From positions 69,155 through 133,154 of the forward strand of contig CAKOHW010000003.1 in NCBI GenBank assembly GCA_934086185.1: a stretch of 64,000 nucleotides of DNA. Reading direction: 5' to 3'. How positions within the stretch are numbered: the stretch's first letter is position 1; each line of letters opens with the position of its first letter. Below the pieces are notes generated by a model. That model had not been told where the DNA came from and searched no databases. It saw only the letters and a list, made by a program, of their open reading frames with translations. This DNA comes from an uncultured Bacilli bacterium (GTDB lineage: Bacteria; Bacillota_I; Bacilli_A; RF39; UBA660). Shown piece by piece: positions 1-64,000 of this stretch. The position numbers were made by a program, and so were the translations under genes.

Positions 1-64
1 AAGTCAAAAAAATAAAGTAGTAATTGTTAATGCACCTACTAAAAATGATGAAATAAAAGAATAC

Positions 65-1426
65 TTGGGTTATACTTGGTCTACTAGAAAAGGTAGTGAG
101 GGTATTAAATATTTAGGTGTTAAAAATGATGCGGGAGTATTAGATAAAAATCATGGAATAAATACAATACAAACACCTTTATTTAATCCTTCTGATTTAG
201 AAGACCCAGAAAAAATTAATTCTATAATCAGAAATAATTTTGCAGGACAAGAATTAGATTTTGATTATGACAATGTAAAATATCATGATTTAATTGATTT
301 ACTTGATTTTAAGACAACCGCATTTACAAAAAATATTAAAACAGCAAATATTAGAAGAAATATTATTCTAAAAGAAGGCTATAAGTTGTACAACTTATCC
401 AATAGTAAAAATTTTGATTTAAGTATTGGAAAAAGAGTTATCACATCTGATATATCAAAGAATGGTAAGATTCCTATATATAGTGCAAATGTAAATGATA
501 TATTTGGTTATAGCGAATCAACTTTAGCAAGTTTATCAGATTTTAGTACGCCATCAGTTTTATGGGGAATAGATGGTGATTGGAATGTTGGTTATGTCAA
601 AGAAAATATTAAATTTTTTCCAACTGATCATTGCGGAGTATTAAGAATAAAATCAGAGGAATTATTACCTAAATATGTAATGTACGCATTAGAATATGAA
701 GGAATACAATCTAGATTTTCACGTAGTAATAGAGCGTCAACTCAACGTGTAAAAGATTTAGTTATTCAAGCACCTAGCGTCGCAGAACAGAAAAAAATTA
801 TTTCTGAATTAGATGAATATGATAATAAAATAAAAATATTAAACAAGGATATAAATGAATTAACTAACGAGATAGATGTTAAATTTGATGAAATGTTTGT
901 CGGAAAAGGAATTGAAACATCAAAGATTAACTCATTATATAGTGAATTATATGCAGGTGGTGATACACCAATTCAAACTTCTAAGAAACGAGATGATGAA
1001 TTTAAATATCCTATTTATTCAAATGGCACAAAAAATGCAGGTCTATTGTATTACTCTAAAGAATATAAAACGTCTAAAGAAGCAGTAACAATTTCAGCAA
1101 GAGGAACAATAGGTTATACACAAATTAGAAAGCCCAATTTTACTGCAGTTGTTCGACTAATAGTAATGGTTCCAAATGATAAAGTGAATATTTATTACTT
1201 AAAATCTGCAATTGATCATATTGAATTTAATAAAACAGGTAATGGCGCTGGTCAATTAACTGTTCCAGATTTTGCAAATATGGATATTATTTTACCTAAT
1301 AAAAAAGAACAGGAAATATTTGCTAAATTTGTTTTAGACAATTATAAAAAAATAGATACATTAGAACAAGAATTGATTACGGCTGGTACAAATAAAGAAG
1401 AACTATTAAATAAATACTTTAAATAA
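65..1426 (+). CDS. hsdS: Type I restriction-modification specificity subunit HsdS with two target-recognition domains
   Basis: 453 aa. Two TRD-like halves are each followed by the conserved HsdS spacer motifs (QAPSVAEQKKIISELDEYDNKI and ILPNKKEQEIFAKFVLDNYKKIDTLEQELI). The upstream ORF ends at nt 15. Confidence 0.75.
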   Translation: MGYTWSTRKGSEGIKYLGVKNDAGVLDKNHGINTIQTPLFNPSDLEDPEKINSIIRNNFAGQELDFDYDNVKYHDLIDLLDFKTTAFTKNIKTANIRRNIILKEGYKLYNLSNSKNFDLSIGKRVITSDISKNGKIPIYSANVNDIFGYSESTLASLSDFSTPSVLWGIDGDWNVGYVKENIKFFPTDHCGVLRIKSEELLPKYVMYALEYEGIQSRFSRSNRASTQRVKDLVIQAPSVAEQKKIISELDEYDNKIKILNKDINELTNEIDVKFDEMFVGKGIETSKINSLYSELYAGGDTPIQTSKKRDDEFKYPIYSNGTKNAGLLYYSKEYKTSKEAVTISARGTIGYTQIRKPNFTAVVRLIVMVPNDKVNIYYLKSAIDHIEFNKTGNGAGQLTVPDFANMDIILPNKKEQEIFAKFVLDNYKKIDTLEQELITAGTNKEELLNKYFK

Positions 1427-1517
1427 TAAAAAATATTTGATTTTTGTATTTTTGTTAATTAAATATTAATCAAAATATAATTTATTATTTAGAATTATTA
1501 TAGGGAGTGAAGTATTA

Positions 1518-3314
1518 ATGAAGTTAAAGTTTATAAAAATTAATAATTATAAATCTTTTGCTAATGATTGTAATCAATTGTTTGTTTCTGAATTAAATAC
1601 TATAGTTGGTAAAAATGAATCTGGAAAATCAAATTTAATAGAAGCTATTGGCAATATAAATAAAATTGGAGCAACATCTATTGACTATTTTAAAAATATA
1701 AATAAGAATTCGAAAGAAGATATAAGTATTGAACTAACTTTTGAATTGGATGCAATTGATAAAAAGAGATATAATTATCATGAAAATGTAATTGTAAGTA
1801 TAAATGGCTATAAGAATTGTGAATTTGATGAAAAATTTGGAGATGTTATTTCAAGTATAAATAATATTTCAAATATCAGAGATGAAATACTTAGATTTAT
1901 AGATGAGAATAGTATTCCTATTAGCAACCCTGAGAATAAATTAGTTTATGACCCAATTATCGAAGGTGTAAAGCAAATTAACAAAAAAATAATCTTTAAA
2001 CCAGATGGCTATGACAATTTTATTAACAGGTTAATTGGTACAAAAAATGAAGTATTAATGGAATTATGTAATTTGTTTGAAAAGCTATTTAAAATACTAG
2101 ATGAAGTTTATCCGAATTTTCCAGAATTCATATTAATTTCTAGTAATGAATTAAAAAAAACATATACGAGTTCTGAATTATATGATGAATTAGATAGTTT
2201 TAGTTCAATACTATATCAATTCTTAGAAGTATGTAAAATAAATTCTACTGATATAATTGAAACATCTAATTTAGATGATGCTGTTGATATTTTAAATAGA
2301 ACTAATGAATATAATAATTTGATTAGAACTAACTTTGTAGAAAAATTTAATAATTTTTATAAACAAGAAATTATTGATATGGTTATTAATTTTAATTCAC
2401 ATAAAATGACTGTTGCAATTAAGACGAAAGGAAGATTTCTTCCAATAGAAGAGCGCAGTAATGGATTAAAATGGTACATTAATATTTTTATTCAATTGAT
2501 GTTTAGAGATTTGATTGGAAAGAGCAGAAATAAAATAATTTTATTAGATGAACCTGGTGTTTTTCTACATTCAATAGCTCAAGAAGAATTATTAAGTTTA
2601 TTATATGATTTATCAACTAGAGATAATCAAGTTATTTATACTACTCATTCACCAGCAATGATTAATTTCGATAAAATACAAAATATTAGAGCTATTGAAA
2701 AAGATGATAATGGCAATAGTTGTATATATAATAAAATATCCGAATTTCCAATCAGTTCTAAATCTAAGTATGAAACAATAACTCCGATTATAAATGCAAT
2801 GGGTTATAAAATGAAGTATAATATTGGAATTAATTCAAAAAAATTTAATTTAATTGTTGAAGGAATTACTGATTATTTATATTTACAATCATATATAAAT
2901 ATTAAAAAAATAAAAGATTATAACATAATAGCGAGTACAGGAGCTGATAATATTCCTGCAATATCATCCATTTTATATGGATGGGGATGCCAATTTATAA
3001 TAGTATTAGACAATGATAATAAGGGTAGAAGTGTATATGATTCAATAAATTCGAGTGATATGCCTTATAAAGATAAGATTATATTTGTTAACGGGAAAAA
3101 ATATACAAAAAATTTGGATGAAGAAATTGAAGATATTTTTTCAGAAGAAGATAAAATAAAATTTAATTTAAATAGTCTTGATTATAAAGATAAAAAGTAT
3201 TTTTATGCATATGCTTGCTATGAAAGAATAAAAACAAAAGTAGATAAATTTGATAATCACACTATTTCGAATTTTGATAGATTATTTAAAAATATAGGTG
3301 ATTTAAAGAAATAA
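1518..3314 (+). CDS. OLD-family ATP-dependent endonuclease (ABC-type ATPase N-domain plus C-terminal Toprim domain)
   Basis: 598 aa. Walker A GKNESGKSN, Walker B ILLDEPGVFLH and H-loop TTHSP are present. The C-terminal Toprim signature is LIVEGITDYLYLQ ... ASTGADNIP ... FIIVLDNDNKG. RBS GGGAGTG upstream. No UvrD-like partner gene follows. Confidence 0.75.
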   Translation: MKLKFIKINNYKSFANDCNQLFVSELNTIVGKNESGKSNLIEAIGNINKIGATSIDYFKNINKNSKEDISIELTFELDAIDKKRYNYHENVIVSINGYKNCEFDEKFGDVISSINNISNIRDEILRFIDENSIPISNPENKLVYDPIIEGVKQINKKIIFKPDGYDNFINRLIGTKNEVLMELCNLFEKLFKILDEVYPNFPEFILISSNELKKTYTSSELYDELDSFSSILYQFLEVCKINSTDIIETSNLDDAVDILNRTNEYNNLIRTNFVEKFNNFYKQEIIDMVINFNSHKMTVAIKTKGRFLPIEERSNGLKWYINIFIQLMFRDLIGKSRNKIILLDEPGVFLHSIAQEELLSLLYDLSTRDNQVIYTTHSPAMINFDKIQNIRAIEKDDNGNSCIYNKISEFPISSKSKYETITPIINAMGYKMKYNIGINSKKFNLIVEGITDYLYLQSYINIKKIKDYNIIASTGADNIPAISSILYGWGCQFIIVLDNDNKGRSVYDSINSSDMPYKDKIIFVNGKKYTKNLDEEIEDIFSEEDKIKFNLNSLDYKDKKYFYAYACYERIKTKVDKFDNHTISNFDRLFKNIGDLKK

Positions 3315-3346
3315 CTTCTTGCCAATTTGGCAAGAAGTATTTTTTA
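3315..3346 (+). terminator. Rho-independent terminator after the OLD nuclease gene
   Basis: Perfect inverted repeat ACTTCTTGCCAA / TTGGCAAGAAGT followed by ATTTTTT. Confidence 0.75.
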
Positions 3347-4640
3347 TCTTATGGGAGAAAGACCTTTATCATTACTTACATCACCAGGTGGCGAAGGCGC
3401 TGAAGTAATTTACGCACTTAGAAATAATGATAAATTGGCTAGTAAAATACTTAATGGATTATCTGAAAGTGGACAAACTATAAGAAAATATTATCAAAGA
3501 CGTTTGCCAAGTGATACTTCTAAAGATTATTATTATATAATAAGAAATACTCCAAATGCTGAAACAGTTATTGTTGAATATGGATTTTTAGATAATAAAA
3601 ATGATGCTGATAGAATAAAACAAAATTATAAAAAATATGCAGATGCTGTTGTGGATGCTGTTTTAGATTATAAAGGTATATCAGTTAATAATGATGGATA
3701 TTATATTGTTAAAAAAGGAGATTCATTATGGAGTATTGCTAACAATAATGGAATAACTGTAAGTGATTTGAAAAAACTAAATAATTTGACTAGTAATAAT
3801 TTAAGTATAGGACAAAAGTTAAAATTAAAAAATAATAATGATAACAATGGAAGCAACGATAATTTATATTCTAGTACATATGTGGTTAAGAATGGAGATA
3901 CGTTATATAGTATTGCTAAAAAATATAATGTAAGTGTTGATGATATAAAAAGTGTTAATAATTTAACAAATAATAATCTGACAATTGGACAAGTTATTAA
4001 AATACCTGGTATAAATATAGAAGAACCTAATACATATACTGTAAAAAAGGGAGATTCGTTATGGAGTATAGCAAATAAGTATGGTACAAGTGTAGAAGAA
4101 CTTAAAAAAGTTAATAATCTTACAAGTAATGTATTATCTAGTGGACAAGTATTAAAATTACCTGGTACTAGTAAAGAAAATACAGTTAATACTTATACTG
4201 TTAAACGTGGAGATACATTATATTCTATTGCTAGTAAATATAATATTAGTGTTGATAAATTAAAAGAAATTAACAATTTAACTAGTAATAATTTAAGTAT
4301 TGGACAAACATTAAATCTTATTGATAAAACTGATAATATAACTAGTGAAGATTATGATTACTATACAGTAAAGAATGGAGATACATTATATAGTATTGCT
4401 AATAAATTTGATACTACAGTTAGTAAGATAAAAGAATTAAATAATTTACCAAATAATATGTTGAGTGTTGGGCAAATGATAAAAATACCTGGTAATTTAT
4501 CTAGTACATATGTAGTTAAGAGTGGAGATACACTATGGAGTATTGCTAAAGATAATAATATTAGTGTTGATAAGTTAAAAGAAATTAACAATTTAAATAG
4601 TAATAATTTAACTATTGGTCAACAATTATTAATAAATTAA
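3327..4640 (+). pseudogene. 5'-truncated N-acetylmuramoyl-L-alanine amidase (Amidase_3 C-terminal half only) fused to six LysM repeats
   Basis: The ORF opens inside the terminator hairpin. Its first ~115 aa align to the distal half of Amidase_3 (GAEVIY, LASKILNGL, YYIIRNTPNAETVIVEYGFLDN, ADAVVDAVLDY). The proximal SIHxNA metal-binding part and any signal peptide are absent. Six LysM units follow, each of the form YxVKxGD(T/S)L(W/Y)SIAxKY...L...N.L.IGQ.L. Confidence 0.
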
Positions 4641-4709
4641 TATAGTTTTATACTATGTTTTTTTATTGAATATTCATTATATGATTGTTATAATTTTTAT
4701 GAGGTGTAA

Positions 4710-6047
4710 TTGGTGAAGATAGAATTAAAAGCTAGGAAATTTGCTATAAAAGCTCATAAGGGTCAAGTTAGAAAAAGTGATAAAGATAAACCTATGATAA
4801 TTCATCCTATAAATGTTGCAAATATTTTAAAAGAATATGATTTTGATCAAAATGTGATATCTGCTGGATATTTGCACGATGTTGTAGAAGATACTAAATA
4901 TGAAATAGAAAACATAAAAGAAATGTTTGGTGAAGATATTGCATCTTTAGTATGGGGTGCTAGTGAAGAAGATAAAAGTTTATCTTGGGAAGAAAGAAAA
5001 GAACATACAATAGAAAAAGCAAAAACATTAGATTTAAGACATAAAGCAGTAATTTGTGCGGATAAAATAAGTAATTTAGAAGATTTAAGAATATTATATG
5101 AACTAAAGGGAGAAAGTGTTTTTTCTTCATTTAAAAGAGGTTTTGAATCTCAAAAATGGTATTATACTGAAGTTTATAATAGTTTAATTATGAATGAAGA
5201 TAAAAATCATCCTATGTTTATAAGATTAAAAGAAATAATAGATTATATATTTTATAATAAAAATTCTAATGAATATGTTAAAACTATTATTTTTAAAGAA
5301 AATATAGATGAATATAATCTTTTAAAAAATATACATTATAGAAAAGAAGAAGTTTTTAAATTAAAAAATGTTTTATCTAAGAAAAAACCATATGTAATAG
5401 AATTTACTGGAACTCCTAGAACTGGTAAAACTAGTTTAATAAATAATTTAAAAGATTTTTTTAAGAAGAAGGGTTTTAGTGTTTGTATTATTGAGGAATT
5501 TACTACTTCATTAAAATATAAGACGCAAATATATCCAATTCTTAAAAATGAATCTAAAAATGTAGTTAATACTGAAATACCAAAGTATGTATTAAAAGAT
5601 TTGGATGATGCAATAAATAGTAAATATGATATTATTATTGTAGATAGATCTTTATTTGATAGACTTATATGGGTAGATAGATTATTTTTAAAAAAGGGTA
5701 TGAGTGATGAAGAATATAATGAATATAAAAGTACATATATACCATTAATTAAGGAAAAGATTAATATTATTGTATCATTATATACTGATAGTTTGACTTG
5801 TTTAAAAAGGGATTATCATGCTAATTTATCACTTGAAAATAGAACATTTTTAAATGTAGATAATGTTAATGAATATAATAAATCGTTATTAAATATGGAA
5901 AAGTTATCTATAAAAGAGAATATTAATTTTAAAATGTTTGATACTACTAATAAGAATCAAAGAGAAATATCATTTGAAGTTATAGATAGTATATTAAGTG
6001 ATATGAGAAAATACTATTTATCTTTGGTTATTGATGAATTTAATTAA
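4710..6047 (+). CDS. Fusion protein: RelA/SpoT-type HD domain (small alarmone hydrolase-like) plus a C-terminal P-loop deoxynucleoside/nucleotide kinase-like domain
   Basis: GTG start with RBS GAGGTG. N-terminal KARKFAIKAHKGQVRK ... IIHPINVANIL ... AGYLHDVVEDT matches the ppGpp-hydrolase HD motif set (H, HD, D). The C-terminal half carries Walker A GTPRTGKTS and a dNK-like DRSLFDRLIW motif. Confidence 0.6.
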   Translation: MVKIELKARKFAIKAHKGQVRKSDKDKPMIIHPINVANILKEYDFDQNVISAGYLHDVVEDTKYEIENIKEMFGEDIASLVWGASEEDKSLSWEERKEHTIEKAKTLDLRHKAVICADKISNLEDLRILYELKGESVFSSFKRGFESQKWYYTEVYNSLIMNEDKNHPMFIRLKEIIDYIFYNKNSNEYVKTIIFKENIDEYNLLKNIHYRKEEVFKLKNVLSKKKPYVIEFTGTPRTGKTSLINNLKDFFKKKGFSVCIIEEFTTSLKYKTQIYPILKNESKNVVNTEIPKYVLKDLDDAINSKYDIIIVDRSLFDRLIWVDRLFLKKGMSDEEYNEYKSTYIPLIKEKINIIVSLYTDSLTCLKRDYHANLSLENRTFLNVDNVNEYNKSLLNMEKLSIKENINFKMFDTTNKNQREISFEVIDSILSDMRKYYLSLVIDEFN

Positions 6048-6134
6048 ATTTTGTAAAGTATTATAAATATATGTTTTAATTTCTTGAAAATTTCATATCT
6101 CAATACTATAATTTAAAATGAAGGATGTGATATA

Positions 6135-6590
6135 ATGCCACAATACGATACTAGTTCAAGTATTACTAGTAGTTTAGGACAAACAGCAAAATCTTTTTCA
6201 GTATCTGAAGTTTGGATAATTGTAAGTGTTTTATTAGCAGTAATTGGAGGTATATTATTATTTACTACATATTTTAATAAAGATATGGAAAATAAATATA
6301 CTGGATTTAAAAAAACTATATATGATTTTTTACATTTTAAGATTACTATTATAGAACCTATATTTAAAGTAGCTTATTTAGTTGTAGCAATTGCTATTAC
6401 GTTAAGTTCATTTTCATTTATTCCAATTAATTTCTTTAAATTTATTGGAGTGTTAGTATTTGGCAATATTATGGCAAGATTAGGATTTGAAATGTTACTT
6501 CTAATCTTAAAATTATTTACTGATGTAAGTGAAATAAATAAGAAAATTGGTAAAGAGCCTAAAAAAACTAAAACTGAAAAAGAAAAATAA
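6135..6590 (+). CDS. Hypothetical small membrane protein
   Basis: 151 aa with hydrophobic helices and a lysine-rich C-terminus. RBS AAGGATG. Confidence 0.4.
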   Translation: MPQYDTSSSITSSLGQTAKSFSVSEVWIIVSVLLAVIGGILLFTTYFNKDMENKYTGFKKTIYDFLHFKITIIEPIFKVAYLVVAIAITLSSFSFIPINFFKFIGVLVFGNIMARLGFEMLLLILKLFTDVSEINKKIGKEPKKTKTEKEK

Positions 6591-6627
6591 AAACCTAACA
6601 TGAATTTGTTAGATTTTTTTTACTATT

Positions 6628-8625
6628 TTATTCTTCCTGATTACTATTTTCAGGATTTTTTTCTTCTTCTTGATTATCAATATTTTCTGAATTTTCTTTT
6701 TCTGGCTGATTTTCAGTGTTATTATTATTTTCTGGTTGTTTTGGTTCTTCTATAGTTGGAGTATCACTATTATCATTATTGTTTATTGGTTCATTTTGAA
6801 TATTTGATGTGGTTTTATCTTCAACTTTTATTACATTAACACTAATACTACTTATATTTGAAGTTAATGTTCCTTTTATAACATTTTGATATGTAATTAT
6901 GTTATTTTTATTTGAATCATAACCTTCCATACCTTCAGTTATATAATTTTTATAAACAGTTATATTTCTACTATTTGCCCATGATTCTAAGTAAGATATA
7001 CTAGTTCCAACAAAATTTGGTAATGCTTCATTTCTCTTTACAGTATAATATTCTTTTCCAATTACTGGGACTTCATATTTGTAATTTACAGAGAAATTAA
7101 AAGTTTTGGTTAATTCAGGTTCTTTTAATCCTAAATTAATTTTCATTGCATCAACAATTTCATTTAAACTTTGTTCATAATATTGGAATGTATATACATT
7201 ACCTAGTCCTGGAATATACATTGTTAAATCATAACCAGTTAGATATGTTTTTTCTATATTAATAGATGCATTATTTTTTAAAAGCATTTTCTTAGCAACA
7301 TTATATAAATTTAACATTTCATCTGTACTAATATTTGTTTCAGTATTATTACTTACTGTGTTTAATATTTCATAAAATTTATCAACACTTCTTACAGTTT
7401 TTGCTTTTTTAGAAATTGCTTCTACAACTAATTGTTGATGTTGTACTCTTTGAAAATCACCAGTTAAAAGTGTTTTTCTATGTCTTGCTAATGCAAGAGC
7501 TTGTTCACCATTTAAAGTTTGTAAACCTTTATTTAGACATATTTCATTTGCTCCAAATAATCTGTTTGAATCTTGTTCGCAAAAATCTACTGGTACATCA
7601 ACCTCTATTCCTTTTAAGGCATCTACTAAGTTGACAACACCTTTAAAATTTATTTTTACATAATAATCTATATCAATATCTGTTAGATTTTTAATTGTTT
7701 TTATAACACAACTTGCTCCACCTACGGCAGATGAATTAATCTTGTTAGATGCATTACCATTACATGCTATTGGTACATATGTATCTCTAGGAATACTAAA
7801 TATAGTTGTATTAAGAGTTGATGGATTAAATGTTACTAACATCATTGTATCACCGTTAAATGCTGCATTTTCTTTTAGACCATCGGTTTCTGAATCAACA
7901 CCTAGTATAAGTAGAGTAAAAGGTTCAGTTAAACTTTTGTTAGTACTTAATTCAATGTCTTTATTTTTCATCTTTTCCTTGTATGTATATATTACTTTGG
8001 TGTCATTTTTTATATTACTGTAATTATCATATCTTTCATAATTAAATACATAATTTGAACTAGTTAACATACCTTTTATTTTATTATTATATAGATCTGA
8101 TAACATTTCTAAATCGTTTGAATAATATTTAATATCTATTTTATCCAATTTCTTTTTTTCAATTAATTTATTAGCAAGAACGTTTCCTTCTATATCTTCT
8201 TCATTATTGATCATACCTACAGTAAAATCTTTATTGTTTTCAAATTCAGTATCTTTCATTACAATTAAACTTGAAGAATATAGTATTTTATCTTTTGTCA
8301 TGTTATCTACTATATTATAAGTTTTATATATATAAACACTTATAATTATAAATAATATATTAATTATACATATTATAATTGAGTTTGCTATGTAACTTTT
8401 ATTTCTTTTGCTAAATAATAATAAAATATTAATAAATAAGTATATTGGAAAAGAAATAATACATAGAGTTATAAATATTACTCTTATTAGTGTTTCTATA
8501 TTTTTTAATAATAATAAACTATGTGTAATCATTATTAAACTTGTTAAAAATAATATTCCGAATATTATGTATAATACTTTGTAAATTGTTTTTAGTTTTT
8601 TAAATTTTTTAAATATACTTTTCAT
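6628..8625 (-). CDS. LytR-CpsA-Psr (LCP) family cell-envelope phosphotransferase with long C-terminal extension
   Basis: N-terminal TM segments, then an LCP core (TMMLVTFNP ... IFSIPRDTYV ... NKINSSAVGG). Low-complexity acidic N/E/Q-rich C-terminal tail. RBS AGGAATGA. Confidence 0.7.
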   Translation of the reverse strand: MKSIFKKFKKLKTIYKVLYIIFGILFLTSLIMITHSLLLLKNIETLIRVIFITLCIISFPIYLFINILLLFSKRNKSYIANSIIICIINILFIIISVYIYKTYNIVDNMTKDKILYSSSLIVMKDTEFENNKDFTVGMINNEEDIEGNVLANKLIEKKKLDKIDIKYYSNDLEMLSDLYNNKIKGMLTSSNYVFNYERYDNYSNIKNDTKVIYTYKEKMKNKDIELSTNKSLTEPFTLLILGVDSETDGLKENAAFNGDTMMLVTFNPSTLNTTIFSIPRDTYVPIACNGNASNKINSSAVGGASCVIKTIKNLTDIDIDYYVKINFKGVVNLVDALKGIEVDVPVDFCEQDSNRLFGANEICLNKGLQTLNGEQALALARHRKTLLTGDFQRVQHQQLVVEAISKKAKTVRSVDKFYEILNTVSNNTETNISTDEMLNLYNVAKKMLLKNNASINIEKTYLTGYDLTMYIPGLGNVYTFQYYEQSLNEIVDAMKINLGLKEPELTKTFNFSVNYKYEVPVIGKEYYTVKRNEALPNFVGTSISYLESWANSRNITVYKNYITEGMEGYDSNKNNIITYQNVIKGTLTSNISSISVNVIKVEDKTTSNIQNEPINNNDNSDTPTIEEPKQPENNNNTENQPEKENSENIDNQEEEKNPENSNQEE

Positions 8626-8731
8626 ATTATCATTCCTATTGTTTAATTATACAATATTTTAATATTTGTGTATAGCAAAATTATTTTTTAATAATATTAT
8701 TTGTGTTATAATCTATATTATAGAGGTAGTT

Positions 8732-9646
8732 ATGAAGAGTAAGAAAGTTAATAAATTATTTAATATTATTATTTTTATTTTAGTAGTTAGTATTGGTTTA
8801 ATATATGGTAAACAAGAAATTTTTAAGAATAGTTATTCATATAAAGATGATAATAAAAGTAGTGTAAGTAATAATATAGATAGTAATTTGGAAATATATT
8901 TTTTTGATGTAGGACAAGCAGATTCTATTTTAATAAAAAGTAATGATGATACTGTCTTAATAGATGCTGGTAATAGGAATGATGGTGAAAATTTAGCAAA
9001 TTATATTAAAAATGATTTAAAAATAAATGATATAGATATAGTTATAGGTACTCATCCTCATGAAGATCATATTGGTGGTATGAGTTATATAATTGACTCA
9101 TTTGATGTTGGTAAAATATATTTACCTGATGTTACTAGTAATGCTAAATTTTTTGAAAAATTGCTTGATAGTATAGAAAGTAAAGATTATAAAATATCTG
9201 TGCCTAAAGTTGGTGAAGAAATCAAATTGAATAATTTAGTATTTAATGTATTAAGTGTAGATGATAATGATAAAAATATAAATGATTGTTCTATAGTATT
9301 AAAGTTAAATTATTTAGATACTAAGTATTTGTTTATGGGAGATGCTAGTAAAAGTGTTGAAAAAAAATTATTAGATAAAGATATAAAGGCTGATGTTATT
9401 AAAATAGGACATCATGGTTCTAGTTATAGTAGTAGTAATAAATTTTTAGAAAGTGTTAATCCTAATATTGCTATTATTTCTGTAGGTAAAGATAATAAAT
9501 ATAAACATCCTACTAATAATGTTTTAAATACACTTAATAATTTGAATATTAAATATTATAGAACTGATATTGATGGTACTATAAAATTAGTTAGTGATGG
9601 AAAGAATATAGAAATTAATAAGATTAAAACTAATATAGACGGTTAG
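8732..9646 (+). CDS. MBL-fold metallo-hydrolase (ComEC C-terminal beta-lactamase-like domain), membrane anchored
   Basis: FFDVGQADSILIK ... LIDAGN ... VIGTHPHEDHIGG ... KIGHHGS. Start moved to the internal ATG at 8732, which has RBS AGAGGTAG (track ORF begins 8666). Confidence 0.65.
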   Translation: MKSKKVNKLFNIIIFILVVSIGLIYGKQEIFKNSYSYKDDNKSSVSNNIDSNLEIYFFDVGQADSILIKSNDDTVLIDAGNRNDGENLANYIKNDLKINDIDIVIGTHPHEDHIGGMSYIIDSFDVGKIYLPDVTSNAKFFEKLLDSIESKDYKISVPKVGEEIKLNNLVFNVLSVDDNDKNINDCSIVLKLNYLDTKYLFMGDASKSVEKKLLDKDIKADVIKIGHHGSSYSSSNKFLESVNPNIAIISVGKDNKYKHPTNNVLNTLNNLNIKYYRTDIDGTIKLVSDGKNIEINKIKTNIDG

Positions 9647-9662
9647 AAAGGTAGGACATTTT

Positions 9663-9875
9663 ATGTATACAGTTGATAGAATTGAAAATGATTATGTAGT
9701 ATTGGAAGATAGAAATAATTTAGATATGATAGATGTTAAGATTACTGAGTTTAATTATGATGTTAGTGAAGGAGATATCGTTTTATATAAGGATGGTAAA
9801 TATATAAAGGATGAAGAAGAAACAAATAGAATAAAAAGTAATATTAGAAGTAGATTTAATAAATTAAAAAAATAA
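9663..9875 (+). CDS. DUF3006-family small protein (usual partner of ComEC-like MBL hydrolases)
   Basis: 70 aa; YTVDRIENDYVVLED ... GDIVLYKDGKY pattern. Sits immediately after the MBL gene. Confidence 0.5.
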   Translation: MYTVDRIENDYVVLEDRNNLDMIDVKITEFNYDVSEGDIVLYKDGKYIKDEEETNRIKSNIRSRFNKLKK

Positions 9876-9891
9876 AGATGGAGTTGGTAGT

Positions 9892-11601
9892 GTGAAAAAG
9901 ATAGTTCCTATAATTATAATAGTTATATGTTTATTTATATCTGTTACAGGTATAGTTACATTTTTTATTGTTAATAATGGGTCTTTTTTAACTAGTTTTA
10001 AAATTACTAGAGTTAATAATATAGGATTAGATTATTATGTATATTTTCAAAATGTTAAAGCTGCTACTAGTTATGATGTTATTGTTTATGATTCTGAGAA
10101 CTTAATTGTACATAGAGAAAATATAAAAAATAATAGTTTGACAATTAATTTTGATAACTTAAAATATAATGAAACATATAAGATTGTTGTTGTTGCTTAT
10201 GATAAGAATGGTAATAAAAAGAGCGTCAAAGAACCTTATACTTTTATGTGGGAAGATTTATCTTTAGCAAGTACTAATACTGTTTTAATGGATAATGAGA
10301 ATGATTATATAGTAGAGTTTATAGGTAATTATAAGAAAAAAAAGTATTATTTAAATATTAAAGAAGATAATGATGTAATTAAGAGTGTTAGAATAAATGG
10401 AGAGTCTTATGTAATTAAGAATGATTTATTTAAAGATAGAAAAACTAAGTATCTTTTAGAAATTGTTGAAGATAATACGGTTATTTCTAGTATGTATGTT
10501 TATAATTTGATGAGTCCTATTACAGATATTAGTATTATTAATCCTGGTAATGGTGATATGAAAGATTATGATGATGTTCCTTTAAGTTTTGAAGGTGGAG
10601 ATAATGCTACCAATTATATTTTTGAGTTATATCAAAATAATAAATTAATTAGAAGAAAAGAAATAAAAAATAAAAATATAATATTATCTAATAATTTATT
10701 TAATAAGGCTTCTACTTATGTTGCTAAAATAACTGCAAGTTATGCAGATTATATAGATTATTCTAAAGTGGCAAGTGTAGAGTTTACTATTAATGCTAAA
10801 GAAAGTTTAAAACCGGTTTATACTAATTATAATTATAGTTTAATTAAGAGTGGTACTGAAATAGAGTTATTAAATGATGACAAGGATGCAATTATTTATT
10901 ATACTACTGATGGTAGTGAACCTAATCAAGATAGTTTAGTTTATAAAGATAAGATAGTAATTAATAATAATATGACTATTAAGGCTATTGCTAAAAAAGA
11001 TAAGATGAATGATTCTATTATAAGTAGTTTTGATTTTAAGGTAGGTAGTAAGAGTAATTATAAAGTATATTTAAGTGCTTCTAATCAAAATGCTAATTTA
11101 GGTGTTAGTGAAGTAGGTTATACTAACGAAAAGAAAGAAATGAATGATGTTGCAAATTATATACAAAAACGTTTAGAAAGTTATGGTGTTAAAGTATATA
11201 GAAATGAGTATGGTGATTTAAATAGATGGGTTGCTGATAGTACTTATTTGGGTGTTGATTTGCATATTGCAATCCATTCAAATGCAAGTGAAGAACATTT
11301 GTCTTATGGAATAGAAACTTGGGTAAATGAACCTGATAGTAAAACTTATTCTTTGGCCAGTAAAATACAAAATAATTTAATGAGTATTTATTATAAAAAT
11401 GAAGATAGTTTAGCAAATAGGGGAGTAAAATATGCTTATGGTTCTTTAGGAGAAGTTAATCCTAATTATGTTCCGTTTGGAATATTGGTAGAAGTTGCTC
11501 ATCATGATTATAAAGATGATGCTAAATGGATTGTTGATAACAAAGAAAAAATTGGTAATAATATAGCAGATTCTATATTGGAATATTTTCAAATTAAATA
11601 A
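9892..11601 (+). CDS. Cell-wall amidase-like protein: TM anchor, FN3/chitobiase-C-like domains, C-terminal Amidase_3-like domain
   Basis: GTG start after a GGAG RBS. Central YYTTDGSEPNQDS motif is typical of the chitobiase/hexosaminidase C-domain. The C-terminus has VDLHIAIHSNAS ... GIETWV ... ILVEVAHHD, an Amidase_3-like metal-site pattern. Confidence 0.5.
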   Translation: MKKIVPIIIIVICLFISVTGIVTFFIVNNGSFLTSFKITRVNNIGLDYYVYFQNVKAATSYDVIVYDSENLIVHRENIKNNSLTINFDNLKYNETYKIVVVAYDKNGNKKSVKEPYTFMWEDLSLASTNTVLMDNENDYIVEFIGNYKKKKYYLNIKEDNDVIKSVRINGESYVIKNDLFKDRKTKYLLEIVEDNTVISSMYVYNLMSPITDISIINPGNGDMKDYDDVPLSFEGGDNATNYIFELYQNNKLIRRKEIKNKNIILSNNLFNKASTYVAKITASYADYIDYSKVASVEFTINAKESLKPVYTNYNYSLIKSGTEIELLNDDKDAIIYYTTDGSEPNQDSLVYKDKIVINNNMTIKAIAKKDKMNDSIISSFDFKVGSKSNYKVYLSASNQNANLGVSEVGYTNEKKEMNDVANYIQKRLESYGVKVYRNEYGDLNRWVADSTYLGVDLHIAIHSNASEEHLSYGIETWVNEPDSKTYSLASKIQNNLMSIYYKNEDSLANRGVKYAYGSLGEVNPNYVPFGILVEVAHHDYKDDAKWIVDNKEKIGNNIADSILEYFQIK

Positions 11602-11825
11602 AGTTTTGTAACGTTTTGTCGAATTGCTTTAATTAATATAATTTAAGTGATAATATTTTTGTGAGAGAAGGGATATTATCAGAGTAGATTTTATTATAGA
11701 TCAAGTTATAAAAGAAATTGATATTGCTAATATGAAATTTTGTAAAAATAGAACGTAATCATACCTTAGTGGTATGGTTTTTTTGTTATTTATGTAATAT
11801 AATAATTAGTAATGGAGGGATTATT

Positions 11826-13223
11826 ATGAGAATATATAATACGTTAACAAGAAAAGTAGAAGAATTTAAAAGTATAAAACCAAATTATGTAGGATTTTAT
11901 ACATGTGGTCCCACTGTTTACCATTATGCACATATAGGTAATATGAGAAATTATATAGGACATGATGTTTTAGAAAAAACTTTAGAATATTTAGGTTATG
12001 AAGTAAAAAGAGTTATGAATATAACAGATGTAGGTCATTTGAGTAGTGATAGTGATTCTGGTGAAGATAAAATGGTTAAAAGTGCAAAGGCACAACATAA
12101 ATCTGTTATGGATATTGCTAAATTTTATACGGATGCTTTCTTTAAAGATTTTAAGAAACTTAATTGTGATATGCCAGATGTAGTTGAACCAGCGACTAAT
12201 CTTATAGATTATTATATAAAAATTATTGAAGTTTTAATAGAAAAAGGTTATGCATATAAGTCTGGTGGAAATGTTTATTTTGATATAAGTAAGTTAAATG
12301 ATTATTATAAATTAACTAATCATAAATTTGATGAAATGGTAGTAGGTGCTCGTGAAGAAGTACTTTATGATGATAATAAACATAATCAAGGTGATTTTGC
12401 ATTATGGTTTACTAAGAGTAAATTTGATAGTCAAGAACTTAAATGGGATAGTCCATTTGGTGTTGGATATCCTGGTTGGCATATTGAATGTACTGGGATA
12501 TCTTTGAAACATTTAGGTGAATATTTAGATATTCATGGTGGCGGAGTAGATAATATTTTTCCACATCATACAAATGAAATTGCACAAAGTGAAGCATATA
12601 TTGGGCATAAATGGTGTAATTATTGGTTTCATAATGAACATTTAAATGATGAAAGTGGAAAAATGAGTAAAAGTAAAGGTGCTGTTTTAAGTGTTTCAGT
12701 ATTAGAGGAAAAAGGTTATAATCCTTTGAGTTTTAGATATTTATGTTTAAATAGTCATTATAGAAAGCAATTGGTATTTAGTTTTGATAATTTAGATATT
12801 GCATCAAATGCTTATAAAAAATTATTGAATAAAATTAATAATATACCTAAAGAAGGAAATATAGATAATGAATTATTCGATAAATATAATAAACAATTTA
12901 TTGATTATATAAGTGATGATTTAAATACTGCTAATGCAATTTCGTTATTATACGATGTAATAAAAAATGATGAATTAAATGGTAATACTAAGTTAGAATT
13001 AATTAAGAGTTTTGATAAAGTATTTAGTTTAGATTTAATAAATGATAATAATGAATCAGTTGATAGCAGACACGATTATATAATGTCTAAAATAGAAGAA
13101 AGAAAAGAAGCTAAGAAAAATAAAAATTTTGAATTAGCTGATAAAATAAGAGACGATTTATCTAAAGAAGGTATTATTTTGATTGATACTAGAGAAGGTA
13201 CTACATATAAAATAGAAAAATAA
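11826..13223 (+). CDS. cysS: Cysteine--tRNA ligase
   Basis: HIGH motif (GPTVYHYAHIGNMRNY) and KMSKS motif (GKMSKSKGA). Start taken at ATG 11826 with RBS GGAGGG (track ORF begins 11769). Confidence 0.9.
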   Translation: MRIYNTLTRKVEEFKSIKPNYVGFYTCGPTVYHYAHIGNMRNYIGHDVLEKTLEYLGYEVKRVMNITDVGHLSSDSDSGEDKMVKSAKAQHKSVMDIAKFYTDAFFKDFKKLNCDMPDVVEPATNLIDYYIKIIEVLIEKGYAYKSGGNVYFDISKLNDYYKLTNHKFDEMVVGAREEVLYDDNKHNQGDFALWFTKSKFDSQELKWDSPFGVGYPGWHIECTGISLKHLGEYLDIHGGGVDNIFPHHTNEIAQSEAYIGHKWCNYWFHNEHLNDESGKMSKSKGAVLSVSVLEEKGYNPLSFRYLCLNSHYRKQLVFSFDNLDIASNAYKKLLNKINNIPKEGNIDNELFDKYNKQFIDYISDDLNTANAISLLYDVIKNDELNGNTKLELIKSFDKVFSLDLINDNNESVDSRHDYIMSKIEERKEAKKNKNFELADKIRDDLSKEGIILIDTREGTTYKIEK

Positions 13224-13381
13224 ATATGTGTTATAAATTATATTATTAATATGATAAAACCTATTTTTTTGATAATGGGTTTTTGTATGTTATAAAAATT
13301 AGTTAATATAAAAACTATACTATTTAATTGATGTGTAATATAGCATTATTTTAATGGTTGTAATGTTAAAGAAGTTTTTTA

Positions 13382-13519
13382 ATGGTACACTGTTTAAGCT
13401 TAGAAAATTTTGATGGTACTATATTATTTGTAAGCCATGATAGATATTTTATGAATAAAATTGCAACTAAATATTTGAAATTTGAAAACAAAGAGTTAGT
13501 TTCTATAGTAAAAAAATAA
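13382..13519 (+). pseudogene. Relic of an ABC-F family ATPase gene (C-terminal fragment only)
   Basis: The 46-codon ORF encodes LENFDGTILFVSHDRYFMNKIATKYLKFEN, the conserved D-loop/H-loop end of ABC-F (EttA/Uup-like) domains. No upstream coding sequence remains. Confidence 0.55.
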
Positions 13520-13568
13520 AGATATATGATATTATAAATATGTAAGATAGTATGATGGGAGTGGTTGT

Positions 13569-14939
13569 ATGGTAGATGTTGCTATAATTGGTGCTGGGCC
13601 TGCTGGATTATTTGCTGCATATGAATTAATTACCAATAATAAGAATTTAAAAGTTGTTTTAGTAGATAGAGGTAAGAAAGCTTTAAAAAGAAGTTGTCCA
13701 ATGGCTAAAGATGGTAAATGTGTTAATTGTAGAATGTGTAATATTTTGAATGGTTATGGAGGTGCTGGTACTTTTTCTGATGGTAAATTAAATTTTATTC
13801 CTAAATTAGGTAAATCTGATTTATTTAAATATATGAGTGAAAGTGAAGCATATAAATTGATAGATGATACTGAAGAGATATTTACAAAATTTGGTATGGA
13901 TAGTGATGTTTATCCTAGTAATATGGATGAAGCATTAAAGTTAAAAAAACAAGTAACTATAAATGGTGGAAGATTGCTTTTGATAAAACAAAAGCATTTA
14001 GGTTCTGATAAATTACCTAAATATATTGAGGATTTTTCAAATTATCTAGAAGAAAAAGGCGTAGAATTAAAAGAAAATTTTGATGTACTTGATATAGTTA
14101 AAGAAAAAGATAGTTATAAGTTAGTTAGTAAAAAGGAAGAAATAATAGCAAAAAAAGTTATAGTTGCTCCAGGTAGAACTGGTGCTAAGTGGATACAAGA
14201 AATTGCGGATAAATATAAAATTCCTTATTTATCTCAAAGTATAGAAATTGGTGTAAGAGTTGAAGTTAGAAAAGATATATTGGAAGATTTTTGTAATATT
14301 ATATATGATCCTACTATATTTATTAAAACTGATACTCATAATGATGAAATAAGAACTTTTTGTACTAATCCTGGAGGTTTTGTTACTAAAGAAAATTATT
14401 ATGGTTATATATGTGTTAATGGACATTCATTAAAAGAAATTAAATCTAATAATAGTAATTTTGCTTTTATTTCTAAAGTGACTTTAACTGAACCAGTTAC
14501 AAATACGCGTGAATATGGTGAATCTATTGCAAGAATTGCAAATGTATTGGGAGATGGAAAACCTATAATTCAACGTTTAAAAGATTTAAGAAAAGGTCGT
14601 AGAAGTACTTGGAGTAAAATAGATAAGGGGTATACAGAACCAACTTTAAAAGATTGTGTAGCTGGCGATTTATCTTTAGTATTGCCTCATAGAATAGTTA
14701 CAAATATATTAGAAGGATTAGAAAAGTTGGATAAAATAATACCAGGTGTTAACAATGATGATACATTATTATATGGACCAGAAATTAAATTTTTTAGCAA
14801 TGAAATAGAAACGAATAATAAATTTAAATTAGAAAATGAAGATATATATTTTATAGGTGATGGTTCTGGTAAGGCTGGAAATATAGTGACTGCTGCTGCT
14901 ACAGGATTAGTTGCTGCAAGAGATATATTAAAAAAATAA
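13569..14939 (+). CDS. FAD-dependent oxidoreductase (COG2509-like uncharacterised FAD dehydrogenase)
   Basis: N-terminal dinucleotide-binding motif VAIIGAGPAGLFAAYEL. RBS GGGAGTGG. Confidence 0.6.
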   Translation: MVDVAIIGAGPAGLFAAYELITNNKNLKVVLVDRGKKALKRSCPMAKDGKCVNCRMCNILNGYGGAGTFSDGKLNFIPKLGKSDLFKYMSESEAYKLIDDTEEIFTKFGMDSDVYPSNMDEALKLKKQVTINGGRLLLIKQKHLGSDKLPKYIEDFSNYLEEKGVELKENFDVLDIVKEKDSYKLVSKKEEIIAKKVIVAPGRTGAKWIQEIADKYKIPYLSQSIEIGVRVEVRKDILEDFCNIIYDPTIFIKTDTHNDEIRTFCTNPGGFVTKENYYGYICVNGHSLKEIKSNNSNFAFISKVTLTEPVTNTREYGESIARIANVLGDGKPIIQRLKDLRKGRRSTWSKIDKGYTEPTLKDCVAGDLSLVLPHRIVTNILEGLEKLDKIIPGVNNDDTLLYGPEIKFFSNEIETNNKFKLENEDIYFIGDGSGKAGNIVTAAATGLVAARDILKK

Positions 14940-15000
14940 AAAATGATTGGTTATTTTTAAATATTTTGTTATAATTTTTATTGTAGGAGAATAAAAAATT

Positions 15001-15429
15001 ATGAATAGAAGTTTATGCTTGATTGGGATTTTATTAATCATACTATCATTTATTTTGCAGCCAACATTTATAAAAGCAGATAGTGGTTTTGACTCAAGTT
15101 GGGATAGTGAAAGTAGTAGTTATGATAGTGGTGGTTGGGATATTGACTTTGATTCTAGTGATGAAAGTAGTTCATTTGCGGAAAAATTAGAGATGATGCT
15201 TTATGTAGTACCAATATTTATAACAACATGTTCCATATATTATGCTTTAACTTGTTATATTGCAAAAGGTAAATTATTTAATTTTTTAGCAATTGCTTTT
15301 TCTGGAATTATAACTCTTGTTGAAATGTATCTTGTATATAAAGGTGAATATCTTATTGTATCAATAGTATGCTTATTATTAATTTTAATGGCATGTATTT
15401 GCTATGAATATTCTAAAAAAAATAAATGA
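15001..15429 (+). CDS. Paralog 1 of a membrane-protein cluster: signal/TM, acidic D/S/W repeat, two TM helices (N-terminal module only)
   Basis: N-terminus (ILLIILSFILQPTFIKADSGFDSSWDSESSSYDSGGWD) is nearly identical to the start of the next gene. RBS GGAG. Confidence 0.5.
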   Translation: MNRSLCLIGILLIILSFILQPTFIKADSGFDSSWDSESSSYDSGGWDIDFDSSDESSSFAEKLEMMLYVVPIFITTCSIYYALTCYIAKGKLFNFLAIAFSGIITLVEMYLVYKGEYLIVSIVCLLLILMACICYEYSKKNK

Positions 15430-15449
15430 AAAGAAAAAAGGAGTAAAAA

Positions 15450-16307
15450 ATGAAAAATAAAGTATTATATGTATGTTTAATTTTGTTATTAGGATTAGTT
15501 TTTGTGTATAGACCAGCAATGATAAAAGCTGATAGTGGCTTTGATTCAAGTTGGGATAGTGGGGGTAGTAGTTGGGATTCTGGCTCAAGCTGGGATTCAG
15601 GTTCCAGTTGGGATAGTGGAAGTAGTAGTTCTTCTGGAAGTGGAGATCTTTCAATCGGAGGATTTATCGTTGTTGTAATAATAGTAGTTGTTATAATTGT
15701 TTTGAGTAATAATAAAAATATTGGTAATAGTAGAACTACTTATAGTTCAAGCTACTACGCTAAACCTTTAAGTGATGATGAAATTTTGAAAGTTGATTCA
15801 AGTTTTGATAAAGTTAAATTTAATACTGAGGCATTTAATTTATATAAAGAATTACAAACTGCATGGATGAATTTTGATTATGATACTATTAGAGAATTAG
15901 TAAGTGATGAAATGTATAATATGTATAGTATGCAGTTAGATACTTTAAAAGTTAAAGGTCAAAGAAATATAATGGAAAATATTTCTTATATTACTAATAT
16001 AGTAACCGATATTAATATAGAAAATAATATAGAAACCGTAAAAACTGTAATGACAGTTGAATGTTATGATTATTTAGTAGACAGTAGTAATAAAGTAGTT
16101 AGAGGAAATAAAAATAGAAAAATGCATTATGTTTATGAATTAACATTTACAAAAGATATTAGTGGAAAACATATTGATAAATGTCCAAATTGTGGTGCTA
16201 AGATTGATATAAATTCTGGTGGAAAATGTGAGTACTGTAATTCTGTAATAGTTAATAGTGAAGCAAAATGGACTTTAGTTAAAAAAGAAATGAAACAACA
16301 AAGATAG
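15450..16307 (+). CDS. Paralog 2: signal/TM, SSWDSG tandem repeats, TM, Tim44-like domain, C-terminal zinc ribbon
   Basis: ADSGFDSSWDSGGSSWDSGSSWDSGSSWDSGSS repeats are followed by a hydrophobic stretch, a Tim44-like region and CPNCGAKIDINSGGKCEYCNS. RBS AAAGGAG. Confidence 0.55.
   Translation: MKNKVLYVCLILLLGLVFVYRPAMIKADSGFDSSWDSGGSSWDSGSSWDSGSSWDSGSSSSSGSGDLSIGGFIVVVIIVVVIIVLSNNKNIGNSRTTYSSSYYAKPLSDDEILKVDSSFDKVKFNTEAFNLYKELQTAWMNFDYDTIRELVSDEMYNMYSMQLDTLKVKGQRNIMENISYITNIVTDINIENNIETVKTVMTVECYDYLVDSSNKVVRGNKNRKMHYVYELTFTKDISGKHIDKCPNCGAKIDINSGGKCEYCNSVIVNSEAKWTLVKKEMKQQR
15554..15640 (+). repeat. Imperfect 18-nt tandem repeats encoding (G/S)SSWDS units
   Basis: agttgggatagtggg / agttgggattctggc / agctgggattcaggt / agttgggatagtgga. 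A related shorter copy lies in the preceding gene (15090-15170). Confidence 0.6.
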
Positions 16308-16318
16308 GAGTTAATGTT

Positions 16319-16855
16319 ATGGATGAATTATTAAAATATGATAAAGAATTTTCTGATAGTAAATTTAAAACAAAAGTTGATAATGTATTTGTAATGTTAC
16401 ATATGTCATATATGACTAAAAATTTAGATCGTGTTAAACATTTTTTGAGTGATGATGTATATAAAAAATATAAAGATAAATTAAATGAGCTTAATGATAT
16501 GCATGTTATTCAAATGTATGATGAATTAAATGTTAAATCTACTGAAATTATTGATGTTAATGTAATGGAAGATAAATTTGTTATTAAAGTTATGTTAATA
16601 TCTAGATATATGGATTATTTAATAAATGATACAACTAGAGAATTTGTAAGTGGTAATAATTCCAGTAGAGTAGAAAGAACTAATTATTTAACTTTTGAAA
16701 AAATTAGAGATTATAAAGAGCAAGGTTATGCACGTAAATGTCCAGGATGTGGCGCTAATATTGATGTAAATAATAGTGGTAAATGTACTTATTGTGGTGC
16801 AATATATAATAATCAAGATTATGACTGGATATTAGTTGATATTGAAACTATGTAA
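16319..16855 (+). CDS. Paralog 3: Tim44-like domain plus C-terminal zinc ribbon, no N-terminal membrane module
   Basis: Domain order matches the C-terminal half of the 15450 gene. Zinc ribbon is CPGCGANIDVNNSGKCTYCGA. Confidence 0.55.
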   Translation: MDELLKYDKEFSDSKFKTKVDNVFVMLHMSYMTKNLDRVKHFLSDDVYKKYKDKLNELNDMHVIQMYDELNVKSTEIIDVNVMEDKFVIKVMLISRYMDYLINDTTREFVSGNNSSRVERTNYLTFEKIRDYKEQGYARKCPGCGANIDVNNSGKCTYCGAIYNNQDYDWILVDIETM

Positions 16856-16859
16856 TAAT

Positions 16860-16885
16860 AAAAGACCGATAAATTCGGTCTTTTA
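16860..16885. terminator. Bidirectional rho-independent terminator between the 16319 gene and uvrB
   Basis: AAAGACCGA TAAAT TCGGTCTTT with flanking A/T runs on both strands. Confidence 0.7.
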
Positions 16886-18829
16886 TTCACTTTTTAATTC
16901 AAATAATATATCTCTTAATTCCATTGCTTTTTCGAAGTCCATATTTTTAGCTGCTTCTTTCATTTCATTTTCAATTCTTATAAGCATGTCATTTTTTTCT
17001 TTTTTACTTAGTTTTGGTTTTTCTATTTTTTCTTCGACTTCATTACTTACTACTTCTTTTATAGATTTTATTATTGTTTTTGGAACTATGTTATGTTTAA
17101 TATTATATTCATTTTGTATTTGTCGTCTACGTTCAGTTTCTTTTATACTTTTTTCCATTGCTTCACTTATTTTATCTGCATACATGATTACATGTCCATT
17201 TTCATTTCTAGCACAACGTCCTATGGTTTGAATTAAAGATCGTTCGCTTCTTAAGAAACCTTGTTTGTCGGCATCCATTATTGCTATTAAACTTACTTCT
17301 GGTATATCTATACCTTCACGTAATAGATTAATTCCAACTATAACGTCATAAGTTCCTAATCTTAGTTCACGTATAATTTTCATTCTTTCTAGTGTTTTTA
17401 CTTCACTGTGTAAGTATGCTACTTTTATTCCTATATTTTTTAAGTAGTTTGTTAATTCTTCTGCCATTCTTATTGTAAGTGTTGTAATTAAAACTCTTTC
17501 ATTTTTTTCTTTTCTAATATTTATTTCATTTATTAAATCGTCAATTTGACCTTCAGTTTTTTTAACTGTGATTGTTGGATCTAATAATCCAGTAGGTCTA
17601 ATGATTTGTTCTGTAAATTTGTTATTAGTTAATTCTAGTTCATAATCACCAGGTGTAGCTGAAACATATATAGCTTGATTTATTTTTTTAGTAAATTCAT
17701 CAAATTTTAATGGTCTATTGTCAAGAGCACTTGGTAGTCTAAATCCATAATCTACAAGTGTTTGCTTTCTCATTCTATCTCCATTATACATACCTCTTAC
17801 TTGTGGTATAGTTACATGAGATTCATCAATAACTAATAAAAAATCTTTTGGGAAAAAATCTATTAAACAGTTTGGAGTTTCTCCTTCTTCTCTTAAAGAT
17901 AGATGTCTTGAGTAATTTTCAACTCCATGACAAAAACCTGTTTCTTTTAACATTTCAATATCATATAGAGTTCTTTCTCTTAAACGTTGTTCTTCTATTA
18001 ATTTGTTATTTTCTTTTAAATATTTTAGTCTTTCGTCTAATTCATTTTGTATTCTTTCTATTGCTGTATTTAGTTTATCTTCACTTGTTACGAAATGGCT
18101 TGCTGGAAATATAGTTATACTTTTTTTATTTTGTTTTATTACGCCTGTTAATATATCAAATTCACTTATTCTATCTATTTCGTCTCCAAATAATTCTATT
18201 CTTATTCCGTTTTTCTTTTCTGCAATTGGAATAATATCTATTGTGTCACCATTTACTCTAAATGTTCCTCTATGAAAATCTAGTTGATTTCTTTCGTATG
18301 TCATATCAATTAATTTTTTTAAAATATCATCTCTTTTTATTATGTCTCCGATGTTTAAAATTAACATTTTTTCTTTATAGTCTTCGACATCTCCTATACC
18401 ATATATACAAGATACACTTGCTACTACAATAGTATCTCTATTTTTTAAGAGTGATGCCGTGGCACTATGTCTTAATTCATCAATTTCATCATTTATGCTA
18501 GCATCTTTTTCTATATAAGTGTCACTAGATGGTACATAGGCTTCTGGTTGATAGTAATCATAATATGATACAAAGTATTCAACATGATTATTTGGAAATA
18601 ATTCTTTAAATTCACTATATAATTGTCCTGCTAATGTTTTATTGTGTGCTAATATTAAAGTTGGTTTATTAACATTTTTTATTACATTTGCAATTGTGAA
18701 TGTTTTTCCTGTACCGGTTGCTCCTAATAATACTTGATGTTTTTTATTATTGTTTATTCCGTTAGTTAATTCTTTTATAGCATTTGGTTGATCTCCTGAT
18801 GGAGAATAGTTAGAAACTAATTCGAACAT
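16883..18829 (-). CDS. uvrB: Excinuclease ABC subunit B
   Basis: 648 aa with helicase motifs ([12 protein letters not shown]), a C-terminal UVR domain and the N-terminal [18 protein letters not shown] signature. No uvrA adjacent. Confidence 0.9.
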
Positions 18830-19038
18830 ATTATCACTTCCTATATAAGATAGATTTTAACACTTTGTTTTAATTTATACAATTTTTTTATTATATATAT
18901 TATTATATAATTGTTTTGATTTTTATACGTTAAATGAATTTTTTTTATTTTGTTTGGGTAAAGTATTTTGTTTAAATTTGTGTTCTTGACAATAATCGTT
19001 ATTAATTATAAAATATTTATATAAGAAGGGTGACGCTT

Positions 19039-19365
19039 ATGCATAATGAGAGATTTTATTTAACTACACAAGATATTTTGGATAAAGAGTTTAAAATTGA
19101 TGCAAGAGGATATAGACCTCAAGAAGTAGATAAATTTTTAGATATGGTTATGCGTGATTATTCTGAATTTATGAATATAATAAAAAAATTAGAAAAAGAA
19201 AACAGAATATTGACAGAAGAAAATCATAAGATTAAGTCTGAATATAGAAAATTAAGAGATAATATTGAGTCAGCTAGTGAATCTGGTGTTGGTTCATCAA
19301 ATAATGTAGACCTTCTTAGAAGATTAAGTAATCTTGAAAAAATTGTTTATGGTAAGGATAATTAA
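19039..19365 (+). CDS. gpsB: Cell-cycle protein GpsB (DivIVA-domain)
   Basis: DILDKEFKIDARGYRPQEVDKFLDMVMRDYSEF plus a coiled coil. A sigma-A-like promoter lies upstream (TTGACA, 17 nt, TAAAAT). Adjacent to rnpB, as in Bacillus. Confidence 0.65.
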   Translation: MHNERFYLTTQDILDKEFKIDARGYRPQEVDKFLDMVMRDYSEFMNIIKKLEKENRILTEENHKIKSEYRKLRDNIESASESGVGSSNNVDLLRRLSNLEKIVYGKDN

Positions 19366-19712
19366 ACTTAAGGCAAACGCTGCATATATTATTATGTAGA
19401 GGAAAGTCCATGCTCGCACTATCCTGAGATGGTAGTAGTGTTCGTGCTAGAGGAATAAATAACTCTAGGTAGTATTTACTAACGGCTTCGAAATAACCTT
19501 AAATGGTTAAATTAGATATAAAAGTGCCAAAGAGACGAGTATATTTGGAAACGAATATAGTGGAACGTGGTAAACCCCGCGAGCGAGAAACCCAAAATAT
19601 GGTAGGGGAGTCTTTACGAAAGAATTGAATGGAGTAAAGGACAGTTTTATACTGTAGATAAATGTTTGCCACCTATTTTTATAGGTACAGAACATGGCTT
19701 ATTAAGTTTAAT
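19364..19712 (+). ncRNA. rnpB: RNase P RNA (bacterial type B)
   Basis: Universally conserved P4 strand GAGGAAAGTCCATGCTCGCAC; GTGCCAAAG; GGAACGTGGTAAACCCCGCGAGCGAGAAACCCAAA; 3' strand ACAGAACATGGCTTA. Collinear with B. subtilis rnpB. P1 pairs 5' AAACTTAAG with 3' CTTATTAAGTTT. Confidence 0.9.
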
Positions 19713-19742
19713 TAATTTTTTTATTAGAAGGAGTGAGAAACT

Positions 19743-20210
19743 TTGATTGAAGTTGGTGATACTTTAAGAAATTCTAGAGAAGTATCAGGGGTGACTTTAG
19801 AAGAAGTTAGTACAGATTTAGATATACCTATATTATTTTTAGAACAAATTGAAGATGGAAATATGGGTGCGTTTAAAGATGTATTTGAGTTAAAAGATTA
19901 TATAAAAAAATATGCTAAATATATTGGTTTAGATGCTGATGAACTTATAGATGTTTTTAATAGTTATATGTTTGAAAGAACTAGTAAGATACCAATGGAT
20001 AAAATAGAGGAAGCAGTTAATACTAAGAATCTTGAAGAAGAGAAAGAAGATAGAGTAGCTTCTCCATATACTAAGGCTATACCTAAAATAAAAACTACAC
20101 CTTATATAGTTGCGTTAGTTATAGCAGTTATTTTATTAGTTGGTGCTCTTATTTGGAGTATTAGACAAATTACTATTTTAAATACTACTGATTTTATATT
20201 TTTTAGATAG
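19743..20210 (+). CDS. rodZ: RodZ-like HTH (XRE-type) membrane protein, short form
   Basis: TTG start with RBS GAAGGAG. N-terminal HTH (LRNSREVSGVTLEEVS) and a single TM near the C-terminus. Lies directly upstream of pgsA-recA, as for Bacillus ymfM/rodZ. Confidence 0.5.
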   Translation: MIEVGDTLRNSREVSGVTLEEVSTDLDIPILFLEQIEDGNMGAFKDVFELKDYIKKYAKYIGLDADELIDVFNSYMFERTSKIPMDKIEEAVNTKNLEEEKEDRVASPYTKAIPKIKTTPYIVALVIAVILLVGALIWSIRQITILNTTDFIFFR

Positions 20211-20215
20211 GAGAA

Positions 20216-20818
20216 GTGTTTATGAATTTACCTAATAAGATTACAATGTGTAGAATAGTTTTAGCAGTTATAGTATTGTTATTATTAATGTTTCCTTATG
20301 GAGCTATAGGAGTTAATGTACCTGTATATCAAATTACTGGTAATATTACATTAAAGTTAAATTATATAGTTGCTGGTGTATTATTTATTATTGCATCTGT
20401 TACAGATTTTTTGGATGGTAATATTGCTAGAAAGAATAATTTAGTTACAGATTTTGGAAAAGTTATGGATGCTATTGCTGATAAGGTGTTAGTTAATGGT
20501 GTTTTAATGATTTTAGCTTATAATGGTGATATTCCACTTGTTATACCTGTAATTATTATAACTAGAGATACTGTTGTTGATTCAATTAAAATGGTAGCAG
20601 GATCTAAAGGTAATGTAGTTGCTGCAAGTATATGGGGAAAATTAAAAACTATATGCATGATGGTAGGATTATGTTTAGTGTTCTTTTCTAATTTACCTTT
20701 TGAATTAATTGGTATTAGATTAGACTATATCTTATTAATTATTGCAACTGTTTTATCTATATATTCTGGTATACAATATTTTATAGTAAATAAGCAATAT
20801 TTTTTAGAAGATAAATAA
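20216..20818 (+). CDS. pgsA: CDP-diacylglycerol--glycerol-3-phosphate 3-phosphatidyltransferase
   Basis: CDP-alcohol phosphatidyltransferase motif DFLDGNIARK ... GKVMDAIADK. The start may be the ATG at 20222. Confidence 0.8.
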   Translation: MFMNLPNKITMCRIVLAVIVLLLLMFPYGAIGVNVPVYQITGNITLKLNYIVAGVLFIIASVTDFLDGNIARKNNLVTDFGKVMDAIADKVLVNGVLMILAYNGDIPLVIPVIIITRDTVVDSIKMVAGSKGNVVAASIWGKLKTICMMVGLCLVFFSNLPFELIGIRLDYILLIIATVLSIYSGIQYFIVNKQYFLEDK

Positions 20819-20875
20819 TATCTTCTTTTTTTTACAAAAATTAAATATTTGTAATACATTTGTTCGATAAAAGTG

Positions 20876-20904
20876 TTGACAAATATTTTTTTAATTGCTA
20901 CAAT
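20876..20904 (+). promoter_or_regulatory. Sigma-A type promoter for recA
   Basis: TTGACA (20876-20881), a 17-nt spacer, then TACAAT (20899-20904), about 27 nt before the recA start codon. Confidence 0.5.
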
Positions 20905-20930
20905 TAATTTGTAGGAGATAGGGAGAATTT

Positions 20931-21971
20931 ATGAAAAGTATAAAAGATGTTGGTAAAGATAAGGATAAAGCTTTAGAACAAGTATTAGCAGATATAGAAA
21001 AACAATTTGGAAAAGGTTCAATTATGAAACTTGGTGGTAATGAACATATGGAAATTGAAACTACTTCAAGTGGTAGTTTAGGTTTAGATATTGCACTAGG
21101 TGTAGGTGGTTTTCCTAAAGGAAGAATTATTGAAATATATGGACCTGAAAGTAGTGGTAAAACAACAATTGCTCTACAAGCAGTTGCAGAAGTTCAAAAA
21201 TCTGGAGGTAGAGCAGCATTTATTGATGCTGAACATGCTTTGGATCCTGTTTATTCTAAACAATTAGGAGTTAATATTGATGAATTATTATTATCACAAC
21301 CAGATACAGGAGAACAAGCTTTAGAAATATGTGAAGCACTAGTTAGAAGTGGTGCTGTTAATATTGTTGTTATAGATTCTGTTGCTGCATTGGTTCCACA
21401 AGCTGAAATAGAAGGTGAAATGGGAGATAGCCATGTTGGTTTACAAGCTAGATTAATGAGTCAAGCATTACGTAAATTAAGTGGTACAATAAGTAAAACT
21501 AATACTACTGCAATATTTATAAATCAATTACGTGAAAAGGTAGGAGTATTATTTGGTAATCCTGAAACAACTCCAGGAGGTAGAGCATTAAAATTTTATT
21601 CAACTATTAGATTAGATATCAGAAGAGGCGAACAATTAAAAGTAGGAGATAATATTATTGGAAACAAAACAAATATTAAAGTGGTAAAAAATAAAGTAGC
21701 ACCTCCATTTAAAACTGCCACTGTTGACATTATGTATGGAAAGGGAATATCAAAAAGTGGGGAACTATTAGATATTGCAAGTAATATTGATATAATAGAA
21801 AAAAGTGGAGCTTGGTATGCTTATAATGGTGAAAAAATTGGCCAAGGAAGAGAAAATGCTAAAATTTATTTAGAAAACAATCCTGATATAATGAACGAAA
21901 TTGATCATAAAGTAAGAGTTCATTTTGAACTTATAAAAGATGATGATAAAAAAAATAAAAAAGATAAATAG
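20931..21971 (+). CDS. recA: Recombinase RecA
   Basis: GPESSGKTT Walker A and characteristic RecA core motifs throughout. RBS GGAGATAGGGAG. Confidence 0.95.
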
Positions 21972-21994
21972 GAAACTAGAAATGGTTTCCTTTT
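21970..21994 (+). terminator. recA terminator
   Basis: GGAAAC TAGAAATG GTTTCC followed by TTTT. Confidence 0.65.
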
Positions 21995-22084
21995 AAAAAT
22001 CTTGCAAAATAGAGCATTTAATTTTATAATAAATATGTAAGTATTTATAGAATAATATTTATTTATGATAAAGAAGGAGGATTT

Positions 22085-23638
22085 ATGGAATTAACTACTA
22101 CTTCCATAATAACTCTTATAATTGGTTTACTTACTGGTGGTATATTAATTTTTATTATAGTAGTATTAACAGGTGCCGGTGTAGGTAAAAAAGCAGAAAA
22201 ATTATTAAATGAGGCTAAAAAGGAAGCCGAAAAATATAAAAGAGATAGTATTCTTGAATTAAAAGAAGAATCTTATAAATTAAAATCTGATACAGATAAA
22301 GAAATTAAAGAAAAAAAACAAGAAATTCTTCAAAGTGAAGAACGTTTACTTACTAGAGAAAAATCTTTAGATAAAAGAGAAGAAATGTTACAAAATAGAG
22401 ATAACATGTTGGAACAAAAAGATAATAATTTAAATGCTTTACAAAAGAAAATCCAAGAAAAAGAGTTAAAGATGGATGATTTATTAAAACAAGAAATGGA
22501 AAAATTAGAAAGTATTGCTAAGTTTTCTAAAGAAAAAGCACATTCTGAAATTATGGAACGTGTTGAAAATGAAATGTCTCGTGAAATTGCTGAGATGATA
22601 AAAGAAAAAGAAGCAGAAGCTAAATTAGAAGTTGATAAGAAAGCAAAAAATTTACTTATTAATAGTATGCAAAGATATAGTAATGACGTTGCTAATATTC
22701 AAACAGTTACTACAATAGATTTGCCTAATGACGATATGAAAGGTAGATTAATTGGTAGAGAAGGTAGAAATATAAGAACAATAGAAGCTGTTACTGGTGT
22801 TGATTTAATTATAGATGATACGCCTGAGGCTATAGTTATTTCTTCTTTTGATCCCTTTAGAAGAGAAATTGCTAAAATTACTATTGAAACTTTAATTAAG
22901 GATGGAAGAATTCACCCTACTCGTATAGAGGAAATATATGAAAAAACTTGTAACGATATGAATGCAAGGGTTATGGAGTTAGGTAATGATACAATAGTTG
23001 AATTAGGTTTAACAAGGTTTGATCCAGAATTAGTTAAATTAATTGGTAAATTAAATTTTAGAACTAGTTATGGTCAAAATGCTTTACAACATTCTAAAGA
23101 AGTTGCACATTTATCTGGGTTAATTGCTGCGGAATTAGGTGAAAATATTAATTTAGCAAAAAGAGCAGGTTTGTTACATGACATAGGAAAATCAATAGAT
23201 TTCGAAATGGAAGGTAGCCATGTTGATATTGGTGTTGACATTGCTAAGAAATTTAAAGAAGATAAAGTAGTTATTAATGCTATTCATTCTCATCATGGAG
23301 ATGCTGAGGCTAAAAGCGTTATATCAGTTATTACACAAATTGCTGACACATTGTCTGCTGCAAGACCTGGTGCTAGAAATGATTCAATGGAAAACTATAT
23401 TAAGAGATTAGAACAATTAGAAGAAATTGGAAATAGTTTTGATGGAGTTGAAAAGACATTTGCTATGCAGGCTGGTCGTGAAGTACGTGTAATTGTAAAA
23501 CCTGATGAAATTGATGATTTAACAAGTTTTAAAATTGCAAGAGATATAAAAGATAAAATCGAAAATGAAATGCAATATCCAGGAACTATTAAAATAACTG
23601 TAGTTAGAGAAACTAGAGTTGAAGAAATTGCAAAATAG
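22085..23638 (+). CDS. rny: Ribonuclease Y
   Basis: N-terminal TM, coiled coil, KH domain (GRLIGREGRNIR), HD domain (LLHDIGK ... HSHHG). RBS AAGGAGG. Confidence 0.9.
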   Translation: MELTTTSIITLIIGLLTGGILIFIIVVLTGAGVGKKAEKLLNEAKKEAEKYKRDSILELKEESYKLKSDTDKEIKEKKQEILQSEERLLTREKSLDKREEMLQNRDNMLEQKDNNLNALQKKIQEKELKMDDLLKQEMEKLESIAKFSKEKAHSEIMERVENEMSREIAEMIKEKEAEAKLEVDKKAKNLLINSMQRYSNDVANIQTVTTIDLPNDDMKGRLIGREGRNIRTIEAVTGVDLIIDDTPEAIVISSFDPFRREIAKITIETLIKDGRIHPTRIEEIYEKTCNDMNARVMELGNDTIVELGLTRFDPELVKLIGKLNFRTSYGQNALQHSKEVAHLSGLIAAELGENINLAKRAGLLHDIGKSIDFEMEGSHVDIGVDIAKKFKEDKVVINAIHSHHGDAEAKSVISVITQIADTLSAARPGARNDSMENYIKRLEQLEEIGNSFDGVEKTFAMQAGREVRVIVKPDEIDDLTSFKIARDIKDKIENEMQYPGTIKITVVRETRVEEIAK

Positions 23639-23663
23639 TAGAACATTAAGTCTACTATTTTTT
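23636..23663 (+). terminator. rny terminator
   Basis: TAGTAGA ACATTAAG TCTACTA followed by TTTTTT. Confidence 0.65.
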
Positions 23664-23741
23664 GTGTAAAGTTAATGATAATTGTTTTTTTATTGTTTAC
23701 ATTTACTTTATATAAGTATTATGATTATTTTAGGAGGATGT

Positions 23742-24359
23742 ATGAATAAAATAAAAATAAATTCAGGATTAGCTTGTTTAATTTTATTAGTTAGTTTATT
23801 TGTTGGGTTTGAGACACTATTATTAGTTTCTATATTAATGTTATTATTTTGTGAATGTGATGATAGTGTAAAAATCAATATGTCAAAATTTATAACTTTT
23901 ATGGCTGGTATTGCAATTTTTAAATTATCTTGGACAGTTGTTAGTAATGGAGTATCGCTTGGTACTACTACTATTAATAATTTAATTCAAATATTTAACA
24001 GTTATATGACTAGACCATTAGATACTATTAAATTACAAGCATATTTGTTAAATCCAATTGATAATATATTAGAAGTATTAGATAATTTCGTTAATTATTT
24101 TGTATTATTAGTTAAATTTTATTTTATAATTTCTATAATTAGAAATAAACCTTTAAAAAATAATTTTATTTTTGATAAAGTGTATAGTTATGTAAATAGT
24201 TTTCAAAATTATGTAAACTCTTTTAATAATAGTCAACAATCTTATAACCAAAATATGCAACAAAATTATAGTCAAAATAATCAAAATTTTAATCAAGGGA
24301 TGCAACAATCTTATAATCAAAATACTCAACAAAATACAAATAATAATTCTGGAATGTAA
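23742..24359 (+). CDS. Hypothetical membrane protein with Q/N-rich C-terminus
   Basis: Start moved to the ATG with RBS TAGGAGG (track ORF begins 23682). TM helices; the C-terminal third is Q/N/Y low-complexity. Confidence 0.4.
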   Translation: MNKIKINSGLACLILLVSLFVGFETLLLVSILMLLFCECDDSVKINMSKFITFMAGIAIFKLSWTVVSNGVSLGTTTINNLIQIFNSYMTRPLDTIKLQAYLLNPIDNILEVLDNFVNYFVLLVKFYFIISIIRNKPLKNNFIFDKVYSYVNSFQNYVNSFNNSQQSYNQNMQQNYSQNNQNFNQGMQQSYNQNTQQNTNNNSGM

Positions 24360-24374
24360 AAAAAGATTTAGTTT

Positions 24375-25496
24375 TTAAATCTTTTTTAATGTATTAAATT
24401 CATTTATAAAATAATTATCTGTCATACCCGCTATGTAATCTATTACTATTCTTTCATTAGTGTTAGTTTTATAAGTATTATCCATATTATTTAAATAGTT
24501 TGTAAATATAGAATAGTTAGTTAAATTATTATTTAATATGTATAGATTTTTTTCAAATACTACTTTAAACATGAAATTATATTCTTCTAGTTGATTTTTT
24601 GAGTTTGCTTTATTGTATATATTTTCATAATTGAATTTTATTAAATTATTTAATGCTTCAAATTTTTCATCAGATAACATAATATAATTTTTATTTAAAG
24701 AATTTTCTATTACATCTTTTATTAGTGTATTAACAATTTCTTTATTGTTATTTCCAAGTATATTAGATATGGATTTTGGTATATCTATTTTTATTGTATT
24801 TATTGCTTCAGCATCTTCATAATCTCTTCCTACGTATGCAATGATATCACTAATTCTTACTACGCATGCTTCTAAGGTCATTGGAATTAGATTACCAGCG
24901 AATTTTTTATCTTTATATGATTTGTTATAATCGTCTAAAAATTCTTCTTTAGTTTTCTTTTTGTAAGTATACTTTTGTAATAATTTTTCACCATTGTGAC
25001 ACATTATTCCATCAAGTGTTTGTACTGTTATGTTTTTTCCTTTTCCATTATTTTCTATATAAAGTAGTGTTCTTACACTTTCTATGTTATGTAGAAATAT
25101 TCCTTCATTATGTTCTTGGCTTAATTTATTTAATATACTTTCTCCTACGTGACCAAATGGTACATGTCCTAAATCGTGGCCTAGAGACATTGCTTCAATT
25201 AAATCTTCATTTAATTTTAATGCTCTACCAATAGTTCTTGCTATTTTGCTTACAAGTTGAACGTGAATAATTCTTTTTGTTATATGATCATTATTATTGT
25301 TTGAAAATACTTGTGTTTTATCGTTATATCTAGTATAAGATAAACTATGTATTATTCTATCTATATCTCTAAAAAAATTAGGTCTAAAATCATCATTATT
25401 AGGATTAAAGTGTATAGCATTGATACTTTTTTCTGCATAAGGAGATAAGTCATTTTCATAACGTAACATATTATTTTTTATATTCATATATTTCAC
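24375..25496 (-). CDS. dGTP triphosphohydrolase-like HD-domain phosphohydrolase
   Basis: dGTPase-family motifs HVQLVSKIART ... LGHDLGHVPFGHVGE ... RISDIIAY. Confidence 0.7.
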   Translation of the reverse strand: MKYMNIKNNMLRYENDLSPYAEKSINAIHFNPNNDDFRPNFFRDIDRIIHSLSYTRYNDKTQVFSNNNNDHITKRIIHVQLVSKIARTIGRALKLNEDLIEAMSLGHDLGHVPFGHVGESILNKLSQEHNEGIFLHNIESVRTLLYIENNGKGKNITVQTLDGIMCHNGEKLLQKYTYKKKTKEEFLDDYNKSYKDKKFAGNLIPMTLEACVVRISDIIAYVGRDYEDAEAINTIKIDIPKSISNILGNNNKEIVNTLIKDVIENSLNKNYIMLSDEKFEALNNLIKFNYENIYNKANSKNQLEEYNFMFKVVFEKNLYILNNNLTNYSIFTNYLNNMDNTYKTNTNERIVIDYIAGMTDNYFINEFNTLKKI

Positions 25497-25576
25497 CTAT
25501 ATACATTATATCAAATATATTATAGGTATCAAAATTATTTTTGTATTCATATAATATCATGTATAAAGGAGAGATT

Positions 25577-26560
25577 ATGAAAAAAATAATAATTATATGT
25601 TTATGTATATTTGTTTTAATATTAGGTAGTATATTATTTTTTAATAAGAAAGATAGTGATAAAAAATTACAAAAAATTGTCGTTTCTGAAGTTACACATT
25701 CAGCATTCTATGCTCCATGGTATGTTGCTATAGAAGAAGGTTATTTTGAAGATGAAGGGCTTGATATAGATGTTGTTTTAACAAGTGGAGCTAATAATGT
25801 AGTTGCAGCTGTTTTAAGTAATGATGTTAATATAGGATTATGTGGACCTGAAGCAACTATTTATGTTTATAATGAAGGAGAAAAAGATTATATTCAGACA
25901 TTTTCTGGTTTAACTAAAAGAGATGGACAATTTATAGTATCAAGAAAGAAAATAGATAATTTTACTATGAAAGATATGGTTGGAAAAGAAGTTTTAGCTG
26001 GTAGAGTAGGTGGTATGCCTGAATTAAATTTTCTAAATGCTTTAAAAAACTCTAATGTTGATAAAAAAGATGTAAATATTAATACAACAGTTGATTTTGC
26101 CTCATTATCTGGTTCATTTATTGGTGGAACAGGTGATTTTGTTAATTTATTTGAACCTAATGCAACTATGTTAGAAAAAATGGGATTTGGATACGTAGTA
26201 GGTTCTGTTGGTGAATTATCTGGAGAAGTTCCATATACTGCATTTAATGCTAGAAAGAGTTATATAGAAAATAATCAAAATGTTATTAAAAAATTTGTTA
26301 AAGCTATAAATAAAGGGTTAAAATATGTAAGTGATAATAGTAGTGAAAAAATTGCTAATGCTATAATAAATCAATTTCCTGATACTTCAATAAATGATTT
26401 AATTAGTATAATTGATAGATATAAAGATGCAGATTCTTGGCTTTCTACAACAAATATTAGTAAAGAAAGTTTTGTGAATTTAGAAGATATAATGATTGAA
26501 TCAAATCAATTAAAAGAATATGTTAATTATGAAGATTTGATTATTAATTATTATGAATAA
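25577..26560 (+). CDS. ABC transporter substrate-binding protein (NMT1/THI5, SsuA/TauA-like)
   Basis: N-terminal TM/signal, periplasmic-binding fold. RBS AAAGGAGAG (track ORF begins 25541). First gene of a three-gene operon with overlapping stop/start codons. Confidence 0.6.
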   Translation: MKKIIIICLCIFVLILGSILFFNKKDSDKKLQKIVVSEVTHSAFYAPWYVAIEEGYFEDEGLDIDVVLTSGANNVVAAVLSNDVNIGLCGPEATIYVYNEGEKDYIQTFSGLTKRDGQFIVSRKKIDNFTMKDMVGKEVLAGRVGGMPELNFLNALKNSNVDKKDVNINTTVDFASLSGSFIGGTGDFVNLFEPNATMLEKMGFGYVVGSVGELSGEVPYTAFNARKSYIENNQNVIKKFVKAINKGLKYVSDNSSEKIANAIINQFPDTSINDLISIIDRYKDADSWLSTTNISKESFVNLEDIMIESNQLKEYVNYEDLIINYYE

Positions 26561-27296
26561 GTTGATTGAAATAAAAAATTTAAATAAAACTTACTATACT
26601 AAGTTAGGTTGTGTAGATGCTTTAAAAGACATTAATCTTGACGTTAAAGATGGTGAAATACTTGGAATAATTGGTAATAGTGGATGTGGTAAAAGTACAC
26701 TATTATCTATATTATCTAAATTGGATAATGCTACTAGTGGAAGTATTAAATCTAGTAAAGATAATTATACTTTTGGATATATGATGCAAAATGATGCTTT
26801 GTTTCCATGGCTAACTATTTATGATAATGCTATACTTGGTTTAAAGTTAAAGAATATGTTAAATGATGAAAATATAAAATATGTTAAGAAATTATTGAAA
26901 ACTTATGGATTAGAAGAATTTATGTATAAATATCCATCTAGTTTGTCTGGAGGAATGAAACAGAGAGTGGCTTTAATTAGGACACTTGCTATTAAACCAG
27001 ATATTTTATTACTTGATGAACCATTTTCTAAGTTAGATTTAATAACACGATTAGATATAAGTGATGATGTATATAAAATAATTCGTGATGAAAAAAAGAC
27101 AACTATTATTATAAGTCATGATATTGCGGAATGTGTTTCATTATGTGATAGAGTGGCTGTTATGTCAAAAAGGCCTGGTACAATAAAAAAAATATTTGAT
27201 ATTAGTTTATTAAATAAAAATTTGCCTTCTAAAAATAGATTAGATGAAAAATTTTATTATTATTATGATATTTTATGGAAGGAAATTGATAAATGA
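26553..27296 (+). CDS. ABC transporter ATP-binding protein (SsuB/TauB-like)
   Basis: Walker A GNSGCGKST, signature LSGGMKQR, Walker B LLLDEPFS. Confidence 0.8.
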   Translation: MNKLIEIKNLNKTYYTKLGCVDALKDINLDVKDGEILGIIGNSGCGKSTLLSILSKLDNATSGSIKSSKDNYTFGYMMQNDALFPWLTIYDNAILGLKLKNMLNDENIKYVKKLLKTYGLEEFMYKYPSSLSGGMKQRVALIRTLAIKPDILLLDEPFSKLDLITRLDISDDVYKIIRDEKKTTIIISHDIAECVSLCDRVAVMSKRPGTIKKIFDISLLNKNLPSKNRLDEKFYYYYDILWKEIDK

Positions 27297-28069
27297 ATGA
27301 TATTTTAAAACAAGAAAGAAAAGAAAAAATAGTTGTTAGATTTTTTCAAATATTTATTGGACTAAGTTTTATTATATTATGGGAATTATTAAGTAGGTTT
27401 AAGATTATTAATAGTTTTGTTTTTTCTAGTCCTAGTAAGATAATATATACATTAGTTGATTTATATAGAAATAATAATCTTTTTAATAATATATTTGTTA
27501 CTTTATATGAGTTATTTATATCTTTTGGAATAGGTAGTATATTAGGATTTGTAATTGCTATTATATTTTATAGAGTACCTATATTAAAAAAAGTATTTGA
27601 TCCATATTTAACATTACTTAATAGTTTACCTAAGGTAGCTTTAGGGCCATTATTAATTATATGGATTGGTGCAAATACTAAGTCTATTATAGTTATGGCA
27701 TTATTAATAAATTTAATTGTTTCTATTATAGGATTTTATAATGGGTTTACTAATACTGATAAGTATAAACTAAAATTATTAAAATCTTTTGGTGCTAGTG
27801 AAAAACAAATTATATTTAGATTAGTTGTACCTAGTAGTTTAGAGAATATTTTTTCAACAATCAAATTAAATATAAGTATGAGTTTAATAGGTGTTATTAT
27901 GGGAGAATTTTTATCTAGTAAGGCTGGAGTAGGATATTTAATATTATATGGTACTCAAGTATTTAATTTAAATTTGGTAATGAGTGGTATTATTTTATTA
28001 TTAGTATTATCATATTTGTTGTATTTAATTATATGTTTAGTAGAAAAAAGAATTTTAAAGCATATATAA
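27293..28069 (+). CDS. ABC transporter permease (SsuC/TauC-like)
   Basis: Six predicted TM helices; overlaps the preceding gene in an ATGA arrangement. Confidence 0.7.
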   Translation: MNDILKQERKEKIVVRFFQIFIGLSFIILWELLSRFKIINSFVFSSPSKIIYTLVDLYRNNNLFNNIFVTLYELFISFGIGSILGFVIAIIFYRVPILKKVFDPYLTLLNSLPKVALGPLLIIWIGANTKSIIVMALLINLIVSIIGFYNGFTNTDKYKLKLLKSFGASEKQIIFRLVVPSSLENIFSTIKLNISMSLIGVIMGEFLSSKAGVGYLILYGTQVFNLNLVMSGIILLLVLSYLLYLIICLVEKRILKHI

Positions 28070-28091
28070 AAACTCTGAAGTTTTCAGAGTT

Positions 28092-30467
28092 TTATTCATT
28101 ACCTTTTAAACTTGATACCATATCTATATTTTTTATTTTTTTAGATAATATAAGTGATACTATATATGATACTAAGATTGTACCTATTGTTGCTACTAAA
28201 TAAGTAGATAGATTAATATGTACGCTAAAGTCATATGCTTCATCTAAACATGCTTTAAATAACCAACTTGTTAAATAATATCCGCTAGGTAAACCTATTA
28301 TTATTGATATTATAGTGATCCAAATATTTTGTTCTATAAATATATTTTTTATTTTTTTATCTTTAAATCCTAATACTTTTAATGTAGCAAATTGATATTG
28401 TTTTTCACTATATGATAAGATACCCATGTTATATATAATTACTGCTCCTAAAAGTATTGCAAAGAATATAATTAATACTATCATTTCTTTCATCATAGAT
28501 AACATTTTTTCCATACTTTTTTTAAGTGAGTTAATATCTTGTATTAATTCTATTCCGTCTATTTCCTTAATATTTTTAAGATTTTTATTAGTATAGATTG
28601 AATCTGGTTTATAAGTAATATTTAAACTTTCCAAATAATCTTTTGTAATTGTTATATTTTGATTTTGAGGATCTTTATTAAATCCAATTATTTTAGATTC
28701 ATAATAAGTTTTATCTCCATATATATGCCATTTAATTGTATCGCCAATTTTATAATTATTAAGTTCGGCTAATTTTTCAGTTACATATATACCATTTTTT
28801 GAATTTATTTTTATATATGAATCATTTTTATCTTTAAATCTAACTAAATTATTTGCATCAGTTACAAATATATTGTTTGTTGTTCTAGTGTTATCTTTAT
28901 CAAGAATTTCTATACCTAATGTTTCGCTTGTATTATTACCATAGGTATTTAATAAATCATTTAATGTATCGTCACTTACATTGTCTTTAATAGTCAGTTT
29001 ATAATTAAAATTATATAATTCGTCAAATTGTAATGATACAAAGTGATTTATACTGTTTAACATTCCAAATGCACATACAATTAATGTACAGCATCCTACT
29101 ATTCCAATTACTCCGGTAATAGTTCTAAATTTGTTTCTTATTATGTCCCTTATATTCCATTTTGTATGAAAATTTAATTTTTTAAATAAGCCTTTTGTTG
29201 TAATATTTAAACTACCATTTTTTACTTTAGGTAACTCAGTTCTTAGTGATTCACTAGGACATTTTTTTAATTCTTTATAGCATGTTAAATATGTTATTAA
29301 AGATATAATTATAATTACTATTAATGATACTAAGTAACTTGTATTGTTTATAATAGCAGTTCCGTTAGGCATTTCGAAAAATGACATTTCTATACCGATA
29401 AATAGATTTCCTATTAAATATCTTCCTAAAATGATACCAAATATACTTGCTAGTAAAGATATATAAAATCCGTATGATATATAGTGTTTCGATATTTTAG
29501 ATTTACTAAATCCTAAAGCTTTTAAAGTACCAATTTGTAGTTTTTGATTTTTTACTACTCTTGTCATAGTAGTTATAACTGATAACATTGCTATAAATAA
29601 GAATAGTCCTGAAAATATTCCTACATATGATTTTCCTTCATCAATTTCTCCTTGATACATTTCATATGATGGAGTATCTTCTATTTTTATAGTTGCTAGT
29701 GTATCTATTGTATCTTCAATATTATTTTTTACTTTGTCAACATTTGATTTTTTATTAACATCTACCATTAAATAATTGTACGGTATGTAGTCTAAATAAT
29801 TAAAATTTTTAAAGTATGCATTGAATACTTTGTCATTAGTTATGTTATTTTGTTTCATTATCATATCTTTTATATAATCAGATGGTATTTCTTTTGATGA
29901 TAAGTAAATGAAACCGTAATTTTTTTTGTCTGGAATAATTTCTGATGTATCTTTAACATCATATATGTGATCTGGTACATTTATTAAACCTAGTATTTTT
30001 TCTTTTAGAATAAATGTATCATATTTAATACTTATTTCATCTCCAACTTTTAAATTATTTTCTTCTGCATAGAAATTATCTAGCCATACACCTTTTTTAT
30101 TGTAATCAAACTTTTCACCGTCAATTATATAGAATTTTGAAATGTTATTTGATTCTATAAAACTAATTAAGTATGTTTTGTCTTTGTCGTTTGTGTCTAT
30201 TCCTGTTACTACTAATTTTCTTTCAACATCATTTATATTATTTAGTTTTTTAACTTTTGATAAATCATCCGAAGTAAAATTAGTACCTAATACATTTATA
30301 TCTTGTAAATTGTTGTTTTTATAAAATGTATCAGCGGCACTTATCATACCATCCATATATGATTCTATGCCTGTATATACCATTATACTTATTAAAACCA
30401 TTAAAAATATTGTTATAAATTGAGACTTGTTTTCCAACATGTCACGAAACATTTTTTTTCTTAACAT
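28092..30467 (-). CDS. ABC transporter permease, FtsX/MacB-like with two FtsX domains
   Basis: About 790 aa with large extracytoplasmic loops and two 4-TM FtsX modules. Start taken at the ATG (MLRKKMFRDM) 1 nt after the ATPase stop; the track ORF extends to 30485. Confidence 0.7.
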   Translation of the reverse strand: MLRKKMFRDMLENKSQFITIFLMVLISIMVYTGIESYMDGMISAADTFYKNNNLQDINVLGTNFTSDDLSKVKKLNNINDVERKLVVTGIDTNDKDKTYLISFIESNNISKFYIIDGEKFDYNKKGVWLDNFYAEENNLKVGDEISIKYDTFILKEKILGLINVPDHIYDVKDTSEIIPDKKNYGFIYLSSKEIPSDYIKDMIMKQNNITNDKVFNAYFKNFNYLDYIPYNYLMVDVNKKSNVDKVKNNIEDTIDTLATIKIEDTPSYEMYQGEIDEGKSYVGIFSGLFLFIAMLSVITTMTRVVKNQKLQIGTLKALGFSKSKISKHYISYGFYISLLASIFGIILGRYLIGNLFIGIEMSFFEMPNGTAIINNTSYLVSLIVIIIISLITYLTCYKELKKCPSESLRTELPKVKNGSLNITTKGLFKKLNFHTKWNIRDIIRNKFRTITGVIGIVGCCTLIVCAFGMLNSINHFVSLQFDELYNFNYKLTIKDNVSDDTLNDLLNTYGNNTSETLGIEILDKDNTRTTNNIFVTDANNLVRFKDKNDSYIKINSKNGIYVTEKLAELNNYKIGDTIKWHIYGDKTYYESKIIGFNKDPQNQNITITKDYLESLNITYKPDSIYTNKNLKNIKEIDGIELIQDINSLKKSMEKMLSMMKEMIVLIIFFAILLGAVIIYNMGILSYSEKQYQFATLKVLGFKDKKIKNIFIEQNIWITIISIIIGLPSGYYLTSWLFKACLDEAYDFSVHINLSTYLVATIGTILVSYIVSLILSKKIKNIDMVSSLKGNE

Positions 30468-30468
30468 A

Positions 30469-31179
30469 TTACCACACAACCTCATCTATGTCTTTTGGTT
30501 TTTTATTTATTATGTTACTTTCGATTTTGCCATTTTTAAGTCTTATAACTCTATCTGCTATTTCTGCTATTAAAGAGTTATGAGTAACTATTACAACTGT
30601 ATTATTACCATTGTTATCGTCACATTGTTCTTTTAATAATTTTAATACTTCAACACCAGTTTTAGAATCTAGTGCACCAGTAGGTTCATCACATAATAGT
30701 AATAATGGGTCTTTAGTAATTGCTCTTGCAATTGATACTCTTTGTTGCTCACCACCAGATAATTGATTTGGGAATTTTTTTAAATGTTTTTCTAAGCCAA
30801 CTTTTTTTAATACTTCTTTTGCTTTTTTAGGATGTTCTACTATATTATTAACTAATTCTACATTTTCTAATACTGTTAAAGTAGGTAGTATATTATAAAA
30901 TTGAAATATAAATCCAACATTTTCTGCTCTATATTTTGTTAATTCATTATCATTAAAATTCGATATTAAATTATCTCCAACTTTTATTTTTCCACTTGTT
31001 ACTGTGTCCATACCTCCTAATAAATTTAATAGGGTAGATTTACCAGCACCTGATGGTCCTAATATACAAACAAATTCACCTTTGTTAATATTAAAACTTA
31101 CTCCATCTAATGCATTGAATTTTTTTTCACCTACAATGTATGTTTTTTTAACATTATCGAAACTTATTAATTCTTCCAT
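30469..31179 (-). CDS. ABC transporter ATP-binding protein (MacB/LolD-type)
   Basis: Walker [10 protein letters not shown], signature LSGGEQQR, Walker [10 protein letters not shown]. Confidence 0.85.
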
Positions 31180-31207
31180 AAAATAACTCTCCTTTACAAA
31201 TGTGATA

Positions 31208-31280
31208 TAAATTTCATATTTATAATTATAGTTATGTAATTAGTGATTGTCAATATAAATATGATAAATATTTCATATTT
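31208..31280. promoter_or_regulatory. Candidate TetR operator pair in the divergent ABC-efflux / tetR intergenic region
   Basis: Two related palindromes share the core TTTCATATTT: TAAATTTCATATTTA (31208-31222) and AAATATTTCATATTT (31266-31280). Confidence 0.3.
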
Positions 31281-31331
31281 TCTTGAAACATTATATTAAA
31301 AGATTTATAATATTAGAAAGGAAGTGTTATC

Positions 31332-31949
31332 ATGAGTGAAATACGTATACCAACTCAAGAACGTTCAAAGTTAAAAAGAGAGAAAATAATAAAAAAAGGT
31401 TTTGAATTAATGTGTAATAATGGGTATTATAATACTACTACTAGTGATATAGCAAAATATGCTTCTGTTTCAACTGGTATAATATATCAATATTTTAATG
31501 ATAAAAAAGATATATTTATAGAAGGATTTAAATATTATTCTGATGATATATTATTTCCTATATTAAATATTTTGAAAGATAATAAAATAAATTATGATAA
31601 TTTAAGTGATGTATTAGATAAGTTGTTATCTATATTTATAAAGAAACATACACTAAGTAAAAATGCTCATGAAGAAATGATTGCTTTATCACATTTGGAT
31701 GATGATATAGGTAAGATATTTTTAAATAATGAAATAGAAACTACTAAAAGAGTATACGAAGTATTATGTGATAATAATATATGTGTTAGTAATATGCTTG
31801 AAAAAGTACATATTATAATTGGTATTGTTGAAAATTATTGTCATGAAGTTGTTTATCATAAACATGATGTATTAGATTATGATGCTATGAAAGATAGTGT
31901 TATCGATATAGTTTGTAATATTTTGGGTATAAAAAAAGGAAAAAATTAA
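31332..31949 (+). CDS. TetR/AcrR family transcriptional regulator
   Basis: N-terminal HTH (YYNTTTSDIAKYASVSTGIIYQYF). Divergent from the ABC efflux pair. Confidence 0.75.
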   Translation: MSEIRIPTQERSKLKREKIIKKGFELMCNNGYYNTTTSDIAKYASVSTGIIYQYFNDKKDIFIEGFKYYSDDILFPILNILKDNKINYDNLSDVLDKLLSIFIKKHTLSKNAHEEMIALSHLDDDIGKIFLNNEIETTKRVYEVLCDNNICVSNMLEKVHIIIGIVENYCHEVVYHKHDVLDYDAMKDSVIDIVCNILGIKKGKN

Positions 31950-32563
31950 ATATTGTTGTTTTTCCTTTTTTTATAGAATATAGTTATAAGTATAATAAAT
32001 ATTATTATAAAAATTATTAGTACAATATGAGAGTAAGTATCAAATATTGTTAATATTTTAGTCCAGTTATTACCAACCATTTTTCCTGTTATTATTAAGA
32101 CTGTATTCCATATTAGTGAACCAAATATTGTATATATTAAGAATTTGATAATAGGCATTTCACTCATTCCAGCGGGTATGCTAATTAAACTTCTAACTAT
32201 TGGTATGAATCTACAAAAGAAAACAGTTTTATTACCTTTAGTATCAAACCATCTATCTGCTTTATCTATATCACTATTTTTTAATCTTAATATTTTTCCA
32301 ATTTTACCAGATATTATTTTTTTTAATCTTTCTTTGTTAAATATTTTTCCTATATAATATAAAACTATTGCACCAATTAGTGAACCTAATGTTGATGCTA
32401 TGATCATAAATATTATATTTAGTTTTGTATATGTGGTCATAAAACCACCAAATAATAATATTACTTCACTTGGTATTGGAGGAAAAATATTTTCAATTGC
32501 TATTAGTAAAAATACTCCAAAATAACCGAAACTATTCATAAATTCAATTATAAAATTTTGCAT
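31946..32563 (-). CDS. DedA/SNARE-associated family membrane protein
   Basis: DedA motifs (FPPIPSEVILLFGG ... FIPIVRSLISIPAG). Start at the ATG with RBS AAAGGAGA (track ORF extends to 32593). Confidence 0.7.
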   Translation of the reverse strand: MQNFIIEFMNSFGYFGVFLLIAIENIFPPIPSEVILLFGGFMTTYTKLNIIFMIIASTLGSLIGAIVLYYIGKIFNKERLKKIISGKIGKILRLKNSDIDKADRWFDTKGNKTVFFCRFIPIVRSLISIPAGMSEMPIIKFLIYTIFGSLIWNTVLIITGKMVGNNWTKILTIFDTYSHIVLIIFIIIFIILITIFYKKRKNNNI

Positions 32564-32693
32564 ACTCAAATCTCCTTTATTTAAATATAACATAAAAAAT
32601 AATAATTATACTTTTTATTAATTATTATTTACATAATTTAAAATAAATGATATATTATATATAGATTGTATATGTAGTGTGGTATTAATTACA

Positions 32694-33131
32694 TTAATTA
32701 ATTTTTCCGTATAACCAATCTAGTGAAATGTTGTATTTTTTACATATTTGTATAGCGAATGCAGTTAATATAAGAGTTTTACCTGATTCATAAGCTGATA
32801 ATGTAGATGATGTAGTATTTAGTTCTGTAGCAAGTGCGCGTAAAGTTAAATTATATTTTTTTCTTATAGATTGTAATCGTTTGCCAACTACTATTTTGTC
32901 TATTTCCTTATATGTAGAATTATTGTAAGATTTTTCATTTGTAAAATTAAAAATATAATCAAGACTAATTTTATAGTAGTTTGATAAAATATTTATTCTT
33001 TTTATTGATGGTATATCTGTACCAGATTCCCATCTACTAATTAGACTTTGAGATATATTTAAAATATTTGCTAAATCTTTTTGTTTTATATCATTTTCTT
33101 CTCTTATAAAAAATATTCTATTTGTATACAT
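32694..33131 (-). CDS. XRE-family transcriptional regulator with two tandem HTH domains
   Basis: Two HTH_XRE units (KQKDLANILNISQSLISRWESG and LTLRALATELNTTSSTLSAYESG). Confidence 0.65.
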   Translation of the reverse strand: MYTNRIFFIREENDIKQKDLANILNISQSLISRWESGTDIPSIKRINILSNYYKISLDYIFNFTNEKSYNNSTYKEIDKIVVGKRLQSIRKKYNLTLRALATELNTTSSTLSAYESGKTLILTAFAIQICKKYNISLDWLYGKIN

Positions 33132-33243
33132 AGTTTCACCTTTAAAGTCATTTTCTCATTTAAAAAAATAATTCTAAGTTTTTATAACTATATACGAGCA
33201 AATGTGATATAATTAATTTTAGTGTAAAAAGGGAGTAGTGTTT

Positions 33244-33582
33244 ATGCTAGTTAATAAAAGAAATTATTTTAATAATATATTAATGACTTTGTTATTAGTA
33301 TTTTTATTTATTTTATTTTTATGTACTTTTGTTTTTTTAATAGGAGATATAAGTAGTTTTATAAATTTATCAGAAAGTAATTTATTAAAATTAGAAATAA
33401 TTATTTTTTCTTGTGCAATAATATCTGGTATATTATATTTAATATTACTTTTTAGAAGTAATGATGATTTAAATTATGATAATTATAGTATTGTTGATAA
33501 AGAATATTTAAAGTATTTAAAAAATACAATAAAAGAAAAAGATAAAAAAATTAAGTTATTATCTAAAAATAAATCTAATTAA
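33244..33582 (+). CDS. Hypothetical small membrane protein
   Basis: Two TM helices and a K-rich tail. RBS GGGAG. Confidence 0.35.
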   Translation: MLVNKRNYFNNILMTLLLVFLFILFLCTFVFLIGDISSFINLSESNLLKLEIIIFSCAIISGILYLILLFRSNDDLNYDNYSIVDKEYLKYLKNTIKEKDKKIKLLSKNKSN

Positions 33583-33655
33583 TTTAGATTTTTTCATTAT
33601 ATATTCATATTATTTTTGTGAGTTTATGTTATAATAATTTATGAAATTAGGTGAT

Positions 33656-34798
33656 ATGATGATATATTTAGATTATGCTGCTAATACACCAGTAGATAAA
33701 GATGTTTTGAAAACTTATGTTGATGCTACTTTAAAATATTTTGGAAATCCTAATAGTAGTCATAAAGCTGGCATTGATGCCAAAAATAAAATAGATGAAG
33801 CATCAAAAGTTATTGCAAAATATTTTGATATTAAAGAAGAATCTGTTATTTATACTAGTGGTTCTAGTGAAGCAAATAATTTAGTTATTAAGGGTGTTAT
33901 GGAAGCTAATAAGGATAAAGGGAAACATATTATTATTTCTTCTTTGGAACATTCAAGTATTATTGCACCAGTTAATTATTTAACTAATCATGGTTATGAA
34001 GTAACAGTATTAAATGTATTAGAAGATGGTAGAGTAGATATTGATGAACTTAAAGATGCTATAAGAGATGATACTATATTAGTTAGTATTTGTTATGTAG
34101 ATAGTGAGTTAGGCACTATACAACCTATAAAAGAAATTGGTGAGTTATTAAGTCATTATCCTAATATTTTATTTCATACTGATGCCACTCAGGCAATTGG
34201 GAAAATCAATGTAGATTTTAAAAATGTAGATTTTGTTACGTTTGCTCCACATAAATTTTTTGGTATAAATGGTGTTGGTGTATTATTAAATATAAATAAT
34301 AATAAAATTGTTCCATTAATACATGGAGGGAAGTCTACGACTATTTATAGAAGTGGAACTCCTGTAATTAGTAATGTATTAGCATGTAGTAAATCTGTTA
34401 GTATAGCGTTAGATAATCTTGATACTAGATATAATTATATATTAGGTTTAAATAAATATTTAAGAAATGAGTTGTCTATATTTTCTAATGTGCATATTAA
34501 TAGTACAAAGTATTCTATTCCAAATACTCTTAATTTTAGTTTGATTAATATAGATGCTAAAAAAGTAGTTAAACGTTTAGAAGATAAGGGTATTTATTTG
34601 TCTACTACGAGTGCATGTAGTTTAGGAAATACTCCTAGTAAGTCTGTTTATGCAGTTACTAAGGATTTAGAAATGGCTAAAAATTCTATTAGAGTAAGTA
34701 TGAGTCACTTGACTACACTAGATGAGTTAAAAATATTTATTAAAGAATTTAAAGATATTTATGATGAGGAGTTAGGTTATGAAAGTAATAAAAATTAA
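33656..34798 (+). CDS. Cysteine desulfurase (class V aminotransferase, NifS/IscS-like)
   Basis: MIYLDYAANTPVD N-terminus, PLP-lysine region TFAPHKFFGINGVG, active-site Cys in STTSACSLG. Confidence 0.75.
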   Translation: MMIYLDYAANTPVDKDVLKTYVDATLKYFGNPNSSHKAGIDAKNKIDEASKVIAKYFDIKEESVIYTSGSSEANNLVIKGVMEANKDKGKHIIISSLEHSSIIAPVNYLTNHGYEVTVLNVLEDGRVDIDELKDAIRDDTILVSICYVDSELGTIQPIKEIGELLSHYPNILFHTDATQAIGKINVDFKNVDFVTFAPHKFFGINGVGVLLNINNNKIVPLIHGGKSTTIYRSGTPVISNVLACSKSVSIALDNLDTRYNYILGLNKYLRNELSIFSNVHINSTKYSIPNTLNFSLINIDAKKVVKRLEDKGIYLSTTSACSLGNTPSKSVYAVTKDLEMAKNSIRVSMSHLTTLDELKIFIKEFKDIYDEELGYESNKN

Positions 34799-35039
34799 TG
34801 CTATGTGGTGTCCTGGTTGTTTAATATCTAAAAGTATTTGGAAAGAAATTGAAAATATGTATCCTAATCATCAATATATTAGTTATGACTATGATTTGGA
34901 TGAGAGTAATATAGAAAAGTATAATGTAGGCGATATTTTACCAGTTGTTATAATAGAAGATGATACTCATGAAATTAAAAGAATAATAGGCGAAAAAAGT
35001 AAAAAAGAAATATTAAATGAAGTAGAGGGTATTTTATGA
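34779..35039 (+). CDS. Thioredoxin-like small protein (CxxC)
   Basis: 86 aa with an AMWCPGC redox motif. Overlaps the upstream gene by 20 nt and the downstream gene by 4 nt. Confidence 0.55.
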   Translation: MKVIKINAMWCPGCLISKSIWKEIENMYPNHQYISYDYDLDESNIEKYNVGDILPVVIIEDDTHEIKRIIGEKSKKEILNEVEGIL

Positions 35040-36211
35040 AAAAAATGTTAATATGCTTATTTACATTACTTTTTTTTGTACCAATTAATGTTTTTGGATT
35101 AAGTAGAGATTATGATGATGTTACTTCTAGTGTTGTTGGTGTAAAAAAAGAAGAAGATAAAATTAATTTATATTTGTTTTATAGTTATTCTTGTCCTCAT
35201 TGTCATGAAGAAATTAAATATTTAGAAAGTGATTTTCAAGAAAAATATAAAGATAAAGTAAATGTTTATAAATTTGAAGTTGCCAAAAATAAAGATAATA
35301 GTTCTATGATGATGAGTGTTAAAGCATTATTTGATCTTACAAGTCCTAGTGTTCCTTTTACTGTAATTGGTAATGAATATATATTGGGTTATGGAGATGG
35401 AACAAGTGATGATATAGAACAAGTTGTAGACAAATATCTTAATAATACTAAAGATGTAAAAATAGAAAAAACAATTCCAATATTGGGTAAAGTGGATGCT
35501 AAGAAGGCTAGCTTATCTTTAGTAGCAGTTATTCTTGGGTTGATTGATGGATTTAATCCTTGTGCTATGTGGATATTGTTACTATTAATAAATATGTGTT
35601 TAAGTGTAAACGATAGAAAAAAGATGTTTACTATTGGACTTACATTTATACTAACTAGTGGTTTTATTTATTTTTTGAGTATGCTAGGTATAAGTTTTGT
35701 TATTGATTTTGCTATGGTTAATGTAATTAGAGATTTAATTGCTTTAGTTGCTATAATACTTGGGATTTATAACTTGTATACTTGGTATAAAACTAGGAAA
35801 GATACTGGATGTCATGTAGTAGATAAGAAAAAGAGAAAAAATATTATTAGTAGAATTAATAATATAATGTCTAAAAAAAGTTTTATTTTAGGTGTATTTG
35901 GTACTATTATTTTGGCTGCTAGTGTAAATTTAGTAGAACTTGCATGTTCTTTAGGTTTTCCTACTATATTTATAGAATTATTAAGTATAAATAATATAGT
36001 TGGTGTACAGAAAATATTATTATTAGTTTTATATATATTCTTTTATTTGGTAGATGATTTAGTGATTTTTTTGATAGCATTATTTACATTAAAATCCACT
36101 GGTATAAGTACTAAATATAATAAATATGTTAATTTTATAGGTGGTATATTAATGATTATTATGGGATTATTATTAATATTTAAACCGGAATGGATTATGT
36201 TTAATTTTTAG
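35036..36211 (+). CDS. Membrane thiol-disulfide oxidoreductase: secreted thioredoxin-like domain (CPHC) fused to a DsbD/CcdA-type TM domain
   Basis: Signal peptide, YSYSCPHCHEE thioredoxin motif, then a multi-TM region with GFNPCAMWILL and a second Cys region (ELACSLGFP), as in CcdA/DsbD. Confidence 0.6.
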   Translation: MKKMLICLFTLLFFVPINVFGLSRDYDDVTSSVVGVKKEEDKINLYLFYSYSCPHCHEEIKYLESDFQEKYKDKVNVYKFEVAKNKDNSSMMMSVKALFDLTSPSVPFTVIGNEYILGYGDGTSDDIEQVVDKYLNNTKDVKIEKTIPILGKVDAKKASLSLVAVILGLIDGFNPCAMWILLLLINMCLSVNDRKKMFTIGLTFILTSGFIYFLSMLGISFVIDFAMVNVIRDLIALVAIILGIYNLYTWYKTRKDTGCHVVDKKKRKNIISRINNIMSKKSFILGVFGTIILAASVNLVELACSLGFPTIFIELLSINNIVGVQKILLLVLYIFFYLVDDLVIFLIALFTLKSTGISTKYNKYVNFIGGILMIIMGLLLIFKPEWIMFNF

Positions 36212-36248
36212 TGTTGTCTATATTTATGTTTAATCTATAAAAAAATGA

Positions 36249-38621
36249 GTGTTTTACTCGTTTTTTTATGTTAGAATTATAATAGAGATGATGAATATGA
36301 AGAAAAATGAAATTGTTGGATTAACAAGTCAAGAAGTTAATGAAAGAATAAATAATAAACAAGTTAATTATATTGATGAACCTAAAACTAAAAGTATTAA
36401 ACAAATAGTTAGAGAACATACATTTACTTATTTTAATTTTTTAAATATATTACTTGGGAGTTTAGTTATTATAAGTGGATTACTAAGTGGACGTTTATTA
36501 TATAGTTTGAAGAATTGTTTGTTTGTTGGAGTAATATTTACTAATACTATTATAAGTATTGTTGAAGAAGTATTGGCTAAGAAAACAATTGATAAATTAA
36601 ATGTTATTGCAGATACTAAGATTACAGTTATTAGAGATGGTAATAATATAAACGTTAGTAGAGAAGAGTTAGTACTTGATGATATTTGTATATATAATAT
36701 TGGTAATCAAGTAGTTACTGATTCTAAAATATTAGATGGTAATGTAGAAGTTAATGAATCTTTTATTACTGGGGAAGAGAAAGTTATAGTAAAAAAACGT
36801 GGAGATACTATTTTAAGTGGGTCATTTATTGTTAGTGGTAAATGTTATGTTAAAGTATTACATATTGGTAAAGATAATTATATATCTAAGATAAGTAATG
36901 AAGCTAAGTATGTTAAAGATATAAATTCTATTATTTATAATTCATTTGATAAGATGTTAAAGATACTTAGTTTTTGTTTAATACCTGTTGGTGTATTATT
37001 TATGATAAATCAATTATATATAACTCATTTTGATGTACCTAGTAGTATTATGAGTACTGTAAGTGCTGTAATAGGTATGATACCTGAGGGATTAGTTTTA
37101 CTTACTAGTTCTGCTATGGCAGTTAGTGTTATTAGATTAAGAAGATATAATGTTCTAGTACAAGAATTATATTCTATAGAAAATTTAGCTAGAGTAGATG
37201 TTATATGCTTAGATAAGACTGGTACTATAACTGAAGGAGAAATGGAAGTAAAAGATATAATTCCATATAAAAATAAAAATGTTGATAATATTAAGAAGAT
37301 ACTTGGAAATTATATAAATGCAATGGATGATAATAGTTTAACTTTTAAGGCATTAACTAATTATATTTCTATTAGTGAAGATATGGAATATTCTGATATT
37401 ATTAGTTTTTCAAGTAGTAGAAAATATAGTGGAGTTAAATTTAAAAATATTAATTATTATTTAGGAAGTCCAGAAAATTTATTAAATAAAAAATATGGTG
37501 AAATAGAAAAGTATCAAGACGATTATAGAGTGTTGGTACTTGTTAGTAGTAAAAATAAGTTTGGTAATGTAAGTAAGTGTAATTTAGAGGCTATAATTTT
37601 AATACAAGATAAAATAAAATTAAATGCTCGTGAAACTTTAGAATATTTTAAAGAACAGGGAGTAGATATAAAAATTATAAGTGGTGATAATGATAAGACG
37701 GTTGCTAAAATTGCTAGTCGTGCTGGAATAGAAGATATAAGAAGTATAGATTTTTCTAAAGTAGAAGATGAAGATATAGAAGAAGTAATAAAAGAATATA
37801 ATATTTTAGGAAGAGTAAAACCTGAACAAAAGAAAAAGATTATATGTGCATTAAAAAAACAAGGACATTTTGTTGCTATGACTGGAGATGGAGTAAATGA
37901 TTGTCTTGCTTTAAAAGAAGCAGATTGTAGTATAGCAATGGCAAGTGGTAGTGAAGCTGCTAAAAATGTTAGTCAATTTGTATTATTAGATTCTAAGATA
38001 GATAATTTACCTAAAATATTAAAAGAAGGAAGAAGAAGTATTAATAATATTGAAAGAAGTAGTTCTTTGTTATTAAGTAAAACAATTTTTACAATAATCT
38101 TAATTCTTGCTGCAGTATATTTAAGTACTGAATATTTCTTTATACCTATACATTTAACTTTAATTACTATGTTTACTATTGGTATACCATCATTTATATT
38201 AGCGTTAGAGAGCAATAATGAATTAGTTAAGGGGAACTTTTTAGTTAAGATCTTTTTAAGAAGTATACCTAGTAGTTTAACTGTAGTATTCAATGTTATT
38301 ATAATTGCATTATTTGAAAGACAATTTAATTTAGATGCTGATTTATGCAGTACATTAACTGTGTTTTTGACAGCAACTACTGGATTTATATTTTTAAATA
38401 GTATTTGTAAACCATATAATATTTTAAGAGCAATATTAATGATATTCTTATTATTAGGTTTTGGTTATTGTTCAATATTTCAATATAGTTTCTTTAATAT
38501 AAGTTATATAAACCAAGATACTATTTTAATATTTATTGTATTATTTATATGTAGTATGTTTATATTTGATAAATTAAAGAGATTATCAGATTATATATTA
38601 GTAAAGACTAAAAATATATAG
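36249..38621 (+). CDS. P-type cation-transporting ATPase (P2-type, Ca2+/Mg2+-like)
   Basis: ICLDKTGTITEG phosphorylation motif, MIPEGL, TGDGVNDCLALKEAD hinge, 8-10 TM helices. The true start is probably around 36285 (MNMKKNEIVGLTSQEVNERI). Confidence 0.85.
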   Translation: MFYSFFYVRIIIEMMNMKKNEIVGLTSQEVNERINNKQVNYIDEPKTKSIKQIVREHTFTYFNFLNILLGSLVIISGLLSGRLLYSLKNCLFVGVIFTNTIISIVEEVLAKKTIDKLNVIADTKITVIRDGNNINVSREELVLDDICIYNIGNQVVTDSKILDGNVEVNESFITGEEKVIVKKRGDTILSGSFIVSGKCYVKVLHIGKDNYISKISNEAKYVKDINSIIYNSFDKMLKILSFCLIPVGVLFMINQLYITHFDVPSSIMSTVSAVIGMIPEGLVLLTSSAMAVSVIRLRRYNVLVQELYSIENLARVDVICLDKTGTITEGEMEVKDIIPYKNKNVDNIKKILGNYINAMDDNSLTFKALTNYISISEDMEYSDIISFSSSRKYSGVKFKNINYYLGSPENLLNKKYGEIEKYQDDYRVLVLVSSKNKFGNVSKCNLEAIILIQDKIKLNARETLEYFKEQGVDIKIISGDNDKTVAKIASRAGIEDIRSIDFSKVEDEDIEEVIKEYNILGRVKPEQKKKIICALKKQGHFVAMTGDGVNDCLALKEADCSIAMASGSEAAKNVSQFVLLDSKIDNLPKILKEGRRSINNIERSSSLLLSKTIFTIILILAAVYLSTEYFFIPIHLTLITMFTIGIPSFILALESNNELVKGNFLVKIFLRSIPSSLTVVFNVIIIALFERQFNLDADLCSTLTVFLTATTGFIFLNSICKPYNILRAILMIFLLLGFGYCSIFQYSFFNISYINQDTILIFIVLFICSMFIFDKLKRLSDYILVKTKNI

Positions 38622-38629
38622 GAGGACTT

Positions 38630-39715
38630 ATGGGAAAGTATGAAGTAAAAAATGATGTTTCTAGTGATATAAAAAATGATATTAAATCATTATTAGAGAG
38701 ACTAAATACTGTAATGATTGATAGTGAAGATTATAAGACTTTGTATACAGATTTTGATATAAAAAATAGAGAATTACAAATAGTTGATAGCATTAAAGAA
38801 AGTAATTATGATAGTGTTAAAAAAGAATCGAAAAGTATTGATAGTAGGTTTTCATTTTTGAAAGAATTAGATGATAATAGTGTAGATAAATTAATTGAAT
38901 TAACAAAAATGTATAATAATAATGGTTTTTATGATTATGATAAGACATTTAAAGTTCCAACTTTTATTAGAGAGATTAAAAAATTTGGTATAAGTATAGA
39001 TGTTAATGTTATAAATGATGTCGATGATGTAAATTTATTAATTGGTAAATTAAATGAATTGAAAGATGACTTATTAGATAGAATCAATAATTTAAAATAT
39101 ATTTATAATAATTATATTTTAGGAGCGTATTTAAGTTTAAAAAATGATGTAGAATCTGGTAAAGTATCTAGTGATAAAGATTTAAATGAATTAAAAGAGA
39201 TAAGTTATCCTAGTAATTTTATAAATAAAATAACTGAATTGAAAAGAGAATATGTTGCTTTAAGACGTAAGTCATCAGATAAAAAAGCTAAGGAAGTACT
39301 TCAAAAAATATTAAAATATCAAGAATATTTATATCAAGAAATTAGTAAATTTGTAGATTATAAATTAAATTCTATTATGAAATTTAATAGTGAAGAATTT
39401 AAAATAATGAATAATGTGATATATAAATATTATAGAATGTTAGATTTATTAGAAGAAATATTAAATGAATTATCTAAAACTATAAAGAATATGGAAGTTT
39501 ATGTAGATATATATGATAGAGCTAAAAAGAGTTATATTTCTAATTTAAAATTATTGGGTATAGAGAATGTCGATTTAGAAGAATTTAGAGATTTTGATAA
39601 AGATAAATATAAAAAATATGTTGCATATATGAATGTGTATGATAGAATAAATAAATCTGAAATGAAAGAAAATGATGATTTTAAATTAAGGAGAAAGATA
39701 GATGATAAAAACTAA
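38630..39715 (+). CDS. Hypothetical coiled-coil protein
   Basis: 361 aa, K/E/D-rich and predicted helical; no recognisable motif. RBS TAGGAGGA. Overlaps gmk by 14 nt. Confidence 0.4.
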   Translation: MGKYEVKNDVSSDIKNDIKSLLERLNTVMIDSEDYKTLYTDFDIKNRELQIVDSIKESNYDSVKKESKSIDSRFSFLKELDDNSVDKLIELTKMYNNNGFYDYDKTFKVPTFIREIKKFGISIDVNVINDVDDVNLLIGKLNELKDDLLDRINNLKYIYNNYILGAYLSLKNDVESGKVSSDKDLNELKEISYPSNFINKITELKREYVALRRKSSDKKAKEVLQKILKYQEYLYQEISKFVDYKLNSIMKFNSEEFKIMNNVIYKYYRMLDLLEEILNELSKTIKNMEVYVDIYDRAKKSYISNLKLLGIENVDLEEFRDFDKDKYKKYVAYMNVYDRINKSEMKENDDFKLRRKIDDKN

Positions 39716-40376
39716 AAAAACTGGTGAATTAATAATTATTAGTGGTACTACATGTGCTGGAAAAGGAACTGTTGTTAAAAAGTTATTAAGTATTGATAAT
39801 AATATATGTTTGTCTATTTCATATACATCAAGAAAACCTAGAGAAGGTGAAGTAGAGGGAGTAGATTACTATTTTGTTAGTCAAGAAGAATTTGAAAAAA
39901 AGATTGATAATGATGATTTTTTAGAATATGCTATTGTTCAATCTGGAAAATATTATGGTACTCCAAAAAAAGAAGTAATAGATTTATTAAATTCTGGTAA
40001 AGATGTAATTTTAGAGATTGATGTTCAAGGAGCAAAAATTATAAAAGAAAAATACCCTGAAACATTGTTAGTATTTATCTTAGCGCCATCTATGCAAGAA
40101 GTTAAGCGTAGAATTTTGGCAAGAGGAGCAGAAACTAAAGAACAAATTATTGATAGATTTAAAACTGCTTATAATGAAATAAACGAAATAAATAAGTATA
40201 ACTATGTTGTTGTTAATGATGATTTAGATGAATGTGTAAAAAAAGTAGAATCTATAATTATTTCTAATAAATGCCGTGTTGATAGAATAGAAGAATTAGC
40301 TGTTGAAAGCCAAGAAGAATTTATGCATGAATTATTAATTGATAAGGATTTTGTTAATGAAAAAACTGAATACTAA
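39702..40376 (+). CDS. gmk: Guanylate kinase
   Basis: IIISGTTCAGKGTV P-loop, GVDYYFVSQEEFE, YYGT, DVILEIDVQGA, RILARGAETKEQI. Collinear with bona fide Gmk. Confidence 0.8.
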   Translation: MIKTKKTGELIIISGTTCAGKGTVVKKLLSIDNNICLSISYTSRKPREGEVEGVDYYFVSQEEFEKKIDNDDFLEYAIVQSGKYYGTPKKEVIDLLNSGKDVILEIDVQGAKIIKEKYPETLLVFILAPSMQEVKRRILARGAETKEQIIDRFKTAYNEINEINKYNYVVVNDDLDECVKKVESIIISNKCRVDRIEELAVESQEEFMHELLIDKDFVNEKTEY

Positions 40377-41418
40377 TAATAAAATTGGTTTAGCTTTAGA
40401 AGGCGGTGGTGCTAAAGGTTCTTATGAAATAGGTACATACGTTGCTTTAAGAGAATTAGGATTTAAATTCAACATGGCAGTTGGTACAAGTATTGGAGCA
40501 TTAAATGCTGCTTTAATAGCACAAGATGATATGAAATTAGCAAAAAAATTATGGTTAGATGCTGATAGTGAAATTATTGGTGTTAGCAATAAATTAGTTG
40601 AGTTACTTAAAAATTTTAAAATATCAAAAGAAAATATAAAATTTACATTTAGTGAAGTAAATAAGATATTTAAAAATAAAGGATTAGATATAAGTATATA
40701 TAAGAAAATTATAGATGATTATATAGATGAAGAAAAAGTTAGAAATAGTTATATAAATTATGGTTTAGTAACAGTCAGATTAAAAGATTTAAAACAGATG
40801 GAAGTAACTATAGATGATATAGAAGAAGGTAAATTAAGTGATTATATAATGGCTAGTAGTTATTTGCCAGTATTTAAAATGAATAAAATAATAGATAATT
40901 CTTATTATTTAGATGGTGGTGTTAGTAATAATTTGCCAATTACTTTATTAGAAAAAAATGGTTATAAAGATATAATTGCTATAAAAATTAAAGGACTTGG
41001 CTTAACAAAACATAATAATATGAAAGATACTAATATAACATATTTAATACCTACTAAAGATACTGGTCCAGTTGTATTATTTGATAATAATGATATTAAA
41101 AATAATTATTATATGGGTTATTATGATACATTATTATATTATGGTAAATTAATTGGGTATAAGTATTATTTTAAGAAATTTAGATTTTTTGATTTTTTAG
41201 TAAGAAAAGTTGATGATAAGATTTTAACTTTAGTAAAATTAAAATATAAATCTACTGATATAAAAGAAGTATGTTTGAAAGCGATAGAAGAGATACTTGA
41301 AGAAAATAAGGTTTACTATTATAAGATTTATAAAATACCTAGTATAATAAAATATATAAAGAAAAATAACTTAAAAAGTTCTAATCATATTGTTAATGAA
41401 TTTATTTATAGTATATAA
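40357..41418 (+). CDS. Patatin-like phospholipase
   Basis: GLALEGGGAKGSYEIG oxyanion motif, GTSIGA nucleophile elbow, DGG catalytic Asp (YLDGGVSNN). RBS AAGGATT. Confidence 0.75.
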   Translation: MKKLNTNNKIGLALEGGGAKGSYEIGTYVALRELGFKFNMAVGTSIGALNAALIAQDDMKLAKKLWLDADSEIIGVSNKLVELLKNFKISKENIKFTFSEVNKIFKNKGLDISIYKKIIDDYIDEEKVRNSYINYGLVTVRLKDLKQMEVTIDDIEEGKLSDYIMASSYLPVFKMNKIIDNSYYLDGGVSNNLPITLLEKNGYKDIIAIKIKGLGLTKHNNMKDTNITYLIPTKDTGPVVLFDNNDIKNNYYMGYYDTLLYYGKLIGYKYYFKKFRFFDFLVRKVDDKILTLVKLKYKSTDIKEVCLKAIEEILEENKVYYYKIYKIPSIIKYIKKNNLKSSNHIVNEFIYSI

Positions 41419-41440
41419 AAACAGCACTATGTGCTGTTTT

Positions 41441-41854
41441 CTAATTGAATAAATTTTCATAATATTTTATATCATATTCACTTTGTATTATGCATAAATC
41501 ATTTTTTTGTTTAAAAGTATGAAATATATTATTAGAATTAATTATAAATGGTTGTGAATATCCATTTTTAAAGTTTATTATTATACTGTTAATATTTTTT
41601 TCATTTTTAATTAAATTAAATGCATTTTCTTCTAATTGTTTATTTGTTAAATTATATTCTATTATTTTATTTTTTAACTTTATCATAAAAAAGTTTGATA
41701 TTAATGAATTTGTTTCTGTGTTTACATATGGTATTTCATCTCCATTATTATCAATATTTGATATATAAAGGTTACTAAACATTTTATTATCGGCAATGAT
41801 GGTTTTATTATTGTCTAAGTTAATTATAATATTGTTTATGTTATCAACCATCAT
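41441..41854 (-). CDS. Hypothetical protein
   Basis: 137 aa with RBS AGGGTGA; no motif recognised. Confidence 0.35.
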   Translation of the reverse strand: MMVDNINNIIINLDNNKTIIADNKMFSNLYISNIDNNGDEIPYVNTETNSLISNFFMIKLKNKIIEYNLTNKQLEENAFNLIKNEKNINSIIINFKNGYSQPFIINSNNIFHTFKQKNDLCIIQSEYDIKYYENLFN

Positions 41855-41985
41855 ATTATCACCCTAATTAAATTATAAAACAAAATGTAATAATTTGTCT
41901 ATCTAAATTATATATTTTAATAAAAAAATTTAGGGGTTTATTTTTTTAATAAAGTATGCTATATTATTTAAGTAATTTTATATGT

Positions 41986-42062
41986 GCGCTCTTAGCTCAA
42001 TTGGATAGAGCGTTAGACTACGGATCTAAAGGTTAGGGGTTCGACTCCCTTAGGGCGCACCA
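41986..42062 (+). tRNA. tRNA-Arg (anticodon ACG)
   Basis: Cloverleaf: acceptor GCGCTCT/AGGGCGC, D-arm GCTC-AATTGGATA-GAGC, anticodon arm TTAGA-CTACGGA-TCTAA, T-arm AGGGG-TTCGACT-CCCTT, encoded CCA. Confidence 0.9.
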
Positions 42063-42287
42063 TTTTAATAATTATTCGAATCGTTCGAATTATATATATG
42101 GCAATCTTAAATGATTGTTTTTTTGTTAGAAAATGTATTTTACATACTTATAATTAGTTTTTTACAATATCATTTTTTATTTGTTATACTATAGATGATT
42201 ATAGATGTTAAATATTGAAAATATGTGCGTTTAGTTGTTTTTATATAAATTAAAAACATATTTTTATAAGAAAGTTGGATGAAAAAT

Positions 42288-43214
42288 ATGGTTAGTGCAA
42301 GTACTATAAAATCAGATAGTGATAATGTTGAGAGTATTTTTACAAAATATTTAAATGGAATTGATACTTGTGAAAGTGGTGGCTTTTGGGAAGGAGATTC
42401 ATGTAAAAATTTAGTTAGCAAAGCCAAAGAATTTGAAACTAAATATAAACAAAATATTTGTGAACAAATGTCTAAATTAGCTGAAGCTGTAAATAAATTA
42501 AATAACTACATAATAAATAAGCAAGCTCAGAAAAGTGCAATAGCTAACTTACAAAATACAACAGATGATGTTGAAAAATCTAATTATCAAAGTCAATTAG
42601 ATCAAGCAAATTTGGAAATGAATAGACTAAAAACACAAATAGACGCATTATTAAATGAAATAATTGCTTTAGTAATTAATGATGATGGTCAAGTGAATCA
42701 AATGGGATCATTAATTAGTGAAAATAGTGGTGTTACTACTAAAAATGTAGGAGAACAAATAGTAGAAAAAGCTAAAGAAATACATAAATATATGGAAGAA
42801 AATGATTATAAATACTGTGTATATGATGGTAATGATTATGAGGAACATAATTCAAATCGGAAACATGGCTTAAATATTACATTTGAAGAGTCTAAAAATG
42901 GTTTTCACAATACATGTTGTGCAACTTATGTTTCATGGGTTTTACAAGAATCAGGTCTTATAAGTCGAGAAGATCATTCAAATAGTGCTAATACTTTAGC
43001 AAAAAATTTAAAGGAAAAAGGATGGACAAAAGTGGATAAACCACAACCAGGGGATGTAATGGTATTCAATCATCATGTTCAAATATATGGTGATGATGGA
43101 AAAATATATAATGCTGGTAGTGGTTCTAGTATAAGGAAAGCTCCATCTGAATCATCTGGTAAAATGAATTATAGCTATTGTCTTAGAGCTCCTGAAAAAT
43201 ATAAATATAGTTGA
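42288..43214 (+). CDS. CHAP-domain protein (cysteine/histidine-dependent amidohydrolase/peptidase) with coiled-coil N-terminal region, no signal peptide
   Basis: C-terminal CHAP motif HNTCCATYVSWVLQESG ... GDVMVFNHHVQIYGDDG. N-terminal ~200 aa is helical and contains a WEG motif. RBS GGATGA. Confidence 0.6.
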   Translation: MVSASTIKSDSDNVESIFTKYLNGIDTCESGGFWEGDSCKNLVSKAKEFETKYKQNICEQMSKLAEAVNKLNNYIINKQAQKSAIANLQNTTDDVEKSNYQSQLDQANLEMNRLKTQIDALLNEIIALVINDDGQVNQMGSLISENSGVTTKNVGEQIVEKAKEIHKYMEENDYKYCVYDGNDYEEHNSNRKHGLNITFEESKNGFHNTCCATYVSWVLQESGLISREDHSNSANTLAKNLKEKGWTKVDKPQPGDVMVFNHHVQIYGDDGKIYNAGSGSSIRKAPSESSGKMNYSYCLRAPEKYKYS

Positions 43215-43294
43215 TGATATATTTTATACGAACACTTATTTGACATTTTTTAAAGTATGTAGTATACTACATCGTATGAAAAGGGGAGTTTTGT

Positions 43295-43972
43295 ATGAAA
43301 AAAAGTAAATATGATATTATGAATGGAATATCTACAAATTTAAAATTAACATTTTTAAAAGCATTTTTAAGTGCAATTAACAAGAAAAAGAGAAAAGATA
43401 TTGTTGATGGTTTTTTTGAATCATTATTAAATAATGCACATGTTTTTTATGAAATTATTAAAGATAATAGTTTATATAATCCTATGCATTTAGAAGATGG
43501 TAGACTTAATAAATCCTATTTAAGAGTGTTAGTATTTAAGAATGGATTCTATGATTCATACGTTAAAATTTTGTTAGATGATATGCTTCAAAGAAAATAT
43601 AATTGTAATTTTTATGATGTTCGTAATAGTGATATAAATAAAAAATATGAAATGATTGAAGAATTACAAGAACAAATTTCACAATTGAGTGAAGAAGAAA
43701 GAGAATTAATTAATATTATATGTAATCCTAATTTTAAATATTCTGATTTAAATGAAAGTCAAAAACAAGAATTAGATGAATATCATAATAAATTTATGAA
43801 TGAAAAAGTATTACCATATGTTAATGATGATGATACTGAAGTTTCAGAAAAACAAATTCAAAGTATGTTAAAAAAACTTTCAGACCATATTATATATCAT
43901 CCTTTATTCGAATATGTTATAAAAAAAGAAGATTATAAATCATTAACAAAAAACAATAACATTAATAATTAA
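43295..43972 (+). CDS. Hypothetical cytoplasmic protein (candidate immunity partner of the upstream CHAP protein)
   Basis: 225 aa with RBS AAAGGGGAG; no motif. The immunity role is inferred from position only. Confidence 0.3.
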   Translation: MKKSKYDIMNGISTNLKLTFLKAFLSAINKKKRKDIVDGFFESLLNNAHVFYEIIKDNSLYNPMHLEDGRLNKSYLRVLVFKNGFYDSYVKILLDDMLQRKYNCNFYDVRNSDINKKYEMIEELQEQISQLSEEERELINIICNPNFKYSDLNESQKQELDEYHNKFMNEKVLPYVNDDDTEVSEKQIQSMLKKLSDHIIYHPLFEYVIKKEDYKSLTKNNNINN

Positions 43973-44080
43973 CTTATGTCTCATTTCTATTATATAGAAA
44001 TGAGATTTTTTTATTGTACAATAAAATATTTAATAGTATTATATTATTCTATTTGTTAAAAATAATAATGGTGATTTGCT

Positions 44081-45406
44081 TTGATTAATGATTATAGAAT
44101 AAAAATTAAAAATAATGAAGAAGTACTATATTTGTATATGAATTTTGATACTGAGTTTTCGTTGAGTGAATTAAGAGATAATATTGATAATTTTAAAGTT
44201 AGAATTAGTAAATTTATCAAGAAGAACAAGATAAATTTTAAAGGAACTACTGTTGCTATTGTTGTAGGCGGTTTGATGATTGGGACTATATCATTAAATA
44301 ATATAAAATATGATGATAAATCTGTAGTTCCAAATTATATTGTTTCTATAAATAATAAAGTATATTTTGAAGATATTAATAAAGATAATGAAATAGATAA
44401 TGATATTTTAAATAATGAAGTTTCAGAATTAAATACAACTATTGAGAATCAGAATCAATATAATGAAGTAAAAAAAGACAATCAAGAGAATGTAAATACT
44501 GTTAAAAATACTGTAAAGAGTAGTGTGAATAATAAGTCTAATACTGTAAATAAAGAAAGTAGTAATGTTAATCAAAATAATAATGTAGTAAATGAAGAAA
44601 ATAAAAGTTCTGGAACTATAATAAATTTATATAGAAAAAATGGCTCTGTTGTTAGTATGGATTTAGATGAATATTTAATTGGTGTAGTAGGTGCAGAAAT
44701 GCCTGCTTCATTTAATATAGAAGCGTTAAAGGCACAAGCTATAGTTGCTAGAACATATACTTTAAAAACTATTAATAGTGGTAAAAAATTAAGTGATGAT
44801 AATAGTACACAAAATTATAAATCGAATGAGGAATTAAAAAATACTTGGGGTAGTAGTTATAATACTTATTATAATAAAGTTAGAAGTGCTGTAATAGATA
44901 CTAAGGGAATTGTTATAAAATATAATGGAAGTTTAATAGATGCTTTATATCATTCTACAAGTAATGGTTATACAGAAGATGCTAGTAATGTATGGAAAAA
45001 TAGTGTTCCTTACTTGAAAAGTGTTAGTAGTGAATATGATACTACTAATAAGAATTTTATATATAATAAATTTATTAGTTATCAAGATTTATCTAATAAA
45101 TTAGGTATACCTGTTAGCTACAGTAGTAATATAGAAATTAGTGAAAAAACTAATAGTGGTAGAGTTAAGTATTTAAATATTGATGGAAATATTTTTAATG
45201 GAGTTAATGTAAGAACAATACTTGAGTTACGTTCTACAGATTTTGTATTTGAAAAACAAGAAACTGGAATTAATATAATAACTAAAGGTTATGGACATGG
45301 AGTAGGTATGAGTCAATATGGAGCAAATGGAATGGCTAATAATGGATATAGTTATAAAGATATAATATTACATTATTATACTGGGGTATATTTAGATGCT
45401 ATATAA
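44081..45406 (+). CDS. SpoIID/LytB-domain protein (lytic transglycosylase/amidase enhancer family)
   Basis: TTG start. N-terminal TM, low-complexity N/K-rich linker, then SpoIID core IGVVGAEMPASFNIEALKAQAIVARTYTL ... YHSTSNGYTE. Confidence 0.7.
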   Translation: MINDYRIKIKNNEEVLYLYMNFDTEFSLSELRDNIDNFKVRISKFIKKNKINFKGTTVAIVVGGLMIGTISLNNIKYDDKSVVPNYIVSINNKVYFEDINKDNEIDNDILNNEVSELNTTIENQNQYNEVKKDNQENVNTVKNTVKSSVNNKSNTVNKESSNVNQNNNVVNEENKSSGTIINLYRKNGSVVSMDLDEYLIGVVGAEMPASFNIEALKAQAIVARTYTLKTINSGKKLSDDNSTQNYKSNEELKNTWGSSYNTYYNKVRSAVIDTKGIVIKYNGSLIDALYHSTSNGYTEDASNVWKNSVPYLKSVSSEYDTTNKNFIYNKFISYQDLSNKLGIPVSYSSNIEISEKTNSGRVKYLNIDGNIFNGVNVRTILELRSTDFVFEKQETGINIITKGYGHGVGMSQYGANGMANNGYSYKDIILHYYTGVYLDAI

Positions 45407-46111
45407 TAGTTCATTTAATGTAGTTCCTATTATTTCCGATATTTCATTAACATATTTATCAATATGACTTGTTGACATTAATAAAGTAGTTTTATTATAG
45501 GTATATTCTAATGATGTTGGAATACCAATAACTAATACATTGGTATTCATATTTTTTTTACTAATTAACGTATTATTTCCATGTATTCCACTTCCTGGAG
45601 TAATACCTATATTATTTAATTCTAAGGTCTTATTTAAATTATTAATATTGTTTGTTAAAAAAGAATCTATTAATATTATTAAATTAGGTTTTATTAATTT
45701 ATTAATACTTTTAATAATCATTGTTGTATCTATTCCTGTAGTTCCTAATACACCTGGTTCTATTGTAGAAATTTTTATATTATTAGATGTTATTATATTA
45801 TTTAAATATAAATTTGGAGTAATATATTTTATAGATTTTGGACCTATAGAATCAGATGTATTAGAAATATTACCTAAACCTACTATTAAGATGTTTGATT
45901 TATTATTTATGTTATATAAATTAAAGAAATGAAGTAATTGTGTTTTTAGTATTTTTTTTATATTATTTTTTTCGATTAAACTATTAAAGTGTAATGTTAT
46001 ATATAATTTATTTTTATTTTCGTATTCAGATATAAGTATGTTATTTTTTTTATATTCTTTAGTTTTTTTAATATTTATATTATCTATTGCTAAGTCAGTT
46101 CTGTTATTCAT
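45392..46111 (-). CDS. YyaC-like spore protease family protein (GPR/HybD fold)
   Basis: ILIVGLGNISNTSDSIGPKSIKYIT resembles the GPR/YyaC N-terminal motif. RBS AGGTGA. Confidence 0.4.
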   Translation of the reverse strand: MNNRTDLAIDNINIKKTKEYKKNNILISEYENKNKLYITLHFNSLIEKNNIKKILKTQLLHFFNLYNINNKSNILIVGLGNISNTSDSIGPKSIKYITPNLYLNNIITSNNIKISTIEPGVLGTTGIDTTMIIKSINKLIKPNLIILIDSFLTNNINNLNKTLELNNIGITPGSGIHGNNTLISKKNMNTNVLVIGIPTSLEYTYNKTTLLMSTSHIDKYVNEISEIIGTTLNELLYSI

Positions 46112-46204
46112 ATAATCACCTATAATTATTATTTATAAAAAAATTATAACTATGTATTTTTATTATTATTTGATAAAATATACATGTATTAATGGAGGGT
46201 AGTA

Positions 46205-47041
46205 ATGTTAGTTATTGATGTGGAAAATGAATTAGATTTAGAAAATACTTTAACTTGTGGACAAATATTTAGATATCAACAAGAAATAGATAATAGTTTT
46301 ACAGTTGTAATAAGTGATAGAGTTATAAATTTAAAATATGATAATTATAAATTATATGTTAAGTCTAATAAATTAGATAATTTAGAAAATGTTATTAGAG
46401 AATATTTAGATTTAGATAGAGATTATAAAAGTATAATGGACAAAATACGAGTTATGGATAGTACTTTAGCAAAATATTTAGATAATTCATTAGGACTTAA
46501 AATGATAAAACAAGATAAGTTAGAATGTATTATATCTTATATAATAAGTCAAAATAATAGTGTTAGAAATATACAAATGAGTTTAAATATGTTAAGTGAA
46601 GCTTATGGAGAAAAGGTAGAATTTTTAAATAAAGAATATTATTTATTTCCTAAATTAGATAGACTTGCTAGCTTGTCTTTAGAAGATTTTAGGAAATGTA
46701 AAGTTGGTTTTAGAGATAAATATTTGGTTGGTATTATTGAAAGTATAAATAATGGTAATTTTAATTTGAATATGATTGATACTTTAAATACGGAAGAAGC
46801 TTTACAATATTTAATTAATTTTAAGGGAATAGGTATGAAAGTTGCTAGTTGTATTTTATTATTTAGTTATCAAAGATTTGATGTATATCCAGTTGATACA
46901 TGGGTTAAGAAATTTATGGAAGATAATTATAATATTGTAGGTGAAAAAAATATAAGAGAGTATTGTAAAAAAACGTATGGTGAGTATTCTGGATTAGCAA
47001 TTCAATATATGTTTAACAGTAAAAGAAATATAAATGTGTAA
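46205..47041 (+). CDS. ogg: 8-oxoguanine DNA glycosylase / HhH-GPD base-excision repair glycosylase
   Basis: N-terminal LTCGQIFRYQQ and HhH-GPD motif FKGIGMKVASCILLFSYQRFDVYPVDTWV. RBS GGAGGGTAG. Confidence 0.7.
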   Translation: MLVIDVENELDLENTLTCGQIFRYQQEIDNSFTVVISDRVINLKYDNYKLYVKSNKLDNLENVIREYLDLDRDYKSIMDKIRVMDSTLAKYLDNSLGLKMIKQDKLECIISYIISQNNSVRNIQMSLNMLSEAYGEKVEFLNKEYYLFPKLDRLASLSLEDFRKCKVGFRDKYLVGIIESINNGNFNLNMIDTLNTEEALQYLINFKGIGMKVASCILLFSYQRFDVYPVDTWVKKFMEDNYNIVGEKNIREYCKKTYGEYSGLAIQYMFNSKRNINV

Positions 47042-47142
47042 ATTTTATGAAAAAATGTTAATTTGAAATAAAATTTGTTGCATTTTTATTTTTTTTATAT
47101 TATGATTTAAATGTAAAGTATGACAATACTTAAAAGAAAGGA

Positions 47143-47688
47143 ATGAAAAATAATATGATTAAATTAAATAAGAAAGGTTTTACATTAGTTGAATTATTAG
47201 CAGTTATCGTAATCTTGGCTTTATTAATAGTTGTTGTAGCAAATACTGCATTACCTGCTTTGGATAATTCTAAAAAAAGTTCATTAAATGTTTATGCTGG
47301 TAGAGTTTTAAATTCCGCAAAAAATGTTTTTCAAACTGAAGTTTTAAATAGCAACCATGATACTTTTAAAGAAATTTCTTCTGGAACAAATAAATATTGT
47401 GCTACAATGACTTCTCTAATGGGATCAAATAAACAATATTTTGGTTATGTACTTGTTGATAATACTGGTACCGATGCTGTTTATTATGTTAGAGTTACTG
47501 ATGGTCCAAACAAACTATCTTATATTAAATCTGCAAGTACAAATACAGCAACTGCTATAGTTAGTTCTAAATTAGAAGTAAAGAACATAGGTAAAATATC
47601 AGCAAACGAAACATCAGATCCTACTTGTCCAACAGGAGCTACTGCAGCTGCTGCAGCTACTGCCTTTACTAACGCAATTACTAATTAA
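47143..47688 (+). CDS. Type IV pilin / pseudopilin (prepilin-type N-terminal cleavage/methylation domain)
   Basis: Leader ...NKKG then FTLVELLAVIVILALLIVV, matching the class III signal G|FTLxE. The start may be the ATG at 47155. Confidence 0.75.
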   Translation: MKNNMIKLNKKGFTLVELLAVIVILALLIVVVANTALPALDNSKKSSLNVYAGRVLNSAKNVFQTEVLNSNHDTFKEISSGTNKYCATMTSLMGSNKQYFGYVLVDNTGTDAVYYVRVTDGPNKLSYIKSASTNTATAIVSSKLEVKNIGKISANETSDPTCPTGATAAAAATAFTNAITN

Positions 47689-47765
47689 TTTATACAACAG
47701 ATAAATGTAAATAATTTATTTTGAAAAAATGCTTGCATAAGATTTATGCTTGTGGTATATTATTA

Positions 47766-47793
47766 AGTAGTTAAGTTATTTAACTACTTTTTT
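47766..47793 (+). terminator. Hairpin plus T-run between the pilin gene and tRNA-Pro
   Basis: AGTAGTTAA GTTAT TTAACTACT followed by TTTTTT. Confidence 0.5.
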
Positions 47794-47795
47794 AT

Positions 47796-47872
47796 CGAGA
47801 AGTAGCACAGCTTGGTAGTGCACTTGGTTTGGGACCAAGGGGTCGCAGGTTCGAATCCTGTCTTCTCGACCA
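47796..47872 (+). tRNA. tRNA-Pro (anticodon TGG)
   Basis: Acceptor CGAGAAG/CTTCTCG, D-arm GCAC-AGCTTGGTA-GTGC, anticodon arm CTTGG-TTTGGGA-CCAAG, T-arm GCAGG-TTCGAAT-CCTGT, encoded CCA. Confidence 0.9.
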
Positions 47873-47969
47873 TTTATGATATTTACAGCACTTATTGTGT
47901 TGTTTTTATTTTATTGAAATTAATTAAATATAATGTTATTATTTTTATAGTAGAAAAGTTGGTGTTAGA

Positions 47970-48458
47970 ATGGATGAGAATAAAAAACAAATTGTTATTA
48001 TGGTTGTTATAGTTATAATTTTAATATTAACATTACTTGGAATATTAGTATATTATGTAAAAACTAATGAAGTAAATGTTAATAATAGTTATAATAGTAG
48101 CACTACTTCATCTAGTACTACTAAGTTAACAACTACGAATAAAAATGAAACAAAAGAATTAGAGGCTAGTAATGCAGTTTCTGAATATTTAGAAAATTTA
48201 AAAAGTGAAGAAAAAATTAGTGAATATAATATCTTAAATATAAATATTTTAGATGAAAATGATTTATGTCCAAATGAAGTATATGATGCTTCTAAAATAT
48301 ATGTTAATTTGAATGTTTCTTATAATAAGATTGATAATACATTTTATATGTCTCCTGATGAAAAAAATGATGGTGATATATACGAAAGTAGCATAAATAT
48401 TGTATTTATTCAAAAACAAGATAAATATGAAGTAGAAAAGATGTATTCTGGGTGTTAA
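47970..48458 (+). CDS. Hypothetical membrane-anchored protein
   Basis: N-terminal TM and an S/T-rich linker. Confidence 0.35.
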   Translation: MDENKKQIVIMVVIVIILILTLLGILVYYVKTNEVNVNNSYNSSTTSSSTTKLTTTNKNETKELEASNAVSEYLENLKSEEKISEYNILNINILDENDLCPNEVYDASKIYVNLNVSYNKIDNTFYMSPDEKNDGDIYESSINIVFIQKQDKYEVEKMYSGC

Positions 48459-48712
48459 AATATTTAATTATTGTTAATATAATTAGTTTTGTTATTTATG
48501 GTATAGATAAATTTTTGGCAATTAAACATATGTATAGAATAAGTGAATTTATTTTATTGTCTTTTAGTTTTATTGGTGGTGTAGTTGGTTCCATTTTTGG
48601 AATGATAATATTTAGACATAAAATTAATTCAGTTAAATTTAAAATATATTTAATAATTTATAGTTTATTGTGGATAATTTTGTTATTAAAATATTATAAA
48701 TTGCTTAACTAA
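48452..48712 (+). CDS. DUF1294-family small membrane protein
   Basis: IDKFLAIKHMYRISEFILL ... GGVVGSIFGMIIFRHKI. Confidence 0.5.
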   Translation: MLKYLIIVNIISFVIYGIDKFLAIKHMYRISEFILLSFSFIGGVVGSIFGMIIFRHKINSVKFKIYLIIYSLLWIILLLKYYKLLN

Positions 48713-48772
48713 TTGTTTACAATATTTTTTTTTTTTGCTATAATTTTTTATAGAATAGGAAGGTTGTTATTT

Positions 48773-50485
48773 ATGGTTAGTATGATTAAAGAAATTAATG
48801 ACAATTTAAAAACAATAGTAGATACTTTAAAAGATAATTTAGATAATTCTATAAATACTCTTGATAATATACAATTACAAATGGATAAAAAAGTAGAAGA
48901 GGCTAAAAAATATAAAATTCAAGTTGATGATGCTAAAGCTAAAATTAGAAATTTAGAAGAGGATAATAAAACATTAGAGTTATCTTTAAAAGAGTTAAAT
49001 GATAAATATGGAAAAATGAATTTAGTTTCTTTGGTTGAGGCTGGAACTAGAGAAATAAAGGCTAAAATGAATGATAACCTTAGAGAAATAAGTAGAGAAA
49101 AAGAACATATTGCTGATTTAACAAATAAAGCTAGAACTATTAAAGATTTATTGATGAATTTAAAAAAAGATAAAACTGTTAAGGAAGAAAAATTAGAAAA
49201 TTTAAAAATAGTTTATAAATATTATAGTGAAAGAATAGATGATATTATTGATTATGCTTTTAATCATTCTGAAAATTTAGGTGATTATAGAAAAGTAGAA
49301 TTTGAAGATAATAATGATCATGATGATGAAGTTAATTATGATAATAAAGAATTAGAAAATACTATGGTATTTGATGAAATAGCAAATATTGATGAAAATA
49401 AGAATTTTAAAGATGAAATGTCATTTATAAATGATCAGATAGATAATGAAGTAACTAATAATTATGCTAATATGGTTGATGAAGTAAATAAAAGTAATGG
49501 AGATGAATCTAATAGTGTTAGTGATAAAAATTTATTTGAAGATTTAAATAAAGATGAAAATGATAAAGAAGAAGATTCTACTGGTGTTTTTGATAGTATT
49601 ATTACTCCAGAATTAGTTGAGGATGAACCTAAAGAAGATAGTAAAGTAACTTCAGAACCAGTATTAGATAATTCAGAAGATTTATTAAAAAATATTGAAG
49701 ATTTAGATACTTCAGTGGGAGAAAATAAAAAGTCTGAAGAAGTTAATGAAACAAAAGAAGAAGTTGCTAATGAAGAAGATATTAAGCCTATAGATTTAAA
49801 TCAAGAAGAAAAACAAGTTGATGAATTAAACTTTGATAATGAACATAATGATAGAATAGAAAAGATTGATAATTTATTTTCTAGTATAAATGATACTGAA
49901 ACAAATAAAATTAATCTTGATGATATAAAACCAATAAATGTTAATGGAATAGAAAATAGTATTGATAACGCTTATAAAGATGTATTTGGAAGTCCTATAA
50001 ATGAACCTTTAAAGAAAGAGCCTACATTAACTGATATATTTGGTAATCCTATTAAGAGTGATGATATAAATGCTTCTGTTAAAGAAAATAAGAAATTAGA
50101 AGATTTATTTGTAGAAAATGGAATAGATTTTAATAGATTTACCGAGAATGAACAAAGTTATTTAAGAAATGTTTATGATGAAGATAAATTTAATAATATA
50201 TTTAGTACTTTAAAAAGAAATAATATAAATTTGGATAATATTTATTATGCATATAATATTTTTGGTGATATGACTGCTAATGAATTAGAAAATCTTATAA
50301 GTAAATTAATAAATGCTGGACAAAGTGTTGAAGCGATTGGATTAATATTAGAAAAATTACCAAAAATAAAAAAATATAATTTAGATGAAGCAATTATAAG
50401 TTATGGAGATTATGTAAAAGATGTTGATATTACTGATTTAGTTATGAAAGCTCGTCTTTTACATAAAAATGGAGGTAATGTATAA
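48773..50485 (+). CDS. Hypothetical acidic coiled-coil protein
   Basis: About 570 aa. N-terminal coiled coil, central D/E/N-rich low complexity, structured C-terminus. Start at the ATG with RBS AGGAAGG (track ORF begins 48713). Confidence 0.4.
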   Translation: MVSMIKEINDNLKTIVDTLKDNLDNSINTLDNIQLQMDKKVEEAKKYKIQVDDAKAKIRNLEEDNKTLELSLKELNDKYGKMNLVSLVEAGTREIKAKMNDNLREISREKEHIADLTNKARTIKDLLMNLKKDKTVKEEKLENLKIVYKYYSERIDDIIDYAFNHSENLGDYRKVEFEDNNDHDDEVNYDNKELENTMVFDEIANIDENKNFKDEMSFINDQIDNEVTNNYANMVDEVNKSNGDESNSVSDKNLFEDLNKDENDKEEDSTGVFDSIITPELVEDEPKEDSKVTSEPVLDNSEDLLKNIEDLDTSVGENKKSEEVNETKEEVANEEDIKPIDLNQEEKQVDELNFDNEHNDRIEKIDNLFSSINDTETNKINLDDIKPINVNGIENSIDNAYKDVFGSPINEPLKKEPTLTDIFGNPIKSDDINASVKENKKLEDLFVENGIDFNRFTENEQSYLRNVYDEDKFNNIFSTLKRNNINLDNIYYAYNIFGDMTANELENLISKLINAGQSVEAIGLILEKLPKIKKYNLDEAIISYGDYVKDVDITDLVMKARLLHKNGGNV

Positions 50486-50772
50486 TGGAATATTTATTTG
50501 ATTTAGGTTTTTCTTTAGAAGAAGTTAATATGATTAGAAATAAGTATGAACAAGAAGATAGAGATAAAATAGAATTTTTTCCAAGATTAATTAAAGAAAA
50601 TTATAATTACTTAAAATCATATGGTATTAATAATATTAAAGTTTGTTTTATAAATCATGTTAAAATGTTTTTTATGAATCCAGATAAATTTAGAAGTATT
50701 TTTAATAAATATGATAGAGCAGATTTAGTAAGATGTATAGAAAAGAATGATGCAGTATTAGAGAAACTATAA
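50485..50772 (+). CDS. Hypothetical small protein
   Basis: 95 aa; its ATG overlaps the upstream TAA stop (TAATGG). Confidence 0.35.
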   Translation: MEYLFDLGFSLEEVNMIRNKYEQEDRDKIEFFPRLIKENYNYLKSYGINNIKVCFINHVKMFFMNPDKFRSIFNKYDRADLVRCIEKNDAVLEKL

Positions 50773-50893
50773 TGGTTTCTTTTTTTGTTAAATTATTGTA
50801 AATATCAAAAAATATGTATTAGTATATTTGGAATGTGTAATAATTAATGTTATAATTAATATGTATAATTATGTGATAGAAGTAGGTGACATA

Positions 50894-52372
50894 ATGAAAA
50901 AATTAAAAATATTATTAATTTTTGTATTTAGTTTTCTATTTATAAATAATGTTAGTGCTCTTGATACTGATTTAAAAACAGCTGGTGTACAAGATAGTGC
51001 TTTTGAAAGTATGATTAGTGGTTTTGATGAATCTTATAAACCTTATTTAAGATATTTACATACAATACATCCTAATTGGAAATTTACTCCAATGAATACT
51101 AATTTAGATTTTAATACATCAGTTATTGAAGAAAAGAAAGTAAGTAGTATTAATATAAGTAGTGGAAAATGTGAGCAAAATCCTTTTTATGAAACAGAGA
51201 GTGGTTGGTGTATTGCCAATGATGATACTACTAAGTATTATTTAGATAGTAGAAATTTCTTAAGTGAACGTTATATTTTTATGTTTCAAAATTTGAATAA
51301 TGATGATAAGTATGATGAAGCTACTGTACAAAGTATTTTAAATGGATCTATTATGAGTGGTATTTCTGCTTTAGATAGTCAAACTTTTGCAAGTATATTT
51401 GTTGAAGCTGGTAATTATGCAAATGTATCACCATTATATTTGGCTAGTTTATCTATGCAAGAAGTTGGACGTGGTGGAACAAATACAAATGGTACTCCAT
51501 TTGAATATAATGGTATAAATTATAGTGGACTATTTAATTTCTTTAATATTGGAGCTTATAGTAGCGAATCAAATCCTATGAAAGCAGGTTTAGTATTTGC
51601 AAACGGTGGTTCAAATGGTTCAAGTACAAGTTATTTAAGACCATGGACATCTCCAAAGAAAGCAATAATGGGTGGAGCAAGTTATATAGGACAAGGTTAT
51701 ATTGCTAGTACACAGAATACTATGTATTTGAAAAAATTTAATGTTAGCCCTAAATCTAGATATATCTATGCTCATCAATATCAGGCTAATTTGGCTGCTC
51801 CTATGAGTGAAGCATCTAAGATATTTAACGGATTAAAAAGTAATAATTTATTAGATAGACCTTATAATTTTGTTATACCTCAATATTATAATATGCCTAA
51901 TGGTACTTTAGTTCCTACAGGAGATAATAATAATTCTGGGCAAACTATAAAACCTTCTTTCTTATCCATTTTAAATGCTAGAACAACTGCTGGATATTTA
52001 AGAGGATATCAAGTTGGTACTACAATTGGAACAATTAAAAATTTAGTTGGTAATAATGCTGTTGTAGTAATAAAAAATGCTGGTGGAAATATTATGGATG
52101 ATGGAAATATTATTGGTACAGGATATACTATAAATATTAGTAATAGTGATGGAAGCGATACTTATACTTATGTAATGTATGGTGATTTAAATGGTGATGG
52201 AGAAATAAATTCAGCAGACTTATTAAAATTAAGAAAATATTTAATAGGCAGTGAAGGTTTAGATGGTGCATTTAAAAGTAGTGCTTATATAAATAGTGAT
52301 GGAGAAATAAATTCAGCTGATTTATTAAATTTAAGACAATATTTAATAGGTACAAATACTATTAATCAATAG
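50894..52372 (+). CDS. Secreted peptidoglycan hydrolase (glucosaminidase/FlgJ-like domain, tentative) with C-terminal type I dockerin
   Basis: Signal peptide. Central PLYLASLSMQEVGRGGT ... GLFNFFNIGAYS. The C-terminus has two calcium-binding dockerin repeats: GDLNGDGEINSADLLKLRKYLIG and INSDGEINSADLLNLRQYLIG. RBS AGGTGA. Confidence 0.6.
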   Translation: MKKLKILLIFVFSFLFINNVSALDTDLKTAGVQDSAFESMISGFDESYKPYLRYLHTIHPNWKFTPMNTNLDFNTSVIEEKKVSSINISSGKCEQNPFYETESGWCIANDDTTKYYLDSRNFLSERYIFMFQNLNNDDKYDEATVQSILNGSIMSGISALDSQTFASIFVEAGNYANVSPLYLASLSMQEVGRGGTNTNGTPFEYNGINYSGLFNFFNIGAYSSESNPMKAGLVFANGGSNGSSTSYLRPWTSPKKAIMGGASYIGQGYIASTQNTMYLKKFNVSPKSRYIYAHQYQANLAAPMSEASKIFNGLKSNNLLDRPYNFVIPQYYNMPNGTLVPTGDNNNSGQTIKPSFLSILNARTTAGYLRGYQVGTTIGTIKNLVGNNAVVVIKNAGGNIMDDGNIIGTGYTINISNSDGSDTYTYVMYGDLNGDGEINSADLLKLRKYLIGSEGLDGAFKSSAYINSDGEINSADLLNLRQYLIGTNTINQ

Positions 52373-52380
52373 GAGGAAAT

Positions 52381-53787
52381 ATGAAAAAATTAAAATATTT
52401 GTTAGTTATTAATGCAGTTTTCTTTGGAGCAATATTTAAAGCAAATGCTGCAAGTGCATCTTTAAGTGTAAATAAAAGTAGTGTAGAAAATGGAGGAACA
52501 GTAAGTGCTACAGCAACTTTATCTGGCACTGCAGCATGGAATGTTTCAATAACTAGTACTGGTGCTACTCAAGGTTGTAGTCAACGATTTGCAGATGCTA
52601 CTGGAGATGGAAATAATACTACGAAATATTTAACAGTAACATGTAAGGCTACTAGTGTTGGAATTATAAATTTTTCTTTAAGTGGAGATATTACGAGTAG
52701 TGATGGAAGCAATCAAAAAGTTAGTGATAGTAAAACAGTTAAAGTTGTTAAACCTCGTGAAAAATCTACAAATAATAATTTACAAAGTTTAAGTGTTGAA
52801 GGTTATGAAATATCACCTAAGTTTGATGCTAAAACTAAAGAGTATTCGGTTAATGTGCCTAATACTGTTGATAAAATCAAGATAATTGCTACTAAAGCTG
52901 ATGGTTATGCTAGTTTAAGTGGTGATGGAGAAAAAGAAGTAGAAGAAGGTGCTAATTTATTTGAAATTGTTGTAACTAGTGAAACTGGAGTTGCAAATCT
53001 TTATAAATTAACTGTTAATGTTGAAGATTTAAATCCTATTGAAGTTACAGTTGGTGATAAAAAATATACATTAGTAAAAAATCCTAAAAATTTAACTAAA
53101 CCTGATTTATTTACTGAAACTACAGTTACAATTGATGGTAATGAAATTCCAGGATTTGTTAATGAAAATACTAAATGTACACTAGTTGGTTTAAAAGATG
53201 AGAGTGGAAAAATATATTTATTTATATATGCAGATGGTAAATATACTCTATATAATGAATACAAAACTAACAATATGTATATAATGTTTTTAAAAATGGA
53301 AAATGTTCCTGCTCTTTATAAAAAATATAAACTTATGATAAATGATGAATATGTTGATGCCTATAAATTAAAAGGTGATAATAAAATATTAGTTTATGGT
53401 CAAAATATTGAAAGTGGCGAAAAAAATTATTATACATATGATAGAAAAGAAAAGACTTTACAAATATTCAATAAGAATGCATATGATAAGAATTATAAAG
53501 AAAATCAAAATATTAAATTGTTATTATATGGATTATCTATAAGTGTAGTATTATTTTTTATATTATTGATGTTAGTTAGTAGTAAATGTTCTAAACTTAA
53601 GAAGATGTTAATTTCTAAAAATACAGAAAAACGTGAAGAAAAAGAAACATTAGTAGATGATAAAAATAATATAGAAGAACAAAAAGATTTAGTAAAAGAA
53701 AATGATGAAGATATTGAAGAGATAGAAGAAGAATCATTTTTAGATGAGAAACCTAAGAAAAAAAGAAAGAATAAAAAAGTTAAATAG
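52381..53787 (+). CDS. Membrane-anchored surface protein with an N-terminal beta-sandwich module, a cadherin-like beta-sandwich domain, C-terminal TM and K-rich tail
   Basis: Signal peptide. Cadherin-like region NNLQSLSVEGYEISPKFDAKTKEYSVNVPNTVDKIKIIATKADGYASLSGDGEKEV. TM segment LLLYGLSISVVLFFILLMLV, then a KKRKNKK tail. RBS AGGAGGAAA. Confidence 0.5.
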   Translation: MKKLKYLLVINAVFFGAIFKANAASASLSVNKSSVENGGTVSATATLSGTAAWNVSITSTGATQGCSQRFADATGDGNNTTKYLTVTCKATSVGIINFSLSGDITSSDGSNQKVSDSKTVKVVKPREKSTNNNLQSLSVEGYEISPKFDAKTKEYSVNVPNTVDKIKIIATKADGYASLSGDGEKEVEEGANLFEIVVTSETGVANLYKLTVNVEDLNPIEVTVGDKKYTLVKNPKNLTKPDLFTETTVTIDGNEIPGFVNENTKCTLVGLKDESGKIYLFIYADGKYTLYNEYKTNNMYIMFLKMENVPALYKKYKLMINDEYVDAYKLKGDNKILVYGQNIESGEKNYYTYDRKEKTLQIFNKNAYDKNYKENQNIKLLLYGLSISVVLFFILLMLVSSKCSKLKKMLISKNTEKREEKETLVDDKNNIEEQKDLVKENDEDIEEIEEESFLDEKPKKKRKNKKVK

Positions 53788-53863
53788 TATTAAAATTATT
53801 TAACTTTTTTTGATATATATTGACGAACAAATGTATCTTTATTATAATTAGTTTAGGGATGGT

Positions 53864-54628
53864 ATGATGAAAATATTAAAATATAAAAAAGATAGAAATA
53901 ATACTTATAAAGTATATTTTGATGAAGATTTAATTATTAATTTGTATGATGATGTTATTATTAAGTATAATTTATTAACTTTAAAAAATATTTCTAAAGA
54001 GTTATTTGATGAGATTGTTAAATATAATTCATTTTTGGATGGTTATTATAATTCTATAAAGTATATTAATAAAAAGATGAGAACTGAAAAAGAAATAAGA
54101 AGGTATCTTAAAAAAAATGAAATTTGTGATAAAGATATTGATGAAATAGTTTGTTTACTTTATAAATCTGGTTATATTAATAAAGATGTATATATGAAAG
54201 CATATATTAATGATAAATATAATTTGAGTAATGTTGGACCATTAAAAGTTAAGAAAGAGTTAGTTGAACTTGGTTATAATGAAATAGACATAATTGATTA
54301 TTTAAATAGTTTAGATTGGAATTCTAGAATTAGTGGTATTGTAGATAAGAAAATTAAATTAAATCATAAGTTAAGTAACAATGCTTTAAAAACTAAAATA
54401 TTGAATGATTTAGTTAAATTAGGATACTCTAAAGAAAATGTGTTAGATTATTTAAATTTGGTTAATTTTAAGGGTGATAATGATATATTAATTAAAGAAT
54501 TAAATAGAGTAAAGAAAAAATATAGTTTTAAATATAGTGGAAATGAGTTAGAATATAAAGTGATAAGTTATTTATATAAAAAAGGTTTCGATATTGGTGA
54601 AATAAAGAGGTGTTATGATGAAAACTAA
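53864..54628 (+). CDS. recX: RecX-like regulatory protein
   Basis: Three tandem ~50-aa helical repeats of RecX type (EKEIRRYLKKNEICDKDIDEIVCLLYKSGYINKDVYMKAYI ...). Confidence 0.5.
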   Translation: MMKILKYKKDRNNTYKVYFDEDLIINLYDDVIIKYNLLTLKNISKELFDEIVKYNSFLDGYYNSIKYINKKMRTEKEIRRYLKKNEICDKDIDEIVCLLYKSGYINKDVYMKAYINDKYNLSNVGPLKVKKELVELGYNEIDIIDYLNSLDWNSRISGIVDKKIKLNHKLSNNALKTKILNDLVKLGYSKENVLDYLNLVNFKGDNDILIKELNRVKKKYSFKYSGNELEYKVISYLYKKGFDIGEIKRCYDEN

Positions 54629-54950
54629 GTATGAAAGATTAAGTAAAAAAGAACAAAAAGAACTTTTTTTAGAATATAAAGATGAAAAAGAAGAACTTGC
54701 TAAGAAAATGACTAGAAGTATTTTAATTACTAAGATAGCAGTTGTGTTGAGTGTATTTATGTTTTTATATGAATTTTTTATTACTAAAAGTTCTTTAGGT
54801 TATTGGACTGATATTGTAATATTTGTTTCATCTTTGTTTGCATTATTTAAATTTAATAGTATGAAAAAAGATTTATTAAATGATTATTTATTAAAGAAAG
54901 AAAAATTAAAAAAAGAAAAAGTTTTAAAGAAACACAAAAAAAAGGACTGA
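54615..54950 (+). CDS. Hypothetical small membrane protein
   Basis: 111 aa with K/E-rich ends and two TM helices; overlaps the recX-like stop. Confidence 0.35.
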   Translation: MMKTKYERLSKKEQKELFLEYKDEKEELAKKMTRSILITKIAVVLSVFMFLYEFFITKSSLGYWTDIVIFVSSLFALFKFNSMKKDLLNDYLLKKEKLKKEKVLKKHKKKD

Positions 54951-54959
54951 ATCCTTTTT

Positions 54960-55958
54960 TTATTTTGTTGTTGATGTTGTATTGTAGTAATTATATAGTG
55001 AATTCATATATTTGTTATAACTACTTTTTAATTCTGAATCTTCAATATTCATACCTTTTTCTTTTCTTAGTTCACCAATAGCAGTTATAGATATTGTTTT
55101 ATCATTTGTAGTTAATTCGTTGGCTAAAGTTTCAATAATACTATCTTTAACATCTTTTAATTCTTTTTTATCATATTCTTTAGTTTTTTTGATAATATGA
55201 TATCCGTATGATGATTTAACAGGTTCTTTAGTATATTCATCGACTTTTAATGCATAAGCTGCTGTTTCAAATGCTTCGTCCATTTCACCTTTATTAAATT
55301 TACCTAACGCACCACCTTTATCTTTTGTGGCATCGTCTTTTGAATATTCTTTTGCAAGAGTTGTAAAATCTTCACCGTTATTTAATTTTTCAATAACTTC
55401 TTCAGCTTTTTTCTTTGCTTTTTCTTCAGCCTTTGTTTTTTCTTCGTCAGTTGCACCATCTTTAACATCAACAGTTATTAATATATGACTTGCTTCAATA
55501 TCTCCAACTGTTTTAGTTTCATAATAATTTTCTATTTGTTTGTCTGTAATTTGTTTTTTTGCATAGTCTGTAGTTGCTAAATCTCTGTAATAATTTAATT
55601 TTATATATTCTTTAAAATCTTTTAAAGAATTATATCCATAATAACTTTGAATTGCATTTAATAATTCTTCTTCTGAATCATAATTTTTTTGTAATGATTT
55701 TACAGTATCTTCAGCATATTTTTTAGCGTCATCTTCTTTATTAGCATATTCTTTAAATAGTATTTCTTTATCAATCATATCTATTAAAATAGTTACTGCA
55801 TATCTATCTTTCATATTATCATAAAGACTATCAACACTTATACTATCTAATCCTTCAAAACTTACTACAGCATTTTCTCCATTTTTTAATTTTGAAACTT
55901 TTCCACATCCACATAACGTTAATGCTATTAAACTAACTAATATAATTTTCTTTTTCAT
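54960..55958 (-). CDS. prsA: Foldase PrsA (lipoprotein, parvulin-type PPIase)
   Basis: Lipobox LTLCGCG. PPIC domain IEASHILI ... GGALGKFNKGEMDEAFE ... SSYGYHIIKK. Start at the ATG with RBS AAGGAGGA (track ORF extends to 56012). Confidence 0.8.
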   Translation of the reverse strand: MKKKIILVSLIALTLCGCGKVSKLKNGENAVVSFEGLDSISVDSLYDNMKDRYAVTILIDMIDKEILFKEYANKEDDAKKYAEDTVKSLQKNYDSEEELLNAIQSYYGYNSLKDFKEYIKLNYYRDLATTDYAKKQITDKQIENYYETKTVGDIEASHILITVDVKDGATDEEKTKAEEKAKKKAEEVIEKLNNGEDFTTLAKEYSKDDATKDKGGALGKFNKGEMDEAFETAAYALKVDEYTKEPVKSSYGYHIIKKTKEYDKKELKDVKDSIIETLANELTTNDKTISITAIGELRKEKGMNIEDSELKSSYNKYMNSLYNYYNTTSTTK

Positions 55959-56078
55959 ATATCCTCCTTTATGAACAATTATTATTATAACTTGTCTATT
56001 AAAAAAATACAATAAAAATACTCACCAAAATCGATTTTTAACCATAAAATAAAGTGAGTAATGAAAAGGAGGGGTTTT

Positions 56079-56183
56079 ATGAACCACGGAGCTTGCCCTG
56101 GAACTAATAATGGTGTAGGCGCTGCTGCATTTATTTTAGTACTATTCATTTTATTAATTATCATAGTAGGGGCTTTTATATAA
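56079..56183 (+). CDS. YjcZ-family sporulation micro-protein (34 aa)
   Basis: Absent from the ORF track. RBS AAGGAGGGG. MNHGACPGTNNGVGAAAFILVLFILLIIIVGAFI matches the G/C-rich head plus FALIVVLFILLIIVG core of YjcZ-like peptides. Confidence 0.6.
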   Translation: MNHGACPGTNNGVGAAAFILVLFILLIIIVGAFI

Positions 56184-56195
56184 GGAGGTAAATTT

Positions 56196-56312
56196 ATGAA
56201 TAAAGCATGTTGCAGTAACAGTGCTACTAATGGTAATTTTAGTAATTTTTTCATAATTTTAGTTTTATTTATATTGCTAGCTATTATCGTTAGTGCTGTA
56301 TTTACTTACTAA
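56196..56312 (+). CDS. YjcZ-family sporulation micro-protein (38 aa), tandem paralog
   Basis: RBS TAAGGAGGT. MNKACCSNSATNGNFSNFFIILVLFILLAIIVSAVFTY. Confidence 0.6.
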   Translation: MNKACCSNSATNGNFSNFFIILVLFILLAIIVSAVFTY

Positions 56313-56336
56313 AGAGGGAAACCTCTTTTTTTAATA
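56313..56336 (+). terminator. Terminator after the YjcZ pair
   Basis: AGAGGGAAACCTCT followed by TTTTTTT. Confidence 0.6.
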
Positions 56337-56386
56337 GACTTTTTATTTTTTATTTAGTACAATTATTATAATAGAAGGTGAATAAT

Positions 56387-58129
56387 ATGTTTGGAGAATT
56401 ATTAGATATTTATGATAATTATGTAATAATAGAAAATAAAACTCATGTAATTGATTCTAATTATTTAAATATTCATGTAGTATTTAATGATACTAATAAA
56501 AAAGTAGTTGGAGAAATAGTTTCTATAGATAAGAATACTATTAAAATCTTATTAATTGGTGAGATTATTGATGATAAATTTGTTAATGGTATTGTTAGAA
56601 AACCTAATTTAAGTAATGGATGTAGAGTTATATATAAAAGTGAAGTTGAATTATTACTTGGCAAACAAGATTTAAGTAGTAATGAAAGTTTTTATATTGG
56701 AAAATCTTTAATATATGATGGATTTAATGTAACTGGTAATTTTAATAATTTCTTTTCTAATCATTTTGCAATAATGGGTAATACTGGAAGTGGAAAGAGT
56801 TGTTTTGTTGCTAGAATACTTCAAAATATATTTATGAATAGTAATAGTTTACCTAAAAGTGCACATATTGCTTTATTTGATGTATATGGTGAATATAATA
56901 AGGCATTTGTTGGTATGAATAATATTAATGGGATGGGATTTAAAAATTATTCTTCAAAAGTAGATATGAGTGAAGGTGAAATAATTAATATTCCTGCATA
57001 CTTTTTAAGTGTTGATGATTTGGCTTTACTTTTAAATGCTAGTAGTGCTAATCAATTGCCAATAATAGAGAAGACTTTGAAATTAGTTTATATATTTAAA
57101 AATACTGATGAAACTATTAGTAAATATAAAGATGATATTATTGCTGGTTGTCTTTTAGATATTTTAACTAGTGGAAGAAGTAGTACTCAAATTAGAGATC
57201 AAATAATTGCTGTATTAACTCGTTATAATACTCCAACATTAAATTTAGAAAGTGAAATAGCACAACCTGGTTATACTAGAACGATTAAACAATGTTTAAA
57301 TATTGATAATCAGGGAAAAATGAATTCTGTACAATATGTAGTTGATTTGTTAGAAAAATATAAAAAATTAGACTTAGGTGAAATAAATGGTATTCCTAAC
57401 TTTGTATATACATTAGAAGATATTTATTATGCTATGGAATTTGCATTAATTAGTGAAGGTGTACTTAAGAGTGATAAATTATATGATGAATATAATCAAT
57501 TAAAAGTTCGTTTACAACAAATAATAAATAGTGATTATAAACAATATTTTAAAGTTGGAGAATTTATTTCTAAGGGTGAATATGTAAGAAATTTATTTGG
57601 AAATGCTCAAATTATTAATTTTAATTTAAATAATATAGATGAAAGATTTACTAAGAAACTTGCTAAAATATATTCTAAAATATTTTTTGATTTTGCAACA
57701 TTTATTGAAGATAGAGGTAGTTATCCTATTCATATTATTTTGGAAGAAGCACATAGATATGTACAAAATGATACTGATACTAATATACTAGGTTATAATA
57801 TATTTGATAGAATTACTAAAGAAGGTAGAAAATATGGTGTATTACTAGGTTTAATTAGTCAAAGACCTAGTGAATTATCTATAACTGCATTAAGTCAATG
57901 TTCTAATTTTATAATACTAAGAATGTTTTATCCAGATGATTTGAATATTATAAAATCTATAACTAGTAATTTAAATGAAAGTACTTATGATAAAGTTAAA
58001 TCATTTTTACCGGGTAGTGCACTTGTGTTTGGTACTTCATTTATGACACCTTTATTAATAAGATGTGATTTACCTAATCCTATGCCTGAAAGTACAAGTG
58101 TAAATATTAGTAATATTTGGTATAATTAA
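56387..58129 (+). CDS. HerA/FtsK-like P-loop ATPase (DUF87 family), orphan
   Basis: N-terminal barrel-like domain. Walker A AIMGNTGSGKS, Walker B IHIILEEAHRYV (hhhhDEAH type), arginine-finger region LISQRPSELS. RBS GAAGG. No NurA, Sir2 or other known partner adjacent. Confidence 0.6.
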   Translation: MFGELLDIYDNYVIIENKTHVIDSNYLNIHVVFNDTNKKVVGEIVSIDKNTIKILLIGEIIDDKFVNGIVRKPNLSNGCRVIYKSEVELLLGKQDLSSNESFYIGKSLIYDGFNVTGNFNNFFSNHFAIMGNTGSGKSCFVARILQNIFMNSNSLPKSAHIALFDVYGEYNKAFVGMNNINGMGFKNYSSKVDMSEGEIINIPAYFLSVDDLALLLNASSANQLPIIEKTLKLVYIFKNTDETISKYKDDIIAGCLLDILTSGRSSTQIRDQIIAVLTRYNTPTLNLESEIAQPGYTRTIKQCLNIDNQGKMNSVQYVVDLLEKYKKLDLGEINGIPNFVYTLEDIYYAMEFALISEGVLKSDKLYDEYNQLKVRLQQIINSDYKQYFKVGEFISKGEYVRNLFGNAQIINFNLNNIDERFTKKLAKIYSKIFFDFATFIEDRGSYPIHIILEEAHRYVQNDTDTNILGYNIFDRITKEGRKYGVLLGLISQRPSELSITALSQCSNFIILRMFYPDDLNIIKSITSNLNESTYDKVKSFLPGSALVFGTSFMTPLLIRCDLPNPMPESTSVNISNIWYN

Positions 58130-58130
58130 T

Positions 58131-58153
58131 ATAGATTTAATCTATATTTTTTT
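58131..58153 (+). terminator. Terminator after the HerA-like gene
   Basis: ATAGAT TTA ATCTAT followed by ATTTTTTT. Confidence 0.55.
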
Positions 58154-58221
58154 ATAAGTTAGATGATGAAGTTATATTATTAGAAATAATATCTTTATTA
58201 ATTTTCATTAATTACACTAAA

Positions 58222-58250
58222 TAAAAAAACTGCATTATGCAGTTTTTTCT
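58222..58250 (-). terminator. rpmB terminator (bidirectional hairpin)
   Basis: AAAAAAACTGCA TTA TGCAGTTTTTT; the rpmB stop codon lies in the loop. Confidence 0.65.
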
Positions 58251-58432
58251 GTTGTTTCAATTTTCTTTTCAGCTTTTCTCATTGTTCTTGCTTCTCTAGC
58301 ACTCATAATAACTTTTTCACCATTAATTGTGAATGTTTGTAAATTAGGATTACGACGTTTTTTAGTAGCATTTAATGCATGAGAACGAGTATTTCCGAAT
58401 AAAGGTTTTTTAGTTGTAACTTTTGTTGCCAT
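58235..58432 (-). CDS. rpmB: 50S ribosomal protein L28
   Basis: 65 aa; FGNTRSHALNATKKRRNPNLQ matches the L28 core. Confidence 0.8.
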   Translation of the reverse strand: MATKVTTKKPLFGNTRSHALNATKKRRNPNLQTFTINGEKVIMSAREARTMRKAEKKIETTEKTA

Positions 58433-58541
58433 ATTTGTCCCTCCTTAATAAGAATTCTAGTTGAGTTTATCATATAAAAAAGCAAAAGTCAAATAGAAAT
58501 TATAGAATAAATAGTATATAATGTATATAGAGGTGTATCAT

Positions 58542-61385
58542 ATGGAATATATTAATCTAGGTATTGTGTTAGATTATACATTATTAAATAGTTTAATTAC
58601 TGTAGATAAATTAATTAATTATGCTAAAAATAATGATATTAAATCTCTTGGAATATTAAATAATAATTTGTATAGTACTATGGAATTTTATAAGAAATGT
58701 AAGAGTAGTAATATAAAACCTATAATTGGTTTAATACATAGTATTGATAATAAAGAAATATATTTATATCCTAAAAATAAATTAGGTATGATTGATTTAT
58801 TTAATGATAGGTATGATAGTGATAATTTAGTATGTGTTGTTCCATATGAAAATAAAGATGTATTTAGTGGGTTAGAATTTAGTGATAAGTTTATATCTTA
58901 TAAAAATGATGATGAATTAAAGAATGCTTTGTTAATAACTAGTAATGTGGTTTCTTTAAATAAAGTGTATAGTTTAAATATTGAAGATGTAAAGTATGTA
59001 AATTATTTACATATGATAGATAAAGGTATTACAATTAGTAATTTTAATTTTAATGATTATAAAGATAATGTTATTAGTTTGTATCATAATGATTTTGATA
59101 AGAGTAATACAAATATATTTAGTAATTTGATAGATTTAGATTTGAGTGATAATAGGAAATATATTCCTAAGTATATAGAGAATAGTTATGAATATTTAAA
59201 GAGTTTATGTATTAAGGGACTTAATAAAAGATTAAATAATAATGTTAGTGATATTTATAAGAAACGTATGGTATATGAATTAAATGTTATTAAAAATATG
59301 GGATATGTTGATTATTTTTTAATAGTTTTTGATTATGTAAAGTATGCTAAGATGAATGATATTATGGTTGGTCCTGGAAGAGGGAGTGCGGCTGGTAGTT
59401 TGGTATCTTATAGTTTGGGAATTACTGAAATTGATCCTATAAAATATGATTTATTGTTTGAAAGATTTTTAAATCCAGAACGTGTTACTATGCCTGATAT
59501 TGATATAGATTTTGATGCTAGTAAGAGAAATAGAGTAATAGAATATGTTGTTAATAAGTATGGTAGAGAAAATGTATCTAATATAATGACTTATAGTACA
59601 CTGAGTAGTAAACAAGTTTTGAGAGATGTATCTAAATGTTTAGAAATAGATTTAAAAATTATTGATAAATTATGTTCTTATGTTGAGGCTAAAGTATGTT
59701 TAAAAGATAATTTAAATAAAAATGTTAATAATATGTTAGAACAATATAGTAATTTAAAGAATGCATATTTTATTGCTATGAAGTTAGAAGGTTTAAAAAG
59801 ACAAATTGGTACTCATGCTGCTGGGGTTGTAATAAGTAGTGAAAAGTTAACTAATTTAATTCCTGTAATTAAAGGAGATACTTATTTGACTGGGTATACT
59901 ATGGAATATTTGGAAGAATTAGGTTTACTTAAAATGGATTTTTTAGCTATAAAAGATTTAAGTATTTTGAGTAGTATAATTAAATCTATAGAAAGTTTGT
60001 TAGGAAGAAAAATAAATATACATAGTATTCCATTAGATGATAAAAAAACATATCAAGAATTTAGTAATGCTAATACTAGTGGTGTTTTTCAATTTGAAAG
60101 TACTGGTATGAAAAATTTCTTATCTAAATTAAAGCCTAATTGTTTTTGTGATTTGGTTGCAGCTTTAGCATTATTTAGACCTGGTCCTATGGGGAATATT
60201 GATACTTATATTCTTCGTAAAAATGGAGAAAAATTTGATTATATAGATAAAAGTTTAGAAAGTATATTAAAACCTACTTATGGCATTATTATATATCAAG
60301 AACAAATTATGCAAATTTTATCTAAGATGGCTAATTATAGTTTTGCTAATAGTGATTTAATAAGACGTGCTATAAGTAAAAAGAAGCTTAATATTATTGA
60401 GGCTGAAAAGAGTAAGTTTATAGATAATTCTATAAAGAATGGTTATAGTAGAAATGTAGCTGAAGAGGTTTATGATTTAATAGTTAAGTTTGCTAATTAT
60501 GGTTTTAATAAATCTCATTCAGTTGCTTATGCTCTTGTTGGATATGAAATGTGTTTTTTAAAAACTCATTATCCTATATATTTTTATACTTCTTTATTAA
60601 ATTATAATATGGGTAGTGATATAAAAACTAAAGAGTATTTGGAATGTTTAAAAAAACTTAATATAGATATTGTTAAACCAGATATTAATTTATCTTCAAA
60701 TAAATATCAAGTAATTGATAATAAATTGTTATTACCTTTTAATATAATAAAGAATGTTGGTACTAATGTTAGTGATTTAATATCAAGTGTACGTGGGGAT
60801 GGATTTAAAGATTATTTTGATTTTGTAAAGAAGGTTAATTTAAAAAGTATTGGTAAAAAAACTATTGAATTACTTATTATGGCTGGATGTTTAGATTCAT
60901 TCAATCTTACTAGAAAAACAATGATTTTAAATTTAGATGATGCAATAGATTATTCTGAATTATCAAGTGGTTTAGATGATTCTTTGATTACAGTTCCATT
61001 AATTAAAAAGTATGATGAATATAATAATAATGAGTTAGTTAATAAAGAAAAGGAATTATTTGGATTTTATTTATCTAATCATCCAGTAATAAAATATAAT
61101 AATAAAATTAAGTTGATAGATATTAATAAGTATTTTGATAAGATTATTAATATATGTGTTTATGTAGAAGAAATAAGAAAAATAAAAACTAAAAATAATG
61201 ATGATATGGCATTTTTAGTTTGTAGTGATGAAACTTGTAGTATTAGTTTTACTGTTTTTCCTAATAAATATTATATGATTGATGATATTAAAGTTGGTGA
61301 TATAGTTATGATTGTTGGTAAAGTAGAAAAGAGATATGATAAGTATCAAATATTAGTTAATGAAATTAAGAAAGTAGAAGAATAA
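58542..61385 (+). CDS. dnaE: DNA polymerase III alpha subunit DnaE, short form with degenerate PHP domain
   Basis: Collinear with DnaE (IKPIIGL, catalytic palm GPGRGSAAGSLVSYSLGIT, PDIDIDF aspartates, fingers, C-terminal OB fold). Start at the ATG with RBS GAGGTG. The PHP HxH, E/D and H residues are replaced (INLGIVLDYTLLNS). Only about 947 aa. Confidence 0.85.
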   Translation: MEYINLGIVLDYTLLNSLITVDKLINYAKNNDIKSLGILNNNLYSTMEFYKKCKSSNIKPIIGLIHSIDNKEIYLYPKNKLGMIDLFNDRYDSDNLVCVVPYENKDVFSGLEFSDKFISYKNDDELKNALLITSNVVSLNKVYSLNIEDVKYVNYLHMIDKGITISNFNFNDYKDNVISLYHNDFDKSNTNIFSNLIDLDLSDNRKYIPKYIENSYEYLKSLCIKGLNKRLNNNVSDIYKKRMVYELNVIKNMGYVDYFLIVFDYVKYAKMNDIMVGPGRGSAAGSLVSYSLGITEIDPIKYDLLFERFLNPERVTMPDIDIDFDASKRNRVIEYVVNKYGRENVSNIMTYSTLSSKQVLRDVSKCLEIDLKIIDKLCSYVEAKVCLKDNLNKNVNNMLEQYSNLKNAYFIAMKLEGLKRQIGTHAAGVVISSEKLTNLIPVIKGDTYLTGYTMEYLEELGLLKMDFLAIKDLSILSSIIKSIESLLGRKINIHSIPLDDKKTYQEFSNANTSGVFQFESTGMKNFLSKLKPNCFCDLVAALALFRPGPMGNIDTYILRKNGEKFDYIDKSLESILKPTYGIIIYQEQIMQILSKMANYSFANSDLIRRAISKKKLNIIEAEKSKFIDNSIKNGYSRNVAEEVYDLIVKFANYGFNKSHSVAYALVGYEMCFLKTHYPIYFYTSLLNYNMGSDIKTKEYLECLKKLNIDIVKPDINLSSNKYQVIDNKLLLPFNIIKNVGTNVSDLISSVRGDGFKDYFDFVKKVNLKSIGKKTIELLIMAGCLDSFNLTRKTMILNLDDAIDYSELSSGLDDSLITVPLIKKYDEYNNNELVNKEKELFGFYLSNHPVIKYNNKIKLIDINKYFDKIINICVYVEEIRKIKTKNNDDMAFLVCSDETCSISFTVFPNKYYMIDDIKVGDIVMIVGKVEKRYDKYQILVNEIKKVEE

Positions 61386-61436
61386 ATAATATAATAAAAT
61401 AAAAAAACTGTAAACTTTTTAGTTACAGTCTTTTTA

Positions 61437-62039
61437 TTATCTATTATAGAATTCAACTATTAGTGATTCATTAATATCTGCGTTTAGTTCATTTCTTTCT
61501 GGTAATCTTAAATAAGTTCCAGTTAATTTTTTATTATCAAATTCTACAAAAGCAGGTGTTTTGATATTTAATTCAACAGTATTTAATATTGCTTTATGTT
61601 CCATTGAATTTTCTTTAACAGATATTACATCACCAGGTTTACAAGTATAACTTGGTATATTTACTTTTTTACCGTTTACTAAAATGTGTCCATGGTTAAC
61701 AATTTGTCTTGCACCACGTCTTGTAGTAGATAATCCCATTCTATATACTAAGTTATCTAATCTACTTTCTAGTAATCTTAAGAAGTTTTCACCAGCGATA
61801 CCTTTCATTTTAGAAGCTTTATCAAAAGTTCTTCTAAATTGTTTTTCGTTTAATCCATACATAAATCTAACTTTTTGTTTTTCTTGTAATTGGATACCAT
61901 ATTCACTTATTTTTTTACGACGACTTGTTCCATGAATACCTGGAGCATATGGTCTACGTGCTAAGTCTTTTCCATTTTCTAATGTAGAAAAACCAAGTCT
62001 ACGAGATTTTTTGTATGCAGGACCTGTATATCTTGACAT
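61437..62039 (-). CDS. rpsD: 30S ribosomal protein S4
   Basis: [17 protein letters not shown]-terminus and an S4 RNA-binding domain. Confidence 0.95.
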
Positions 62040-62232
62040 ATTAATCTCCTTTCTTTAAATTACTTAAAGACATTTTAAATTATTAATAGGGTGTTATTTA
62101 TTCTTTCACTTTGGCAGCAAGCTACTAGAAGCTAGAAATAAACACATTACTAATATTTAAAATAAACTGCCATCAAGCAATCAATATTATACAGTAAATT
62201 ATATATTTGTCAAATCATTTTTATTAAATTAC

Positions 62233-62262
62233 TTTACAAAAAAGAATATATAGTGTTATAAT
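62233..62262 (+). promoter_or_regulatory. Extended -10 sigma-A promoter for the rimP-nusA operon
   Basis: TTTACA (62233-62238), an 18-nt spacer, then TGTTATAAT (62254-62262). Confidence 0.45.
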
Positions 62263-62277
62263 ACATTTGACAGATTT

Positions 62278-62305
62278 AAGTGGGCAGAATATCCCACTTT
62301 TATTA
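62278..62305 (+). terminator. Leader hairpin plus U-tract upstream of rimP (candidate autoregulatory attenuator)
   Basis: AAGTGGG CAGAATAT CCCACTT followed by TTTATT, about 15 nt downstream of the predicted TSS and 16 nt before the rimP ATG. Confidence 0.45.
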
Positions 62306-62320
62306 ATGTTTGGAGGGACT

Positions 62321-62572
62321 ATGGATAGTATTTTAGAAAAGATTAAAGAAATTATAAAAGAACCTATTAGTAAATTAGATTTAATTGTTGATTCAATAGA
62401 ATATGTTAAAGAAGGAAAGTATAATTTTTTAAATATAGTTTTAGATAGAGTTAATGGTATAGATTTAGATACTATTGTAGAGGCTACTAATATTATTAAT
62501 CCTATTTTGGATCAATATGATTTAATAAGTGATGAATATATTTTAGATATATCTAGTAAAGAAAGAGGGTAA
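62321..62572 (+). CDS. rimP: Ribosome maturation factor RimP, N-terminal domain only (C-terminal domain absent)
   Basis: Start at the ATG with RBS GGAGGGA (the track ORF at 62267 would read through the leader hairpin). Ends just after the conserved LDISSxxxG segment (LEVSSPG in RimP); nusA begins 4 nt later. Confidence 0.55.
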   Translation: MDSILEKIKEIIKEPISKLDLIVDSIEYVKEGKYNFLNIVLDRVNGIDLDTIVEATNIINPILDQYDLISDEYILDISSKERG

Positions 62573-62576
62573 ATGT

Positions 62577-63692
62577 ATGAATGGTAAGGAATTTATAAAG
62601 GCTGTAAAAATGATTACAGAAGAAAAAGGCATAAGTGAAGATATTGTTTATGAAGGTATGGAACAAGCATTATTAACTGCTTATAAGAAAAATTTTAAAG
62701 GTAAAACTAATGTTAAAGTAGAAATTAATAGAGAAACTGGAGATATTAAAGTTTTTACTTATTATGTAGTAGTAGATGAATATCATGATGGTGAAGAATA
62801 TACTGATGAAGATGGTAATATTCAATTTACTGAACCTGATATTAATGAGGATGCTCAAGTATTATTAGAAGATATTAAAGATAAGTATCCTGATTGTAAA
62901 GTTGGAGATGTTATTCAAGAAGAAGTTACTCCACATGATTTTGGTAGAATCGCAACAAGTACTGCTAAACAAGTTTTAACTCAAAAAGTAAGAGAAGCAG
63001 AAAGAAATAGTATAATAGAGGAATTTAGTGATAAACAAGATGAAATAATGGTTGGTAATCTTGCAATGGAAGATGCTAGAAATTATTATGTTGATTTAGG
63101 CCGTGCTAGAGGTATTTTACCAAAAAATGAAATTATACCTGGTGAAGAATTAAAAATGGGAACAAGTGTAAGAGTTTATATTAGTAAGATTGAAGCAACT
63201 ACAAAAGGACCTTTAATTTTATGTACTAGAAAACATTATGGATTTGTAAAAAGATTATTTGAAAGTTTAGTTCCTGAATTTAAAGATGGAGTTTTAGTAT
63301 TACATGGTGTTGCTCGTGAAGCTGGTGTAAGAAGTAAGGTTGCTGTTTCTAGTTTAAATCCAAATATTGATCCTATTGGAGCATGTATTGGAGAAAAGGG
63401 AAGCAGAATAGCATCAATACTTGCAGAGTTAAATGGAGAAAAAGTTGATTTAGTTTTATATAGTGATGATGAAGCTGAATATATTAAGAATGCTTTAAGT
63501 CCTGCTAAAGATGTAATTGTTAGTATAATAGATAATACTAAGAATCGTGAAGCTTTAGCAATTGTAAATGATGAAAATCAAAGACTTGCTATTGGTAAAA
63601 ATGGTATTAATATTAAACTTGCTAGTAAATTAACTAAGTTTAGAATAAATATTAAGACTATGGATCAAATTAATGAAGAGGCTAATCAATAA
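62577..63692 (+). CDS. nusA: Transcription termination/antitermination factor NusA
   Basis: N-terminal domain, S1 domain and two KH domains (GACIGEKGSRIASI ... AIGKNGINIKLASKLT). RBS AGAGGGTAAA. Confidence 0.95.
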   Translation: MNGKEFIKAVKMITEEKGISEDIVYEGMEQALLTAYKKNFKGKTNVKVEINRETGDIKVFTYYVVVDEYHDGEEYTDEDGNIQFTEPDINEDAQVLLEDIKDKYPDCKVGDVIQEEVTPHDFGRIATSTAKQVLTQKVREAERNSIIEEFSDKQDEIMVGNLAMEDARNYYVDLGRARGILPKNEIIPGEELKMGTSVRVYISKIEATTKGPLILCTRKHYGFVKRLFESLVPEFKDGVLVLHGVAREAGVRSKVAVSSLNPNIDPIGACIGEKGSRIASILAELNGEKVDLVLYSDDEAEYIKNALSPAKDVIVSIIDNTKNREALAIVNDENQRLAIGKNGINIKLASKLTKFRINIKTMDQINEEANQ

Positions 63693-63712
63693 AATAAATT
63701 TGGGGTGATATA

Positions 63713-63970
63713 ATGGTACAAAAGAAAATTCCAATGCGTACTTGTGTAGTTAGTCATGAAAAATTACCAAAAAAAGAACTTGTAAGAATAGTACGTAATA
63801 AAGATGGAGAAGTTTTTGTAGATGAAACAGGAAAACTTAATGGTAAAGGTGTATATTTAAAAAAAGATTTAGATATAATTAATAAGGCAGAGAAAAGTAA
63901 AATATTAAATAAATATTTAGAGATTGATGTAAATGATGAGATATATGAAGAATTGAGAAAAATAATATAA
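63713..63970 (+). CDS. ylxR: YlxR/RnpM family RNA-binding protein (DUF448)
   Basis: IPMRTCVVSHEKLPKKELVRIV ... GKGVYL. Conserved position after nusA. Confidence 0.8.
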   Translation: MVQKKIPMRTCVVSHEKLPKKELVRIVRNKDGEVFVDETGKLNGKGVYLKKDLDIINKAEKSKILNKYLEIDVNDEIYEELRKII

Positions 63971-64000
63971 TAGAAAGAAGGTATTTTTATGACAGTAAAA

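What the first reader, a model, noticed from the sequence alone, without database searches (positions are those of the whole stretch)
65..3346. Defence islet: hsdS followed by a stand-alone OLD-family ATPase/Toprim nuclease
The hsdS gene has two target-recognition domains, and hsdM presumably lies just off the left edge. Directly after it sits a 598-aa protein with a complete ABC-ATPase motif set (GKNESGKSN, ILLDEPG, TTHSP) and a C-terminal Toprim domain (LIVEGITD ... ASTGADNIP ... VLDNDNKG). That is the architecture of the P2 Old / class-1 OLD, GajA and fused PARIS proteins. The next gene is not a UvrD-like helicase but a gene remnant, so this is not a Gabija or class-2 OLD arrangement. OLD-type nucleases embedded in type I RM loci are typical defence-island content. 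The cassette ends in a very strong terminator.
Basis: partly seen in the sequence, partly recalled or inferred. Interest (0 to 1): 0.7.

Follow-up and report, generated by a model that had tools for sequence, protein, structure and literature searches.

The report
Defence cargo of an amidase-splitting mobile element
The two genes are real phage-defence genes, but they are the cargo end of a 9.8-kb mobile element that a serine recombinase inserted into a cell-wall amidase gene; the kind is familiar, though the element family itself appears undescribed.

Summary
The sequence features exist as described, but two interpretations are wrong. The 'hsdS' ORF has no stop upstream. It is the C-terminal two-TRD module of a 1215-aa single-chain type IIG restriction-methylase-specificity enzyme, not a type I subunit. 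The 598-aa protein is an intact OLD-family ATPase/Toprim nuclease with every ATPase and Toprim catalytic residue conserved. Its best PDB hit is the class 1 Thermus OLD. No helicase, reverse transcriptase or other partner is conserved across eight homologue contexts. The terminator is real (-19 kcal/mol).

The 'gene remnant' is the 3' part of a LysM amidase gene split by the element itself. An identical metagenome contig shows the 5' part 9.8 kb upstream, next to a large serine recombinase. Joining the halves at a GG crossover (window 3387-3388) restores a 508-aa ORF with one complete Amidase_3 domain.

Recombinase relatives lie beside a split amidase half in most of 79 species-representative loci from uncultured gut Bacilli. 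In the 27 elements with both borders (26 of those loci plus this one), the insertion is at the same codon. Cargo there includes RM, Hachiman, Iet, Pycsar and others, and spread is clearly horizontal.

The defence function and excision are inferred, not shown.

The parts
1..1426 (+). Last 474 codons (read from window base 2, plus stop) of a 1215-aa single-chain type IIG restriction-methyltransferase-specificity gene. The gene starts 2,222 nt left of the window, at L001 6262. TRD1 is at about window 416-901 and TRD2 at about 953-1375.
   Evidence: No in-frame stop upstream of 65. The ORF is continuous in L001. Pfam HSDR_N_2 (weak), N6_Mtase, Eco57I and Methylase_S x2. PADLOC REase_MTase_IIG scores 1288.6 bits. 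Against its relative in L021, the TRD part is 20-42% identical while the nuclease and MTase parts are 62-91% identical.
1452..1507 (+). Promoter-like site (TTGTTA-18-TATAAT, 1452-1481) and AGGGAG ribosome-binding site (1502-1507) ahead of the OLD gene, inside a 91-nt spacer with no terminator.
   Evidence: Consensus scan and sequence. These are consensus matches only. Promoter-like sites are no more frequent here than in shuffled sequence (69 found versus 66.5 expected).
1518..3314 (+). OLD-family nuclease gene, 598 aa. ABC-type ATPase with a helical insertion spans residues 1 to about 404, a conserved linker about 405-440, and a Toprim domain about 443-550 followed by two C-terminal helices.
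   Evidence: Pfam AAA_15 82 bits; OLD-like_TOPRIM 22.1 bits, just under its 23.2 cut-off. PADLOC Old 99 bits is the top model. Invariant in 36 homologues: G31-S38, R313/S314/G316, D344/E345, E448, D452, D498, D500, E538; position 546 is K or R. AF2 model has mean pLDDT 85. The best PDB match is 6P74, Thermus scotoductus class 1 OLD, by both sequence and fold.
3314..3346 (+). Intrinsic terminator closing the OLD gene and the cargo: an 11-bp stem with 5 G-C pairs, a 3-nt loop and a T-run.
   Evidence: Terminator scan found 3 sites against 0.5 expected. RNA fold gives -19 kcal/mol, z = -6.66, with 0 of 200 shuffles as stable.
3347..3388 (.). Right end of the element: the P arm of attP (..CCTTTATCATTACTTACATCACCA) and the predicted GG crossover dinucleotide of attR at 3387-3388.
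   Evidence: The P arm is an imperfect inverted repeat of the P' arm next to attL: 18 of 30 positions match, with equal 8-nt spacers either side of GG. The GG model reproduces the motif HINAGGGEGAEVIY seen in intact orthologues. It also gives the same attB for two different elements in hosts whose amidases are 99% identical, by my reading of the L028 and L093 junctions printed (identity).
3387..4640 (+). 3' portion of the interrupted LysM N-acetylmuramoyl-L-alanine amidase gene: the second half of the Amidase_3 domain plus six LysM repeats. The 5' portion is at L001 1810-2084, outside the window.
   Evidence: Pfam Amidase_3 profile positions 84-172 of 174, plus 6 LysM. The N fragment covers profile 1-79, and the joined catalytic part covers 1-172 in a single stretch at 112.7 bits. 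The joined ORF is 1527 nt, 508 aa, in frame. Intact 505-507-aa orthologues with the same downstream synteny occur in related species.

Best explanation
**What it is.** Window 1-3388 is the right-hand third of a 9,787-bp integrative element. The rest of the element lies left of the window and is visible on the identical contig L001.
- A 549-aa large serine recombinase (LSR), encoded at the other end of the element, inserted it at a GG dinucleotide. That GG lies in the codons for the conserved HINAGG|GEGAE stretch of a LysM cell-wall amidase gene. The insertion cuts the single Amidase_3 domain in two.
- The element has a small backbone: the recombinase, a 143-aa protein and a wHTH (winged helix-turn-helix) protein resembling a replication initiator. 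It also has swappable cargo.
- The cargo here is two genes:
  - a stand-alone, class-1-type OLD nuclease with its own promoter-like site and a strong terminator about 50 bp inside the element border.

**How it most likely works (inferred).**
- The RM enzyme methylates host DNA and cuts unmodified incoming DNA.
- The OLD protein is an ATP-controlled, two-metal Toprim nuclease. On a phage cue it cleaves nucleic acid and stops phage replication. The substrate could be DNA, nicked as by Vibrio cholerae OLD (Vc OLD), or tRNA anticodon stems, as cut by P2 Old.
- The recombinase spreads this package between species by targeting a highly conserved coding sequence.

**Shown versus inferred.** Gene structures, motif conservation, element borders, the family-wide target site and horizontal spread are shown. 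Nuclease substrate, trigger, anti-phage activity and present-day excision are inferred.
For: **Element and borders**
- L001 is identical to the window over the 13,314 bases they share. Its gene order is MetK, NUDIX, amidase 5' fragment, 317-aa ORF, LSR with Resolvase + Recombinase + Zn_ribbon_recom domains, small ORFs, HTH_36 protein, 1215-aa RM, OLD, amidase 3' fragment.
- Joining at GG gives a 508-aa ORF with one complete Amidase_3 domain.
- The attP arms are symmetric around GG.
- Related species carry the intact gene in the same downstream synteny.

**Family**
- 79 loci from species-representative genomes carry LSR relatives at 60-98% identity. Most of them show a split amidase half beside the recombinase.
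- In 26 of these loci both borders could be mapped, and all lie at the same codon. With this element that makes 27 complete elements, 3.2-12.6 kb long.
- LSR identity and amidase identity are uncorrelated (rho 0.03 over 276 pairs). In 47 pairs the LSR is at least 92% identical while the amidase is only 47-82% identical.
- Cargo amounts to 91 protein families among 211 ORFs. It includes a C5-methylase family present in 15 elements, a MutH-type endonuclease, type I HsdR, type IV REase, AlwI REase with a D12 methylase, Hachiman HamA/HamB, IetA/IetS, Pycsar PycC, DUF4238-Pers and Fic.

**OLD**
- Catalytic residues map by spacing onto Thermus scotoductus OLD (Ts OLD) residues E377/D381, D431/D433, S478/E480 and R487.
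- 6P74 is the top PDB hit by sequence and by fold.
- Eight homologue contexts share no conserved neighbour and none has an adjacent UvrD-type helicase.
- The subfamily has 331 representative clusters at E <= 1e-30.
Against: - No experiment supports any function.
- The Toprim half alone matches existing defence HMMs only weakly: Old 13.8 bits, RT-Toprim_I-C 15.6 bits. Pfam OLD-like_TOPRIM is just below its cut-off. No NCBIfam model reaches its cut-off.
- tblastn at E <= 1e-5 finds only two weak matches in 50,697 phage records, so P2 Old itself does not match at that threshold. This is a divergent OLD lineage.
- No empty site or circular form was found for this species. No intact amidase at 90% identity or more exists in the protein collection, so this copy could be fixed and immobile.
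- The reviewed definition of class 1 describes single genes away from other defence genes (PMC10568477). Here, and in several homologues, the gene sits next to RM genes.
Confidence: 0.8

Rival explanations
1. One reading: a chromosomal type I RM locus (hsdM off the left edge, stand-alone hsdS) with an embedded OLD gene, followed by a decayed gene remnant.
For: HsdS-type TRDs are present. One OLD homologue, P0010, does sit next to a real type I RM with HsdM and HsdR.
Against: The TRD ORF is open to the window edge. On the identical contig it continues into a 1215-aa nuclease-methylase-specificity fusion that scores 1288.6 bits against the type IIG model. No hsdR is present. The 'remnant' rejoins its other half exactly in frame.
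Confidence: 0.03
2. The RM enzyme and OLD form one functional two-gene system. OLD acts as a back-up that fires when the type IIG enzyme is blocked, for example by an anti-restriction protein, in the manner of PARIS or of PrrC within type I loci.
For: A 37%-identical OLD homologue (P0107, indexed in 180 blocks of the collection) overlaps by 20 nt the end of an unrelated MmeI-type type IIG RM gene on a different mobile element. Other homologues lie next to type I RM or next to C5 methylases with McrBC. In the window, no terminator separates RM from OLD.
Against: The pairing is not conserved. The closest RM relative (L021, 65% identity) is followed by four other ORFs rather than by OLD. OLD homologues also occur beside Fic, beside a Mob relaxase, or alone among housekeeping genes. 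RM genes are the commonest defence genes, so adjacency is expected by chance. OLD has its own promoter-like site.
Confidence: 0.2
3. The element is mainly a reversible switch of the amidase gene ('regulated gene integrity', like skin, SPbeta or gin). The recombinase excises it under some condition to rebuild a working autolysin, and the defence genes are passengers.
For: Excision at GG would restore a perfect ORF. Both gene halves stay open in nearly all of the 26 mapped loci. Two hosts carrying different elements have amidases that differ by 57 synonymous but only 9 non-synonymous codons. No intact allele of this species was found, which suggests stable carriage.
Against: Open halves and low dN/dS are equally expected if insertions are recent, and the horizontal-spread signal says many are. 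No attP or attB junction was detected, though two of those three scans were mis-specified. No recombination directionality factor was identified. The hosts appear to be small-genome uncultured Bacilli (record titles), and no sporulation genes were seen in the annotated part of the window. A second Amidase_3 gene lies 5 kb away and could make the split gene dispensable.
Confidence: 0.12
4. The 598-aa protein belongs to another OLD class (Gabija GajA, retron effector or fused PARIS), or is a housekeeping RecF/SbcC/SMC-like ATPase.
For: The ATPase half scores about equally against AriA (84.2 bits) and Old (84.3 bits). It also matches GajA, PtuA and retron I-B ATPase models at 40-55 bits. Foldseek lists Rad50 and SMC heads with similar E-values.
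Against: The element has no GajB-type helicase, no reverse transcriptase and no AriB-type match. Only OLD and GajA structures align over both domains. SMC_N is below its cut-off. The gene occurs in only 1 of 27 complete elements and sits on mobile elements or in defence islands elsewhere, which does not fit a housekeeping role.
Confidence: 0.04

Closest known systems
Class 1 OLD family nucleases: P2 Old, Thermus scotoductus OLD (PDB 6P74), Vibrio cholerae Vc OLD, E. coli YbjD
   Same: [quoted passage not shown] Residues equivalent to Ts OLD metal-A, metal-B and basic residues are all present. It stands alone with no helicase or RT partner. Like Vc OLD, it sits on a mobile defence element beside another defence system (PMC12392090).
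   Different: Sequence is very divergent: only about 120 residues align to 6P74 by phmmer, only two weak matches turn up among 50,697 phage records, and the Toprim half is barely seen by current HMMs. The helical insertion is predicted at about residues 105-280, which appears longer than the four-helix dimerisation domain described for Ts OLD; I did not measure the latter. The host is an uncultured low-GC gut Bacilli bacterium. Substrate (DNA nick versus tRNA cut) is unknown.
Single-chain type IIG/IIB restriction-modification enzymes with HsdS-like specificity modules (AloI/CjeI type, recalled from my own knowledge; PADLOC model REase_MTase_IIG PDLC03624)
   Same: An N-terminal PD-(D/E)xK-type nuclease region, a gamma-type N6-adenine methyltransferase and two TRDs, all in one 1215-aa chain. 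It matches the 1271-position model at 1288.6 bits.
   Different: Recognition sequence and cut positions are unknown. The TRDs differ almost completely from the nearest relative. It is not MmeI-type, which has a single TRD.
Elements driven by large serine recombinases that interrupt genes or carry defence cassettes: skin, SPbeta/spsM, gin in gerE (PMC5595907, PMC4191935), SCCmec-linked defence cassettes (PMC11470126), 'regulated gene integrity' elements (PMC7192596)
   Same: A large serine recombinase with all three domains. The element is inserted inside a coding sequence, and precise excision would restore that sequence. The elements are small, not prophage-like, and carry swappable defence cargo.
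   Different: The target is a LysM Amidase_3 gene, which is not among the targets named in the papers I retrieved. The hosts are uncultured gut Bacilli, apparently with small genomes, rather than known spore-formers. Two recombinase clades (61% identical) use the same attB and the same GG but insert in opposite orientations. Regulated excision has not been shown.
PARIS (AriA/AriB, class 4 OLD) and Gabija (GajA/GajB, class 2 OLD)
   Same: An ABC ATPase coupled to a Toprim nuclease. The ATPase half matches the AriA model over its full length.
   Different: There is one fused protein and no GajB. No AriB-type match was found for the Toprim half, and the fused AriAB model matches only the ATPase part.

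Membership tests
OLD family nuclease | N-terminal ABC-type ATPase with Walker A, signature-like motif, Walker B and H-loop | tested here: met
   G31-S38, R313/S314/G316 and D344/E345 are invariant in 36 homologues. TTHSP is at 375-379, with His replaced by Gln in one clade. AAA_15 scores 82 bits.
OLD family nuclease | C-terminal Toprim domain with metal-A ligands (E, DxD), metal-B ligands (D, S/T/E-x-E) and a basic residue | tested here: met
   E448, D452, D498, D500 and E538 are invariant. Position 536 is E, S or T, and position 546 is K or R. Spacing matches Ts OLD E377/D381, D431/D433, S478/E480 and R487. The correspondence rests on motif spacing and the fold hit to 6P74, not on a residue-level structural superposition.
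OLD family nuclease | Metal-dependent nuclease and ATPase activity | not testable with these tools
   Requires purified protein.
Class 1 OLD (stand-alone) | [quoted passage not shown] | tested here: met
   The next feature is a terminator, then the element border. None of the element's ORFs carries a helicase or RT domain. No adjacent helicase appears in eight homologue contexts.
Class 1 OLD (stand-alone) | Lacks the class 2 Toprim helical insert and the C-terminal helical domain | tested here: inconclusive
   The AF2 model shows only two helices (557-572 and 580-597) after K546, which resembles Ts OLD. At 598 aa, however, the protein is as long as class 2 proteins, and no domain-level superposition was run.
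Class 1 OLD (stand-alone) | Single gene not proximal to other defence genes, as worded in the review PMC10568477 | tested here: not met
   It lies directly downstream of a type IIG RM gene, and several homologues sit in defence islands. Vc OLD, also filed as class 1, likewise sits beside DarTG (PMC12392090), so this criterion is soft.
Gabija GajA (class 2 OLD) | Adjacent gajB (UvrD-like helicase) | tested here: not met
   No such gene is in the element.
PARIS (class 4 OLD), including fused AriAB | AriB-type Toprim (DUF4435) module, separate or fused | tested here: not met
   The C-terminal 194 aa match only the Old and RT-Toprim_I-C models, and weakly. The AriAB model matches residues 268-382 only.
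Type I RM specificity subunit (HsdS) | Separate S gene beside hsdM and hsdR | tested here: not met
   The TRDs are the tail of a 1215-aa fused ORF, and no hsdM or hsdR is present.
Type IIG single-chain RM enzyme | Nuclease, N6-adenine methyltransferase and target-recognition domains in one polypeptide | tested here: met
   HSDR_N_2 (weak, residues 76-152), N6_Mtase, Eco57I and Methylase_S x2. REase_MTase_IIG scores 1288.6 bits.
Type IIG single-chain RM enzyme | Cleavage at a fixed distance from the site, and methylation of the same site | not testable with these tools
   Requires enzyme assays or methylome data.
Integrative element driven by a large serine recombinase | Recombinase with Resolvase, Recombinase and zinc-ribbon domains | tested here: met
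   87.6, 70.9 and 37 bits respectively. PHROG integrase phrog_95 scores 319 bits.
Integrative element driven by a large serine recombinase | attL and attR share a central dinucleotide, attP has inverted-repeat arms, and an intact target exists in relatives | tested here: met
   GG crossover; arms match at 18 of 30 positions with equal 8-nt spacers. The same attB is deduced from two different elements in hosts with 99%-identical amidases (junctions, identity). Intact orthologues exist.
Integrative element driven by a large serine recombinase | Present-day excision or integration (circular form or empty site in the same species) | tested here: inconclusive
   No intact allele at 90% identity or more. 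The two metagenome scans used wrongly reconstructed junctions and say nothing. The correct attP gave no hit in viral contigs.
Gene-intervening element with regulated excision (skin/SPbeta/gin type) | Interrupts a coding sequence that precise excision restores | tested here: met
   In silico only: a 508-aa ORF with a complete Amidase_3 domain.
Gene-intervening element with regulated excision (skin/SPbeta/gin type) | Excision under developmental or environmental control, with the target gene needed at that stage | not testable with these tools
   Requires culture or read-level time-course data. Whether the host sporulates was not established.

The most novel reading that the evidence does not exclude
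The amidase-targeting elements may be more than parasites carrying immune genes. They could be a conserved, reversible switch. On a signal such as phage attack or stress, the serine recombinase would excise the element. That would rebuild a LysM autolysin (abortive lysis, or a change in cell separation) and at the same time release the defence cassette for transfer. A narrower version is that type IIG RM plus OLD is a true two-gene system, with OLD guarding the RM enzyme.
Probability: 0.1. Interest if true: 0.8.

Novelty: new member of a known kind. Interest (0 to 1): 0.42.

Why it matters
The OLD gene and the fused RM enzyme are further examples of known defence types, so on their own they matter little.

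What is useful is the frame around them: a compact family of recombinase-driven elements, 3-13 kb long.
- **Target.** In the 27 elements with both borders mapped, from uncultured gut Bacilli, the insertion is at one codon of one amidase gene.
- **Cargo.** The elements carry a rotating set of immune systems. That gives precise island borders in organisms nobody can culture. It also yields a list of unannotated cargo families that are candidates for new defence genes by association.
- **Tools.** Two diverged serine recombinase clades have deducible attP/attB pairs on the same target, which is of interest for genome-engineering tool discovery.
- **OLD biology.** Class 1 OLD biology is still thin, with three or four studied proteins. 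This well-populated divergent subfamily, which occurs twice directly behind type IIG enzymes, offers a testable question about RM-OLD cooperation.

Tried and rejected
1. **Mis-specified junction scans.** I first took the whole 8-bp overlap CAGGTGGC as the crossover and built a 507-aa gene. Intact orthologues have one more glycine. Symmetry of attP and the L028/L093 pair showed the crossover is GG, giving a 508-aa gene. Their zero hits are uninformative.
2. **Correct attP in viral contigs.** No hit.
3. **Recombinase in viral contigs.** One hit, L101. It is simply a bacterial contig carrying the L075 element, so there is no evidence the element is a phage or satellite.
4. **OLD in phages.** No hit in viral contigs, and only two weak hits in 50,697 phage records.
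5. **NCBIfam.** Nothing reached a cut-off for RM or OLD.
6. **The 317-aa and 143-aa element proteins.** No Pfam, PADLOC or PHROG match. The 317-aa protein has only 21 homologue clusters, none annotated.
7. **Sporulation link.** The annotated stretches of the window are housekeeping genes such as CysRS, UvrB, DivIVA, RecA and RNase Y. This neither supports nor excludes sporulation.
8. **Intact near-identical amidase alleles.** I looked among the 120 retrieved proteins for alleles matching other element-bearing hosts. None were found.
9. **Other readings of OLD.** RecF/SMC, Gabija, retron and PARIS were considered and rejected, as set out under the rival explanations.

Full report
**1. What is in the window**

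ORF listing and sequence reading confirm the 598-aa ORF at 1518-3314 and an upstream ORF ending at 1426.

The upstream ORF, however, has no stop codon before its nominal TTG start at 65. Its frame is open to window base 2 and reads SQKNKVVIVNAPTKNDEIKEYLGYTWS.... PADLOC places those first 120 residues at positions 773-883 of a 1271-position type IIG restriction-methylase model.

The hairpin at 3314-3338 followed by a T-run is a good intrinsic terminator. It has 11 pairs, an MFE of -19 kcal/mol and z = -6.7, and none of 200 shuffles folds as well.

The next ORF (3327-4640) contains only profile positions 84-172 of the 174-position Amidase_3 model, followed by six LysM repeats.

**2. The left flank**

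The exact OLD protein is on record on 19 contigs. One of them, L001 (a 133.8-kb ENA metagenome contig), matches the window with 0 mismatches over the 13,314 bases they share. Window base 1 corresponds to L001 base 8484.

L001 shows this gene order upstream of the window's start:
- MetK and a NUDIX gene;
- a 102-aa ORF holding Amidase_3 profile positions 1-79;
- a 317-aa ORF with no family match;
- a 549-aa large serine recombinase on the opposite strand (Resolvase, Recombinase and Zn_ribbon_recom domains);
- a 40-aa and a 143-aa ORF;
- an HTH_36 protein that resembles the N-terminus of phage replication initiators;
- a 1215-aa ORF that runs into the window.

That 1215-aa ORF carries a weak HSDR_N_2 nuclease match, N6_Mtase, Eco57I and two Methylase_S stretches. 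It scores 1288.6 bits against PADLOC REase_MTase_IIG.

So 'hsdS' is the tail of a single-chain R-M-S enzyme, and there is no hsdM or hsdR. Its closest relative in another element (L021) is 62-91% identical over the nuclease and methylase parts. Over the TRD part, which is exactly the part the window shows, identity is only 20-42%. That is the usual signature of specificity swapping.

**3. Element borders**

The two amidase fragments end and begin at the conserved stretch HINAGG / GEGAEVIY.

I first joined them over the 8-bp overlap CAGGTGGC, which gave 507 aa. Intact orthologues have one more glycine: HINAGGG[ED]GAEVIY heads the junction motifs of the 79 intact clusters.

Placing the crossover at a GG dinucleotide resolves this. 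The GG is at L001 2083-2084 in attL and at 11870-11871 in attR, which is window 3387-3388. This placement has three consequences:
- It gives attB AATGCAGGT-GG-TGGCGAAGG and a 508-aa ORF.
- It makes attP symmetric: ATTACTTA-CATCACCA-GG-CTCAGATA-TAAGTAAT, with arms matching at 18 of 30 positions.
- When I applied the same GG rule to the L028 and L093 junction sequences printed, both gave the same attB, AATGCAGGAGGTGGCGAAGGT. Those two hosts have 99%-identical amidases but carry different elements.

The joined catalytic region is one complete Amidase_3 domain, covering profile 1-172 at 112.7 bits.

The element is 9,787 bp. The OLD terminator lies about 50 bp inside its right border.

Related species, with amidases 68-74% identical, carry the gene intact at 505-507 aa. 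They share the same downstream neighbours: a 151-aa membrane protein and the LCP protein in all, and in L007/L008 also Lactamase_B, DUF3006, a second Amidase_3 protein and CysRS.

**4. A whole family of such elements**

Scanning one genome per species (GTDB representatives) with the recombinase returned 79 loci at 60-98% identity. Almost all are from MAGs labelled uncultured Bacilli, Tenericutes, Erysipelotrichales or CAG genomes.

tblastn with the amidase halves shows a split half beside most of the recombinase genes. In the 26 loci where both halves were found, the N-terminal half ends at the same residue and the C-terminal half starts at the next. Both halves are open reading frames in nearly all of them. 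With this element, that gives 27 complete elements of 3.2-12.6 kb.

Two recombinase clades (about 61% identical) use the same attB and the same GG but sit in opposite orientation.

Recombinase identity and host amidase identity are uncorrelated (Spearman 0.03 over 276 pairs). In 47 pairs the recombinases are at least 92% identical while the amidases are only 47-82% identical. This is clear horizontal spread.

The backbone is the recombinase plus the HTH protein (16 of 27 elements) and the 143-aa protein (10 of 27). The remainder is variable: 91 families among 211 ORFs.

Sampled cargo is largely recognisable defence:
- a C5-methylase family present in 15 elements, and a MutH-type endonuclease;
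- type I HsdR;
- a type IV methyl-directed enzyme (667 bits);
- AlwI endonuclease with a D12 methylase;
- Hachiman HamA/HamB;
- IetA/IetS;
- a Pycsar cyclase;
- DUF4238-Pers, Fic, SLFN/AlbA_2 and a 1620-aa STAND-like protein.

OLD occurs only in the element of this window. It is therefore cargo, not part of the element's own machinery.

**5. The OLD protein**

Family searches rank OLD-type models first:
- Pfam AAA_15 at 82 bits; OLD-like_TOPRIM at 22.1 bits against a 23.2 cut-off;
- PADLOC Old at 99 bits, ahead of AriA at 82 bits and GajA at 55 bits or less;
- SMC_N at 31 bits, below its cut-off.

Taken alone, the Toprim half is only faintly recognised: Old 13.8 bits, RT-Toprim_I-C 15.6 bits, and no AriB match. 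No NCBIfam model passes its cut-off. This is a divergent lineage.

In an alignment of 36 homologues (36-78% identity) the following are invariant: Walker A, the signature-like RSNG, Walker B DE, E448 and D452, D498-x-D500, and E538. Position 536 is E, S or T, and position 546 is K or R. By spacing these equal the Ts OLD metal-A ligands (E377, D431, D433), the metal-B ligands (D381, S478, E480) and R487. Mutating those residues abolishes Ts OLD nuclease activity (PMC7049728).

The AF2 model has mean pLDDT 85. It shows an ATPase core with a long helical insertion (about 105-280), a low-confidence but conserved linker (407-438), and a four-strand Toprim domain. Its best PDB match by fold is 6P74, the class 1 Ts OLD (E = 1.7e-14). 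6P74 is also the best match by sequence.

The subfamily is large: 331 representative clusters at E <= 1e-30, almost all about 600 aa long.

**6. Context of homologues**

Eight lineages were inspected:

| Homologue | Context |
|---|---|
| this element | directly after an AloI-like type IIG RM gene |
| P0107 | overlaps by 20 nt the end of an MmeI-type IIG RM gene, on a tyrosine-integrase/RepA_N element |
| P0010 | between AAA_21/RloB and a type I RM |
| P0037 | beside C5 methylases and McrBC |
| P0028 | GmrSD island |
| P0004 | Fic/HTH island with a tyrosine integrase |
| P0032 | Mob_Pre element with a serine recombinase |
| P0076 | alone among housekeeping genes |

No neighbour is conserved and none is an adjacent UvrD-type helicase or a reverse transcriptase. 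This fits the class 1 (stand-alone) definition.

The two independent 'type IIG RM then OLD' tandems leave open a functional link. I rate that at about 0.2.

**7. Mechanism**

*Shown:*
- gene structures;
- conserved catalytic sets;
- element borders;
- the family-wide target site;
- horizontal spread.

*Inferred from studied relatives:*
- The OLD protein is an ATP-controlled two-metal nuclease acting in phage defence.
- Vc OLD nicks DNA and blocks phage genome replication (PMC12392090).
- P2 Old cuts tRNA anticodon stems after ATP hydrolysis (PMC12445682).
- Nothing here discriminates between these two substrates.
- The RM enzyme should give first-line restriction with a bipartite site.
- The recombinase explains how the package moves.

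How the excised circle transfers between cells is unknown. No relaxase, capsid or packaging genes were seen.

**8. What remains open**

I could not show present-day excision, for three reasons:
- No intact amidase allele at 90% identity or more exists in the protein collection, whereas the split C-terminal fragment cluster has 28 member sequences.
- My two metagenome scans used wrong junction strings and must be ignored.
- The correct attP is absent from viral contigs.

The L028/L093 amidases differ by 57 synonymous and 9 non-synonymous codons. Both gene halves stay open in nearly all of the mapped loci. These observations fit either recent insertions or a gene kept useful through reversible excision. 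I give the switch reading about 0.1.

**9. Verdict**

It is wrong about type I RM, about the 'remnant', and about what the unit is.

The genes themselves are new members of known kinds. The amidase-targeting recombinase element family did not turn up in the papers I could search, but it belongs to a familiar class of site-specific defence-carrying elements.

Noticed in passing
window 4710-6047: A 445-aa fusion of a RelA/SpoT-type HD hydrolase domain (HD_4) with a P-loop AAA_28 domain sits directly after the amidase gene. This slot varies between relatives: TIR_2 + NUDIX + acetyltransferase in L007, and nothing in L009. It may be a second small variable or defence slot.
   Followed up: partly
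L001 2164-3117 (outside the window, left end of the element): A 317-aa ORF between attL and the recombinase has no Pfam, PADLOC or PHROG match and only 21 unannotated homologue clusters. It contains an RRYYYH string that could be an Rx4H (HEPN-like) motif. In other elements the same slot holds DUF4238-Pers, SLFN/AlbA_2 or methyltransferase genes.
   Followed up: partly
L102-L104, 3222-7779: A 37%-identical OLD homologue (P0107, indexed in 180 blocks of the collection) overlaps by 20 nt the end of an MmeI-type type IIG RM gene, on an element with a tyrosine integrase, RepA_N and TnpV. This is a second, independent 'type IIG RM then OLD' tandem.
   Followed up: partly
L021 12481, 13856, 14980: Three copies of the P'-arm-like sequence lie between the recombinase and the amidase 5' fragment. 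This suggests tandem accretion or leftover ends of earlier elements at the same site.
   Followed up: no
L024-L096 (26 loci): Two recombinase clades about 61% identical have unrelated attP arms (ATTACTTA... versus ACCACTAG...). They use the same attB and the same GG but insert in opposite orientation relative to the amidase gene.
   Followed up: partly
window 2640-2654 and 2736-2831 (OLD residues 375-379 and 407-438): In one clade of the OLD subfamily the H-loop histidine is replaced by glutamine (TTQLP). The ATPase-Toprim linker is modelled with pLDDT below 50 yet contains invariant T422, P423 and G429.
   Followed up: no
window 9892-11601: A second Amidase_3 protein (569 aa, CHB_HEX_C_1 + Fn3_assoc + Amidase_3) lies 5 kb downstream and is syntenic in the relative L007/L008. 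It could compensate for the split LysM amidase.
   Followed up: no
L035, L037, L047, L071, L085, L087, L093, L096 cargo ORFs (families F14, F15, F17, F22, F23, F33): Several recurrent cargo families in these elements have no Pfam match. Some of them (F14, F22, F23, F33) sit beside C5-methylase genes. They are candidates for uncharacterised restriction or defence genes.
   Followed up: no

Follow-up and report, generated by a model that had tools for sequence, protein, structure and literature searches.

In the window, by which we mean the whole 64,000-nucleotide stretch of DNA analyzed, an open reading frame begins within a terminator hairpin behind anti-phage defense genes and encodes part of a cell wall amidase, raising the question of what became of the rest of the gene and whether what is left is dead. 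An earlier note on this DNA regarded the locus as a fossil insertion scar in which a defense cassette had replaced the 5' part of an autolysin gene, leaving a probable pseudogene. We find instead that positions 3393 to 4640 are, in all likelihood, the attR-side half of a chromosomal gene for a peptidoglycan hydrolase (an Amidase_3 domain followed by six LysM repeats) that is split by a 9.79-kb integrative element encoding a large serine recombinase (LSR).

Results

The reading frame in the window is a fragment

The forward-strand frame at 3327 to 4640 is present as earlier described, with a TTG start and 437 aa (gene calls begin at ATG 3351, yielding 429 aa). Its Pfam match to Amidase_3 covers only profile positions 84 to 172 of 174 (protein residues 22 to 112) and is followed by six LysM stretches, which agrees with the original description of a distal catalytic half plus six repeats; a complete Amidase_3 domain (PF01520), with His/Glu/His zinc ligands and catalytic Glu, is not encoded by this frame. 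The distal Amidase_3 half extends to about 3690, the repeats occupy 3702 to 4637 and are followed by the stop codon, and a VIVEYGF motif holds what we take to be the catalytic Glu of the Amidase_3 family. Full-length relatives, at 505 to 510 aa, have about 90 additional N-terminal residues, including DPGHGGED and SNH, so that the truncation is real rather than a natural short form, and it is indeed the zinc-binding half that the fragment lacks. That N-terminal half gave no tblastn match within the window and sits outside it. In intact orthologues the catalytic domain comes first (MNYLRALTGVVIDPGHGG...), with no signal peptide before it, so the secretion signal that had been listed as missing is not part of the loss. 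A second Amidase_3 protein, of 569 aa, is encoded 5 kb downstream at 9892 to 11601.

The cut had been placed exactly at the terminator, and this holds only in part. The hairpin, ACTTCTTGCCAA-T-TTGGCAAGAAGT, has perfect 12-bp arms around a 1-nt center and a T-run (two terminator-like sites, counting both strands, versus 0.2 expected from shuffled sequence), and the TTG at 3327 does fall in its 3' arm, but homology to intact genes begins 47 nt 3' of the hairpin, at GGTGGCGAAGG (3387 onward), and the first ~20 codons of the frame (MARSIFYLMGERPLSLLTSP) are mobile-element DNA. The hairpin itself belongs to the element and is separated from the crossover core by 47 nt; it recurs unchanged in contig L001, where different cargo adjoins it, and in L196, and a different hairpin occupies the same position in L190. 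Sequence inspection revealed no Shine-Dalgarno motif upstream of TTG 3327 or ATG 3351, and because the 3' fragment also stands just past a terminator, it is, as it stands, probably silent besides being without its zinc-binding half (Table 1).

Table 1. Features of the split amidase locus (window positions unless contig L092 is named)
Feature	Position	Strand	Basis or remark
attL copy of the 8-bp core CAGGTGGC	L092 2078-2085, outside window		Identical to attR copy, 9,790 bp upstream
Large serine recombinase (LSR), 549 aa	L092 3114-4763	-	Pfam Resolvase, Recombinase, Zn_ribbon_recom
Type IIG restriction enzyme-methyltransferase-specificity fusion, 1215 aa (last ~475 codons in window)	1-1426	+	Cargo
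OLD-family ATPase-TOPRIM nuclease, 598 aa	1518-3314	+	Pfam AAA_15, AAA_21, weak OLD-like_TOPRIM
Bidirectional intrinsic-terminator hairpin, end of cargo	3314-3338		Terminator scan
Chimeric ORF start (TTG 3327 or ATG 3351)	3327-3392	+	Codons from element DNA
Conserved right end of element	3339-3384	+	Includes attP-derived arm CCTTTATCATTACTTACATC (3363-3382)
attR copy of the core CAGGTGGC, holding the inferred crossover	3385-3392	+	L092 11868-11875
3' part of the split amidase-LysM gene, host-derived	3393-4640	+	Pfam, LysM coordinates, alignment to intact alleles and orthologues
LysM units	3702-3833, 3879-4010, 4035-4166, 4194-4325, 4362-4493, 4509-4637	+	By motif

The missing half lies at the other end of a discrete element

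Contig L092 matches the window without a single mismatch over 13,314 nt and reaches further left, so that the split and its boundaries can be read directly from one molecule. Its gene order is metK, NUDIX, the 5' half of the amidase gene, a 317-aa ORF, the LSR, HTH_36, the type IIG restriction-modification (RM) enzyme, OLD, and the 3' half. The 5' half, said to have been replaced, is an intact 102-aa Amidase_3 ORF at 1810 to 2118 of this contig, 9.79 kb upstream of its partner, with a promoter and ribosome-binding site (RBS) of its own (the true gene start reads AGGTGAT-N5-ATG). What separates the halves is a discrete 9.79-kb element flanked by the 8-bp direct repeat CAGGTGGC, inserted in loop codons between SNHINAGG and (G)EGAEV, just past the third zinc ligand. 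Joined in silico at this core, the halves form an in-frame 507-aa ORF that can be aligned to intact orthologues over its full length and to intact homologues and PDB amidases across the whole catalytic domain; the predicted rejoined site, attB, reads ...CACATAAATGCAGGTGGCGAAGGCGCTGAAG....

Joining the element ends in the same way gives a predicted excised-circle junction, attP (...ACTTACATCACCAGGTGGCTCAGATATAAGTAATT...), that has imperfect inverted-repeat arms forming a dyad centered on the core, as expected of an LSR attP (about 50 bp). The right arm, CCTTTATCATTACTTACATC, pairs with the left element end at 16 of 20 positions (consensus of the arms, CCTT(T/C)AT(C/A)ATTACTTA(C/T)ATC), and the right end of the element as a whole is conserved even where the cargo differs (L092, L001, L190, and L196).

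The empty site is directly observed within the species. In L188 the gene is whole (508 aa) and has the same neighbors, its flanks are 96.6 to 97.6% identical to those of L092, and homology breaks exactly at the core, so the intact gene that the earlier note proposed to look for in relatives without the cassette does exist. Apart from a 3-nt difference (one Gly codon) in a G-run, the empty attB matches what attL and attR retain on their outer sides; the difference leaves the rejoined product one Gly shorter than the 508-aa alleles (AGGEG versus AGGGEG). A conservative LSR reaction on a 508-aa allele does not predict such a product; either the element entered another target allele or 3 nt were lost later. 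Shifting the crossover dinucleotide was tried as an explanation, and no placement fits both junctions.

The amidase gene has conserved chromosomal synteny (metK/NUDIX or His_Phos upstream; LCP/lactamase_B/cysS downstream) and no phage genes nearby, and on these grounds we rejected its identification as a prophage endolysin. Its best NCBIfam match, CwlD, is below cutoff (87 versus 221 bits). An exact look-up in the sequence collection matched neither the rejoined 507-aa protein nor the 508-aa one, which is uninformative, and no excised attP circle or rejoined allele was found. A scan of genome contigs with the amidase-domain alignment, which captures generic Amidase_3 motifs, gave at least 600 stretches, with two relevant loci among the matches listed (L013, with the intact gene, and L012, with just a 5' half); a scan of metagenome contigs by the RBS/start pattern gave 91 stretches, three of which contain the gene (intact in L168, 5' halves in L133 and L122).

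The element combines a recombinase backbone with exchangeable defense cargo

The element consists of a ~4-kb LSR backbone and a ~6-kb exchangeable cargo slot. NCBIfam matches of the LSR are to CcrB, XisF, and CcrC, with the best, CcrB, far under its cutoff (88 versus 900 bits); the LSRs beside amidase junctions are 55 to 62% identical to one another. Because no entry among 50,697 phage records exceeds 35% identity to the LSR, a prophage origin is not supported; the single IMG/VR match of the LSR, L189, proved to be another defense island, with SIR2-HerA and methylases as cargo, and not a phage. The backbone ORFs of 317, 143, and 37 aa matched no family in Pfam, NCBIfam, or PADLOC, and no recombination directionality factor (RDF) was recognized.

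The earlier proposal that defense-gene DNA created the fragment by insertion is correct. The type IIG gene of the cargo begins 2.2 kb left of the window (L092 6262 to 9909, equivalent to window -2221 to 1426), and the protein matches N6_Mtase, Eco57I, and Methylase_S in Pfam and REase_MTase_IIG in PADLOC (1288.6 bits). The window ORF at 65 to 1426, previously read as hsdS, does contain a specificity domain (Methylase_S) but is the C-terminal part of this 1215-aa fusion. The adjoining nuclease is recognized by PADLOC as Old (E = 6.4e-29). L190 pairs the same backbone (97% identity) with a type II RM cargo (MwoI-like restriction endonuclease and C5 methyltransferase), and L001 carries type I HsdR and a retron-type reverse transcriptase.

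One codon receives many elements, and both gene halves are conserved

Within the cluster of sequences at ≥90% identity, the matches listed comprise 3 intact sequences (5 contigs) and 12 truncated ones (~55 contigs), and the site is occupied in ~90% of the sampled contigs of the species. The diversity of elements is directly visible at the junctions, with at least eight distinct attL tails and at least five attR heads at the same codon in this species. Truncated relatives all break at one nucleotide adjoining GGTGG, where four unrelated element-side sequences occur, and three copies (L012, L133, and L122) retain a 5' half only.

Horizontal transfer is likewise directly supported. L196 has the same element at the same codon, 97.8% identical over 8,584 nt, in a host whose 3' amidase half is only ~63% identical and whose downstream flank is unrelated; the disparity between element and host identity indicates that the element was recently mobile. 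This same-site copy in a divergent host lends indirect support to the encoded LSR as the probable catalyst of att-site recombination, and the LSR is probably still active. The same arrangement is seen in independent samples (L092, L190, and L196), which makes a chimeric assembly unlikely; samples carrying the element include ENA ERZ27287144, ERZ27287428, and ERZ28614804 and the Logan runs ERR7738208 and ERR7738571.

Both halves are under purifying selection: within the species, dN/dS is 0.12 to 0.24 for the 3' half and 0.06 to 0.26 for the 5' half, and every copy seen is free of stops and frameshifts in either half. Together with the 507-aa frame restored by joining, this contradicts the view of the fragment as a decaying pseudogene. 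Comparison of two split alleles with a common right end (L092 and L001) also gives dN/dS values within 0.06 to 0.26; the selection signal may be largely older than integration.

The host encodes sporulation genes

Two genes in the window score above their curated cutoffs, one for SpoIID (TIGR02870, 315.6 bits; cutoff 234.75) and one for the spore protease GPR (TIGR01441, 141.9 bits; cutoff 120), and from these two it appears that this uncultured host forms endospores. Four lineages that have otherwise diverged (L092/L133/L188, L168/L122, L002, and L193/L194) share a sigma-K/sigma-E-like motif, AC-N16-CATAnnnTA, at a distance of 42 nt before the amidase ATG; only 0.3% of 60-nt windows drawn at random from this genome contain it. 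The consensus behind the motif is that of Bacillus subtilis. The motif is absent from the more distant homologues L195, L013, and L012, and a motif scan of the element, including the region before the LSR operon, found no convincing sigma-E or sigma-K site. Sporulation genes, a product without a signal peptide, and a sigma-K-like motif together make excision in the sporulating mother cell plausible by analogy with skin and gin.

Discussion

We propose that the element integrates by site-specific recombination inside the loop codons identified above, a dedicated attB for a family of LSR elements with differing defense cargos in this species and its relatives. From attL to attR, the order is a conserved recombination module (the 317-aa ORF, the 549-aa LSR, the 37-aa and 143-aa ORFs, and HTH_36), the exchangeable anti-phage slot (here type IIG RM and OLD), the terminator hairpin, and the conserved right end of ~45 nt. 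In this integrated state the amidase should be inactive: its 5' half keeps the promoter, RBS, and zinc ligands, and its 3' half the catalytic Glu and wall-binding repeats behind a terminator and without an RBS. Precise excision by the LSR would rejoin the halves in frame. If the gene is rejoined at all, the setting we prefer is sporulation, in the mother cell.

Whether the gene is ever rebuilt on schedule is the point on which the leading explanations differ. There is an even chance that the site is a tolerated hotspot for plain insertional inactivation, with a dispensable amidase that is off when occupied and elements that are occasionally lost or replaced but never rejoin the gene in a programmed manner. 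All of the structural evidence for a split gene fits this explanation equally, empty and occupied alleles occur within one species, and bacteria have many redundant amidases, the second Amidase_3 protein in the window being a case in point; the 3-nt difference between rejoined and empty sites further suggests that exact restoration may not matter. The state of the halves argues against it: occupancy this high should let a truly dispensable gene decay, yet no copy seen contains a stop or frameshift, and dN/dS stays low even between two split alleles.

Conserved halves at ~90% occupancy fit an insertion without fitness cost, as would follow if the amidase were a CwlC-like lysin restored, when needed, by excision solely in the terminally differentiating mother cell while the spore genome retains the element with its defense cargo. 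This programmed arrangement, of the skin, SP-beta, and gin type, would extend rather than replace the split-gene explanation, and we hold it only tentatively. SpoIID and GPR in the host, orthologues that lack a signal peptide in the manner of the mother-cell lysin CwlC, and the motif shared by four lineages against a low background all favor it, as does the precedent of gin, a non-phage LSR element with restriction-modification in gerE of Bacillus cereus (PMC5595907). Against it stand a promoter call that uses a B. subtilis consensus and fails in L195, L013, and L012; the lack of a sporulation-type motif before the LSR operon; an RDF that was not recognized and an excision product that was not found; the Gly missing from the rejoined protein; and sporulation deduced from two genes only.

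It is very improbable that the 3' fragment is expressed alone, with ATG 3351 as its start, to give a LysM-only wall-binding protein of new function. The frame is open for 429 to 437 codons, gene callers annotate it, and its LysM repeats are conserved, but it has neither a Shine-Dalgarno motif nor a signal peptide, and a strong terminator stands 13 nt upstream of ATG 3351 with no promoter between. The L007 junction, moreover, has stops and no nearby start codon (reading, with stops written out, stop-LNN-stop-HS-stop-LNSPGGEGAEV), and such stops at the junctions of other element types mean that an expressed fusion is not a conserved feature. The fossil scar, in which the cassette replaced the 5' part and left a dead pseudogene, is consistent with the absence of the N-terminal half from the window by tblastn and with a fragment that has no RBS or promoter, but is refuted by the intact 5' half 9.79 kb upstream on the same molecule, an intact LSR with well-formed att sites (attL and attR sharing an 8-bp core, a dyad attP), recent transfer of the element between hosts, and purifying selection on both halves.

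The split gene that we favor has counterparts among known systems. The intervening elements skin, SP-beta, and skinCd are 48 to 134 kb in size. Like the element described here, skin (sigK) and SP-beta (spsM) of B. subtilis and skinCd of Clostridioides difficile are LSR elements interrupting a gene whose halves are intact; in these cases it is a mother-cell gene, rejoined by LSR and RDF (PMC4191935, PMC5499854, PMC5025042). Those are prophages or their remnants, with an identified RDF and sporulation-controlled expression, whereas the present element has no phage genes. Another counterpart is gin of B. cereus ATCC 10987, a 28.6-kb element with three recombinases and a 225-bp transcription-factor target, for which sporulation-specific excision and the factors GirC and GirX were shown experimentally (Abe et al. 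2017; PMC5595907). Both are non-phage, combine serine recombination with restriction-modification, and split a gene of a spore former at a short core, such that joining restores the ORF; the element here differs in being 9.8 kb long, with one LSR, an amidase-LysM target, and a family of swappable cargos, and in that its excision is predicted from sequence.

SCCmec/Ccr at rlmH (orfX) is likewise a compact, non-phage LSR island with a single conserved attB, modular cargo, and many variants. SCC spares the gene it enters, inserting at the 3' end of rlmH, and carries resistance genes, whereas attB here lies mid-gene and the cargo is anti-phage defense. Known defense hotspots commonly lie at tRNA genes or in intergenic DNA and are filled by tyrosine integrases or by unknown routes. 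Those of the E. coli pan-genome resemble the present site in that one position holds many alternative defense cargos across strains (PMC10121019). The site described here differs in being a single codon-level position inside a protein-coding gene that is used by one LSR family.

CwlC has an N-terminal Amidase_3 domain, no signal peptide, and C-terminal wall-binding repeats. The amidase here shares this layout and has a putative sigma-K-type motif upstream, but its wall-binding module is six LysM repeats and not the CwlC repeat domain; the likeness drawn here is one of architecture. In B. subtilis, cwlC and cwlH have a role in mother-cell lysis (PMC517825). No intervening element targeting an amidase gene or cwlC was found in the literature searched.

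The locus exposes an annotation trap: a "truncated pseudogene" beside a defense cassette may be half of a split gene whose other half is out of view. It also reveals a compact and modular carrier of anti-phage systems in very AT-rich (23.7% GC), uncultured, spore-forming gut Bacilli, and its single attB, with at least eight junction types, offers a setting in nature where competition and turnover among defense islands can be studied. LSRs that are 55 to 62% identical and have one common attB may interest builders of recombinase tools. If excision is tied to sporulation, a cell wall hydrolase would join the genes known to be rebuilt (sigK, spsM, spoVFB, spoVR, and gerE). A bolder and rather doubtful reading is that the amidase-LysM gene is a mother-cell lysin that offers LSR defense carriers a cost-free parking place: they would remain integrated in vegetative cells and the spore germline, providing anti-phage immunity, and would be excised to rebuild the lysin only in the doomed mother cell. 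Were that true, the amidase would be an undescribed target gene for sporulation-specific DNA rearrangement and the first case of a population of interchangeable defense islands competing for one such site.

Site-specific interruption of an amidase gene

The reading frame that opens within the 3' arm of a terminator hairpin (perfect 12-bp arms and a T-run, with two terminator-like sites found on both strands against 0.2 expected by terminator scoring) begins at a TTG and encodes, as the earlier note described and Pfam and an ORF check agree, a partial Amidase_3 domain followed by six LysM stretches (see the table). The Amidase_3 match spans only profile positions 84 to 172 of 174, and the N-terminal catalytic half is indeed absent, as the nearest full-length relatives (505 to 510 amino acids [aa], about 70% identical) have about 90 additional N-terminal residues with DPGHGGED and SNH motifs. 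No secretion signal has been lost with it: intact relatives start directly at the catalytic domain and therefore have no signal peptide.

Many relatives are truncated at the identical residue (...HINAGG/GEGAEV... in protein comparisons), and, at the DNA level, all truncated copies part from the intact gene directly 5' of GGTGG(C/A)GAAGG, with four mutually unrelated sequences on the upstream side of the break. In two of these junction types, a large serine recombinase (LSR) of 533 to 561 aa lies near the junction, at most 18 nt away in one and about 7 kb away in the other. Copies consisting of the 5' half only (contigs L012, L133, and L122) run up to ...HINAGG and then continue in unrelated codons to a stop. 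The break in the amidase gene is thus site-specific and recurrent.

Features of the window at the amidase locus and elsewhere
Feature	Position	Strand	Remark
Terminator hairpin	3314-3338	both	
Truncated amidase ORF	3327-4640	+	start within hairpin 3' arm
attP-derived arm	3363-3382		
attR	3382-3400		right junction
Core, attR copy	3385-3392		
LysM unit	3702-3833		
LysM unit	3879-4010		
LysM unit	4035-4166		
LysM unit	4194-4325		
LysM unit	4362-4493		
LysM unit	4509-4637		
Amidase-LCP slot	4710-6047	+	445-aa HD_4 (RelA/SpoT-type hydrolase) and AAA_28 P-loop protein
SpoIID (TIGR02870)	44081-45406	+	
GPR spore protease (TIGR01441)	45392-46111	-	convergent neighbor of SpoIID
HerA-like helicase, 583 aa	56378-58129	+	between prsA and dnaE

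Attachment sites and the empty site

Look-up of the window's OLD protein retrieved contig L092, which matches the window without a mismatch across the 13,314 positions where the two overlap and reaches 8.5 kb further left. In order, L092 carries metK, NUDIX, a 102-aa Amidase_3 5' half preceded by an RBS of its own, a 317-aa ORF, a 549-aa LSR (-), 37-aa and 143-aa ORFs and an HTH_36 protein (-), a 1215-aa fusion protein, OLD, and the amidase 3' half. The 5' part of the gene is therefore present, not replaced by an hsdS-OLD cassette as the earlier note had proposed, and what was taken for hsdS is the specificity domain at the C terminus of the fusion protein, a type IIG enzyme with N6_Mtase/Eco57I/Methylase_S domains (PADLOC, 1288 bits). 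The left junction, attL, reads AATGCAGGTGGC up to the break and TCAGATATAAG beyond it, and attR reads CATCACCAGGTGGC and then GAAGGCGCT; the core common to both, CAGGTGGC, occurs in copies 9,790 bp apart. Joining the halves at this core in silico restores an uninterrupted 507-aa ORF (AGGEG), and the reconstructed attP has inverted-repeat arms (16/20 matching) with the core at the center.

An intact gene at the syntenic site without the cassette, the check suggested at the outset, is found in L188, a contig of the same species with the same synteny and an uninterrupted gene of the 508-aa type, whose match to L092 is interrupted precisely at the core. Intact 508-aa alleles occur in the cluster of 3' halves formed at ≥90% identity, where the members listed comprise 3 intact (5 contigs) versus 12 truncated (about 55 contigs). 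At least 8 distinct tails follow the junction in the 5'-half cluster, and at least 5 distinct heads precede the 3' halves. The empty site is GCAGGGGGTGGC (AGGGEG, 508 aa; L188 around 6256-6290), and attL (L092 2070-2090) and attR together imply GCAGGTGGC, with one Gly codon fewer. A conservative serine-recombinase exchange on a 508-type site cannot yield both junctions seen here, which points either to a target allele that was one Gly codon shorter or to a later 3-nt loss. L188 also has an extra 1.6 kb (4345-5916, versus L092 1738/1732) between NUDIX and the amidase promoter, which encodes a 75-aa ORF and a 408-aa DUF898 protein and is missing from the window's strain.

A modular and mobile element

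The LSRs of three junction types are 55 to 59% identical mutually, a fourth, in contig L189, is 62% identical to that of the window's element, and none exceeds 35% identity to any entry of a phage collection. Another contig of the same species, L190, shares the 4-kb backbone (97% identity) and differs in its cargo, which consists of an MwoI-like REase, a C5 methylase, and a 798-aa protein; its homology to the window returns just past the hairpin position, where a different hairpin stands. Contig L001, with a type I HsdR and a retron-type RT as cargo, has only the hairpin and right end in common with the window's element, and in L189 the cargo comprises SIR2-HerA, two methylases, and an HNH protein. 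L189, an IMG/VR contig, also encodes a second LSR (13604-14971, -; 455 aa) directly downstream of the amidase 3' half, which suggests another element docked on the gene's other side. In the part of the element that lies left of the window, the intergenic region between the HTH_36 and restriction-modification (RM) genes (L092 5765-6261) holds about six close copies of an (A/G)ATACT(A/G)AA-type motif, including ...AATACTAAAATCAATACTGTTTTTGATACTAAAAATGATACTGAAAGTGATACTAAA...; this GATACT-type array, upstream of the HTH_36 gene and where the conserved backbone meets the cargo slot, could be an operator or iteron-like array.

In contig L196, the window's element recurs with 97.8% identity across 8,584 nt. 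The amidase 3' half of this host shares only about 63% identity with that of the window, and the downstream flank is unrelated; the element has therefore moved recently between divergent hosts, arriving in the same codon.

All copies examined are free of stops and frameshifts within either half, with one exception at the 3' end: in L004/L005, the last LysM is cut off (L004 11100-11188/P0022 C terminus; ...KKGDTIFMGNNE and a stop) and an unrelated 582-aa gene comes next, so the amidase 3' end is also open to remodeling. Within the species, dN/dS is 0.12 to 0.24 for the 3' half (14 synonymous versus 7 to 8 nonsynonymous changes) and 0.06 to 0.26 for the 5' half. A deletion scar or decaying pseudogene, the interpretation first offered, is rejected given the intact 5' half on L092, the open state of both halves, and the recent mobility. 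Expression of the 3' fragment by itself is unlikely, since it has no Shine-Dalgarno sequence, is positioned after a terminator, and is preceded by stop codons in other junction types.

The amidase-LCP interval is a second variable slot, holding TIR_2, NUDIX, and GNAT genes in L002, a 582-aa protein in L004, and only an ORF of about 155 aa in L006 and L007; it may be a further defense-gene hotspot. The HerA-like protein elsewhere in the window matches "anti-phage-associated HerA" models at an E value of 3e-46, below cutoff.

A possible link to sporulation

SpoIID and GPR, both over curated cutoffs, point to the uncultured host (GC content, 23.7%) as a probable endospore former. The motif AC-N16-CATAnnnTA is found 42 nt before the amidase ATG in L092/L133/L188, L168/L122, L002, and L193/L194, in surrounding sequence that differs between these lineages; among 60-nt segments drawn at random from this genome, only 0.3% contain it, and it is absent upstream of the amidase in distant homologues. 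It fits the sigma-K consensus (AC/CATA---TA, from B. subtilis) and partly agrees with the sigma-E -10 element. The upstream neighbor of the amidase varies among lineages with the -42 motif kept; in L193/L194 (the P0030 lineage), an apparent tRNA 3' end (CCA, by eye) and a terminator, about 60 to 150 nt upstream of the amidase start, directly precede the motif.

cwlC and cwlH, which encode mother-cell lysis amidases, belong to the late mother-cell genes (PMC517825), and nonphage LSR elements with RM systems are known to split sporulation genes, e.g., gin in gerE (PMC5595907); the literature searched reports no gene-intervening element of this kind in an amidase gene. Developmentally programmed rejoining of the amidase halves is a tentative proposal that we consider plausible but less likely than not.

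The amidase gene has been split by a modular LSR defense island of recent mobility, and the fragment in the window is the half on the attR side. This kind of system is already known from LSR integrative elements, gene-intervening elements, and defense-island hotspots; what is new here is which gene is targeted, how compactly backbone and cargo are combined, and how heavily and diversely a single intragenic site is occupied.
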